From Trichosphaerium sp. ATCC 40318 (taxonomy: Eukaryota; Protista; Tubulinea): a stretch of DNA of 64,000 bases. The position numbers were made by a program, and so were the translations under genes. Shown here piece by piece: positions 1 through 64,000 of this stretch (the stretch's first letter is position 1; every line of letters begins with the position of its first letter). The notes beneath the pieces were generated by a model that saw only the letters and a list, made by a program, of their open reading frames with translations, ran no database searches and was not told where the DNA came from. The stretch is from the NCBI GenBank assembly GCA_038496445.1, contig JALMLS010000288.1:1-64000 (forward strand), written 5' to 3'.

Positions 1-729
1 CAAATCTACCCAACTTCCTCCTAACCAACTTTATGAGTGGACATTCTAAATATGTTCTTTCACCTGCTATACTAACACGTAGGGTTCCAGCAATGAAGCG
101 CCCTTTGTTCGGCGGGATGTATGGACATGGCACTTCGTGGACATTTCAATATGCTTTGGAGATCTACGTTGTTTTAGCAATGCGGGTAAGGATAAGTAGG
201 TACCTCCTAGTATGCCAGACACTTTGTGTAGCTGTTATCCATCGACCATTTTGCACTTAGACAGTAGTACGCCTGTCATGGTTTAGATTGTACGTGTAAG
301 CGCTATCTATACCTCTCTGATGGATGATCTCTGGTTGTTTCGCACTTGGCTGTAGATCATTGCAAGAGCTGAGAAAATACGAGCATACTTCTTTGGCTTG
401 CTTTTGAATGAGCACTTTGCATTGCTGCGGGCAAGGAAAATGCTGCCATCAGTATCGGCTACTCGAGCTTAGCAACTTTTCGTCTACGTGCACCTGCCTG
501 AGTTAAATGCGTTGTCGCTAGTGCGTATTGCCACCTTTACAGGATTCAATGTAGACTGTTTCAAGCTGCTGGCAAAGGAATGAGCCAACCCTCTATCCTC
601 GCTAACACCTGTAACAGTGTTAGCACGCTTTCCGTGGAAATGCTGCAGCGTCCGTACTTGGGCAGGTCCAATGTTATGTGCATAGTGGATGGAAGGAAGC
701 TTATAAAACATGGATTCTGCCAAGCTCAT
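1..729 (-). CDS. SPO11: Spo11/TopoVI-A meiotic double-strand-break transesterase, 5' part (runs off the window start); apparent frameshifts
   Basis: Spliced translation gives KKYARIFSALAMIYSQVRNNQRSSIRE|AYY, co-linear with the Spo11 catalytic-Tyr motif (human QKFSLILKILSMIYKLVQSNTYATKRDIYY). Further on are DLQSILKCPRSAMSI and KGRFIAGTL (cf. DISCMLKVSRRSLHI, KGLIAGNL). Confidence 0.8.
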
Positions 730-915
730 CTTAGATGCCGTTGAAGATCCTGTTTTTTGCAATGTGTGACTTAACTTCGTGCGTTTTGATTGTTTAAGCT
801 GGTTTATTGTGGCAAGTACATGCTGTCATGATCACAGAATCGACGCACCTGTCTTTGTTGGCTTGTGACACGCCGCACGTCAGTTTCTGTTATTTTAGCG
901 TCAGTAACGCATAAA

Positions 916-3731
916 ATGCGTACAATGCTTAACGCAGGTACGAGCGAACGGTTTATTTTCTCTGTAATTACAATTACAGAGAAAGCGCGCTATTCTGTAG
1001 CAGACAGTGCAAATACTGTTGGATACACACTCCAAGTGCGAACGCTAGACGATTGGTATCGCGTAAAAGGTTGTGAAGTGGACAGTGCTGCTCGACCTGT
1101 TATTGAAGAGTACGCTAATGAGAGTGTAGACTAATGCTTACGCGTGGTGTAGGCATAATGGATCTATCAGTGACTACTTAGTAGCGGCTTATCCTCGTTA
1201 TAAATGGGATCGCATGCAATTCACGTGCGCAAGTTAAGTCTTTGTACTGCACGCTAAATTTGATGGTAGGCACGTACCAAATGCTTACACAAAGCATTGT
1301 TCTCGATTGGCTGTCATGGACACATTCGCACAAGACAATGACCTTAAAACTTTGGATTCGTGGTATGACCTTGATGTCAGTACTATCCGAAGAGCGAAGG
1401 GTTTATCCAGTTTGCTGGCAGGGTATCCATTCATGTTTTCTATTTGCACGCCTAATAATTGTTTGACAATAGGTATTACGACAACAGCTTAGAAAAGGCG
1501 CTGTATACATTATATCCTGAGTATGGATGGCTTGATACCAAATTTTTGTGCGCGTTCAAATTGTCTTGGTAATCCTCCGTATTAACGTTATATATGCAGT
1601 CACGCTAAGGGCTATTGGTCTCACATATCAAATCAAAGAGATAAACTCGAGCAGATATCAAGACGCAAGCGCTTCATGACTTTTGATGGCTGGTACAGCA
1701 TGGATTGGCAGTCAGCGTGCTACCTCGGTGCAGGCTCAATGTTGCAGAGGTATGTATATATAACTAGTCACTGGTCGTTTCCTGTAGTAACGTGTATGCA
1801 AGATATAACTCATCAATCGCCTCAGCCTTAGAGGCTATCTTTCCAGAGCATCCATGGGCACGCCAGGCTTTCAGGTGCGTGATGACTGGTAACAAGATGG
1901 GATGCTAACTAGGTTGTTATTAGTACAGTTCCAAGAGGTCATTGGGATAGTATTCAATCGCATAGAGATACCTTCAACAGACTGGCTGAAACATTGGATA
2001 TATATACAATGGACATGTGGCTCAGTGTAGACAAGAAGCAAGTGAGTACGCATGGAGGTGGTAATGTACTTGCAAAGTGCGTTAATTACTGTTTGCTTCA
2101 TCTTAAAACTTGATTAAAGGTACAACCATGACCTCAAAGCTGCTCTTGATGCTATTTATCCTTCTTTTTTGTGGTGTGAGACCGAGCTGCAGTGCGTATT
2201 ACCCATTATTTGATTGACTAGTAATTTAACTTACACGTCCAGGCAAGCGCAATTGAGTCACATCTCCGCCTATCACGGTCTCTGGATAGCTAAGGTGGGC
2301 GAGTATTTGGGCGTTAAGACCTTGGAGGAGTGGTATGAAGTAACCTTGGAAGACAAGGTACCCAATGGCGTACTTAACAACGTGGTGTCGAGGTACGATC
2401 CACCAGCTGTAGAAACGTGATTAACAGCTGTGCTGAGGTATTCAAATTCAATGTACAGTATGCTAAAAGCATTGTATCCCATGTACGACTGGCAAATGTA
2501 CAAATTTAGGTACTCAACAGAATTGGTAAGATCCCATTCTTATACCGTTGAGGCCATTGTCGACCAGGCGTCGTAGAGTGACGATAAAGTACTTTGACCA
2601 GGTTGACAATCAGCGTCAAAAGTTAGAGAGTGTTGCGCAAGCCTTAAAAGTCAAAACGGTGGATGCATGGCGTTTGATCTCCAAGCAACAGTTTGTACAG
2701 CATGCAAAAGCAGTCTTGAAGAGGTACAGGGGATCAATCAGCCGTACCTTGGACGCCATTTACCCTTTGACAGCCGCCAGTCATTGCGAACTCAAGTACA
2801 ACTTCTATATTGACCTAAGCTATCACTGACTTGTTGTAGGACTCGTAAAGAGCAAAGAATTAGTGGTTACTGGAAAGGTAGTGTGATATATTCACTCATT
2901 TTATTTCGGTAGCTTACTCGCGTAGATACTAAAAACGTTACTAAGTTTTTGAAGAAACTAGAACGCAAACTCAGCATTTCTAACCCGACAGCATGGTACT
3001 TAGAAAGTTGATACGTTAATAACGCATACATGGTAGGTATAGAGTATCTCTAGGCCAACTATTAGCACATGGAGGCGGTGGACTTGCACACCATTTCCCG
3101 TCAGTGCTGGCACAACTACATCCGCATGTAGATTGGCATTGGAACTCTTTCTCATTAAGCGATAAGCGCTCAGTTCAAAGGTACCTATTTTACACATGCA
3201 AGCTGTTTAGTCTTTTTTTGCTATGTGCTATGACAAATACTAATTTTGTGACCAGGAATCTGGTTGAGTACGTTCGTGCAATTTTTCCAAATTTGGTGGT
3301 GGAAGAGGATCATTCTATAGGCACTCTAGATAGCAACGGTGCGCCCATAGTAGTTGATGTGTTTGTGCCTGCACATAATCTGGGTATCGAGTATCAAGGC
3401 ACGTTTATACACCAAAATAGTAGTCACGTGAAGCTAATTGATCATGCGTACTGTAGGTGAACATCATTACATGGATGTCCTCAAGAACGCACATCCAGTC
3501 TCCGTGTACGCTTCAAGGGATGTGGAAAAGGCGGAACAATGTCAATCGCTTGGTGTTACACTCGTAAACTTACCTTATTGGCGTCTGGACGGTATACAGT
3601 CTGTAGTTGAGGTCATAAGGGCCCAAGCTCCACAGACTGTGGCTCATTGGCCAGGTAGCTCATTTGGCTGCCGGTTGCCACCTACAGAGCAGCACAATTC
3701 AGGTACGCCATCATGTAGTGGGGGCGGGTAG
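916..3731 (+). CDS. Protein with 7 tandem ~65-70 aa W/Y repeats and a C-terminal PD-(D/E)XK (Vsr/DUF559/RAP-like) domain; about 16 introns
   Basis: Spliced repeats have cores DDWY, DSWY, DGWY, DMWL, EEWY, DAWR, TAWY, followed by variants of Y-N-x-S...AL..IYP...W. The C-terminus reads VDVFVPAHNLGIEYQGEHHY...RDVEKAEQCQSLGVTLVNLPYW. The start codon is uncertain. Confidence 0.85.
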
Positions 3732-3963
3732 ATGAACCAGTAACATGATTGACACGTGATAGGATATTCAACTGCCTTCGCACGACAACAAATGCAAGTT
3801 GCAGCACTTAGATTTGGCGTTGAAACTGTACAATAGTAAAATATACAAACATAACATAAATACATAAGAAAATTTTTTCAAATCGTTTATTTTTGACACT
3901 TTGAAATCTATTTTGACGTTCGTTTACCACAACAATACGCTAAACGAATGATAAGCAAGAAGC

Positions 3964-6595
3964 ATGGCCTCTCAATCTGAAAGTAGTAAAGGCACCAAGT
4001 TTATAAAGGAATGCCTTGAGAAAGATCTATTGAGGATATTGCTTCAGCATCTTGAAGCAAAGGGATACAATGAAACCATGCATAGGTGTGTTGATGCGTT
4101 TAGTGGAAATGTGTAATTTAACATGCGCCTTTTTCAGCTTAGAGGCTGAAAGCAAGTATTATTTCGATAAAGAATACTTTGCAGGGCTATTTGTAGATGG
4201 ATCATGGGATTTATTGTCCCAATACATGAATAAGTTCTTTACCGGCCCCTCAATGGCCCGAAACGCGATATAATGTATGACATTTGTCGTCACAAGTTTT
4301 TAGATGCTTTAGACAAGTGCGCATTACATTTTGTTGAAATGTGACTAAACCAACGTAGAGGAGATAAACTCACGGCAAAGGTCGTATTAAAACGCGAATT
4401 GGCGGTTTTTTTAAATGCAACACCGCCATGTGACACATCAACGCCTTCGTATATCGCATACCTCGATATGGCGTCGCTCTTGCATATGGATAACTTCAGG
4501 TTTGTACTCAATGTGTTGTGGGCGCGATTTCACATTTTTTTTCAATCAGGGAGCATCCTCACTTGGTATGGCGTGGTAATGCTAAACAAATGAGAGAACA
4601 CAGCGTCAATAAGGTAGGTGTTACTCATATTGTGTTTTAAGTGGTATTTATCTATTAAACAGATTGTGTCGCACATACAGGAGCATTTACCGCTTACTGT
4701 TACACCAGAACTGCCAAAGATACCCGAAAAGGAGAGATTGCGATCGCTTATAAATCAAAGGCATGTGCAAATACTGTGAGACACGCAACACGTGACACAG
4801 TTGTTTTTTGAGATGACTGATTGAAATATTTAGTTTTAATTATCAAACACACAAGGTCGGCACCCCTGGCGGAGCTAGGCCCACTATTCACACGCTTCTT
4901 GTCGATTTTGGCAAGGATGATGAGAGGAATCCCTACGGACACTATGGGTTATTGTCTAAGAAGAAACGTAGCCGCGAAGTATCGTCTTCTAGTAGCCAAC
5001 CTGCGCCAAAGAGATCGAAGCACAACTTTGCAAAAATTAAACCGATAACAGTATGTCATGCTACCTGCACTTCATTCTGTAACCATTCGATAGGCACACG
5101 ATAAGATGTTGGAGAGTGGGAAAGTGCATATACGTAACAACCTATTACAATTTCCACGTGCAACCGAATCGTGCATATCATTTCACACAAAGAAATTCAA
5201 TTACGTATTGAGTGCGTATTATCCTACATGTATCATACGCATAACACTCGATGCAATGTAGTGAACCATGCCACCCAGAAATTAGGATTGTTTGACACAT
5301 CAACAGTTGAGTTGCGCCTTGTTATGGAAATTGACACAGAATGCACTTCAGTTGGCAAGTTGGCATGGGATCCTACTGGCACATACTTTGGTTCGTTCTC
5401 TTTATTTTGAAGCTACAGTGTACCGTACAGTAGTACTTATTATTGTATGTTGTGTATAGTTGCAGCAGACATTGATCAATGGGAGTTGTTCAAAGTTGAC
5501 TGGACAGCAGGAACAGCAAAGTCAGTAGCAGTGACAAAGGGTTCAGGATTAACAGATATCATTTTCGCGACTTTACCTATAGGTCACCGCGTCTCGGTAC
5601 CAGAAAAAATGTTGTGCCTCCTCTACAATCAAGACAATACTATAGAGGTAGCTACATATTCATAAAATCCATAACTATAAGGTCTTTGGTTGACACATGC
5701 TTGATATAGATGTACGATGTTGAAAACAAGAAACGCGTTTGTAGGTTTGAAGGGCACAAGGTACGCGACCCACGGAGCACACACTACACCAGCGCCACTG
5801 TGCACCTTTAAATAGTAATTTAATGTGTTTTAGGCCAGTAGCCTCTATGGATACCATATTTCGTCAAGGAGGCCAAGTACCATTCCTTGTTTCAGTCGGT
5901 ACGCATATTGCACATTGACATTGGTTTAGTAAGGATGATGAGGCTAACTAATCTTTGTTTGCAACAGATGTATCAGAGAAAATGAACATATACCCCTTTG
6001 AGCTATTAGGTGATAGTAACGTAATAACTATTAAACCAGTGGCAAGTATGGACAATCCCTATCAAACGTGCGCTCTGCTTTTAATAAATAATGTGTACCT
6101 CCTACTAACTCATTATTTCTACAGCATTAGGACTGTGTGTTGCCCTGACAGCGAGACACTGATTACAATCAGCTCATCAGACTCATCTTTCATACAATGG
6201 AGTACAGTAAGTGTTAAACACAAGGTAATTTGTGAGTTGTGACTCATCACTTTTTACAGGACGGGCAAGGCATCGTCAAGAATTTTACACCATATAAATG
6301 CACAACGCACACCAGGCTTATGTCTGTGCGCGATCTACTGGCTGTAAATCACGAAAAGTACCTAAGCGTTTGGCAGCGCACAAATGAAAATGTAAGTTTA
6401 GTTGTCAGTAGGCTGTGGCTCACTTTTTTTTTGTAGTCAGTGGGCACTGTGAAATTTAAAGGACCAGTGAGGTCTTTTGCTATTAGCGCTGATGGCAAAT
6501 GTATTGCGGCAGCTGTAATAAGAAATGGTCAAGTGACACTTTCATTGGTCCACAACATTTTCGACAGTTGGGGTGTAAATGTAGATGTTGTTTGA
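3964..6595 (+). CDS. TOPLESS-like LisH-CTLH-CRA protein with a probable WD40-like C-terminus; one apparent frameshift
   Basis: LLRILLQHLEAKGYNETMHSLEAESKYYFDKEYF...GSWD, IMYDICRHKFLDALDK and RLRSLINQSFNYQ match TPL N-terminal motifs. LAWDPTGTYF and FAISADGKCIA are WD40-like. Confidence 0.7.
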
Positions 6596-6663
6596 AAATA
6601 TCCTGCAATGCTGAAATACAAAGTTGTCCATGTTTTTTGTATTTTTGGTTTGTTTTTCTATTG

Positions 6664-9008
6664 TTACAGTTTGGCCAATTCCTTTAGCCTTGTTAAATGT
6701 TGTACATCTTGCAGTGGCACGCCCAACGTTTGAATGTGTTTAACATACGCTGTGACATCTAGTTTGAACTGTAGCGTCATAAAAGCGATATCGCTTTCAA
6801 GTGACGTCTGCTGTAACGATGTCTTGCGTGCCAGCCTCGTTTTCTCGCCAGCAATCTTCTCGACAACGGACGTTCCCAAGATGGCGTAGCTATCACCTGG
6901 TTAAAAAACACTCCAAGAAGAGGTACAGCTTACCTGTGCGTCAGCTCAGAAAGTAGTGGAATGTGAAAGTAATTGGTGCAGTATGTGTTGTCTGGAAGTA
7001 CAGGAGCAGCCAACAACCTCGTCCACCTGTGTATAGGTTCAAACGCAGCGTTGACATACGCCATGCATTTTACAGGCTTTGCCTTTCCTTGCTAAGAAAT
7101 GTAGGTTAGACCAAAGCTCTTTGGTGGGTTAGTAAGTACCATACGGTAGTGCATGACAGTCATTTTAACCTTTGTCAAGCTCTTTTGTGCTGTTTTCAAA
7201 ACTCTTTGTTTGGTGCGCTCCAGCAACCGTTTAATGGCTTCCACCGGTGCACTAACTCCAGCCACTACCTTGCGCGCGCCGTGTTCCATCTGCGGGTCGA
7301 TGTTTGCCAGCAGTTTCCCTACTTTATCGGCGTATGTAGTGGATTGGTGCTTGTATAGTGCCGACAGATCTGCGATCAAGTTATCTGCTGGTGCGCCCGT
7401 CTCCTCCGCACAACACCATGTGCTGTACCTGCATTAAAATATAAGCAATAGGCATGGCTGACGCACAGTCGGGCTTACCGTTTAATGACTTGGATAGCTA
7501 GTTTTAAAAAATCGTGTGCAAGTGGTCGAAGAAATAATTTTGGAGACCAAATCTCGTCCAGAAGTGTCACTGTTTGAACGGAGGATGCCAGTTTGAAGTT
7601 GAACAAGTTCTCAGTGGCACGTTTTGGTGCAACAGTTTCAGTGAGATGTGCAAGACACTTGTCGACCAACTCTTTCTGCACCATCGTGAAGTACACGCGC
7701 AATGGCATCGTCCAACGCTTCATCAAGTTGGTGTAGTGTCCACTTTGTCTGAAAGCCAGCAAGTACTTGTGTTGTTGAGGCAACCGCGCTTCTAACCCAG
7801 AACATAACATCATACACGCAGAGTAATTGGCGTGTATGGCGGCAGGTACTGTTGTTGGAAAAACAATACGGCTAATCGACTGTTCTTGCAGCGCCTCGAC
7901 TACAGGCTGGAAAACGCCTAGTGTAACTATTGTTGCCACCAGGCGATTGTGTGATGCCTCTGCTGCGACTGCCAGGAGGCGGCCGAGTTGTTGGTCCACG
8001 TGTTTGAGTAACTGATCCACAAATTGGTCGACAGCACGCGTTCCTCGCAGTTCCTTCGATCTCTTTTGCCACAAACAATTTAATGATAGATTTTTTACAA
8101 AAGGACAAGTGTTCGCACGCACCTCTTTAAGAAAGGAGTCGATGTAGTGGTGTTGTATGACATGCACGAGCGGGTGTGGATCCGTTGATTGTGCGTGATT
8201 GCCATGCGCAAGCATGTACACGGACAGCGCATCCCGTAAGAGTACCTTTTGACCATCGCCATGATCCACCTGGCCTTCCAAAAAAACTGGCGCCATTCTC
8301 TTTAAAATTCGCGATCGCACGACTTGTAATCGCTACGTGACACGTTAATAATGTACAAGCGTTTGACGTGCGCAGAGACGTTTGCTAACCTTGTTCATCA
8401 AAATCACGAATGCTTCGCTACCCTCCCACTCTTTTACAGATTCTAGCAGGTTCCTCACAGTGACGAGCAAGTTGGCTGCGCCTAGCAGCGTGTCACATTC
8501 TTCTGTTGCGTCTGTAGCACTTTGCTTGAGTAAAAGTGCTTCAAGCTGTTCTGTAGCATTGCATATTGCTTTGTAACGCGTCAAAATATCGTTAGAGCGA
8601 CTACAGCGCTCTGCCACCGCTAGCTTATCAGATAGATCATTCCAGCACTCAGTAACGCCGTCTTCAACTATGTTCGCCTCCTGTTGTAGCACTAGGAGCT
8701 TTGGGCGAATGTGGTGAATTTTTTCAATGATTTTGTCTCGTTCTGCGTGTAAATCTTTAAATAAGTGTAAATTGTCGTGTATGGCAACTGCCAAGTCGCT
8801 CGAAATCTTTTTCAGCTGTGTGTCGAGATACGACCGCACATAGTCAATAGAGCCTACCCTACTCTGTCCTTCTACAACCTTGTACGAGTAATCAATGCTT
8901 TGGTTTGTTTTTGACACGTACAATATTCAAAACGGGCTGGTCGCCTTGTAGTTGTTGGTCTATCCAAAACTCAAATGATTTAAGTGCCGGTGTCGCAATT
9001 GCTGTCAT
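6664..9008 (-). CDS. COG2: Conserved oligomeric Golgi complex subunit 2-like
   Basis: N-terminal coiled coil (VRSYLDTQLKKISSDLAVAIHDNLHLF), central MKRWTMPLRVYF and IWSPKLFLRPLAHDFLKLAIQVIKR, and C-terminal QFKLDVTAYVKHIQTLGV are typical of COG2. Confidence 0.75.
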
Positions 9009-9501
9009 TTGCAACGTGGACTTGTGAACATTAAGAATTTGCCACCCAAAATCTTAGTATTGTTTTTTCCAGTGTCCTAAATTTGTTTTTTTGGTTTTTT
9101 GATAAGTTGCGCAACTTCAACTTTTTTGGCTGAAGTCATTGTTACTTGAAATTTTTTTTTTTTTTTTTTTCAAAAAAAGGTTTTATTGTGCTGTGGACGA
9201 CAATAACCACACGTGCAATTGGGTTACATTAAGTTTTTACAATTCAAAATATGGATTTTCATCCCATTCATTTGAGCTTTCATAGTTTGTGTTTTTTCCT
9301 TTTATTCATAATGGAGGTTAAGTGGTTAGTAATAAAATTAATATAGGTGTTTTTAGAAGGTGTGGTTGGTAAAGGAGGAGGTTTTGGTGGAGGCTGTAAG
9401 CCTGCACCCCAATCTTCCCAGATATCAGTGATATCTGCCAGCCAGCCAGTGGACTTCCAGAAATTACCAACATAAGTGAACTTTTCTTCATCTGAAGGAA
9501 C

Positions 9502-9612
9502 TTCACACTGTGAGTTTTTTTTTTTTTTTTTTTTTTTATTTTTTACAAGCTAGGAGCAGTTACATGCTATTGATGATGTAACCGTCGCACGAGTGCTTTC
9601 ACACTGTGAGTT
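9502..9612 (-). mobile_element. Short (~80 bp) polyadenylated retro-insertion with a 15-bp TSD
   Basis: TTCACACTGTGAGTT at 9502-9516 and 9598-9612 flanks a poly(T) tract plus ~55 nt. Removing the insert restores the host LINE reading DNSQCE-VPSDEEK. Confidence 0.85.
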
Positions 9613-9963
9613 ATCAATGTTGAGTGTAACAAGAATATTTTGTTGATGCCAGAAAAGAACTTTGTGAGTGACTGGGATTTCTTCATCATGGAAAAGAGAG
9701 TTGCAACATTTCCAAATGCAGTGCATGATGAAGCTGATGTGGATGGCTTTTTCTTTGTTAGTAGTTAGCTTGAGTGTTAAAAGACCAGGAGGATAGGAAA
9801 GGTGAAACGTGTTTGATGAGCATACTACCTATTGCATTAGCATATTCCCATTCAAAAAAGAAACAATGACAGTGTAGTGGATACATGAAATCAGAGTGAT
9901 TGACAGGAAGAAGCTTGAGTAGATATCTCCAAAGAATATCTCTAGGTTTGTTAACTCCCCTAA

Positions 9964-10224
9964 CAGTGGTGGAATCGGACAAAATACGCATGCCTAAAAC
10001 GTGCCATTTGCGTGGAAAATAAACGTGCCCCAAACGTGCCCAAAACGTGCCATTTGCGTGTTGTATATTTGCAATAAACGTGCCCAAAACGTGCCATTTG
10101 CGTGTTGTATATTTGCAAAAAACGTGCCCAAAACGTGTCCAAAACGTGTCTTTTGCATGGAAAATAAATGTGCCCAAAACGTGCCCAAAACGTGCAATCC
10201 GCGTTCTGTCCGATTCCACCACTG
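9964..10224 (-). mobile_element. 261-bp MITE, an internal-deletion derivative of the 11814-12844 element in opposite orientation
   Basis: Perfect 18-bp TIRs CAGTGGTGGAATCGGACA. TAA on both flanks (9961-9963, 10225-10227). Body made of CCCAAAACGTG units. The empty site aligns without gaps to the paralogous LINE at ~14063-14120. Confidence 0.9.
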
Positions 10225-10912
10225 TAAGCTTGCTGACAGACTTGAGCATAAAATGGACTTTCCAGCCTAGATCTATCATTTTTTGGAGAGTAGGTGGCCA
10301 GTGAACCTGGTTGGAAGCAGGGGTATTATGCTTGACAATGTTGGAGACTTTAACATAGGTTTGGTTAGGAGGAATTTTTACACTACATCCTAATTTGAGC
10401 CATTGGTCATGGCAATAGTTTTCTATTTCAGAAAGACCAGTGTGATTGTGTTAAGGTGCCTAAACCAAAAAGAAGCTTTAAAATTGTCCACTATGGTGGA
10501 GATGTCAGAGACTGCCAAGGTGGAAAAAGAGAGCAGTTTTAGAACCTAAGGAAGAATGATAAGTGTGGTTGTTATTGTAAACTCTGAAAACATAGTTAGC
10601 ACTGTCATAGTAGCCATAAAACATGAACCAGTTAACAATGTTACACCATTGCTTATCAATACTCTTTAAAAAAGGAATAAGCACAACAGTACTGAAATCA
10701 GGATTTTGACACATACAATACACATACTTCACACATACTTCTGGCTAGACACATTTCACATACATGTCCAATCCTTAACCACCACTTAGAAAACAGTTCA
10801 ACTGCCACTTACACATTTTTGAATTCAAAATCTGCATTCCTCTTTCTCTTGCTTCAGCCTCACTGTTGTTTCTTTAGATGAGCCTGAATTTGGTGAGTTT
10901 GTGCATTCACTC

Positions 10913-11490
10913 CAGTGGTGGAATAGGCCAACACGCAAATCGCACGTTTTGGGTAAGTTTATTTTCCACGTTTTGGACACGTTTTGGGCACGCATATTTG
11001 CCACGCATATCGCACGTTTTGGACACGCATAAAACACCATTTTATAGAAGAAAAGAAAATAACGATTTATTACAATACATAACTACATAACACAAAGAGG
11101 TTTGGTACAATTATTACAAACTTTACATAAAACTATCCCCACACAAATGATACCCAGTTTATATCAACCAACTTCATGTTTTTGCCATTTTACCTGCTTT
11201 TTCACCAATCCTGTGTTACAACAAAGTACATAATTGCCTGTAAAAAGTGGTTTAATAGAGCTATAGGCCATAATATCCTAATACATATTTTCTATTTGTT
11301 TTTGCTAAAAATGGTGCATCAAACCCCAAACCACCATGTAACAATGCATTGTACCTAATTATACCTAATGTTACATTTTTTGAGCAGTTTATACAGTGAG
11401 TCCAAAGTTATCAATAAAACAACAAAACCCAGCATAAAGCTACATTTTGCACTTTATTAAGTTTTCTTCTACTTTTTAAAGTTATTATTG
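10913..11490 (+). mobile_element. Diverged, truncated copy of the same TIR element (left end only)
   Basis: CAGTGGTGGAATAGGCCA (16/18 to the TIR), CACGTTTTGG repeats, and AT-rich sequence co-linear with ~11950-12540. No right TIR seen, so the right boundary is approximate. Confidence 0.75.
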
Positions 11491-11559
11491 TTGTTGCCTC
11501 ACTTTTTCTGGCTTTCAGTAAATATACTGGTGTCAGGTGGGTGTGCTGTGTTTCTACTT

Positions 11560-11813
11560 TTAAATCTGTTAGCTTCTTAAAGGGCATCTACCAAGCATTT
11601 GGCCTTAAAAACAAGCATTTAGTAGACATTTTGAGGATAATGACAAGTTTTTTCAGATTGGCAACTATTGGAAGTTTACCAGCTGGCAATCAGACTTTAA
11701 TGACTCATGAAAAGATTGGAGAGCTGGTTTACCACCACCTCTTGAACCTTCACCTCTACCTACACTATTTCTCAAAAACTCTTATATCAACACTAACAAT
11801 TTCCTTTCAACTA
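11560..11813 (+). mobile_element. Fragment of the same LINE family (ORF2 extreme C-terminus), copy C, opposite orientation
   Basis: Plus-strand DKFFQIGNYWKFTSWQSDFNDS*KDWRAGLPPPLEPSPLPTLFLKNSYIN aligns with copy A EKFTYVGNFWKSTGWLADITDIWEDWGAGLQPPPKPPPLPTTPSKNTYIN. Confidence 0.75.
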
Positions 11814-12844
11814 CAGTGGTGGAATCGGACAGAACGCGGATCGCACGTTTTGGGCACGTTTTGGGCACATTTATTTTCCACGCAAAAGACACGTTTTGGA
11901 CACGTTTTGGGCATGTTTATTATCTACGTTTTGGGCACGTTCTAGGCACGTTTATTTTCCACGTTTTGGGCACGTTTTGGGCACGCATATTTGCCACACA
12001 TATCACACGTTTTGGGCACACATAAAACACCACTTTATAGAGGAAAAGAAAATAACGATTTATTACGATACATAACACATAACAATTACAAAGAGGTTTG
12101 GTACAATTATTACAAACTTTACATAAAACTATCCCACATAAACGATATCCAGTTTATATCAACCAACTTCATGTTTTTGCCATTTTACCTGCTTTTTTCA
12201 CCAATCCTGCCTTATCGTAAATACTTAAGCAAGAACTTACCTAATTAGGCAAAAAATCTCAAATCCAATAACCATCTTTAAAAAGAGGTTTAGTGGAGTT
12301 ATTGAGCCATAATATCCTTAAACTACCCTAAATACCTATTTTCTATCGTTTTTGCCTTAAAAAGGGGCACCAAACCCCAAACCACCACGAAACCATGCAT
12401 CATACCTAATAGTGGGCCATGCTTCGTTTTTTAAAGGATTCGTACTAGTAGACCTGAGTTATTCACGAAAAATAGAAAAATCAAGAAATTGTTGGTTTTT
12501 GGGTATTTTTAGATTTTTTCGCCTACTTTTAGAGCCATGCCGATACAAACCTAACTACTGCTTACTTGGGTGAAAATACATGTTTTATTGTTGACAATTG
12601 GAGGCGATCAGCTTTGGGGTGAGATGGTTGAGTTTTGAGTTTGTCAATTTTTTTATTTTGAATTTTTCTCCAAATTTCTATTAAGAACAGGACATGGTTA
12701 AAACACGCAAATGGCACGTTTTGGGCATGTTTATTGCAAATATACAACACGCAAATGGCACGTTTTGGGCACGTTTTGGGCACGTTTATTTTCCACACAA
12801 ATGGCACGTTTTAGGCATGCGTATTTTGTCCGATTCCACCACTG
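11814..12844 (+). mobile_element. 1031-bp non-autonomous TIR DNA transposon
   Basis: 18-bp TIRs at both ends, flanks CTA and ATA, subterminal arrays of CACGTTTTGGG, and an AT-rich interior with no transposase ORF. Confidence 0.88.
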
Positions 12845-13569
12845 ATATTACATGTAATTTATCTTTGTCTTGTGAATCGGTGTATTTGGGTGCTGAGGTT
12901 CAAATGAGCTATGTTTCGTTAGAATTGTTGAAATACTAAGAGTGTTATGTGTTGTTTAATAAATGACCACCATTTTTGTGTTTTTTTTGCTGTTGATGTA
13001 TTGGAAATTGTACTTTTTCTAAATATCTACCTTAAAAGTATACAAACATGAACAATCAAACATCTTTTCATGAACAAAAAAGGTTTTGGCATTGCCTACA
13101 TGCCAAGGGTGGCATGTTTTGAAATGCTTGATTAATGTCAGAATGCTTCACAAAAGGTGGTTACTGGAATTTTGATACAACTTAAAGTCAAAACTCAATA
13201 AAATGCCAACAACACATTTTTTGTGCTTATCATTACTTTTGTGCAAATGCTACATCAGCAACAAAAACAACATAGCAAGAAAAATGCCATTATAACCATA
13301 TTATATTCTGTACTTAGCACACTGTCACTGGTCTTCAAAGAGGTTTACATTGTTTGGCTCATAAAATACAAATTGGCCACTTGCTTTACCTAAAACCTGT
13401 TTAACACCAAAATTCTGGGTTAAAAACTCAATAAAGATTGGTTTTGGAGAAGATCTGTTTGTGATGACTGCGGAAACCTATATCAACACATAAAACACCA
13501 TTTGGAAGCTTCATGCTGGCTAACTATCAAACATACAAGGAAAAACAAAAACTCACACAGGCACATTTG

Positions 13570-14700
13570 GCAATGGGGTTACATTTTTTAAATGTTACTC
13601 TTTTTTGGGTGTTCTGGACAAGAAGTATAATTTACACAAATCTAACATTTCTCACAAGTTATATCATGTGCTTTCTATAATATGTGCTAAATGAATATTA
13701 TTCAATGGCCTTGCCCAAATGCCCACCCTGTTGGCTTTGAGCATGCACAAGTGTTGATGGATGGCACAGTCCACTTTAGATACAGCAAAAATATAATCAC
13801 AACTCTTACTTATTTTAGATGCCATGTACAAATCTATAACAAAAAGATAAACATTAGCCATAACCGGAGAGGTTAAGAGGTATTTTAATGTTTTTTGCAA
13901 GTTTAGACCATTCATTTAGATCTGATGAGATGTGTTTGACAAGCATACCAATGGCCTAGCATATTCCCACTCAAAAAAGAGCAGTGGTGCTGAAGTGGAT
14001 ACTGGTTATCTGTATGTCTAACAGAAAGCAATTTAAGCAGAAATCTCCATAAAATATCACATGGTTTGTTAATTCCCCTCAGGGAACTGACTGACTTTAG
14101 CATTTTATGCACCTTCCAGCCTTTGTCTATCATAATTTGTAGTGTAGGAGGCCATTTGATGTTTGCAGGTTTAGGGGTGTTGTGCTTGACTATGTCAGAC
14201 ACTTTAACATACCTTAAACATTAGCCATAACCGGAGAGGTTAAGAGGTATTTTAATGTTCTTTGCAAGTTTAGACCATAAATTGTAACACTTGCTACCTA
14301 TACTTGAGAGATTTGACTCCCACAAGTTTGAATACAATGTAGTAACATTAGTGTGTCTAAACCATAAAAAAGCTTTGAAATTGGCTATAGTGGATATCTG
14401 GAACAGACAATCCACGTATTTTTAGTGGTTTGGCAAAATAAAGCATTTGAGACTGTGCATAGGTTCCGAGTATAGCATGTTTGGACTGTAGAGTTTTGGC
14501 ATAGAGTTTCCATGAGTTGAGAGATTTTACTATTTTATCAAGTCAAAGGTTAAAGTGTTATTGGAAGATAAAGTAAAGCCTAAGTATTTAGTGTTTGGAG
14601 AAGATGAAAGTGTCTGTGGTGTAGCACTCATGCTAAAGCACATTTACCTGTGGACATATTAAATGTGATGACAAAAAATCTTTCACATAACTGATACAAG
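13570..14700 (-). mobile_element. Decayed LINE copy B
   Basis: ORFs 13912-14202 (WPPTLQIMIDKGWKVHKMLKSVSSLRGINKPCDILWRFLLKLL) and 14221-14415 are paralogous to copy A. Boundaries are approximate. Confidence 0.7.
13848..14278. repeat. 64-bp direct repeat (13848-13911 and 14215-14278, one mismatch)
   Basis: TAAACATTAGCCATAACCGGAGAGGTTAAGAGGTATTTTAATGTT(T/C)TTTGCAAGTTTAGACCAT is present twice. Confidence 0.9.
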
Positions 14701-14810
14701 TGCATAAACTCTTTTTTTTTTGTTGAAAATAATATTATAAAAACATGTTATATAATACTTAAGTTTGTCTTTAAAAGAAACAAGTTTATTAATAATACAA
14801 AAAACACTAA

Positions 14811-17189
14811 TTATGGTTTTTGTGGAGGAGTTGGTAGAGGTTTTGCTGCACCTGGTACAGGTAAAGGTTTTGGAGAAGGTGTAGGAGCAGGAGTAGGTGA
14901 GGGCTGAGTAGTTTGTGGTTGTATTGAGCCACTAGCTCCTGAACTTGAACCATTTCCTCCAAGGTTGCTACAAGTGTTAACAAATAAAAAACAAACTACA
15001 CATACGAAAGAAATTCTGGTACACCATTTTTGCGATAGTAAAGATAGCCTAAAATGACAAGCACAACAACAACAATCACTACCAATAAAAAGAATACAAT
15101 ACCAATTGCAACACCAGCACTACTTCCTCCTTCATCGTCATTAGCATTGGCACGTGCCTCACCTATTCAAAATTAGCAATGTGTGTATAATGTTTGGAAG
15201 GTGTACCAGCGGGTAGTCCATCAGCATTGCTTGCTTGGTAGAATAGTCGTACTCCTTTGAGGTTGTCTGCTGGAGAAAAGACTTCTTTTTTAGTGCTGTT
15301 TGGCCATGCAAAAGCCTTTTTGTAATATTAGCAATTTGAAGTTAATTCACGTTAGTTTAGTACCCAACCAACATCTCCATTGGGATACTCTGTGAAGTCC
15401 ATGCGCTCTGCAAAAATAGCTGTTTCGGTTACTTCTGTTTTGCTGCGTATGAATTGCCCTGCAGCAGTAATCTCAGCAAGGTAATACTTGCGCGTTGAGG
15501 TCCATGATGCAGACTCGCTCTCCCACCATGCCACTATGTGTTGTCAATGGCAAGACACGTTGTATTCGGTGGTAAACGTTCACAAGGGTGCGTACATAGG
15601 TAATTAGGTCCAAACTTTTTTAAGTGAATGCCGCGCTCATAAACGCCGTTTGTATTTGTAATGAAGTTGAGATTACCCACCATATCGCCTATACGCGTAA
15701 GGCGCATGAATTCCACAATCAAAGTGCCAAGTGTGTACCTGCTTCATCAATATTTACCAATGCGATGTCTATGCCGTTATCGTTGTACGTGTTTCCAGTT
15801 CGAGGCAGACCAATGGCCATTATCCAGCCATCATCAGTGCTACACAAGAATTACAGCTAGCTTGTTTAAAAAAAAATTGTTTATCCGTACTGCTTGCGTG
15901 TCAGCCCTCCCAGCGTACCATCTGAGTACCCTCCTTGCCCACTAATCGATGCATACGCTTTCCTGAACAAACAATGTAAGCAAAGGATGACAACAGCCTT
16001 ACGCACGCTTTGTTGTTGCCCCACACAATGCCTTGAATTGGAAAAGCGTCTGATAGACATATTGGAACCATGGTGTCGTTGGTCTGCGCCACTCTCAAGT
16101 CCAAGCTGTGACTATTTGCATAGGACAATTAACAAATGCAGAGTGCGGACTTGTACGTACCTACAACCCCAGCAAGTACCGTAAACAGGGCTGGAGCTAC
16201 GACCCACAGCCTTTGTCGGGTCAAAACTGCCTGGACCTGAGAATGGAAAATACTTGTAACTATCGCCCTCGTGCCCAGGCTCCAACTTGTTACACATTGA
16301 AGTGATGCTGTGCACTTTATAAGCTGCTAGATATACGAGGTCTCCGTTGTGATAGCCAAAGTTTAGGCGCCCTTCACCGAGTGTAAAGTCATATATGCGA
16401 TCATCTATTTTTGCATCCATAATGACACGCCCAGCGTTATCAAACCGCACAAAATGAAGTGTTTCGCATGGTGGGCATGGTCCAGGAGGTCCACAATCAG
16501 CGCACGGCGTTCCTTTCCTAATCAAAAGAGCAGTTTGTTCTAGTACGTTGTCAGTAAATGGAGGCATGAACAGAAAGGATCGTTCATTAAGCGTACCGTC
16601 CTCCATATCATGTTCGGCATTTTCTGAAGTTTCGTGAGCCCACAATCCGCGGACTTCCCTTCCAGAAGTTTTCCAATGGTTCTAAAGACGTGTTGGCATA
16701 GAGAGTTATGGGATGGGAAAACAAATGAACGAACCAAGACTTTGTATGTGGCGCTGACTCTCAATAAGTGAACTACGCCTGCGGTATCAGCAAACGCAAT
16801 CTTCGCTGTCTGGTCCTTCAACACGTGCGCATAAATTGGAGTTGGAGATCGATTATTGCCGATGAAATGTCTGTAGCGGAACACTGTCAAGCCTTTTGCG
16901 ACTGAAGCCCCAACTAGGAAATTGTAAAACAGTTAAATCAACTTGAAAACCGTTTTATTGAGTAAAAAACAAATGTCTAGCTTCGCAACGAGAAGATAAA
17001 GCGCGCTTAAGCATCCAAGCAAGTTCTGCAGCGAGCAGACTATTTTATTCTGAATAACGCGAAAACAAATTGTGTTTTGGTACCTGGTATGTCGTAGACT
17101 GTTATCAGATCGCTCAGGCTTTGCGCTTTTGTTAATGCGAACAAGCAATAGAAACATGCGAGTATGAGTGCCTTTGTTAACAATACCAT
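14811..17189 (-). CDS. Type I membrane protein: signal peptide, Cys-rich ectodomain, one TM helix, Pro-rich tail; function unknown
   Basis: MVLLTKALILACFYCLFALTKA signal, Cys-rich exons (ORFs 16112-16645 and 15534-15722), TM AGVAIGIVFFLLVVIVVVVLVILGYLYYRKK, tail PSPTPAPTPSPKPLP. Confidence 0.7.
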
Positions 17190-17387
17190 GCCAACAACAA
17201 GTTGTGTTACTGTATTATTAGACTTTCCAAAATGGGTTTGTGCTACTTTATTTTGACCAAACGCCTTTCGGGCGCTGAAAAATAAAAAAAGTGCCTAACT
17301 GGGAGACTATTCATTTTATTGCGTACCCGTGGTACTAGTACAATTTCGTGGCGATAGAAACCAATGTTGTGACATTTATGTGTCACC

Positions 17388-18389
17388 TTATTGAAGGATA
17401 AGGTTTTTAGGAGGATTAGCAATGTCGCCTCCCCAGCTTGCAGAAACGTTATTTACAGGCCAGGCTTGGAAGCGTCCAGATTTGATATAAGCAGCAATCT
17501 TTGGTAAAGCTTGGAATCGCTTAATGTAAGCAATCAACACGTCTAAATAGTCATCAGAATGGACGCAGCCTAGCATTTATATTCGCCTACCTTGTTTCTC
17601 AAAGAGTTCAGGTGCAAACAAACGGTATTGATCCAAAATTTCGGCCATATGAAAATCAGGCCATGTCAAGTTATCTCCGTTCAAAAATTTATTGTCTTTG
17701 AGAAGAGTTGCTATCTGATCAAGCTTTGCTAACAATCACTATCAAAAAAAGCCGTATTTTAATAAACGCACGCGCTAATCTCTGGGTTTTAAATTCGGCA
17801 ACAGATTCAGGAGTATTCGAACGGTAGTAGTGTCTGACAGCCATATTTCTGACGTCCATTACCTTTGTTTGCAAGTTAGTTCTCTAACAAGACGAACACG
17901 TGTTCATATGACGTACAAAATCACCCCACATGTCAATGGTTGCTGCTTCGGCAGGGTTCGATCCTGCAAGGCCAGCGCACTTGCCCAAATACCTCAGTAT
18001 AGCATTGGATTGCGTAATCTTTGGTCCATTCTCTACTTATCGTTAACCTACAATTACGCGTTGTTTCTTACCACAAATGAGATACGGTAGGTTTGGTAGT
18101 ACTAAACCCATTGTTGGTTTGACATCTGTCCACTCTTTTCGTGACAGTTCAGGCCTTGGACCTTGTTGATAACGTTTGTCCTACAACGTGGTGAGCATGT
18201 GGGAACGTCACGCATGAAAAATAAGAACGTACAGTGTATGTCCACTCCAAATACTCCAGCATGTAAACACATGGCTGTCTAAGACCCCTTATCGCCCAAT
18301 AGCCCAACTCTACCTTGCCTGCTAAGTAACAAAGTAAGTTCAGCCAACCACGCTATTGTTTTGTTGTTACCTTGTGCCATTGTTGTCAT
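17388..18389 (-). CDS. Glutathione S-transferase, mu-class-like
   Basis: LGYWAIRGL, LPNLPYLI, KITQSNAILRYLG, and C-terminal YIKRFQALPKIAAYIKS. Confidence 0.92.
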
Positions 18390-18610
18390 TCTGTACTGTA
18401 GTGATACTAGCGCAAATGAATTCGTAAGTTTTTGACACACAAACTCATTGAGCCACAAAACCTGGTAAACTTCATCATCGCTGTAGGATACTGCGCTTGC
18501 GCGCTGGGGTGCTTGTTTAGTGAACAATACGCGATAATACGCTAAAAAGGAAAATTCAGTTGAAACTATTTTGGCAAGTCAACAACGCTCAAAATATCTA
18601 GAGGCTACAT

Positions 18611-19807
18611 ATGACTTCAAAGGCTTTGAGAATACTGCAGTGGAACTGTTATTTGATACCACGCTTGCTTGTAAACAAAAACAACGCCACGTGCACAAAC
18701 CAACGAGAAAGAGCAACATCTATCGGTAAGCTGTTACCAACGTTCGATATAGTGGCTTTGCAAGAAATATGGGGTTCTAACATTGACACGTTGCAAGCAG
18801 CGGTTGAAACTACGCATCAAGTACTAATTGGAGGCGCTTTTACGTTAGTTAAAGAATTTATGTACAGATACCTCCAGGTTATACTTCTTGGACGTGGATG
18901 CCCTTCTTAGATCAGGCACGCTTCTATTTGAACGCGAATGGCGGGTTATGGTCTGCTTGGCGCAAGGTTAGTAGTACTTGTATTTATTCAATATCCCTTT
19001 AAACATTACATAATGACTCAGCACTGAAATTGCGAGTAGAAGTTTACACTTGACGGATTCAACAAACACACCTTTACAATTTCAGAATCCAAGTCGCGTA
19101 AAGGCGTTCATGCGGTATTCCTATCAATACCATCACTGTGGCCAGGTATGTAGATACACATCTCGTTTACCTACACCGATGCACAACAGTTGATTTGTTT
19201 GTTTTCCCCTTTATTTTTTGCACGTGTCTTCAAAGGTGCCTAACTGACTGTGCAGGAAAAACATTACTGCTCATCAACACGCACCTGGACGCTATGAACA
19301 AACGATTTCAAAAAAAGCAGGTGCAGGAGATTTACACATTCGCGCGTACATGCGTCTTGAACTGGTTGGCGCACCCAGGCAATAGCTCAGCATCACTTGC
19401 AGTCCTTCTCATGGGTGACTTTAACATCCCATACAACTCCTCCAACTACAAATTCCTTATGAATCAGTTTTGCATGCGTGGTACGATCTGTTCTGTCAAT
19501 CACCAAATTCGGTGTTTGCTATTTCCTTACATAAGCATCGCACTCACAAAAAATCTGAATTGCAGACTTATACAAAGAATACTGCGGCTCGTTTAGCAGC
19601 CCAGAACCCACCTACGACTCCAAGACCAACTCGCTCGTTGTGTGGCAAGAGTCGGAAAGATTAGACTACGTTTTTGCCATTGACAAACTGGAGGGTGTAG
19701 AGTTAGCACGTGTGTCAGTAGAACAAGTTGATATTTTAAAGCAAAAAAATGGCCAGGAGCTGTCGGATCACTGGGGACAATCCATCACCTTGACTCTTAA
19801 AGAATAG
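18611..19807 (+). CDS. Endonuclease/exonuclease/phosphatase family protein (neutral sphingomyelinase-like)
   Basis: LRILQWNC, FDIVALQEIW, LINTHLDA, LMGDFNI, RLDYVF and LSDHWG motifs. Confidence 0.88.
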
Positions 19808-19992
19808 CAATACCTGAGGAATACTTGAGGAGTAGATGAGGAATTATGTACCCCTCAGGTGTAGCGCCGCGAGTATTCGCATTTTGAGTGCGTATTGGAT
19901 TGTTAGGTTTTTTTTTTTAAATTTATTTATTATTTAGGTATCCTCGTTTAGTTAATGTACATTAAAATCCAGTTTCAAACTGCATCCTTGAC

Positions 19993-21414
19993 TTATACCT
20001 CGACGTAGTTGTACTTTGGATTGTTCAAGTTGATAAATGCATATTCGTTTGCGCCACCACATGTCCTGTAATTGGACTCCTTTGCGAACATGACCCAACC
20101 GTAATGCTCCATTCTCTCAAAGAAATCAATATAGGTCTCCAGCGCTTTAGGCCACATCTCCTGTGTTTGCGTGTGGACCTCAATCACTATCTGCCACACT
20201 GGTAATCCATCCTTGAGCATCTCCTCGAACGCTTCGTACTCTGCGAGGTCGATATCAATTTTGAGAATGTCAATAAAATTGTGTCCCAACTTGTCCATCC
20301 AGGTGGAGAGCTATTGATACATTTTGTGGTTAACGCTGGTCTTTAAAAAATATGTCTGTTTTAAACAACACGATTCATACCTTGCGTACTGGGATCACAA
20401 CACCTGGTCTACGCGAATAACGGGATGTAATAGTACCATCAAGGTGTCCCAGACCGTAATCAAAGTGAAAGTTAATGTATGGGATTTTACCTGCATCTGA
20501 TTTCTGGTCTAAATGCGCCAATGCGTCAGTACACAGCCTCACCACTTCAAACAGAATGTGTGGACGATGTGACAATCATCTCGAGTGTACGTACCTACAG
20601 TAGGATCGAACGTATGAATCTCGCAATGGTCGTGGAGGGAATGAATGTCCTCTTCGAACGACGTGTCTTCATTCGACCCAAAAGAGTAAACAACGCAGGA
20701 TGGTGATGAAGCTAGTCTGAATCCGTCGCATACATATTTTCCTTGTTAAACACATCAATATAAAACAATCTAGGGGTTTGCGAGACTACAACGACAAACA
20801 CATGGACGGCATTAATTACATAATGCCTACATATCCATGGAGCTCTTTTTTTGCGTATTTTAAACGTACCGCCGTCTCCTGCAGCGCCTATGCGTTCTAT
20901 TGTTGTACAATGACTTATTGCGATTGGTTCAAAGAGAAAAGGGATCATGTATTGCCTGAACCACTCGCTGTTTTGGTTTCTTTCGATTTCATTTTTGACA
21001 TCATCAACCAACACATGCTGTTTGGCTAACCCGCGCTTGTAGATATCTTGGGCCTCCTTGGATATGGTAATGTCTTGTGTTGCTACAAAATGAGCGTAAA
21101 TAATTCAACGTGGCACTTTCTTTGGAAGCTTTAGCAATTGGAGTGCGCGCAGGCTCGAGGCAGCAACAGCAGCACGTTTAGTTATATAACAGTTTTCTAA
21201 TGAATGTTTTTCTGTTGTTTGAGAAAAGTGTTAAGAAATGCGTACCCAGAAGTACGCCACCGGTGGAGGGTCTCGCTACTACGTAGAGTAGACAAAGCAC
21301 TACAATACTGCCAACAGTCACTGCCACTTTATTTTGCGAATAACGGCGTACAATGGTACCTATACGGTGTCATTTGGGAGAAAAAGCCTATTGCGTACGC
21401 ATTTGTTTGTCCAT
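19993..21414 (-). CDS. METTL24-like (Methyltransf_22/FkbM-type) membrane-anchored methyltransferase
   Basis: N-terminal signal anchor, ERIGAAGDGG, LGHNFIDILKIDIDLAEY, QIVIEVH, FAKESN..C...EYAFIN. Confidence 0.85.
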
Positions 21415-21628
21415 TTGTTATTATCACTCTCTTACGCGTAGACGAGTGTTATTATGTGGTTTGAAGAGTTGTGAGATAATTTTAAGGAAATAAAACCTGT
21501 TTGTCCAAATTCAACCGGAATAAAATTCAACAGACAATTCTTTAAAAATCAGCACAATCAACTCAGCTTTACTGAAACATACTTTTAAAGACAAAGCAAA
21601 AGTTGGTTACAATTAAACGATTTATTAC

Positions 21629-22243
21629 ATGGCTGAAGAAAAACTGTTCAAAGGTGGGTGTCATTGTGGGGCGGTTAGATATGAACTCTTGTGGGACGGC
21701 AAGTCTGAACTACAAGACTGTAATTGTAGCATGTAACCAAAATCATTTCACTGCCCTCTACCGCTAATACCGTACAGCTGCAGTAAAAAGGGATTTATCC
21801 ACATCATCAGGCCTAATTTAGCGTTCAAGCTGCTGTCAGGAAAGGATAATTTGACTTTGTACCAGTTCAACTCCAAAGTTGCCAAACATTACTTTTGTAA
21901 GGTACAACGCGTACTGTTTAAATTCATAAAAGCTAAACGGCAAAATACCAGACTTGTGGAATTTGCACGCACTACATTCCAAGGTGAGCCCATAAGTCTT
22001 TGAATCATCGCTTTTTCGCTTCTAACTGCGCCTAAAAGGTCAAACCCGGACGGCGTAGACATTAATGCAAGGTGCGTTAAAGATAGTAGGGCGACTTACT
22101 GAACAACCGCTTTTAGAACTTTTGACGATTATGAAACGATCAAAGCGTCGTTGAACGTACAACCATTCGATGGCAGAAACTGGGAGGCTAATGCAGCAGC
22201 ATTATCTCACCTGTCCAAGGATCCAGACACTTCCGACCAATAG
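21629..22243 (+). CDS. GFA/CENP-V family zinc-binding protein
   Basis: FKGGCHCGAVRY, DCNCS.CSKKG, HYFCKTCGI, PRSNPDG, FDGRNWE. Confidence 0.92.
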
Positions 22244-22522
22244 GTTGCTGTCAGTTTGGCTAAGTTTGGGCGCATGTACATGGTAAATTTTGTGACAAGG
22301 TCCGAAATTCAAAAAAACCGAATAAAATGGAGAAAAACGTATCAAAAATGGGCAATAACTTGGTCGCTTTAAAGTCAAATCCATTTTTGTACAATCGAAT
22401 TGTTCCTATTTTAACACAGCAAACCGCGATACTTTGTTGAGGCTGTAGTGTATTTTGGCAATTTGGTGAACAACGTTTACAATCTAGAGGCGGAAAACAG
22501 CACAAATAGCAGATATCTAACT

Positions 22523-24398
22523 ATGGAAGCGGAATTGGAGCATTATGAATCGGTTTTCGGCCAATTAGATGAACTAATGGCCATGGCAGGCGCTGAGACA
22601 GATGTGCCAGTGGAAGACCACCGCCTTATTGCACGGTACACATCAAAACTCTCTTTTTTGCTTGTTTTTGTACAGTTGGTGTTTGTAAACCTCAACGCGC
22701 GTAGAACTGACAGCGCAGTTGCACAACTCGACGAATTACTAGCGCTCGCCGATGAGCAATCAGTTAATAATGCTTCCAAACCAAGCGATCATTATAACCC
22801 GCCTGATACACCGGGTACGCGTTCGACGCTATACATTGATTGTAAAAACAATTGTTCTTTTTTGGAGTGAGGTGACACCTCGACGGTAGAGTAATTGGAT
22901 TGTTTTAGAGATGCATCAAAATGGAGCAACGGCAGAAGTGCCACCTATAACGCGAATGAACAAAGTCCAAAGCTACCGTGGTCCAAGCAGTGCACGTGGA
23001 CCTGATACACCGTCGGCTGAGATGGTAAACTTTGAGCGTCGCTTACAAAACGTGGAAGCTGGTCTAATTGGCATGGAAGCTACGGCTGTGTCACCCAATG
23101 AAGTCACACGAATAATACAGCGTGTAAAAGGCCTCGAAAAACGTGTGGGAGAGGTGGAATCGGACACATCCAGGTCCATAGACTTTGCCAGTAGTGAACG
23201 AAGGCTACAAGAATTAGAAGAGAGGCTAGTTGAGGCACTGGCGCAACGTACGACGCCCAACGATGATTTGGTGAACTTTGAACGCCGGTTACAAGAGATG
23301 GAAGTAAATCTACAACAGCGTGAAGAACAAATGGTGGACAAAGAACGAGCGATGGAGGAACGGTTTAGGCGCATGATGAAAAGGCTGGACATGGAAGAGC
23401 TCAATGAGAAACTAAAAAAACTTGACAATCTGGAGGCACTCATAGCACAAGCATCAGCTGCAAGAGCAGGTCCAGCTGTTAGGTACGAACAGCTTTGGCT
23501 TTTTTTTTGTAGATGAGAAAGATTATATTTTGTTACTACTGCTGCTTGACGCACTTACAATTTACAACAGAGGTTTGAAAGAGATTAAAAAAGACCTGAA
23601 CGACTTGCAAGGTATACTCAATGACCCAGGAGCGTCAGAGAAGAAAAAGAGTCAAGCGAATATAAAGGTATGAATGAATCAATGAAACAACGCTTGAATT
23701 TGTTTCTCTGCCTTCTAACGCATTGTCAGCTGGAAGGCGTAATGAAGGAGCTGGAAACGTCACCTGAATTTATGAAAGAACAGCGCAAGATTAAACAAGA
23801 TTGGTTGGACAAACAGCAGCCATTAAATGCGTGCGTATTCACTCAACCCTATAGGGGCTCAACAGCTGACCAGTTGGTTAGAAAGGCATTTGTTGATGTG
23901 GTCACCAAGTTGCACTCCAATGCGCGTGCTAATCCAATTGCTTTCAAGGCAAGAATGTCCAGGCAGCCAGAGATGCTGTTGGTTTTGTTGAAAAAAGACG
24001 CCATCATAAGGCGCCACGAGTCAAACTTTAAAGCGTATGTCCTCTGTATTGTGTCACCACGTTGACGCTTGCTTTTAGGTACTCGCTCGTAAATCTGACG
24101 GAGAACGAGCTTCGTGCGATACGCCACAACATGCCCAAATTTAGGGTCGACCAAAAGATCCAAGTGGCATTTGTACAGTCGCTGGACAACAAAATTAAGA
24201 ACATAGAAAAGGGTGAGAACCCAATCAAGGTGCACAAACCTCCAAAAAGGAAATGGAGTCGTCCAAAGGTACACTTTTTAAGCACACAAAACATTATGAC
24301 AACTTGAATGCTTATCATTACTTCACTAGTCCACAATAATCAAGGGAGGTGGCGGATTTTTGGCAGAGCTCAGATCAAAGGCCACCAAAATAAATTGA
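22523..24398 (+). CDS. Coiled-coil protein of unknown function
   Basis: Spliceable ORFs with three (VNF)ERRLQ repeats. Ends GGGGFLAELRSKATKIN*. Confidence 0.7.
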
Positions 24399-24466
24399 GC
24401 AATCCTGTATGTTGCTGTGGACAACCAACAGTAAAAAAAAATTGTATTTTATCAAATAGTTTTAAT

Positions 24467-26352
24467 CTATGTTACATGCAACATTGTGCAATTGTTTGAG
24501 GCCGTCATCATACCTTGTTGCCTTCCTTTAGCTTCTGCGAGGTAGTGTGGTGTGTTTACAGCCTGATTGTTGGTACTTCGGTTAATAATATTGACGAGGG
24601 TAGTTGCTGTGCCATCAAACCTAAACAAGTGTCAAAAAAAACAACATAAAAACAAGACGTACCAATACGGAACTGTGATCAATGTTATACCGAACTGTTT
24701 ACAAAGTGCAAACTTTTCCTCATCACGGAGCTTATGTGCAGCACTGGGGGACGCATGTGGTAACACATCATGGTAATGTTGCTCGCCTACAGATGTTATC
24801 CTAATGCCTGGTGGTTCCGTTCCACTTTACCTTGGTATTCTATGGCAATGTTGTGTTCTGGGACATACATGTCTATCACAACAGGTGCCCCGTTGGAGTC
24901 TCGTATCCCAACAGTATACTCCTCATATACTGTTGCACCTTTAAAGACTTCATTAACCAGCGTTGACAATAGCCTTGAGTATGTTTAATATAGTCTAAGA
25001 TTGGGCATTTGGTACCTCTGCGCTGATCTCTTAAACAGAGAATTGAAATTAGGGAGCTTCCACGCCACATTAGGATACAGAACGGACAAAGAAGACAGAA
25101 AATATCGAATAAAACCAGGGCCAGTAGTATCAGATAGTTGTTTCTGCGATATACGGTACCTAGACCCAAAAATTAGTATTAACATTTGATGTGAGTGGTT
25201 CTTGCCATGATGTCGGCTCAGTTATATTGAACTGGATCTCTAGACGTTTCAAGTATGTCAAGATATTCTCTTTGTTATCCCAAAAATGTTGTGGCGTTAA
25301 GGCACCTTGGCGGCTTGGACAAAGTGTAAGTGTTTCACAAACACATTTGGGAAATGACTTAGTGCGAGAAATACGTACTCTACTTTAAACATATGTGGTG
25401 CCCATGATTGTTCTGGATATATAGCACGCAACGCATTCAATAAAGAGTGGCCATACCTACTACCTTGTCATTGACAATCGCACATAATGGGTGCTATGTA
25501 CCTGTGCGTTATTCCTCCACTGAGGTCACATATCGTCTTAGTGGAGTGTTTGGCCCAATCCGACATGAGCTTTATATCAAGGTCAGTACCTATTTCGTCG
25601 AACTTTTCGCGTTGATTAGTGATAGAACTCCAAAAGCCATGAGGTGCATTTCTAAGCATATAGTAAGCTTACTGACAAGCCTTTATTACCTACTTGAAGT
25701 GCCACGGTCGCCAATTGTAGCGTGGAAATATAGTCATGAGTGCAGAAGATATTGAGCCTTTGTACCTTTTGTCCGAATATGTTAGTGGGACTCTACGCTC
25801 TAGTTTTTTTACGCACTGATTCATCAACACACTGCCCCCTCCTTTCGCATGTGCGTCCTCCCAAGTGATATCGTACCAATCATCCAACGTAGCAACTGAC
25901 AGAGATTCTCCTATTTTTTGAAATCTGGTGTGTTGGTGTTCCAGTAGATGCCAGTGTCCCATAGGAGCCCTTTCACGTCTGTCAGTTACAGCTACAACAC
26001 GTGTCTTACGCTTACATAAACCTATTTTCTACCCAGTCATAGCCGGGATAGGCTGCTTGAAGTAGAAGTACCAGACTGTTTTTGAACCTACAGATGATCC
26101 AAGTATTATTCATTGAGCACGTGCTTTGGTACTTACTGGCGCAAGATGATGCTCCCTCCTGCCTCTTCTATGTCTACTTGCTTCACCGCATACCAATCAG
26201 TGAGCGTGCGCACGTTTAGCGTGTGTGCGATGGTGGCTATGCGCTTCTGTTGCCATGAAAGCAACCTTCAACTGTCAGCGCTGTATGAGGTTCTAGTCGC
26301 ACCTTGCTTCGCTTTTAACGCGTGATGCTGCGTATTGGGCTGCTTTGTTCAT
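24467..26352 (-). CDS. Paralog of 916-3731: 4 W/Y repeats plus a PD-(D/E)XK-like domain
   Basis: Repeat cores TDWY, DDWY, SDWA, TSWY. C-terminus KRSAQR...DSNGAPVVIDMYVPEHNIAIEYQGEQHY...RDEEKFALCKQFGITLITVPYW. Shares intron positions with the paralog. The start is uncertain. Confidence 0.85.
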
Positions 26353-26595
26353 GTTGGCTAAACTTTGTATGTCAGCGTGTTCTCGCGCTAATTACGCCAT
26401 GTGTGATGTAATAGCCACTATAAACTTCCGTTGATAGCGAAAGAGAACAAACACGCGTAAAATGTATTCCACACGCCAGCTAATGGCGTAGTATTCGATG
26501 AAGAAGCGGTTATACTTTAAATAATGATTAAGCCATACAAACCAATTTGTACAGCTTCAAAAAGTAGCATACAACATCACCTGCGCAACAATATC

Positions 26596-27746
26596 ATGGA
26601 ACCTAAAGAAGAAAGGCCATCACATGAGATACCAGAGCCAAAAACTGACAAAACCACCCAAGACTTGTACAACACGGGTTATCCGCCCATTAAAGTAGCT
26701 GGAACAACTGACACAATGCGAGTACTTTACAGAGGTTTAACAGTAGCAACATTGCTTTTGCATCGCGTAACGAACGGTCCTAGATGAGCATTGCATAATA
26801 GTATCAAAACCAGCGAATTATGCAGTACATAAGAGCGACATATTCGGGCGGCAAGAAGTTATCTTTGTTGCTGAGAATGTCTCTACCTACGTAGGCACCA
26901 AAGTACATCCGGTGCATCGTCTTGATAGGTACCACTGCGCACGTGAGACTTTGAATTAATTGTGGCCTCTAGACCCACGTCAGGTAAGCGTAAATCTTTG
27001 TGTCACAGAAATGAGCATTTGACTCTCATCAAGGTATCCTTCTGTTTGCTCTGTCTAGCCTGGCTGCTGCCAAATTCCAGGTAGTGATACAAGACAAGGA
27101 AAATACGATTAAAGAGTACCTTGCGTTGGTTCGTGGGACTTCACCGCCAAGCTGGTGCGTCAATTTCTGTTTCAAGTAGAAATGCATGCTTAAAAAAAAC
27201 TTGAAGGATAGATACACAGCCCCTCACAAAGCGCAAGGCAGGACGCATGTCAAAAGCAGACAAGAAGAAACCGGCTGTCATCCAAGAAGCAGAAACTAGA
27301 TTTGTTACATTAGCCTCTTTCTATCGCCTGTCACTTGTCAAGGTTTGTCTTTTGAGCATATCGTTATAATGTGGTATTGTTAACAGACATTATTGCTGTG
27401 TAGGCGAGAATAATTACAGGACGTAGACATCAAATAAGGAGACACCTGCACAAGTCCGCCCGACAAATAATAGGAGACACCATGTATGGTATGCCAACCC
27501 TCCCATTGCTAGGGTATTTCTTGTATTGTGTTTGACACTTGCCCATCTTTAGGAAAGGGTAGAATCAACAAGTTTTTTAAAGAGACGCACAATCTACACA
27601 GACTGTTTCTTCACGCAACACGTTTTGAATTCGTGCATCCCTTTGAAGGAAAAAAAGTGATAATCAATGATCCCTTGCCGCCAGAACTACGCACCTTTTT
27701 ATTGGGCTTGCCGGAGATTGACAAGGCATTAGTTGCAACATTGTGA
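26596..27746 (+). CDS. RluA/TruC-family pseudouridine synthase
   Basis: VHRLDRPTSGILLFA (catalytic Asp), KEYLALVRG, TGRRHQIRRHL, IIGDTMYG, RLFLHA. Confidence 0.92.
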
Positions 27747-27886
27747 TACTTGTAGTAAATTTATCGTGTCGCATGTCATTTTTCGTAATTGTTTCTTCAT
27801 CATCTTCACTGACCCGAAATTTCGGTACCTTTTCGTTTGTTTTTTGAAACTGTGAGTGTGAGAGGTTCTGATCATTCATACAAAAC

Positions 27887-30800
27887 ATGGAAAAAGCTCA
27901 ACAATCTCCAGACGTAGAATCGGGCCAAACAAAGGCAAGAATAAAACAACGCAACGTCTTGTATCTCAAAATTTATAGGCGCAAAAACTCCAAGACCAAG
28001 CCAACGAGTTCTTCATTGACCAAGAGGGAGAAGATGCCGTAACTGAATTGGTTGAAGGCAATTTGTCTAGTTAAACGGCGGAATAGGCTTATTTTTGTCA
28101 TAGGCAAGTACTTGGAAGGTCTACGCGACTGCGTGGGCAAGTTTGGGCTTGGAAACCACTCATTATTCGGTGGAACGTTTTCGTCCGTCGAGACCTTCAT
28201 CATTGAAGGTACGTAACCCATCTAGAAACTACGCAACTGTTGTGGCGTTGCAAGTTTCAAAAAAAAAAAGAAACACGCGTTTTGACGCTAAATATGACAG
28301 CTAAACTGACTTTGCTCGCGTTTTACAGGTGATTCTGTACTGGCGTTTGTTCTACTCGATCAAAAGTTATCTGGTGGAGAATTCCTGCACGCCGTTTACC
28401 TATACGAGCGCTTCTTGGTAAATTTGTCGGAATGCTCGCCTAAATTTAAAATATTGTTTTTGCGATCCAATCGCGGGATTTGGGCGCATAACCCAGAGTT
28501 GTTGGTTTTGCGCGACATGCTCGTTAGGTATGTACCAACAAAAAACAAAACTTGACAGTTAACACATGTCACGCGTCAAAATCTGGCACGTGCACTAAGA
28601 CATTGTAACTGAATTAAATGTTAGACACTTGAAAGAGAACACCGAATTCGTAGTGGAAGAACTCGATATGGATTGGTCTTCAGACGAATTCGCAGGACGT
28701 ATCAGGATTGAGAGACCATCCTTCGTTTTATGTTCAAATGGCGCTACAAAGGAGATGCTCACCCTCATGTCTGCTGAACATGCTGCTATATTCCAAGCGT
28801 TCCTTGTTGTGCGTACCCCAAGTCCACGTTCCATAACCCTACTGCTTGTGTGCTGACTCTACCCACCAGCGATGCGTGTCATTGAACCAAAATGTGGTAT
28901 GTACAGAAGAAATGGAATTCCATGGCGGAAGAGCTTGGGGTTGGATTATTTACTGGACAGCTGGTAAAGGAAGCAAAGCTCGCGCCACTGAAAAGGCAGT
29001 TGTACGTGCCATGCTCATTGACTGTTCGCAGTTCATTCTTTTGTGTGACTACTACAATCTTTCAAAATACTTACTCCTAGTCAAGACATTTGTATGCGAT
29101 ACCATACTCAAGCCGGCAAATGAAGAGTTGAAACAAGAGATAGCCGCTATCGAGGGTACTAAAACTCGCTTTGTTGTTTATGTGTAAATATTGACATTTT
29201 TTTCGAATTCAGATAAACCAAACGTGTTTGTACACGCACTCGGCCTTGCGCTCAAGGAATGTGGTGGCAAACCGGAATTTGGCAATTGGAGAGACTTGGC
29301 AAAAATATTCTTGATTCACCAGGACTTGCTAGAAACGCTGCACATTAAAGCTAGGGTACCTATTTTAAAATTGTTACCTTTCTTCTTTTGTTATTGCGCT
29401 AACGTTATGTTGTAGGCGTTTGCAATGTTACCAATAACTTCATCTGCCTCAAAACAAACCGCAGCGTTTACCAAACGCGTATTCCATTATGTTGCTGCTC
29501 TATGTTACACAGTATGTCAAACGCATTGCAACCCCTTTTGTTCAACCTCAACAACCTAACTTGATTTCAGGACAATGTTGAATTTCCTTCGCATGTCTGT
29601 GATTGCTATTCAAACCGTCTATTTGAACAACTAGTGCGTTACTTATCCTTAAACGATGGCACAGGTGAGAGATTGCTTTTCTTTCTATACACGATTTAGT
29701 AACGCTCACATTTTCTCGTGGCAGATATTGACAACCGCCAAAACACCTTGGAAACTCTCGGTGTGGCTGAAACCACTGTTGATAAACTTGAGTCCTCGTG
29801 GGCCGTCATCTCCAAAATAGCAGGGACCACTGACGCGTTATACCCACTTCTTGAAATAAGAGATGGAGAACTAGACGAACAAGAACTTCAAAAACGAATT
29901 GGTTTGAATGCAGGTACTACTATCTTTTAGAGCGCTTGTCATGTTTTCAGGGTCTAACGTCTTTCGCCTATCTATAGAGAAAAAGAAAGAAGTGATGCCT
30001 TTCTCGTCTCCTTTGGGCAAACTTATCCTTGGTGCTGATCAACTACCAACTCTCGACAGTACTACACACGCCTTCTCGTTGATTAAATGCTAACTTGTCA
30101 TTTTAGAAAACGATGATGCTGTAAAGAGCTCCCAAGATTCCAAAAAATACTTTGAGTCAGTATACAAGTGGCACCAAGTAGCTCCTCTCAGACAAGGTAA
30201 GTTAACGCACAACAAAAACCAGTTTATCAAAAAAAAAGTTTGTGCACGTGGATTAAGATAGCGTGTTTTAGATTTGGCTTTGAAGAAGGATAAACGTAAA
30301 ACAAAGACAAATCTCACAAAGTGGGAGAAGAAACGCATTCAAAAGAGCAAAAACAACTTGCAGAAGCACATGTTCCGTTACGCCGAATCCCTCAAAGGAT
30401 CCCGTATGTTTATTTTAAAATTGAATAATTATATTATTTTTGATTGTAATGTACGGTCATTTAGATCTGGAGCGTATGGATATTCAACACGTTGGACAGA
30501 TCAAGGAATTGTCGAAAAAGGACAAGATCAAGAGGGACAAAGAGCTCAAGAGAGAGGAACAAAAGAACAAGCGTAAAGCACAAATCAATAAATCGCGAAA
30601 ACAAAATAAGGGCAACATGAGCAAAGCTGATAAGCTAAAACATGAAAACGCACTTCGCTTGCAAAAACAAGATAAAGAAGACACCGACTTGAGGGTCAGT
30701 TTGTCCACAACTAATGTACACTGTGCTAACCATGATTGTAGTGGAAGAACATCTCTAAATTGCTTCGTAACTCCTCATTCAAAGATGCAATTGCAGAGAT

Positions 30801-33800
30801 ACAAAGAAACGTAGACGACAGAGAGCAGAAGGTACAAACCCACGTTTACAAAAAGGAGTTGCTAATCTTTATTTTCTTCCTATAGCATGAAGTAAAAAAG
30901 CGTGCATTGCTTTATAGAATGGACCTCCTTATGAAGGAGTACAAGGCAGATCCTAGCCTTATACTTCGTATCGAGATTTTCCGTACCATTCACCATCTAT
31001 ACGATGGCTATAGCCCTGATCAAAGTCTTGTTGTCGAGGTACTTTCTTGGACCGGCTAAAAAACCAAACTTGTTCCCCAATGTTTCTTTGTCTGTAACGA
31101 CACGTTGATTGACGCATTTTGTTAGGCTCTAGAACTCATTGGATTCCCTGATACTGCCAAGAAAGTAAGAGGCAGCAAGAAAGTGTCTCCAGAAAAGGAA
31201 TCTATCGAATTTCAATTGGAACACATGCAAAAAGACATGTCGAGAAGCAGTGGCACAGAAACCGCTGATCCTCGTGTCAAAATGTTCAAACTCGAAGCTT
31301 GGCAAGTCAAGTTGATCGATGCAGTTGACGCCAATGGTACACCTCACTAAATCGCGTTTCTTCATTTCTGATTTCGCATCCACAGAGAGCGCACTTGTAG
31401 TCGCACCAACTTCTTCTGGTAAAACATTCATCAGTTACTACTGTATGGAAAAAACACTTCGCGAGAGCGACGATGGCGTAGTCGTGTACATATCCCCATC
31501 AAAGGTACGCAAAACAGTTTGTGCCATAAACATGTCAGATTGTGTCGTAATTAACTAATGTCATGGTTTTTAGGCTTTAGTCAATCAAGTCGCCGCCTCA
31601 GTCATTGGTGCCTTCAACAAGAGTTACAGCAACTCCACCACACGAAGTGTGTATGGTTACTTTACGCACGATTACTGCTTCCCTGAAGAAGACCCTCTGA
31701 AATGTCAAGTGCTTGTAACAGTTCCAGAGATATTTGAAATGCTCTTGTTGTCACCTTCAAATCGCGATTGGGTCAAGAGGATCAAATGGGTGGTATTCGA
31801 TGAAGTCCATCAAATATCTAATGTGGGTATTGGTGCATATTGGGAGCGCCTATTGGTAATGAGCAAAGCGCCATTCCTTGCACTTTCTGCCACTGTAGGA
31901 AACTTCCAAAAGTTTCACAGGTAACATATTTATCACAAATCATTTGTGACCATTCTGACTCCCTATTTTAGTTGGATGGAAGGCGTTCAAAAGAAACTAG
32001 CTGAGCAATATCCAGATGAGAAGACACAAAGCATAGACGAGTTCAAAGGACAAAGATTTGCAGTGCACACCAAGCGTAATTTCAAAGGTACCGATTTTTT
32101 TATTTTGTTGACTGAATGCTACCTTTGCAACTACTGACATTTGTCATAGTCCATCTCATACAACACAATGTGCGATACTCTGATTTAAGGAAGCAATTCT
32201 ACATGCCACCAAAATCAGCATTGTTGCAACGCAGCTGTGCGCCAGTTAGCGACATCTACAACCCAAAAGAGGGAGAGGTTGGGTACACACTCTCCACAAT
32301 GATCCTGCTTTAGACTAACGTGTCTTGTGTTTCTGTAGTACAATCAAGTTTGTTCATCCAGTCCATTGCATCACCTTAGAAATGTTGCAAGAGCGTGGTT
32401 TCCCAGCAGGTGCGCAATATAGTGAGTGTAGATTACAGGTTAGCTAAATCTTGGATAGACATGATCTTGGAACCGTTTGATTGCTTTTTAATGCACAAGG
32501 CTATGGTATCCGCCGCTGCAAAATTCAATGATGGTAATAATAATCACAACGAAATTACACGTGTATTATTAGACCTAACTCTTTGCCTAGAATCCGCAAA
32601 GGCTGCCACTGCCAAATTGGACGCCGTTCTGTTCTTTAAAGATGAACCTGTAGTCACCAGACAGAAGTCAAGAGAATACGAATCCCTACTCAAAACAGTA
32701 CGAGAAAAAGCCAATCCTATAAACGTAGTTTTTGGTTAACCCATGTACAGCTATTGATGGAGTGGGTTGGCGCCTCCAAGACTGATCTGGTACAACATGT
32801 ACTTGCAGAGCTCAAGGTAGAGGGCCTACCTAACCCTGATGATGATGTAACTCGCCCTGTGGACGACTGCTATTCTCCATCTTACTTGGGCACTCATCTC
32901 CTCGGCTTGCTTTCCAACTTGGCAATGCAAGATAAAATGCCGTGCATAGTATTTTCTTTGGATAGAGGCATCGTCAATGCCCTCATGTCTTCAATTGTAC
33001 GTTTGAATTGCCACGCTTATTTTATTATTATTTGCGACTGACTCAAAGCACACAGGTTACTACCCTTGTGGCCAGTCAAGAAGCGTACCAAAACACTGAA
33101 GAGTACAAGAAATTGAAGAGAGGAAACGAGAAAAAGCTAAAGGCTCAATCTAAACAGCAACGCAAAGCAGAAAGCAATTCTACAACAAAAGAAGAGAAAG
33201 AAGCCGGTCAAGTAAGCACAGAATTTTATTCACCTTCTTGGTTGGATTATTAAAGGTTTTGTACTGACAACCTGCACCCACAGAGCGAGACTATTGATGT
33301 AGTTGAGGAACTTCCAGAGATTGAACTTGCCTTCTCATTCCTCGATATGCAGAGCAACCTTGTAATCGATTGGCGTCTAGAGAGGGTACTTGAAAGAGAT
33401 CCTAATGGTCCTCTCCTACTTGAGTACGCACATTACTGATCATCCATTCCACGTCACATCGCTCACTCACCAAATTAGGGGATTAAAACGTGGTATTGGT
33501 ATGCATCACGCTGGTTTGCCACTCGCCTACCGTCGCGCTGTAGAGCAACTGTTTAGACAAAAGGTACATCCATTTTTATTCTTTTGTACGCTGTTTGTTG
33601 TACTAATAAGGCAATAGCAATTGCGTGTCGTCATAAGTACTGCAACACTTGCTTTGGGTATTCACATGCCGTGCCGTAGTGTGGTATTCGCTGGTTCTAA
33701 CTTGTGGCTTCATCCTCTCAGTTATCGCCAAATGGCAGGTCGTGCTGGCCGTCGTGGTTTCGATCGTACGTTATACCAAAATGCCGCCCTTGATTTTCTT

Positions 33801-35461
33801 CCACTTACTGTGCTTACTCTGTGTTAGCTGTCGGAAATGTTGTTTTCTTTGGCGTTTCAGACACAAAGATGAAACATTTAATGTCAAGTCGCCTTCCTAG
33901 TTTGACTACTGAGTTCCCAGGTACTGTCATAATGTTATCTATAAATCACTTACTCACCGGGGTGTAGTGAGCTTCTCAACGATTCTACGTTGCCTTCTAT
34001 TGTACGCAGGCAGCAAAACCGATCAAGAGAAGAGCGATGCCTCAAAGGCCATTGAGCGATTGTTTACAGTTCCTCTATACAATCACCAAAAGAGCCTAGC
34101 ATACACTGAACACGTACGAAAACTATTTCAGTGCAAGTTAGTTGATTTGAACGCTCACAATTTTTGTTTATAGTTGAGACATCACTTCAGGCTAGCTGTC
34201 GAATACTTTGTGAGCAACGGATACATGAACATTGATGGCAAACTTCGTCCACCAACAGCCCTTGCAGCGCACTTGTACTTTCAAGAACCTAGCAACTTTA
34301 TCTTTGTGGATTTGGTCCAACAAGGTGTCTTCCACGCCATCGCCACTGATCCTGAGTTGAACAAAGCTGGAAAGTTCCTAAAGATGCTCGTACGTGCCCT
34401 TCGCTCTCCTTATTTGTTGATCATCATCATACTCAACTCTCTCCATGTAGAATGTATTGGCACACTTGTTTACACAAACACGTATACCTAGCTGGTATAC
34501 AGACGAACAAGTGACTCCACGCCTTGGCTCTAAAATTGTGCTCGATGTACGACCATACTGAATGCTTTATGTCAATATTTATCATCCCTTTTTTTAGCCT
34601 CTTCCTCAAGAATTTGTTGACGCAATCGAAGCCCATAACGAACGTACACTATCCACTCTAAGTCTTTACTTGCGTGCCTACGCCTCTGAAGTAGAAAAGC
34701 GTGAGCCTGATGTGTTCTTGCCTGCATCTCGGTACCACAATTAAAACATGTGCTGAGCACTAGCGTATTAACATTGTTCGTAGCCTTGAGTTCCCAGGCA
34801 AAGAGGAAGACAAGCCTAGTGAGACATTCGTAGGTACCCTCAAGTCGTTACGTATCCCTATCACAGCCCGTTCTGCGTTTGTTGCTGTATCTGGCCATGA
34901 TGACGAATTTGATTCCAAGACCGACTTTTACAATGTCAGAGAAAGTGCGTCCATCTCCTTGAACTCTCTTTCAAACGGTTAAAAACTTACATTGGATCAT
35001 AGGCATTGCCCTAAATGTTAAGAACATTCCATTGAAGCACTTTAATGAACATGACAGATTCAATGCCTGGGCTGTAGACTTCTGGCGTCATGGTACGTTG
35101 CTTGTTGCGAATTAAAAAATATGTTCGCCAACTGTACTAAACTATTAATTACAGGTGACCACAAGGTCCTTGTGCGCGCTAATAAGATTGGTGGTGGTAA
35201 CTATTGGGACTACCTCAAGAGCTTCTGTTTGGTCATTCAGGTACTTATATACACATTCACCACTTTCAACATTAGCGTTAACGGTACACCGTGTAGTCCA
35301 TCAGAGTTGGATTGGAACAAATGCAAGACCAAAAGGAGATTGAAGCGCAACAAGCCTTAGTAGCAGCTGAAGAGAGCTACCAAGCATCTGACCCTCTTGT
35401 AAATTTGATGTTGCAGCTCAGCGACGAGTACAGAAAGAAGTTCACGAGCATCTATGCTTAA
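27887..35461 (+). CDS. DDX60: DDX60-like Ski2-family DEVH-box RNA helicase
   Basis: N-terminal [22 protein letters not shown], then [78 protein letters not shown]. Confidence 0.9.
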
Positions 35462-35588
35462 ATATTTGCAATCCAATCAAAAAAAAAAATATACAAACAT
35501 CAAAAATACACGGAGCGTATTGTACAACACACGATTTTTTTGCTTAATTTTAAATACTATCGCACATTTTTTTTCTACGTTACATTTT

Positions 35589-38500
35589 TTAACTAGCGTA
35601 TTTGTCAAGTTCAAATAAGTTTGTCAAGTCCTTCACAACTGTGATCAATTGACTCGCCGAGCTTGCTCCTGAACAATTATTTAATATGTTGCTAGTCGTA
35701 TTTGCACGTGTACCTATGGCTAAGCCAAACGAACGTGGAATAATGAGCATTCCTACCTCCCCTGAATTGGCACATTTAAACGGAATCCGCATCTAACAAA
35801 AACATCAATACTTATCACGTGAAAAATGAGTTCGTGCCTTGAAGTGATGTTGCATTTCGTCCATCATTAGTTGTAGTACCTTGTCGATAATGTTCGGAGC
35901 AACTAAAGGCGTACTCGAATCACTTAAACCTTCACGTTAGCCAACACGTGAAAGCAGGTTCTAACAATTGGGTACCTTCGCGCTGGCGATCGTCCCTGAT
36001 TTGCAAGTGTAGATGCGATGATGCTGAGCGACTGTAACCTCACTTAGCACGTGACACGCTATACTTATTTGTTTACCTTTAACTGCATCTTAATAGAGTG
36101 CAACTGGAAATAGTAATCCATCAAAGCCAGTTTAGAATCACTAGGATCTGATGCCTCGCTAGGCACTTCTTTTCCTAGTCTGGCCTACGTCGATTAAAAT
36201 AAACATTAAACATTCACACAAGTGGTAATATTTACCATCAAATGTCGAATATGATTGTGATTAGATCTGTCTCTGTTCTTTAAATATCTTGCCCTATTTC
36301 AGATTAAGTTGGCTGAACTGTACATCAGTTTGTATACGTACATATCGCAAAATATAGCGCCATCGTTTGGGCCTCCTCCTCCAGCTTACAGTAAGTAAGG
36401 ATTATAACAACCAACAGTAATACGTACCTGCCATCGATGTAAGTGTTCCAAGAATTTGTTCTATCCTCTTAAACGCAGGGAGAGATGCATCAAATCCAAC
36501 CTTTGATAGAATGCCAAGTGTAACCAAATCGTGGTTATTCTAAGATGTTGCAATTTAGTACGTTGCTTACAACTTATCTTTAGTATGACATGCCTTAGAT
36601 CGTGAATCCTTGAATTTATCCATCATTTTAGTAACCCTTTCTGGGTTAGTCTTCTTCTGCACGTCGTTCAACTGCAAACATATAGCCAAAGGCTGTATCA
36701 GTTCTCCTGCTACTCTGTACACATCACTTCCTTTGCCTGTATATTATATCAACAACATGCTTTGCCTACAAGCCGTACCAATGACACTTCCTTCGGTTGT
36801 TGAGATTGAAAAGACAAGATCTGGATGTTTCCCTTGCCGACATAGATTCTCCAGATGACGAAACACCTTATCAGGCAAGTCTGATGGCACTCTCATCTTA
36901 GGTACGTCATCCTCTGTAAAACTGAGATCCCAGTAGCTATCGACACGTCGAGGCAATGGCTTGGTCATACTTTTTGAATGTAGGATTCTTCCATTATTGC
37001 CGTTTGGATGTGTTTCTTTGAGAGCAAACAGCGATTTTGATTGGCGAGGACGTGTCCCTGGAGCATGACGAATGCGTGTTGGTGATTGGCGCGGTGGTGT
37101 TGGAGATCTAAGGGTTGTTTCACGAGGTCTCGTCTTTGGAGAACGTCCTCTTCTTTCATTGCGAGGTGATTTCGATGACTTTAAATTCAACCTAATTTTT
37201 CCACCTTTGTTTTCATTCCACTGCTGCCATTTTTTCACAATCTAACCCTAGTCACACATTCACTCTGTATAGGAAGGTTTGGCATACCTGTTTGAGACAT
37301 GCCGGCTTCTTCTTAGAGTGTAGTTTTATGAGCTTGTGGCTCAACAGTTGTTGGGCTGTAGGTCTCTATGTAAGCACCCTTTTAGTATTGCGAGCCAAAT
37401 GACGAGACACTTACCAACCCAGCATCTTTTTGAAGACAAGAATGAATAAAATCAATGAGGACTTTGGAGTGAGTACCCTCAGGAAACCTCTAAAGATACA
37501 AATCAAAAAAATCAAATAAAAAAAAATAGCACAATTGTACGGGAGGTGGTCCATATTGAATCTTTTGTAATAGTGTGGCGTGAGGTGTACCAGCATAAGG
37601 AGGTTTTCTATTTGCACATTCGTACTTGACATAAATGAGTTAATCCTGTATTCGTACTTTTGGTCATGAACCATAATTTTTTAATGAAAAACAAAGAAAC
37701 GCACTGCAGTTATTCCAAGAGCCTATTGTCATTTTTAGCTTTAGACATAAACTAGAAATAAAGTTACATACCCATATGTCAGTTTCCATACCATAACCGC
37801 CCGTACCAATGAGCTCAGGGCTCATCCTATCAACACGTCAGAAAATTTGATAGCTCTAGAATTACCGTACCAGTAAGGCGTCCCCACAAGTGTGAACCGA
37901 CGCTTACCAGGCTCAACAGCGCATGAGAAGCTAAAGTCACATAATTTAACGACGCCTCCAAAGGATACAAGAATATTTGCAGCTATGTTAAAAACAGACA
38001 TTAACCACAAATTTGAATGGTGACTAAAGAAAACCTTTAATATCTCTGTGCATGTATCCCTTGCTGTGAAGATAATGAAGTCCATTGAGAGTCTAAAAGT
38101 CGTTAGTTTATTTAAAAAAGAGCTGAGATTTGTACTTGACGTAGTATAACTGATATTGCTGCATCTGGGAGGTGTTGTGGCTTGATAATCTCAAACAAGT
38201 TTGCCCCTGACACATATTCCTTAAAAAGATATTAAACATGGTAAAACTGGTGTCTACGATACGGTACCATGCTAATGATAAGTCTTGTATCTACAATCTT
38301 TGTTCCAAAGTAGCCGCAAATATTCTCATGCATCATAGCCGCTAGAGAAAGCACCTCATTCTTTGTACAAGGTCAAACAAGTCCCTTGCGTATTTGTTTT
38401 CCGAAAAAAATTTGCACCTGTACTGTTTCAAGCGGTAATTGAACCAAATCCTAGATATCACGTGATAGTTAGTCTCAAAACAAGTAATAAGTTCATTTTA

Positions 38501-38768
38501 CCATGTTTATCACTTTAATCGCAACATCGCCCTCTGCGCCTCGCTCTTGCCTGGAGAATGTTATTGTTATCGATATAAATTCAAATGAGTGGCCTTACGC
38601 TCGATACACGTGACCAAACGAGCCCCTAGCATAAATTAGCTCAGTGTCGAGAAACCAACGTGTCACTAGGTCAAACGACACGTACTTGCCCAGTAGTTCT
38701 GCTATATCGTAGTAGCGCAGAATTGGATCATTAGCGCTTATGATCTCTTTATCCTTAGATGCAGCCAT
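35589..38768 (-). CDS. STE20-like Ser/Thr kinase with a long C-terminal extension
   Basis: GxGSFGHVYR, VAIKVI, HRDIKAANIL, KLCDFS, TLVGTPYW. Confidence 0.88.
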
Positions 38769-39182
38769 GATAACACTCACGAGTCGCTACTATCGAGGCC
38801 AGAATTTGAAAAAAAGCAACACATTTCAAGACTATCTTTTTTATTTTTTTGTGGAAATCACTCCCTCTAATTTGGTAATAATGCTCTGGAAGTATTCAAC
38901 ACATCTCCATTAAAAGGCGTGTTTAGAGATACCTTTGTAGCATTCAATTGTACTAACAACTCGACAATTTTCTTTTTGAATTTTTTTATTTTTTTTTTGT
39001 TTCCAAGACTTTGGGTTGGTCGCCAAAACTCGAAAAAACGAAAAGGGAACAAACATTAATCACCTCTTGTAGACCTCTATACAATCGCTGGTCACATGCG
39101 GACACGTTTCAGAGCATTTGCTGTTATAACAACAAGCAAGGCGCTCAAATCGTGTAAAATTGTTGTAACAGTTACTATGGAA

Positions 39183-42100
39183 TCACTCGCTTGTCTTTTT
39201 GCTAGCTGCATGTTTAGACAGTAGAGCACCGTAGTCAATCTCCACTTCTTGTGCCTTGGGTTCATCAAGGTCGACATAGCTCATGACTTGGCGCGGATCA
39301 CGACCAGCACCTCTTGGCGGTGGACGATCACGTGGGTCGTAAGGGTGATCCCTGTATCGATTCCTAGGTCGTCGACGTGGTCCTGACCTGTTATCGTAGG
39401 ACCGACGACGTGTTCTGTCGTCCCAGTTGTCGTTATTTCTACGTCTATCATTTCGTCGTCGTGCTGCCACAATTTTATCGAGGTGATCAGCATCCGCCTT
39501 GTAATTCACGAAAGATTGTTCATCTCGAGCCTACACAATCCGTCAGTCAAATTTGTACACTCGGCAGCATGTTACTGGGCTAATGGTTGCGCACCTCTTG
39601 TTTAACTTGATCAACTTTGTGCTCATGTTTTATACCAATGTGCTTTTCTACAAAACTGAATCCTTTAAATAACTTGGAACAAAGAACACATCTATATTTT
39701 TTTCCAGGTGTTTCCTCGATAATATGACCCTTCATAAAGGCTTCAAGTTTTTCAACCTCAAGAGCCTCGCTACCAAACAAATCTGGTTTTATTGCGTTTT
39801 CACTACGTTGTTGAATACGCTTATCCATTGCATCAAGAGTTTCGTCACCCTCTTTGTAAAAAAACTGTAAGTCCAAGGTCGTACAACAACATTATTTGAA
39901 ACACCAAAAAAAAATAGATTGACTTACCAGTGCATGTTTCACCTTCCTCTTGTACAGGACGTAGGTAAGCGCGCCCTGTTTGGTATACAAGAATGTCGGG
40001 ATCAGCAAACTCCTTTCCAGCGTAGTAACAGTAGCCATGTACTTGACGAAGATAGCCAATGAGCAAATCCAACTCTTGCTCAAGTTGCTATAGAAAAAAT
40101 GTAAGGTTAGGACGCAACTACCCACTTCCAAGTGCAAGTGACATACCTCCGGTTCTTTAGAGATATTCTCTTTTTCTTGCCCGAATGGATTTTCTTCAAT
40201 ACCATAATCTTCATCTAAACGTTGCATGAGACGCAGAGCCTATTACAAAATTGTAAGTTATTTCAACACAGAACTCAAAACAAAACAAAAAAAAAATAGA
40301 TGCCTGTTTGTAATCCTTCTCCATGCGTTCAACAGCATTACAAAATGGGTGAGCGAACTACATTACGATTAGCAACGCCAACATAGGAAAGATTTGATTA
40401 TCCATACTTGTACACGCTTCGAATTACAAGGGAGCTCGTGAAACGCTAGCACAAGCTCAAAATCATCACAATTTCGTCTAGTAGTATCCACATTTAGCAA
40501 ACAAACGATGTAAGGATGAGGATAAAGTGGTTACCTGTGATGTTTATCAAGAGCACTTGAAGCAGCAGCATTACAGTCATAAATCGCCCAGGCCGTACGA
40601 TCCATGCCGGTTGGAGAAGGCTACGCATAAAAGTGAGGACGAGCTGTAAAACAAAGCAACAAAAATGCCAAAAATTGTATTGTACCTCGCTAATAATGAA
40701 CTTCTCCATAGTACCACCTGTAACGTCGTTCAAAATGTTTACAAGAGAACTCTTACTACAAGACAGAGGTATTGACTTGCATACAATAACCTTTGGTGCT
40801 TCTTTTACACGACTTGTTTCTCTGTGCAAAGAGGTCAATTAGTAACATGGAACTTTTGATCAAAATAGGTTTTCATACTCAGTGGCATTGTCTTCCTTTG
40901 TCGAAACCTCATCAGTTGCACCAACACCTTCATTGTCATCTTTGGCATCACCTTGAGTCTGTTTTGAATCATCTGTTTCACCTTGTTCATCAGAAGACCT
41001 TCTGTCTCTCTTGTTGCGATCCTGCTTGAATAATTGACGCTCTGCTGTTGCTTGTGCTGCAACACTAACCTCTGTTTCATCTAAATCAACTCGTCAAAAA
41101 AAAAGATGTTTTTTGGTTCCCAACATACGTTCTGCAATTATTTCAGCGTTGTCTTTCGCAGAATAGTTGCAGGTCAACGTTCCAGCATCCAACTTGCTCA
41201 AGAATTCCGCAGCACGTGCTTTAGATGCTACGCATTTTTCTTTCCATGATTCGAGTAGTGCATCAGAAGAATACCGCTCTTTAAACCTGGGAGTAACGCA
41301 TTAGATCAACCAGTGTAGGTTTTTGTTTTTTTGGCATTAATTTTTTTGCTAAGTGGAGAAACATTGATGATTCACTTGTCATGTCATAAAACATACCAGG
41401 CAGTGTGTTTGTAGTGATCAAAAAATGTGCGTAATTGCTTCTCTTGTACATATTTATCGTATTCAGCTTGTAGAACAGAAGCAGGCGTTTCATCCGACCC
41501 AGGTGATGAAGAACGTTGTTGACACCATTGTGAGTACGTCATCTGTTGTTCAGCTTGCCCTGAAGCATTCAGGCGCCTGTTTTACATCTCAAATTAGAAT
41601 TGCGTGTCCAAATGTGTCATCGAAAAAAATAATAAAATTTTGCAAAAAAAAAGATGTTTACCTTGATTTTGTTGGTCTGTCATCCCTGTTCCACTCATCA
41701 CGACGGTCGCGATCATAGCTCGATCTACGCGGACGACGATCGTAGCTTCTATACGAGTTACGGCGATCATGTGGAGAAGGAGAGGAGCTAAGGATGCGGT
41801 CATTTTATTGAATCTCAAGCCAACACTTTTGTTGGCCTTGCTGTGCTCGACAGCAATTGTTTTTATTTATTTACGTACCGCCTGCGCCTCATCGATGGAC
41901 TGTCACGACCGTACGGGTCACGATCAACGTTTCGTCCACGGTGATTTCCATAACGATCGCGTTTGTGTCCAGAGTACCGCGATGGGCTCTTGTCGCGAGA
42001 TTCGCGTCTTGGTGGTGAATCTAACGAGTCACGACGTTCATCACGCCCATTCCGCTCACTTTGCTCTTCTGGCGTATCTCTACGACTTGGGCTTGAAACG

Positions 42101-42407
42101 TCTGAACGTTGCTGTTCTACGTTCATTCCTGTGGCTATAATTTACTTTTGCATTGTATTATCATTTGCTCGCGTCTACAGCGCCGAACGTAGACCGAGGA
42201 ATGGTCAAAGCTGATTTTGAGAAAGCATTTTTTTTTCCAAAACATTCAAATTAACCGTAGAAAGAGACTGTGGCGTGAATGTGGCGTTGCGCAAATGACA
42301 ATAGCCATTAAAAATGTTTTTGTCAAGAAAAGCTTGTATGGCGCACCTCCGTCGCCTGTAGCATCGCCTCCATCATTGGTTGTGCTATTCACTTCTTCTT
42401 GGCTCAT
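39183..42407 (-). CDS. SRRT: SERRATE/ARS2 RNA effector
   Basis: RS-rich N-terminus, LDLLIGYLRQVHGYCYY, C2H2 finger KYRCVLCSKLFKGFSFVEKHIGIKH, C-terminal SYVDLDEP. The first exon (MSQEEVNS, 42407) is inferred. Confidence 0.9.
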
Positions 42408-42774
42408 ACGCGCAATTCAAACCTACACACCATGCTTTAACTTCGAGTATACAGTAACGGTGTCATACGAGTTAGTGGCGCGCCTGCAAAGAAGAGTGTG
42501 AACTTAAGCCAGTCAAGTGCGCGTAGTTTACAAAAGACAGTTGGTCCGCATGGCTCGACGTTTGTTATGTAAGTGCCGTAATAAGGCTCTATTCTGTGAT
42601 AGTTGTCACATTTCTTTTTCAGTACTTTACAATTTGTTTTATTGCTGTAACGAATTGTATCTCAGTTTGCTCCAAGTAGCCTCTTGCTCTGATTTTAGCA
42701 AGGAGTGATGATAAAATTTTTTTTTAATGTTACACGTTATATGTACTCGAACAGAATGCCAAAAGGAATGCCAA

Positions 42775-43518
42775 TTATTTTGGTGTAGCGTATTGTTTGG
42801 TCCTAAGCAACAACGTGAGAAACTCAACAAACAAAAATCATTAGGCGTGCGTACCACTGCCTGGCTGTGGCGTCATACTCCTTACGTCGTGTGACGTACT
42901 CTTGTGCAATAACTGGCATCAGTGGATCGCCTACAAGCACGTCAAAAATATGAGATTGCGATGAAAGCGTACCAGGATTAGGATCTGTTAAAAGTGACAC
43001 AATTGATAAAATTACGCGAGACACAGTCAAAGCTGGGCTCCAATTTCCTTTGAGTATATCTACGCAGATACTTCCATCTGTAGCAACCTACTAACGATAA
43101 GAGTAGGTTCGCATGTATTACGTGCATTGGGATGATAGACAGGTGTCAGGAATTTGACCTAGTAACACTATTAGCCATAAATCATAGGAGGTATTTACCT
43201 TTGGCGCTTTGAACGGATAAGACGCTGGAATACGTACTAAAGTGAAATTAGAATTTTTTTTTAATTTACGATGTGACGGTACAAAACCGCCCTATCTGTT
43301 GATATATGCGCACTGTCAAGGGTAAACTGTCCGCCAGCGAATGGTGAGTCTTCCTACAATTTGTCAATCAATGTGTAATCCAACTAACGGGCTCGTACTG
43401 GGCCTGCAATGGTGGCTGTCCACCAATAGACGTCTTTTGGTTTATTTGTTATAATGCAACCAGGTGGAGGATCTCTAATGACATCTTTTAGCTCTTTTTG
43501 AATCCTTCGTATAGCCAT
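42775..43518 (-). CDS. Ubiquitin-conjugating enzyme E2 (UBE2D/Ubc4-like)
   Basis: [49 protein letters not shown]. Confidence 0.95.
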
Positions 43519-43707
43519 GTTTCGTTGCTACAAAGGCGTAAATAGTGCTGTATCTTCAATGAAAATTGTTCCAGTGCGTGGTTTTTGTACGCAAGACGTA
43601 CCAGCAAGTATGTGCTTCACTGTTGAGGGTTTTGTTGCTTTATTAAGCGAGATTGGTGTTAACTTATCTTCAGCGGTGTATTGCTTTTCGCGCTTATTTT
43701 TTCTAGC

Positions 43708-45139
43708 ATGCTGAAGCTTGGTGGAGTAGGAGGGTACGTATAATTACTCATTACAATGCGTTTTTAATTGTTGGCAGCTTTGTAAACCCATCAGCTGATT
43801 CTAGCAAGGGTTTCGGCCTACCAACAGGTTTTGGCAACACAGCAACAACGCCTGGTGGTTTTGTAAATAACAGCGTTACAGGAGCCTTAGGCCAAACAAA
43901 CACGGGCTTTGGCAACACCACAGGCTTTAATAACACTAATTCGGTGGGTTTTGGTAATACAACATCGACAGGCTTTGGTGGAGGTGGTTGGGGTACCAAA
44001 ACCTCTACAGGATTTGGAAACACTGGGTTTGCTACAACACAAAACAAGACGGCATTTGCAGGCCACACTATGTTTGATCCCAGACAACGTGTCAACCAAG
44101 TACTCACTCTCATACATCCAAACTCGCCAAACCATTGTCTTCGTGTACGTTACAACAAAAATCCTTTGAAGGATTTGAAATTTGAAAATGAGCTCCACGT
44201 TGTTAAGTGAAATAGAACTGTCACACTTTTTTCCTAATGTTTACTCACACCTTTCCTTAGCATATATTCTATAATAAAAAGCAAGCTCAAAATCAGCGCT
44301 ATACCAAACCGCCTAATATACCAGGTGCACGACAGTGGTCATTGTAATTTCAGAACATGTATTGTCATGTAATCTCAAACTCATACCACTTTAGATGCGC
44401 TTTGGGCACAAGCCATAGCTGGAAATCCAGACCCAGTACGCAAAGTTCCAGTATTCGCTACAGGATTTGGTGATCTCCAGACGCGCATTAGGCAACAAGG
44501 GGCACTCATTGAGTTACAAGCCAAAAACATAAACGTTCGTTGTTTCTGAAAAAATTAGAAGCGCTCATCACCTTGTAGACAATGGAATTGGGACTCGCAC
44601 AGCGGTCCAATAGGAACTCGACACATAGACTAGACACTATTTTGAATAAACACAAAGAACTAGAATTGCGTGTGATGAACGTAATGCAACGCATACAAGT
44701 TCTAAGAGGTAATTTTCAAAAACAAAACACGTGATTTGCACGTGATTCGTTTATTGCACAAACTAAGCTTTGCCAAACGATAGGTAGAGGGTTAAGCTTA
44801 TCTGAGCAAGAACACTCCTGGATTTACAATTTACGGGTGATTGAGAATCAATTGAACGCTCCTAACGAGATGCGTGCTCGACTCACTGAAGTTCAAGCAA
44901 TAACAAAGTTAAACGAAAAGTTCCCAGTGCGGTATGCTTCACTGCCTGAGACATCTGTTGGTGAGATTAGACAGGTAATGCTCCCCTTTTTGTATAGCAA
45001 GTTAGATGCGTTGGTACTTTACTTATCCATTCTCTAGACACTAAAGATGAAACAAGGCGAGATAACCCATTTGATGCAGTTCTTACGAACAGCTTCAAAA
45101 AATCTGAATATTCTCACCACGGACGCTAAGCGATTGTAA
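43708..45139 (+). CDS. NUP54: Nucleoporin Nup54/Nup57
   Basis: TGFG/FG repeats, LWAQAIAGNPDP..VPVFATGFGDLQTRI, C-terminal coiled coil. Confidence 0.88.
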
Positions 45140-45435
45140 TTTAGTCTAGACAAAAATGACAAGTAAATATCAAAAAAGAAAGGATTTGTTGTTTTCTCAG
45201 TAGCATCTGTGAAATGTGCGTGGACAGTCAGTCTTGCCAATCAGTTTTGCCTCACTACCAAAGAACAAGCGAAAAGCAAAAATCATGAAATTATGGTATG
45301 GCACGTGTAACGTGAGATCTCAGTAATAAGTTGTTGTTTCCAAATTGCCAGTCTAGCAAGGATAGAGCAACAAAAAGAATCTACAAGTCAAAAAGATGTA
45401 TTTTACTTTGTATTGCATTCAAGTACAAAGAAGAT

Positions 45436-46530
45436 CTATTGCTTTTTTTTAAGTGCCAAAACCCAATCACAGCGTGGTTTAACAGTGAACCCATCATCAA
45501 CAATATCAACTGCGAAACTACCTGCAAACATTAAAGTATCGTACTTTACACCATTATCATCTACTACAACAGGTACTGTACAATAACCAGGCGATATTTT
45601 TGCCATGTCAATAACAGGCCAGTTAGACTTTATAGTATTGCTAAACGTCTGTGCAGTGCGGTTATCTCCTCTCCATACACCGTCACCGTCAAAGGCACAG
45701 AATGCGGTAATCCATCCACTTAGGTATGAAGGACCACTACCACCGGCGTGGTGGTTGCATATCTTTGCCCAGAATTTGAGATTTGGTTTTCCAGAAGAAG
45801 CCGAGACAAGCTCATCCAAAATAGGTGTTAGATACGCGTGCCACTTGTTCATCATTTTCTTGCCGGAGACTTCGAATTCGAGAAGTTTATCAACCTTTTC
45901 ACGTAGCTTGATATAGTCCTCAGGTTTACCGAGAAGAGTGACGTTTGGAATGCCGCACCTGAGGCAGAATTCATACGAAAAGTATTTTTTCATGCTCGCC
46001 ATTAGGAGCACTGATGATACGACCTTATCTGTTGTTGTCGTCGTTGTAAAGTCTTGAATGACCCAAGAGCGTATGTTATCGTCTTTCAGATTCTTTTGCA
46101 TTTCGCCAGTCATTCGTAGAGCTAAGTCTGCGTAATCTGCTGTTCTGAGTGTTCCACCAGCGACAACAACGAGTTCCTTCTTTCCTGAATGTGATACAAA
46201 CTTGTTTCGGAGCTTTTCGGCGTTGTTGTTAACGTAGAGGCTGAATTGGGTTAGGATAGCCGTCCAAAAGTCGTCTGGGCGTAAAATTATATTGTGGTGA
46301 TAACAATAGGCAGTGACAATGGAATTGACGAAGCCGTTTGTTTGCATAGCCCTTGCAGAAGGGTTTTTTGCGTATTCCGAGCATTGTAATACTTCCTTGA
46401 GCGGTTTATTGTCAGAGTTACCTTGTAAGTACTCTTTAAGGTCACAAACAACATTTCGAAGACCAGGTTTGGTTGAATTTAATTGTACTTCCGTAGGTTT
46501 CTGCTTTGAAGGCTGAAACGTGGCATACAT
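45436..46530 (-). CDS. DUF4419 family protein, intronless body
   Basis: NGFV..AY..HH.IILRPDDFW..I..QFS.YVN.NAE.LR..FV.H.GKKEL, FTTTT..D, CGIPNVTLLG..EDY, SGPSYLSGWITAFC. The start may lie further upstream. Confidence 0.88.
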   Translation of the reverse strand: MYATFQPSKQKPTEVQLNSTKPGLRNVVCDLKEYLQGNSDNKPLKEVLQCSEYAKNPSARAMQTNGFVNSIVTAYCYHHNIILRPDDFWTAILTQFSLYVNNNAEKLRNKFVSHSGKKELVVVAGGTLRTADYADLALRMTGEMQKNLKDDNIRSWVIQDFTTTTTTDKVVSSVLLMASMKKYFSYEFCLRCGIPNVTLLGKPEDYIKLREKVDKLLEFEVSGKKMMNKWHAYLTPILDELVSASSGKPNLKFWAKICNHHAGGSGPSYLSGWITAFCAFDGDGVWRGDNRTAQTFSNTIKSNWPVIDMAKISPGYCTVPVVVDDNGVKYDTLMFAGSFAVDIVDDGFTVKPRCDWVLALKKKQ

Positions 46531-46917
46531 AGTTGAATAATTGCTTTTTGCCAAATAAAACGCGTTTTGTTTTCAACGAAATTCCTACCGAACAAAAGTT
46601 TGCGTAAGAATTTGTATCTTGTGTAACAGCACCCATCTCAAAATGTTGTTACAATTTTTGTGCAATGATTGTGTCACACAAATACTAGAACTAAAAAATT
46701 GTAATCAGACGCACCATGGTGCAAGTAAAGTGAGCTTGTTGTATTTTGTGTACTAGTATAATTTTTTATTACTTTACAACCTGTATGTACCGCTAAATTG
46801 ATGGACCTCTTTTGTATTATAAATAATACAATTGCCCAATTTAAATGATAATCTTCTCAATAGCGGTAACACAAAAAAAAAAGAGAAGAAAAACTGCTTC
46901 TTTTGAGATTATTCCGA

Positions 46918-49900
46918 TTACTTCAAAAACAGCTTGTTGATCAAATGTATCGTCATATTGACGTCAAGAGTCACCTGTTCTAACTCCAAGTGATCTTGGC
47001 TATACTCTTTCTTCTCTAAAAGTTCTTCAAGCTCTAACATCATCTTACCAACCTAAACACAAGACTATCAATAAACCACTTCAAACGAAAAAAAAAAAAA
47101 ATTATTTCACACATACAGAAAGACCAGCTATTTTTGCTTCAACATCAAAGACACCTTCATCTCCCATTGAAATAAAGAACTTTGTACGTTTCTGAGATAT
47201 ACTAGGTACTTCAGAGGCGACGATGATACCCTTCTTCTGAAGCTCTTGGTACGTGAATTTATGAGGCTTCAATTTCCTGTTCTTCTTTTTTGTCCGGCGC
47301 GCCGAAGCATTACCACGACACGATCTCAGGTATGACTGAAACTCATTGATTTGTTCTTGCATGTCCTCACCGAACCGTTTAATAGCCTTCAACGCTGATT
47401 GCAACCGTGTAATTTCACGTCGTTGCTGCTCACGTGTTTTTGCACGATTTGCAACTTCCTAAGAATACCAAATCAGTCACAACACAATTGGCTTTATTCG
47501 TCCGTACCAGGGCTACCTCGCACAGGAAGGAACCGTATTTATCTTTCTTGGTGACCTTACCATCCGTCTCAAGTTTCTTAAGGTTCTCTAGAACTTTGCT
47601 TATATTCTTGGAGAGTAACCTTTTGTTCTTTTCCTTGGCATATTTTTTGCCAGACTTCAGAAGCGTGACGAGCGTCTGTTTTTGAGCAGGCTTGATTGGC
47701 ATCTTACGTAAGATTTGAATGACAAGCTCTTTTGTATGTCCGTATAGATCAGACGTCCCTGATTGTAAACCTAAAAAGGGAAAGCCAAATAAGCCAAAAG
47801 AAACAAAAGTAAATCAATTCAAATTGAAGGAAAAAACAAAAAATGTGTACGTTCTGTGACATCTTCTTTGAATCTGTTTTCTAGTTTCAACTGTACTTCC
47901 TTCTCGTCTACGATATCATCCATAGAAGGTACATCACCCAACTCACCAAGGATTATACCGAGAGGATCATCAACGTCATCACCGACGATTTGTGTGAGAT
48001 ATTGTGATAGAAGAGAATGAATCTCTACAATCTCCTTCATTTCAATGATAATAAGCGGTTCTGTCCTATCCGTCAACTCGTTGTATTTGTTGACATGTAA
48101 TGCATCTTCTGGATCTGGTACCTCTACGAGGTCTTGGAAGTATTTTCCAACATTAACAAAGTTTTGTTTTATCCATTCATTCATAAATGAAAGTTCTGAC
48201 GCATCACGGAACGTCGTGAATGTGAATAACATTTGTAACACTTTACCAATACTAATTAGGTTCTTGTGTACATTCAGACTAAGATCTCTACTACCTGAAA
48301 TCGAAGTGTTAAAAAAAGTATGAGGCACATCGCTCGCAAGAAATTTGAAAAATCCTTTTTTTTTTGTTATTGCTTACCAATCTTATAAATTTCTGGAGTT
48401 ACCACTGCAAGATTGATGAACCTGTAATAAACAAAGTAACCAATTACTTTATGCACTTGTTCAGTAAGAATAGCTTTAGAGTGTTGCCCTTGAAACTTTT
48501 CCTAAAAGGACCGAAATCAGAAGCGTGCGACAAGTATAAAAACACAATAAGGCGAAGTGGTTCACGTACAAAAGCAAACGTCTGGACTTGCTTACAAATC
48601 AGACGTAGACCATAAGGTAGACTCGATAGAGACTTTCTAATGGTATCCATAAATTCAGTGCAAATAGATTTGAGGGACTCTTCACGCTGTGACAGTATTT
48701 CCTTGACTTGTTTGTTCTGTGCTGCCTCTTCAGGCGTCACATCACGCTTTAGATCAGATTTTTGTCCTGTGGTAACCTCAGCTTCATTTATCATTGCACG
48801 GTAGATTGCATAAGGCTTCATTTCAAAGCTAAGTGCGTCATCATCCATAACAATTTGTAGAATAGGTCCCAACGTGTTTCTGAGGTACTCAACACCTTTA
48901 ATAACAATTAGTACGTACGCCCTTTAAAGTGCCAATGCAATGCAAGTACCTTGTTTACGCCTATTGTATGATATCACCATCTTTGATGTTACAGTTTCAG
49001 ATTGGGTAAGGGCAGTCACATTCTTCTTCAAGCCGTCAATCTCGTTCTTGATCGCAATTGAAAATAACTTTAGAATCAAATACTCTTCTCTTCGGGAGTA
49101 AGCTTCACCATAGAGCGTCAAAATAAGGGTATCAACGAAAGTATCAACCTTCTCGGGAGCTACACGGTATACTCTGAAATGTAGGCATTAGCGAGAAGCC
49201 ACAACACAATATAATAACGTACAAAGAAGCGAGATATTTTGGTTGTGTTTGAAGAATATAAAACAACTGAGAATATAATGTCATTTTATCCTTATCTTGG
49301 GTGAATAAATTTGTTTTTTGCATGTTTTGCATCTTTTTCTTCTTCTTGCGTTTATTTTCTCCGTCAATTTCCTGAATACAGAGGTTTAATACAACATGGT
49401 AAATCCAAACAGTACAAAAAAAAATTGAATGAAAAAAAAACGTACTTGGATATTAGTTCTATTCTGGATGAGTAATTCTATCTTCTTGTCAAGTCTTTTG
49501 AGATCACGTTCTGACACATGGTTCAAACGTAATTCGCGAACCATTTGACGCTTCAATTCTTCGATATCTAAGCGATAGTCAACAAAAAGAGTCTTTTTTT
49601 TGGCGTTGTATTTTTTTCCCCCAATTTTGATTGTATTTACCTCCTATTAAATCCGTCTCGCCATCATCTTTTTCGTCATGTAAAATGAGTAGATTTTGTA
49701 TTTCTGCAACTGAAAGTTTGCCAGAGGCTAGTCGAGCCATTTTCAGTTTATATTCGGCAATTTCCCGTAGAAGCATGCGTGCAGAGAAGATCAGAAGCAT
49801 GTACTCACTCTCCTAAAAGAAAACAAACGGTATTAAAATATATCTCCGTGTATACCGTAGCACGTTAGACTAAAACCAAACTGGTTTAACGCACCTTGTT

Positions 49901-50161
49901 TCCGTTCTCAACATCAGCCTCTTGGTCCGTTTTATCCAGAGATTTTTGTGAGCGTCTAGTATCTTCTCCAGAGCGCGATGAAGAGCGCGGTGAACTGTTT
50001 GGAGTCGTTGATTCGCTGTTGTAGCTCGAACCAGAGTGATCACCATTTAGGGACGCCCCTGAGTCTAATTCATCATCGCTCAAGTCAGAATTAAAGCTCT
50101 CGCTTTCGTCTGTTTTAAACTGATCTAAAGAGTCGCCATCGTCAGATCCTAGCGCAGACAT
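46918..50161 (-). CDS. IQGAP-related RasGAP-domain protein (Dictyostelium rgaA/gapA-like)
   Basis: LYSQLFYILQTQPKYLA, TLYGEAYSRREEYLILKLF, LPYGLRLICKQ, RFINLAVVTPE, NLISIGKVLQ, and a RasGAP_C-like tail. Confidence 0.88.
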
Positions 50162-50473
50162 TTCGGCGGTGTCAAAATACCGCGGTTGGTGACAGAGAAT
50201 TACAAAACTGGCGTCTTGTAGTCTTATCATCCCGATTAAGTCATTGAGTTGCACGAGTAACTTTGTATTTGTCTGGTTATGAGCGTTGTACTAGATGATT
50301 GTAAAGTATTAGACAAGGTTGGTGTCAAAATCATGGTTTGACGCATTTTAACGTGTTACTACGCATGGGAGACTGTTTGCATTGGTTGAGAAAAGAGTTG
50401 AGAATCTAGAGCGCAATTTTCATTGATCACTAGCAGCTGCTTAACTTATCAATTTCTTTCAAAACACTTACAA

Positions 50474-51688
50474 ATGGCCTCAAGAAAACGACAACGATCT
50501 ATTGACGACGAACCTAAACCAGTTCACGAGAATGTTGACTCAATGGTACAAGAAACCCTACAAGCCAAGTTAACGCGATGTTAATCTTCCTATAGGAGGT
50601 AGAAGGTGAAGAGTTTGATGATGAAGAAATACAGGTAGATTTTGTATTTCGAACCTTTGAGAACAATGACGACACTTCTTTGGTTGTTTTCTTAAAGCAC
50701 TACCTACCAAAAACATATTGGAACGTGAGGGAGCTCGCTCTCCTCATAGTTGAAAACAAAGACGTTGGATCAACTATACGCGTAGACCAAGAGGACAGCG
50801 ACGATATATTTGGGTTTATTACAGCGTTAAACATAAACAAGCACAAAGTAAGTATTATGAGAAATTATGCTTATTTGACGCTTTTTCTATCATCAAGAGA
50901 GGTGTCACACACCGTACAACCTTCTAAAAAGCATTTATTTTATTTTTCTCGAAATTAAAATCCATCCCTACTGCCACCTCTTTTAAGTGGCACGTGGAGC
51001 TGGGCTACAATGTCACATTCGTACAGAGAATTCTCATAGCATTTTAGAATGTCCCTGCAATGCGTACAATAATCAATTTCGTCACAAAAAAGGCAAAAAA
51101 ACATGGAGGAGATAACGCAACGAATTGGGTTAAATCCTTGGCTGCGCCCAGCACTGGACTACTCATTAGTCGTAGACTCGGTAATATGCCTGATGCTATG
51201 GCTCCCCATTTGCTAGGGACTATAGTTAGCGAACTACAAGCATTATCTAAACACTTTGTATGTCACATATATGACACGTTCTTCACCAAGTTAATGTCAT
51301 TTTATTTTAGAAAGAATGGCAGATACAACATTTTGTTGTAATCACGCAAGGCTACACAGTAGAGAAAGATCACGATAATGAACGTGCAAATGCTCCTGCT
51401 AAAAAACAAAGAGGTGAAACGGAGGAAATATATGAAATGCTAGAAGACCAGCTTTTTGCTGAGGTACACTTTGTTGTCAAAAAAAAAAAAAAAAAAGCAT
51501 TATATTATTCCCTTTTAACCCCTCCTAACAACTCTTTAAAGATCGCCACAGCAGAATTGCGATGGGGTGGAGAGAGAAGCTATTCATTTGGCACATACAC
51601 GGACATGTTTAACGTGATTTTCTTGGTGCCTACCAACAAGCTTCAGTACGCCATTGACAAGATGATTGCAATGTTCCAAGAGCAATGA
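50474..51688 (+). CDS. BCCIP: BCCIP/Bcp1 family protein
   Basis: EIQVDFVF, VGSTIR...DDIFGFITALNI, GLLISRRLGNMP. Confidence 0.85.
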
Positions 51689-51825
51689 ATTCATCCACAC
51701 AACGCTCTATCAAAACCATAGATCCCCATAGGTCTCCTACCCTGTTGCATAATGCCTCAATGCAACGTTGGACCTTCATATGAACAAGACAAAGTATTCT
51801 TCGCTTTTCCTCTTTTTGTTTCGAA

Positions 51826-53202
51826 TCAGGATTGGGATAGCACTTCTAATACTTCGTTCACTGCACTCACTTGTGCAACGTGATTGGATAGACTAGCTGC
51901 ACGATGTAGAACGTAACCGAGATTATCACCACCTGGTGCAACGCTGTCGTCGGCATTTTTAACGTGTACCTTGGCCTGTTTCGCCTTGTCGAAATACTTT
52001 TGTAATTGTTCTTTTGTAAATCTCTCAGTATGCTCTCTTTGCCATGTATTATGTTCTACGAAGTACTCTTTTGAGTAAGAAATGCACGATTCACGTGCAG
52101 ACAAAATATTAGCGCGCAATTGCTTTTTCGTGCGGCGCAGACCTCGTAATGTTGTGAGGAGCTCGGCGTTATCAAGAATTTCTGTTCGCTAGAAAAAAAG
52201 TTAATGAGTTTTTTTGAAGATTCTCGAAGTGTGGTTACGTACGTGCTCCAGCAGTTTGCGCATAATTATGTCTCTGACAGCGTTGGCATACTTGCGCATA
52301 TGGGAGTCTTCAGGGAAATTATCATCAATAGACTGTGCGAAGATACCAGCCAGCATTTTAAGTTCTGTGTCTTTTCGTTTTCTACGTCTTCTCTTTCTTG
52401 GTTGGCGTGTACTGATAATCTCAACGTCACTTTCTTCATCTTGAACGTCATCAATCTTGCGCTTATTGGTGATATTAGCAGCCTTCCTAGGTGTCCTAGT
52501 GGGCTTAGGGCTCGGACTCGGTGACTGCACTGGACTTGGCGAGCGTGCTGGGCTCGGTGAGCGTGCTGGGCTCGGTGAGCGCACTCGAGTTGGTGAGGGC
52601 ACTGGACTAGGTGGAGTAGGTGGGCTGAGTAGAGGCACAGGGATACGTTGGTTTTCGGGTGTTGCTGGTGCGATGGATGATACATCTGATTGTTCTTGCT
52701 CGCTATTGTACTCAGTGCTAGGTACACTGCTTGCCAGGGACTGATTACTTTGACGTCTTGCTGAGAAAGGCGAACTGCCAGGGGTAGATGCGCGTGGGGA
52801 CGCGAAAGAAGCAGGTGACAAGTTTTTAGGTAATACTTTTTCAACCGCTTTTAAATGTTTTGGCGTAATAGGCGTTTCCGGTGTGTCTGGAGCTGCTACA
52901 GGCTCTGGAGATGGCGTTGGGGTGGATAATTTGTGTTCTGCTTCCTTTAGTTCTACATTTTCTTCAGCATCTGCTAGTGGCATTTCTTCATCGTCGCTCG
53001 AGTCAGACTCTAGAATGTGCCACTCAAACTTTGTTGTTTCGAGGGTTCTATTGCGTGGTTGGCTTGTAATACTTCAAACTTCTGCGGTGTACCCTGGACG
53101 CCTTCTCTCTTTAGCGTATGCTTCCCATTTGGCTCTAATCTCTTCTTCAATCTCTTTCTCTCGTAGAAGCTGTTCTTCTGTTTTGTTTTTAGAAGAGCTC
53201 AT
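51826..53202 (-). CDS. S/P-rich disordered protein with a C-terminal coiled coil; possibly CENP-U/Ame1-like
   Basis: 260-aa SP-rich exon, then spliced RKLLEHRTEILDNAELLTTLRGLRRTKKQLRANIL, which recalls the fungal Ame1 coiled coil. The gene is solid; its identity is tentative. Confidence 0.5.
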
Positions 53203-53332
53203 AGTAGGCACAGCACTGCGGTTGATTAAAGCGTGAATTTTTTTAGCGGTTTTTTTTTTGTATTCAAACAGTCAACAATTATAAATCATTACATGACACT
53301 CACATTAAAATAACGCAATCTCCACACGCAGT

Positions 53333-54253
53333 TTATGATAAAGAGGAAATAACAGCTCTTAATTGTGTATTTTTCCTTTCAATAACTGTGGCTTCTTCCA
53401 ACTCCTTCAGAGCCTGCAGAATTGCTTCGTCGAGCGACGTGGCTTCATTTGTCAATGATTCTTTTGTTGTGCTGCATTGGTTCTACACGAAATCAACCCA
53501 TGGCGAATAAATATGCGTAACTTGGAATTTGTGCGCTGTCTTGGCTCTTGACAAAAATACAAGCTTACTAGCCATTTGTTGCGAAGCAGCGCCTTCGTGA
53601 GTGAGTATCAGCATGCATTTGGTGTCGTACGGTACTCTACAAGCGTTTTATGTATTTCTTCTTTAGAAGTGCGCATTGAGCTACAGGATCGCTCAATTCG
53701 GGTTAAATTGAGTCTATGAGCTCCTGTGTAGCGCTTTATTTGTTGCTGCTGCCTTTTAAGCTTGCTTTGTCCCCAACTACATTTATGTTATGACGTTGGT
53801 GCATAAACACGTACTCTTCACTAGCCAATTTGTTGTACTGAGCCGTCAAAGTGGAATTCCGTACACGTAAAGATTTAATAGCTACTCAAAATGTCATGAA
53901 ACGCTCCTACACTCCTTATGTACCTGATTGTGACGCTAACAGTTGTAGGTTATCCTCAGCAAATCTTGATGTATTCTTGGCGTGTGTCAACGCCACGTTT
54001 GCCTTTATCTGTTCAATGACAGCTAGTTCTTGTTGCACTAGACGTAGTGAGATGGGTGCCACTTTGCATAGTACCTGTTTGTAGTTTAACTAGAGTAGTG
54101 TTGTGGAGTTGTTTTTCATTTGCCAGCCCCGCTTGTTCTCTAGCAACACTATTTTAATCTAACGGTGGTTGTAACTTACCTTGATGCCCAAGACTGTAAG
54201 TTGTCTATATCACCAACGAACGATTCGAGTAGTTGCTTGGTATCTTCCATCAT
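53333..54253 (-). CDS. Coiled-coil protein of unknown function
   Basis: Short spliceable exons from MMEDTKQLLESF to ALKELEEATVIERKNTQLRAVISSLS*. Confidence 0.55.
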
Positions 54254-54500
54254 TTAGTACAACATTCTTTGACACTATTTGACATTTCTACGAAAGTTTT
54301 GCCGAGTACTTAGAATTCTGCAAGCTACGCAATTCTCAGAACAAGTTATTTTTGCTCAAGTTTTTGCGAGTAGATATTACTCATTATAGTATCCAAATAC
54401 GGGTCGTTCACAGAACCAGGCCGCGAACTCATGCCTTAGTTGTACAAAATACTACGAATAAGGCAGTACGTGATACAACGAGAAACCAACACAAAGATCA

Positions 54501-57500
54501 ATGCATATTGCCACAAGAGGCGCACTTGTATTGGTTGCGTTGTTGGCAGTTCTTCACATTGACGGACAAACAACTACTGTAGCACCGTCACAACCAATAC
54601 AACCAACTGCTCCTTCAAATACTACTGTAAACCCACCAGCATCAGTTCCAATTGAACCTACTAGTACGCGTACGGTACCCCACATTGTTTAATAGACCAA
54701 TAGGCACTACAGATGCTCCAGGTGAACATCCTTCGGAACCAAGCGTCGTAGAGGATCCTTACCCGTTCATTGTTTGCGAAGGAAGAGATCGTACGCTCTC
54801 TATAGCTTATTCGTTCTAGAACAAACTCGAAAAAGAGGAAAATCCGTTTACTCAGCTACAACTTTGTGCTATTTTCTTCACACCTTATTAAACCTAAAAC
54901 ATGCCTAGTTTGGCTGGCATCACGCCCTGAAACACTGAAATCTACTTCTGGAGGAGCTTTTTGGGCTATTGTAGAAAGTACCGGTACCCGATTTAGATAT
55001 GGCGATACAAGCATGACTTACAATGTTGCAAACGCTGAGTGCATAATAACCAAGAATGTGTTTGATGCTGAAATAGTTTCTCTTGCTCTCGATAAAGAAT
55101 TTGTTCACGTCGCTTTCAACAACTTTAAGATATTGACCTTCCAGCAAGCCAACGATACACTAAAGTTCGTAAGAGAGGTCACTAGTTACACTACTAGAGA
55201 CGTGAATGAGTTTGGGAAGACTATGACAGCCAGAGAAGGCACTGTACTCGTTACTGTCGGTAAACACAGGCTCGAAATGTACCGAGAAGAATCTCCTTTC
55301 ATACCGATTCAGTTTGATCTGTTAGAGAACAATCAACCCATATTCAAAGCCATCACAGATCTTGAGTTTAATATGCTTGATGATAAGCTCTTTCATGTTG
55401 CTGGTGTACCTCCACAGACTTTATTTAAACCGGAACCGGGCGAGCTATCTGGACACTGTGTAATCGATATTAATTTTGGATCTTCTCCAGAAAACACGTC
55501 AATGACAGCGGGTACATTTTGTGCCCGATTTGGTGTACCACAGCATGTTGAAATAGGTAAGCTGTCTAGTAACAGTACGAGTAATTGATTTTAATATATT
55601 CCAGTTCACGGACACTCAACTGAAAACTGCTCGGAATGTAATCAACTATCGGCTATAGTTGTTAAAGATGCTACGATTGATGGTAGAGATATTCTAACAA
55701 TTGACTACTATTCCGATGGCAGTGAGAACAATACCTTTAATGGATCGTATGTTATCGGTGAAATCACAGATGATTTAGCACTATCAGCGTATTTTGACAA
55801 ATGTTCAAGCTACGAGTACGTCAACCAACTTGTTTTATCACGTGATATATAACTTTCCTTACAATCTATCTGTAGATTCAAATTAGGACCTGAGTTATGT
55901 TTGTATGTGCTATTAAAGGACTCAAACCTAAATTCTGGGGAGCCAAGTATTGTTGGTGTACACATGTATAATGGCGTACCAGTTCAGAAGAGATCTCTTG
56001 TTCCTAACCATTTTCTTGGATGGAATAGAGGGTTGAAGGCTGTCACCACGGGCATAACAATGTATATGGAATATCGCGTACGTTCTTATTTTTTATTGCA
56101 CTCATCTCCTTCACTAACACGTCGCATTCAGTCAAAAGCCCGAAGACCAGCACTAGTACCAAATGTGCAATTCTCAAATAGTACAAATATCCGTAAGGAT
56201 AAAACGCTAAGTTATTGTCCTGTTGGTACATACCTCAACCCGAAAGAAGAGTCATTGCTACTATGTTTAGTATGCCCTGCAGGGACATATCAAGAGTTGC
56301 AAAGTACGCAACACAACAACAATATCATCGCACTAAATATAGAATTTGTAGACCGATATGGCTGCTTGCCTTGTACCGAAGAGCAATATTGTCCTGGAGG
56401 TACAGCGACTCCAAGTAAACTAGAAGACATTGATATCAGTTACACACAATTATATCCTTTCGAGGAAAGTACACCACCCGGCATTGATCAAGTCTTTTTG
56501 AAGCTATTAGTTTCGCCAAAGAACAATGTTACATTTTTTGTGAGTGCTTTGGTGATTGTCGTTGTAACGCTGTTGCTTCTTGTCATTTTGATAGGCGTAC
56601 AGAAATGGAAGGGAAGAAAACATGCAATGATATTTATCTTCAGATACATTGATATGGACAAGAGTCTAAAGTTCAATCGAAAAACTCAAAAAGTACATTC
56701 CAGAGGAACAACACTTGGTGGCGTGATAACAGTGTGTATGATCCTCTTCATCATATTGGGTATTGGTGCTGTTGTAAGGGTTTATCTCGGATACAGTCGA
56801 CTTCCTTATGACTTGTCATTCACAGCACCAGTTCAACAGTACAATACTGAGCGTACAGCGGGTATTAAACCTATTCAACTCGATAAACCTAGCACGCTGT
56901 TTGACTTTTATGTCAACAATCAAAGGTACGATTTACAAAAGAATAGAAACACCACTATTGTTGGGGTTAAAGAATACTGACTGTAAACTATAGGCATACC
57001 AATATATCAGTGGTTGTTGAATGGATTAACCTTAAATCTGATTTTTACGAAAACATTGTTGGTGTTGTTGAAATGAATGGGAAAGTCATCTCATCTGGGA
57101 ACGACATTATGGAAAAAACTGAACTAAATGCAACAACCTTCACGTACGCTTTAATATACTTTAAATAAGTGACGCCTAGATTAACATTGCATTGACTGAT
57201 TCACACAGGTTAAATGCCAAGTTTCTAGCAAATTTTGCACCTGGAACGAACTATAGTTTCTCATTGGCTGCTACTGGTAGGAGATTCAAGAGACTCTTCA
57301 CATATGATGCAATTCGTATCAACATCACCGCATTTAACAACCATCGTAAGTCACAATTCTGAAATTGATGTAAATTGATAACTCACGTGCAATGTAGCTG
57401 CTTCGATTGTACGCACAATAATGCCAAAAGACAACGTCTTCCTCCCTTCTGAATCCAACGAATTCACAGTCACTTCAACTTCGTACATCAGGACATCCCA

Positions 57501-58047
57501 GGAGTACTCTGGCCCTGATATAATAGATGGTACGTGTCAAATCCGCCTAGCTTTCAAGCTTTGACCAAAATGTATTCATAACTTTTTTGCTTGCACGTGA
57601 GCAAATACATAAGTGCTAACGCTTTGCGTTTTAGGCTACATTAGTTTTAATATGGGATCAAAGCGCCAGATTGGTGCTAACAAAGTACTGACGCTTACAG
57701 ATGATGCGATACAAACCGATCAATACAGGCCTATCGTCCATATACTATTCAATCATGCTCCTAATGTCGTAACGGAACATGAAACCCTCAATATGACTGA
57801 AAGATCTGTTATCTTTGCAGCTCTTATCATTATGACCCTCGTACTGAACATTGGATACCTTATAAACCAGGTTCTATCAATGATATTCTCAACAACTAAG
57901 GATGCAATTGAACTCAAGAAACGACGGAAAACAGGGAGAACTATGAGCAGCAATTCGACTACTTCTAGCATAAGTATGGAAGAGTTAGATGAAAGAGATA
58001 TGCTAGATGCGGAAGACATATCCTATGGGTATGGGTATTCGCTATAA
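54501..58047 (+). CDS. Multi-pass membrane protein with signal peptide, large ectodomain and GCC2/GCC3 (ephrin-receptor-like) Cys repeats
   Basis: Signal MHIATRGALVLVALLAVL, CPVGTY..CLVCPAGTYQ..CLPCTEEQYCPGG, and three hydrophobic helices. Confidence 0.8.
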
Positions 58048-58324
58048 AGAAATGTAATATCAGTAAAATGTAGCAATAAACAAAAAATCTCATGACTCAA
58101 TCCAAAAGATACAAATTTATTGCTAATTTGGCCTGCACGTGCTAGGTTCCACTTCTCTATTGTTGTTTTTTTTTTCCAGTAATTCTCCTCTAGGTTTCAT
58201 CCGAATTGTAATGCCTTGTAAAAATGATGCTATATTCAATTTGCATGATACAGAGTTTTTTACATAGTTACCTTATCAACCCAATCAAGTGTCTTAATAA
58301 AACTTGTGCCACACGTGAGTATTG

Positions 58325-59273
58325 TTACATGCATCTGTTTATGTTACCATTGTAGTGCAAAAGTTTCCAGTATTTGACAAAGCAGTCAACTGTTTTGTTG
58401 ATTCAATCAAATGTTGGTTTTTTTTCAATTACCAGTTGATCTCAAATAATTTGTTGTACGTAACATTACATCCTTAAGTTTATGTTTGTTGTTTTCATTA
58501 ATCTCGCATAACATGACACACGTGATAGATTTAGCAACATAGAATCCTCTCGTTCTTTTTTGAAGTGCAAAAAAATGATCACTTTTAAATACATGAACAT
58601 ACCTACAGACAACACGTGAACAATGACGTTTGGTAAAGTGACTCGAAATTCTGAATAGATTCTTAGAAACACCTACCGAACACCTTTATACGTCATAGAA
58701 AACTCGTTATGAGGTGCAGCAAAGTAGGAAACACATGAAAGCAACACTGGCCGGACGACTTGTGGGACGAGTGTAGAGCAGTATACTGTACCAGATAGGC
58801 TGAATATCATACCTCTGCAGCTTGATGGCAAGTAACATGACCACGAGCCTTAACACAAGGTTAACACTATGAAAGCTCATGGGTTTTTTGCGCAATACTA
58901 ACTTTTTATGGTGGTGTTTAGTCGCTTGGCGTATATCGTTGGGCTATAAAGACCGTTTCTAGTTTTAAGACCAAAATCTAGTTGATACAGCTCTTTCCAG
59001 ACCTACACAGTATGAATGGCTATCTTTGAATGTAGATTCGTACCTTTACGTCTAAGCAGAGTGTATGCAAGTATTTACAGCATTCTAAGAGCGAAATAAC
59101 GTGTTGTACTGGGTACAAATACAGAAGAATGTCTAGAAGCACCTCCTGAGGCAGGATATTCAACCAACATACACCATTAATGCCAGCCATCAACGTCTTG
59201 CCATTTGTAGAGGATTTACAAGTGATTGAGCCTTAACAACATTGTAACTTGACTTAATGTCACCGTCGTCCAT
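58325..59273 (-). CDS. F-box protein with a C-terminal profilin-like domain
   Basis: LNILPQEVLLDILLYL..ISLLECCKYLHTLC..VWKELY is an F-box. SWSCYL..GMIFSLSG..MTYKGVRY..QKRTRGFYVAKS..VMLCEINE..LDCFVKYW aligns by eye to profilin. The correct frames are absent from the ORF track because the exons are short. Confidence 0.65.
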
Positions 59274-59438
59274 AACAGCTTTTTGTCATGGGTTGCGAGA
59301 ATATAGTAATGGGTGCTACTTTAATTTTGTTTTTTGGTAATTGTTTTTTTTAACATTTTCATTTTACACACTATGTACAACCTTTTTTTTTTTGGGACTG
59401 TCAAAAACTGCCATCCTTTGGGCAGTTCGCAAACTTAA

Positions 59439-61496
59439 CTAGTTTTCATCATCTTCTCCTTTTTCATCTTCTGTTGCTTCTTCTTTTGTTTCTTCTGTTG
59501 CCTCTTCTTTTGTTTCTTCTTCCTCTGTTGTTTCTTGTTTATCATCTTCACTTTTGTCTCCGTCTTTGTCTTGTTGCTCGTTGTCATCCTTTACTTCTTC
59601 TGCTAGGTTCTTTTTCTTCTTTGGTTGCTTTTGTAGATCACCTAAAGCATATGCCTTATCTATCGTCTTTTCTTCTGGATTAACAGGCACCAAGAACCCG
59701 ACACATGTAGTATGGTCCATCTTACCAGGATAAGCTGTATAATCTTCAGGTTGTGGCGTATTTGGATTATTCTCCATAAAATCTCTACTAGACTGTGTTG
59801 TCTTTAAGCAGTACTATACCAACGTTAGCTCAAAGGAAAAAGAAACGAAGAAAAAAAAGGCTGTCCAACGATGAGCTGCATGCAACATGGATTTACTAGC
59901 AGTGTATCACTTTGATAATGATATTTAATGTACCTTTACTAGCGCACTGACTAGGGCTGTAGGAGATGTAATACCTTCATTGATTAGGTTCATTATGAAG
60001 CCTTCACGATAAGCAATCTTTAAACTAGCCACTTGTTGCTTTGTCAAATCTTGCCATGTTGTTGAATCATCAACACTGATTCCTGGTAAACCAGGTTTTA
60101 CACCAGCAGGCGGAACACCAAGCTGTTCAGGATCTACAATCACGTCAGTAATGTTCAACAAAAAAAAAAAAAAAAGAGATAAAAATATGAATATCACATT
60201 GACAATGCCGCACCAAGATTGTCGTGAATACCATCCGACATGACAAGTATCAAATCTCCAGGGTCACAAGAAACATAATGTAATGCTAAATTACGCAAGT
60301 CTGGTGTCCCACCTTCCAAATACGGACCCTATTATTGCGCCACATGGTCAGAAAAAAAATAATTTACCCGGGTCTATATTTTTTCCGTACCAATCTTCCG
60401 CCAGGATCACATTTATCTCGCTGAGATAGTCTGTTTCCTTTTGTGACGTCTATAACTATATTCTTGGCTCTACGCCACAAGAAAGCTTTACAATCGCCTA
60501 CGGATGCACACAAGAACCCAAAGCGCGACTCTGAGCGGTCATCATCGAGTTCGAGAAGAAGACATCTAAAAAAGGCGTAAACAGAAAAAAAAAAACGTAA
60601 GGAATGAAAAGTCAAAATGATACGAAATACGAAACAATCTAACCCAAGTGTTGTAATACAAGAGGTAAAAAAAACCAAGAAAGAGAGAAAAAGCAAAAAA
60701 CGCACCCAATTAGTGTTGTTGTACCGGCCTCCCAAATATCATCAGTTGTGGCGTTCCTGGGTGTTACAGTGAGCAACGGTGATACATACGAGAGGAAAGA
60801 CGGTACTTACAATATGAATTGATGAGACCATTGAAACGAACGCAATAACATGTGTCCCGCGTGCTGTATATCTGTTATTTTCGTATGCCGTGGTGCTTTC
60901 TGCTTCTTGACGTTGGGTTCTATAAAATACGTCTTAAAGGCGTTCCGTGCGTTTGTAGCTGCTGTAGCAGATCGTGCACCCCAATTACATCCGTCTGCCT
61001 ACAATTATGTTTAAGCTCTCGTAGCTTTCATTTCTCATTATGCGTTTTTTTTCTGCTTTTGCGCTCAAACAACGTACCACAGCTACTGCGGCTCTGTTTA
61101 AATGCAATTGAATAAAAAATTTGTCTGCTATGGGATCTCCGTCCCTCGTAACACCATCAGGTAGCAAGGGATACGTAGAAACGCTACAACAAGTTAACAA
61201 CGCACCAATTTACTACAAAAGGGTGGCCTGTTAGGTTACTATAAATACGAGGCCCAACAACTCAAAACCTTGGTTATTCGCGTTAAAATAGCTTGTACGT
61301 ACGACTGTGATGAAGCATAGTCGGTGTCCGCTTCACTCTCAGAAGTCCAGCATTCGGAAGGTGCTGTTACTGGCATTACTTTGTAGTCTGGTAGGTCTAT
61401 GTAAAACTCTTGAACTATTACATCGCCTGACTGGTGTGATGTTTCTTCTGTCGTTTTATCTTCGGATTTCAGTACGCTGGCTTCACTTTTTTCCAT
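59439..61496 (-). CDS. PP2C/SpoIIE-like phosphatase-domain protein
   Basis: GDPIADKF, VADGCNWG, EAGTTTL, CASVGDCKAF, DPGGRL, MSDGIHDNL, GKMDHTTCV. Confidence 0.85.
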
Positions 61497-62053
61497 TATT
61501 GGGTATATAAATGACGCTGTGCACGAGCCAATTAAAAGAAAGGTTTTGAACAGCTTTTTTTTTTTATTTGACCTAATATGACTTTTTTTTTGCACAAAAT
61601 TTTGACAGTTTTCTTGAGAGATGACAGGTGTACATGTCAATACTCAACGAAACGAGACTGACAGCAACAGGTTTTTTTGGGTTGGCTACAAAAGGCAATG
61701 ATTGGTCGAAATATTTTATTTACAAGTGTAGTGGTGTAGTTAATTTGGATTGTTTGTTACAAACAAAAAAAAAAAAACTACAAAAAATCGGCGCCAAAAA
61801 AAACCACGTGAATTACTCTTTGTGTATTGAATAATAATAGTTAAAAGGTTATGCTGGAGAGATTTGTGAATGAGATGGTGCAACAACAGGTTTCTTTGAA
61901 AGTTCTGTGCTGGTCCTAGGTGTTGTACTTTTACCATGTTTACCTTCCTTAGGAGACCTGCGTTTGTCTTTTCCTTTCTTCAACCTGAGATCCTCACTCG
62001 ATGTATAAGCTGGGAAATACTTCTTAGGAGGGCGTTGGAGTTCTCTTTCAGTA

Positions 62054-64000
62054 TTAAAATGAAACGACATCTAAACAAGCTTAGGTTAGACAAAGAAGAA
62101 AACAAACAGAGAAATTTGAAGAAAGAAAAAAAAAAATCAAAAAGAAGATTTTTTTTACCTTTATACCATCCTCACTAACTGTTCCAGTACTTGACCCAGA
62201 TCCAAAATGATCAACCATTGCAGCTGGTAAAGGCAAAGACTTATGTCTTACCCTACTCTCCTCGAGAGAGGGTTTTGGCATTTTCTTTGATAACTTCCTT
62301 GAAATAGCTTTTTTTGGCATAGCATCTGTTGCAAATGAGGCAGTAGTAGCGGCAGATGCTTTGCTTTTTGAGCCTCTTCTATTATGTGTTTTACCATTAC
62401 GCTTTTGTCCTTGTCTCTTCTTTTTCTTTTGTTGATTCGCTTTCACGTTAAGTATATTTGCTTGATTTCCAGTCTGTCTTCTGTGTTGGTGGTAATCATG
62501 AAGACGTTTAATTGTTAAACTCAAGTAAGTTGTCTCATTATTCTTGAGAGTATTCTCAATCCAAGGATGCTAAAAAAACGTGAAATTAGAGTCTGTGTTT
62601 TCAGCCTTTTTTTTTGTTTTTTTTTTTGAAGTTTGAAATAAAACGTACTTGGAGTGCTTGTGTTGCTGTTAAACGGTCTTTAGGATTCACTTGCAATAGC
62701 GCATTTACAAATTGTTTGGCTTCAGCGCTAATATGTTGCCTGTACAAATAAATTAGACAAAAACCCAACATTCCATTGCAACAATGTTTCTCATTGTTTT
62801 TTTTTCTTAATTGCTAATTATCGGGCCTTGCAAAAAAAAACGTACCAATCATCGTGGCGCATTACATATTCGCCTCTTTGAATTTGTTGGAGTATTACCT
62901 GGTCTGTAGAGCCAAACCAAGGCGAGTATCCCGTTAAACTGTAAAAGAGTGTAAGTACAGAAAAAAAAAACGGCGGAATTACAGTAGTCTAAAAAGTGAA
63001 AAAAAACCTTTTTTTTTAACGTACAGTACATAAGTTAGAACACCTAAACTCCATAGATCAACGCATGAATCATAGTTCAATGAAGTGAACACCTCAGGGG
63101 CTAAAAGAAAACGCGTGAGAAATTGACAGACGCGGTTCTTTCAAAAAAAATAAAACGAGAAAAAAAAACGAGAAAAAAAAAGGACTCACCAACATATTCT
63201 GGAGTACCACATACTGTACGTAGTATACCATCTTGTTCATAATTTTTTGCAACGCCAAGATCTGAAAATAACAGTTAACATTTCATGTAATAAACCGTTT
63301 AAACTGTTCTTCGCTTTTTTTCCGTACCTACGATCTTGAATTGCCCATTTGATACTAGTACATTTTCAGGTTTCAAGTCTCTGTGCGCAACAGAGTGTTT
63401 ATGCATATAAGCAATAGCAGTAAGTAGCTGTTGTACAATCTCTGCAGCTTTAGTCTCATTATAAGACCCATTTTGTGCTATTAAATCAAATAACTCTCCA
63501 TCAGGTAACCTAAGTAATAAGTATCAATAATCACGCAAATATTAACCGATAGACAAGTAACAATATTGGTTTTTGGTAACCAAAAAAAAACCAAAAAAAC
63601 AAAAACAGTATTTTCGAAGAACACGAAAACCGTGGTTTGTCACGCGATTTCTTGGATATTCCGTGGAGTGTCAAGAGTACGTACAATTCTAGAATCATGT
63701 AGATATGATCATCTGTTTCATAGACGTCATATAATTTGACAATATTAGGGTGCTTTAGTTGTAATAGCACTTGAATTTCACGGTACACGAATTTCAGTAT
63801 CTCTGGGTCTTTTGGTTTTCTAATAACCTTTACAGCAACCTCTTCATTAGTTACTTTGTTAACACCCTAGAATTACACAAAAACGTAAGCACTCAAGCAA
63901 CAACAAGTCAAAATAAAACTAAAAAGTCCTTTGGATGAAGGCATCATACCCTCTTTACTGTGGCCATGCCACCTGTGCCAATAACTTCTTTGAGGGTGTA
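62054..64000 (-). CDS. CAMK-group Ser/Thr kinase, 5' end outside the window
   Basis: IGTGGMA, VAVKVI, LKHPNIVKLYDVYE, AHRDLKPENVL, DLGVAK, TVCGTPEY. The 3' end is approximate. Confidence 0.9.

Follow-up and report, generated by a model that had tools for sequence, protein, structure and literature searches.

An intron-rich Trichosphaerium gene encodes tandem ~75-residue helical modules followed by a putative Vsr-type nuclease domain

The DNA analyzed here (the window) is a stretch of 64,000 nucleotides from Trichosphaerium sp. ATCC 40318. An intron-rich, spliced and expressed gene is located at positions 916 to 3836, and a second member of the same family lies on the opposite strand. The features of the two genes are as follows.

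916 to 3836, plus strand: full coding sequence as transcribed, in 18 exons with 17 short introns between them, stop codon at 3834-3836
980 to 1229, plus strand: unit U0 (exons 980-1109 and 1153-1229), HMM E 2.5e-14, read from the ATG at 916
1271 to 1547, plus strand: unit U1 (exons 1271-1422 and 1473-1547), HMM i-E 1.9e-15
1600 to 1874, plus strand: unit U2 (exons 1600-1749 and 1803-1874), HMM i-E 1.9e-18
1924 to 2191, plus strand: unit U3 (exons 1924-2076 and 2120-2191), HMM i-E 9.3e-22
2243 to 2509, plus strand: unit U4 (exons 2243-2392 and 2438-2509), HMM i-E 8.8e-16
2553 to 2795, plus strand: unit U5, the sole single-exon unit, HMM i-E 6.2e-15, strongly basic (net +11)
2840 to 3180, plus strand: unit U6 (exons 2840-2877, 2926-2995 and 3037-3180), HMM i-E 2.4e-21, basic (net +9)
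3256 to 3702, plus strand: predicted Vsr/EDxHD-type PD-(D/E)XK nuclease domain, encoded by exons 3256-3398 and 3457-3702 with the GC-AG intron 3399-3456 between them
3763 to 3836, plus strand: last exon, a 24-residue C-terminal tail and the stop codon, placed by the match of the transcript end and by translation
about 24659 to 26252, minus strand: second family member, 4 units and a nuclease domain, located by six-frame HMM matches and reading frames

The gene and its splicing, both proposed in the initial annotation, were borne out by a spliced transcript contig from the public run X1 (2035 nt, depth 10.7). The contig spans positions 902-3703 and a further 11 nt past the last intron, and it skips 16 of the 17 introns; at the last one (3703-3762), its loose end at 3703 equals positions 3764-3774. 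Introns of the gene are 41-75 nt long, comprising 15 GT-AG introns (with the cut shifted), the GC-AG intron and one with an odd junction. Because the intron 3703-3762 is present, the stop codon falls at 3834-3836, and the gene end originally set at 3731 corresponds to the stop that the frame reaches when this intron is left in.

Upstream of the nuclease domain, the repeat units were identified with an HMM trained on 84 units from proteins of other organisms and on no window sequence. This foreign-unit HMM matched six units in the main frame, with i-E values from 6.2e-15 to 9.3e-22. U0 could not be joined to U1 in frame through a canonical intron, as the sole candidate (GT1233..AG1269, 37 nt) throws the two units out of frame; the X1 contig, which skips 1230-1271 and carries one extra G, is frame-shifted too. 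Since the canonical and the observed splice forms both shift the frame, U0 is kept apart from the others, and the gene has six secure units plus one upstream unit that is out of frame. Seven tandem units had been counted before; the tandem units are real, but only six are in frame. They are 74-84 aa long (~75 aa) rather than the 65-70 aa first estimated, and contain five or six helices each. The family consensus, W..NQR.F...L...L.I....DWY.V...GG..LL..Y.gS...AL...YPe..W..w.F, agrees with the repeat consensus first drawn from the window. Identity between units is only ~13-30%, and most units are basic (median pI 9.4; pI >8 in 79%).

Structure prediction was carried out on the single-exon unit U5 and on the homologue P0024, the closest homologue of the spliced window protein (blastp 5e-74, 32% identity), which stand in for the full window protein. 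The AlphaFold2 model of U5 (pLDDT 80.5) has helices at residues 9-13, 17-31, 36-39, 44-57, 62-69 and 72-75, and in the P0024 model the pLDDT falls at the inter-unit linkers 59-64 and 135-141. In these models the units look like small helical domains that fold separately and are strung on linkers, unlike the solenoid of PPR or TALE proteins.

The initial annotation had found no resemblance of the repeat to PPR, OPR, TALE, PUF or ankyrin. This is supported, and the unit likewise matched no Pfam model and no solved fold. No repeat family was matched in Pfam scans of the window exons, the units or whole homologues; the window exons were scanned one at a time, and they matched nothing, being too short and broken up for such a scan. 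A search of PDB sequences with a unit profile and a nuclease-domain profile was likewise negative. Against PDB folds, the best matches of the unit reached only a VIA Z of 4.5 and a Foldseek E of 6, so the unit has no match among solved folds, and its ligand therefore cannot be read from a structural relative. Kinship with the helicase-associated (HA) domain was rejected at an hhalign probability of 0.2%. A relationship to DUF4046 (PF13255) is suggested by predicted structure (see below) but was not borne out by sequence. A precomputed DUF4046 match exists in about a tenth of the relatives ('faint' in the one case with its strength given), and this label was not reproducible by sequence: one of 71 units matched (E 0.1), and none of six relatives carrying the precomputed label matched at E<=0.1 in our own scan.

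The window protein carries the motif D-x10-EYQG-x2-H ... RD-x-EK ... C ... G-x-TL-x2-LPYW in its C-terminal domain, as first described. A nuclease HMM built without window sequences matched the two window exons at 1.2e-9 and 1.5e-14. The columns D325, E336, H342, D360 and K363 (P0024 numbering) are near-invariant across 36-41 diverged sequences and both window paralogues, and all are occupied in the window protein. Counterparts of the catalytic Asp (Vsr D51), His (Vsr H69) and second Asp (Vsr D97) are present in the window protein and its paralogue, and the Asp-to-His spacing of 17 residues equals, by our own count, that from D196 to H213 of I-Bth0305I, both of which are among the active-site residues of that enzyme (PMC3239194); the equivalence to Vsr and I-Bth0305I is drawn from spacing and from that publication, not from residue-level superposition. 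In the AlphaFold2 model of P0024 (pLDDT 83), residues 285-396 form an H-E-E-E-H-E-H arrangement, i.e. an alpha-beta-beta-beta-alpha-beta-alpha core. This core matched I-Bth0305I (3r3p, Z 9.8, 97/97 residues), NGO0050 (3hrl, Z 9.1) and Vsr (1cw0, Z 8.5; 1vsr, Z 8.2). A restriction-endonuclease-like fold is thus predicted for the homologue, and family residues and fold agree with the Vsr/DUF559 identity originally proposed. Together, conserved residues and the homologue's modeled fold support the assignment of the C-terminal domain to the Vsr/DUF559/RAP clan of PD-(D/E)XK nucleases, with its key residues intact.

By sequence, the nearest Pfam family is DUF2726, which was matched by 22 of 41 family nuclease domains at E<=1 and scored 29.6 and 28.6 bits for the relatives P0006 and P0007 (gathering cut-off 24.7); the two nuclease exons of the window, scanned singly, had no Pfam match. 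PHROGs named as homing, HNH or intron-encoded nucleases also matched the family, at up to 2e-27. The RAP domain, initially named as related, is more distant by sequence than DUF2726 and the phage homing-endonuclease families: Pfam RAP (PF08373) was matched by only two of the 41 domains, and the better of these two matches, at E 0.022, lies far below the gathering score.

The paralogue at 24659-26252 has introns at the same positions inside its units as the first gene, its nuclease exons are ~46-50% identical to those of the first gene, and its catalytic residues are kept. The window's own protein was not found in the protein collections searched, and an exact look-up of an adjacent ORF was negative as well. 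Named matches of a neighboring DUF4419 gene are spread over Naegleria, oomycetes and dictyostelids. The first homologues came from a phmmer search with the 81-aa nuclease exon as query, which gave 16 weak matches. At least 243 unit-array relatives, with or without the nuclease, were found in Amoebozoa and bacteria. The same architecture is public in both groups, and the candidate new system of the initial annotation is not peculiar to this locus. In some relatives, a LigE-like ATP-dependent DNA ligase is fused to the nuclease. Literature searches on DUF4046, on the 'homing endonuclease associated repeat' and on Vsr-like helical-repeat amoeba proteins found no description of the family.

In bacteria, the copies lie among conjugation, integrase and helicase-nuclease genes (a handful of loci). 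One bacterial gene, encoding 8 units and the nuclease, overlaps the gene of a UvrD helicase, after which comes a gene for a PDDEXK_1 nuclease. Other copies adjoin ArdC and a resolvase; NikA, a primase, an N6-N4 methylase and an integrase; or a T4SS coupling protein and transposases, and further neighbors include an AbiU2-like HEPN gene and a Schlafen/AlbA_2 gene. A scan of bacterial genomes with a single-protein query found nothing, and one with a profile query recovered 122 nuclease relatives, of which only two had unit arrays.

The protein is most likely a DNA-cutting one, and we give roughly even chances to the fuller reading that it is a DNA-directed modular endonuclease of an uncharacterized, widespread family. 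The genomic surroundings of the bacterial relatives are DNA-centered; that the substrate is DNA, how the protein binds it and that it cuts at all are inferred, as follows. The N-terminal string of six, perhaps seven, autonomous and mostly basic ~75-residue helical modules would be aligned along double-stranded DNA, and each module may touch it with the Asn-Gln-Arg that is conserved where its long first helix begins, together with nearby variable, often basic positions. The extended footprint would bring the one C-terminal Vsr/EDxHD-type (DUF2726-like) endonuclease domain into position to cleave strands in an Mg2+-dependent manner. As only one nuclease domain is present, the predicted outcome is nicking, unless the protein dimerizes as I-Bth0305I does.

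The main competitor of the DNA reading, unlikely but the best of the alternatives, is a RAP-type organellar RNA factor, in which the array would read specific mitochondrial transcripts or rRNA pieces and the binding or processing of RNA ends would fall to the Vsr-like domain, a role that has been proposed for FASTK, OPR-RAP and HPR-RAP proteins. A helical array with a C-terminal Vsr-like domain is the RAP layout (PMC8190603), and RAP proteins matched the P0024 core almost as well as the nucleases did (T. gondii mitoribosome proteins, Z 9.6 and 8.6; FASTKD4, Z 7.5), which counts against the DNA reading. So do the names of some relatives, which UniProt automatically calls 'RAP domain-containing', and the basic, acidic-poor, presequence-like N-termini of the complete homologues P0007, P0009, P0010, P0023 and P0038, which would fit organellar RNA factors. 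However, in this crude look at N-termini, many other homologues have a unit at the very start, with no presequence ahead of it. The sequence affinity to DUF2726 rather than Pfam RAP, the occurrence of the architecture in organelle-free bacteria amid DNA-mobility genes, and the DNA ligase fusions all argue against an RNA factor, as do modules of 75 aa in place of 34-40-aa hairpin solenoid repeats.

It is less probable still that the family represents conflict or selfish-element nucleases, i.e. a diversifying set of DNA-targeting enzymes that either act on the DNA of invaders (giant viruses, plasmids) or are themselves disseminated by these, with the amoebozoan copies derived from viral or bacterial mobile genes. 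The bacterial neighbors are of mobile or defense-like kinds (AbiU2-like HEPN, Schlafen/AlbA_2, ArdC, resolvase, integrase, T4SS), and the window itself has two diverged paralogues with 4 and 6-7 units. A nuclease-based scan of viral contigs showed that relatives of this domain are frequent in phages and giant viruses, and Nucleocytoviricota make up part of the Atlas clusters that lie closest to the unit and to P0024. However, the unit was present in none of the 80 viral loci kept, none of the PADLOC defense models matched, and no target or immunity partner was identified. The window genes, moreover, are old residents rather than recent arrivals, because they have many spliceosomal introns at conserved positions and the paralogues are ~50% diverged. 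The unit has no stretch conserved enough to serve a unit-based viral scan.

A binding-only protein, in which a silent nuclease domain serves as a dimerization or nucleic-acid-holding module and the copy is perhaps decaying at its 5' end, is the least probable alternative: Gln occupies the third residue of the E-x-K position (EYQG), many RAP domains are thought not to cleave, and the first unit is out of frame in canonical and observed splice forms alike, but the near-invariant D, E, H, D and K form the pattern expected under selection for catalysis, and Vsr-type enzymes themselves also lack the classical Lys (PMC3239194).

The DNA-directed endonuclease reading can be extended in a speculative direction that we consider improbable. 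The units may form a new class of modular, sequence-reading DNA-binding domain, each reading a few bp through the variable face of its first helix, with array length and order giving each paralogue its own long target; the expanded amoebozoan repertoire, some of it with ligase, would then serve as programmable nucleases directed at the DNA of giant viruses or organelles. The initial annotation had suggested a TALEN-like or organellar-RNA-factor-like protein whose variable residues could set its specificity. Given units of such low mutual identity and no visible specificity code, 'TALEN-like' is therefore an analogy and not a finding.

Several genome-engineering tools are built from arrays of nucleic-acid-binding modules combined with nucleases, and both organelle gene expression (PPR, OPR, RAP) and homing endonucleases depend centrally on such arrays. 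The unit is a module type for which we found no Pfam model, solved structure or paper, and it occurs across bacteria, amoebae and probably giant viruses. A new recognition scaffold would be at hand if the modules read sequence, and a role in organelles or defense, if they have one, would explain an expanded amoeba gene family. Even on a cautious reading, many 'hypothetical proteins' receive a clear annotation, and there is a nuclease that can be tested.

Among known families, the modeled window unit could be superposed on an Atlas cluster with a DUF4046 share of 98% (TM 0.68, 72 residues) and more weakly on HNH_repeat clusters of the 'homing endonuclease associated repeat' (PF18780; TM ~0.5); both Pfam families are themselves uncharacterized. 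TALE, PPR and PUF proteins and TALENs share with the window protein the concept of tandem modules, each perhaps reading part of a target, coupled to a nuclease. Their repeats are 33-38 aa long and build a superhelix, whereas the 75-aa window unit matches them in neither sequence nor fold, and the units are apparently separate domains with no hypervariable code positions shown. DUF2726, DUF559 and Vsr were placed in one group by a census that also reported mobile-element surroundings for DUF2726 (PMC3424549); these proteins are single-domain or have other N-terminal modules (zinc ribbons, DUF723), and none has been described with the unit array.

RAP proteins (FASTKD1-5, OPR-RAP, HPR-RAP and T. 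gondii mitoribosomal proteins) share the layout of the window family, with a helical array at the N-terminus and a Vsr-like domain at the C-terminus. Their arrays consist of 34-40-aa solenoid repeats or FAST_1/FAST_2, in contrast to the 75-aa autonomous modules of the window family; they act on organellar RNA, whereas the window family also occurs in bacteria, and a RAP census found none in Amoebozoa (PMC8190603).

I-Bth0305I (PDB 3R3P) gave the best structural match of the nuclease domain, over its full length, with the same Asp...His...Asp active-site set and 17-residue Asp-His spacing, and it likewise has small helical DNA-binding modules ahead of a C-terminal nuclease (PMC3239194). These modules are two NUMOD-type HTH motifs, in contrast to the array of 75-aa units in the window gene; Pfam scans of the window exons, the units and whole homologues found no NUMOD. 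Unlike the EDxHD homing endonucleases, the window gene involves no homing site or mobile intron. I-Bth0305I is encoded inside a phage group I intron, whereas the window gene stands on its own as a nuclear gene and has 17 spliceosomal introns.

The gene region contains no long open frame and many short in-frame pieces. A 2035-nt RNA contig from one public run aligned to 902-3703, with a loose end passing from 3703 to 3764, and omitted 16 stretches of 41–75 nt each, proving that a spliced form of the gene exists as RNA. After the cut positions were shifted, 15 introns were GT-AG and one was GC-AG (3399-3456), while the junction 1229/1272 was irregular. The GC-AG intron is inside the nuclease domain and divides the Gly codon of its EYQG motif. 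Joining the exons from 1271 onwards gave a 617-codon open frame ending at 3834-3836; the initial annotation ended the gene at 3731, where the unspliced frame meets its stop codon. In the repeat region, the exons were paired (~150 nt + ~72 nt), and all introns were in phase 2. The main parts of the gene are as follows.

Parts of the gene under study
916-3836 (+): whole gene, unit array followed by a C-terminal nuclease domain
980-1229 (+): upstream unit U0
2553-2795 (+): unit U5, a single exon

The RNA contig and the window had 13 listed differences, all transitions (A>G 4, G>A 5, T>C 3, C>T 1) and concentrated in three exons (span 1600-2795), with the other exons identical. This pattern points to the contig being an allele or near copy (near paralogue) of the window gene. 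Judging RNA editing at these positions requires DNA of the same individual.

We built an HMM from 84 units in proteins of other organisms, with the window sequence excluded. It matched the six units of the main frame with i-E values from 1.9e-15 to 9.3e-22, establishing the proposed tandem repeat as real. The first three exons, starting from ATG 916, code for one additional unit, which the same HMM matched at 2.5e-14, and all seven units were mutually alignable. The sole canonical intron between exons 3 and 4 (GT1233..AG1269, 37 nt) shifts the frame, as does the RNA contig, which lacks 1230-1271 and carries one extra G. Only the exact removal of 42 nt keeps the frame, and no canonical intron does so. 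Since this junction (1222-1280) sits within a short inverted repeat (CACGTGC...GCACGT), its irregularity is possibly an assembly artefact. Given the frame-shifting joins and this possible artefact, the seven units originally counted become six secure units in the main frame and a provisional upstream one, which neither the contig nor a canonical intron joins in frame.

The conserved positions of the unit were mostly aromatic or structural (W, N-Q-R opening a long helix, DWY, a GG loop, Y-x-x-S, YP, W, and F). The first helix varied at its exposed positions, many positions were Lys/Arg-rich, and the median pI among homologous units was 9.4. No significant Pfam match was found for the exons, 71 separate units, or whole homologues, and a unit profile search of PDB sequences gave no match. 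Modelled with a 71-row alignment, U5 was predicted to be compact and helical (pLDDT 80.5) and had no solved relative (best VIA Z 4.5 among 48,161 chains; best Foldseek E 6). Predicted structures did give superpositions: with a 98% Pfam DUF4046 cluster (TM 0.68), with Nucleocytoviricota and Tubulinea clusters, and with AlphaFold entries whose automatic name is 'RAP domain-containing'. The model also superposed on UniProt D3B0J8, F0ZK93, and Q54JM7, which we take to be dictyostelid proteins, and to a lesser degree on clusters of the 'homing endonuclease associated repeat'. Sequence scans reproduced no counterpart of the DUF4046 link. A relationship of the unit to the HA domain was also considered and failed on test. 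A modelled four-unit homologue had high confidence inside units and lower confidence in the linkers 59-64 and 135-141 (pTM 0.55 vs pLDDT 83). This drop, together with U5 folding alone, suggests that the units may be separate domains on a string and not a solenoid.

In 36–41 aligned family members, the nuclease residues D, E, H, D, and K were nearly invariant (D-x10-E-Y-Q-G-x2-H ... D-x2-K) and were followed by C, G, and PYWW. The window protein and its second paralogue retained all five. The PD-(D/E)XK nuclease fold initially proposed was borne out by the classic core predicted in the model of the closest homologue, P0024; the fold evidence covers this homologue for the nuclease and one window unit, U5.

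Fold search with the nuclease domain of the homologue model
I-Bth0305I catalytic domain (3r3p): Z 9.8, 97/97 residues
T. gondii mitoribosomal protein (9i05_Xr): Z 9.6
NGO0050 (3hrl): Z 9.1
T. gondii mitoribosomal protein (9g6k_Li): Z 8.6
Vsr (1cw0 / 1vsr): Z 8.5 / 8.2
FASTKD4 RAP module (9gek): Z 7.5

Pfam matches among 41 nuclease domains were to DUF2726 (22), PvuRts1I_N (6), DUF559 (4), and RAP (2). Phage families named HNH, homing, or intron-encoded nuclease also matched in sequence, with E down to 2e-27.

The closest sequence to the spliced window protein was a Trichosphaerium transcript, 32% identical across 412 residues (E 5e-74). Further homologues were found in the amoebozoans Pyxidicula and Cavostelium and on AT-rich metagenome contigs that appear to be eukaryotic; on these contigs the gene is intronless. 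A seven-unit array as query recruited at least 243 relatives at E<=1e-6. The 119 examined had 4–12 units apiece, 41 with the nuclease and 78 with units only. Some relatives were from metagenome-assembled bacterial genomes (Chloroflexi, Planctomycetes, Deltaproteobacteria, Desulfobulbus). In a set of bacterial and archaeal genomes with a single genome for each species, relatives of the nuclease occurred at 122 loci, and only 2 of the 80 loci kept also had units. Viral contigs contained at least 282 nuclease relatives, with units absent from all 80 viral loci kept; predicted viral structures confirm that phages and giant viruses have the nuclease. Among eukaryotic relatives, it was sometimes duplicated or fused to a LigE-like ATP-dependent DNA ligase. 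One relative, P0288 (868 aa), had 7 units, the nuclease, and two C-terminal Pfam HA (helicase-associated) domains (E 1e-30).

Other features of the window
~24659-26252 (-): second paralogue, 4 units and a nuclease domain
3964-4300 (+): start of the next downstream gene, by translation a putative LisH/CTLH, TOPLESS-like N-terminus
7475-8320 (-): exon matching the COG2 C-terminal domain
45436-46554 (-): single-exon DUF4419 gene (Pfam E 4e-104), its closest named relatives spread across Naegleria, oomycetes, and dictyostelids

The second paralogue had the same intra-unit intron positions as the first gene and ~46-50% identity to it in the nuclease exons, with catalytic residues retained.

At bacterial locus L163:5920-13241, four same-strand genes encode an unknown 694-aa protein, an 8-unit-plus-nuclease protein, a UvrD-type helicase, and a PDDEXK_1 nuclease. 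Short overlaps of a few bases link the first three, including the unit-nuclease gene with the downstream helicase gene, and the run may be an operon informative for function. Tandem unit-only arrays also exist, as seen in two adjoining bacterial genes (L165:6191-9842) with 8 units each and no nuclease domain.

Neighbours of other bacterial copies
ArdC, resolvase, phage-type replication gene
NikA, primase, N6/N4 methyltransferase, integrase
T4SS coupling protein, transposases
AbiU2-like HEPN gene, or Schlafen/AlbA_2 gene

PADLOC models gave no match. The bacterial neighbourhoods, including the helicase-nuclease run, and the eukaryotic nuclease-ligase fusions, few loci in all, point to a DNA substrate and not an RNA one.

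The best-supported reading, held with middling confidence, is a modular DNA endonuclease, in which the basic helical domains, strung together, would provide an extended footprint and the Vsr/EDxHD-type domain would cut. Its main rival, a RAP-like organellar RNA factor, is a rather unlikely one: the general layout matches, the structural match to RAP proteins is nearly equal, and some homologues have presequence-like N-termini, but the sequence affinities, the occurrence in bacteria, and the ligase fusions speak against it. Because a published census lists zero RAP proteins in Amoebozoa (PMC8190603), the family has not been included among RAP proteins. Of the other readings, a conflict or selfish role is improbable, and a binding-only role very doubtful.

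The nuclease domain has the 17-residue Asp-to-His spacing of I-Bth0305I, whose D196, H213, and D222 are equivalents of Vsr D51, H69, and D97 (PMC3239194). A PD-(D/E)XK census placed Vsr, DUF559, and DUF2726 in a single group, DUF2726 with mobile-element surroundings (PMC3424549). We found no description of a unit-array/nuclease family in the literature. The nuclease and the architecture type are both already known kinds; the module and its pairing with this nuclease are undescribed, yet already abundant in public sequence data.
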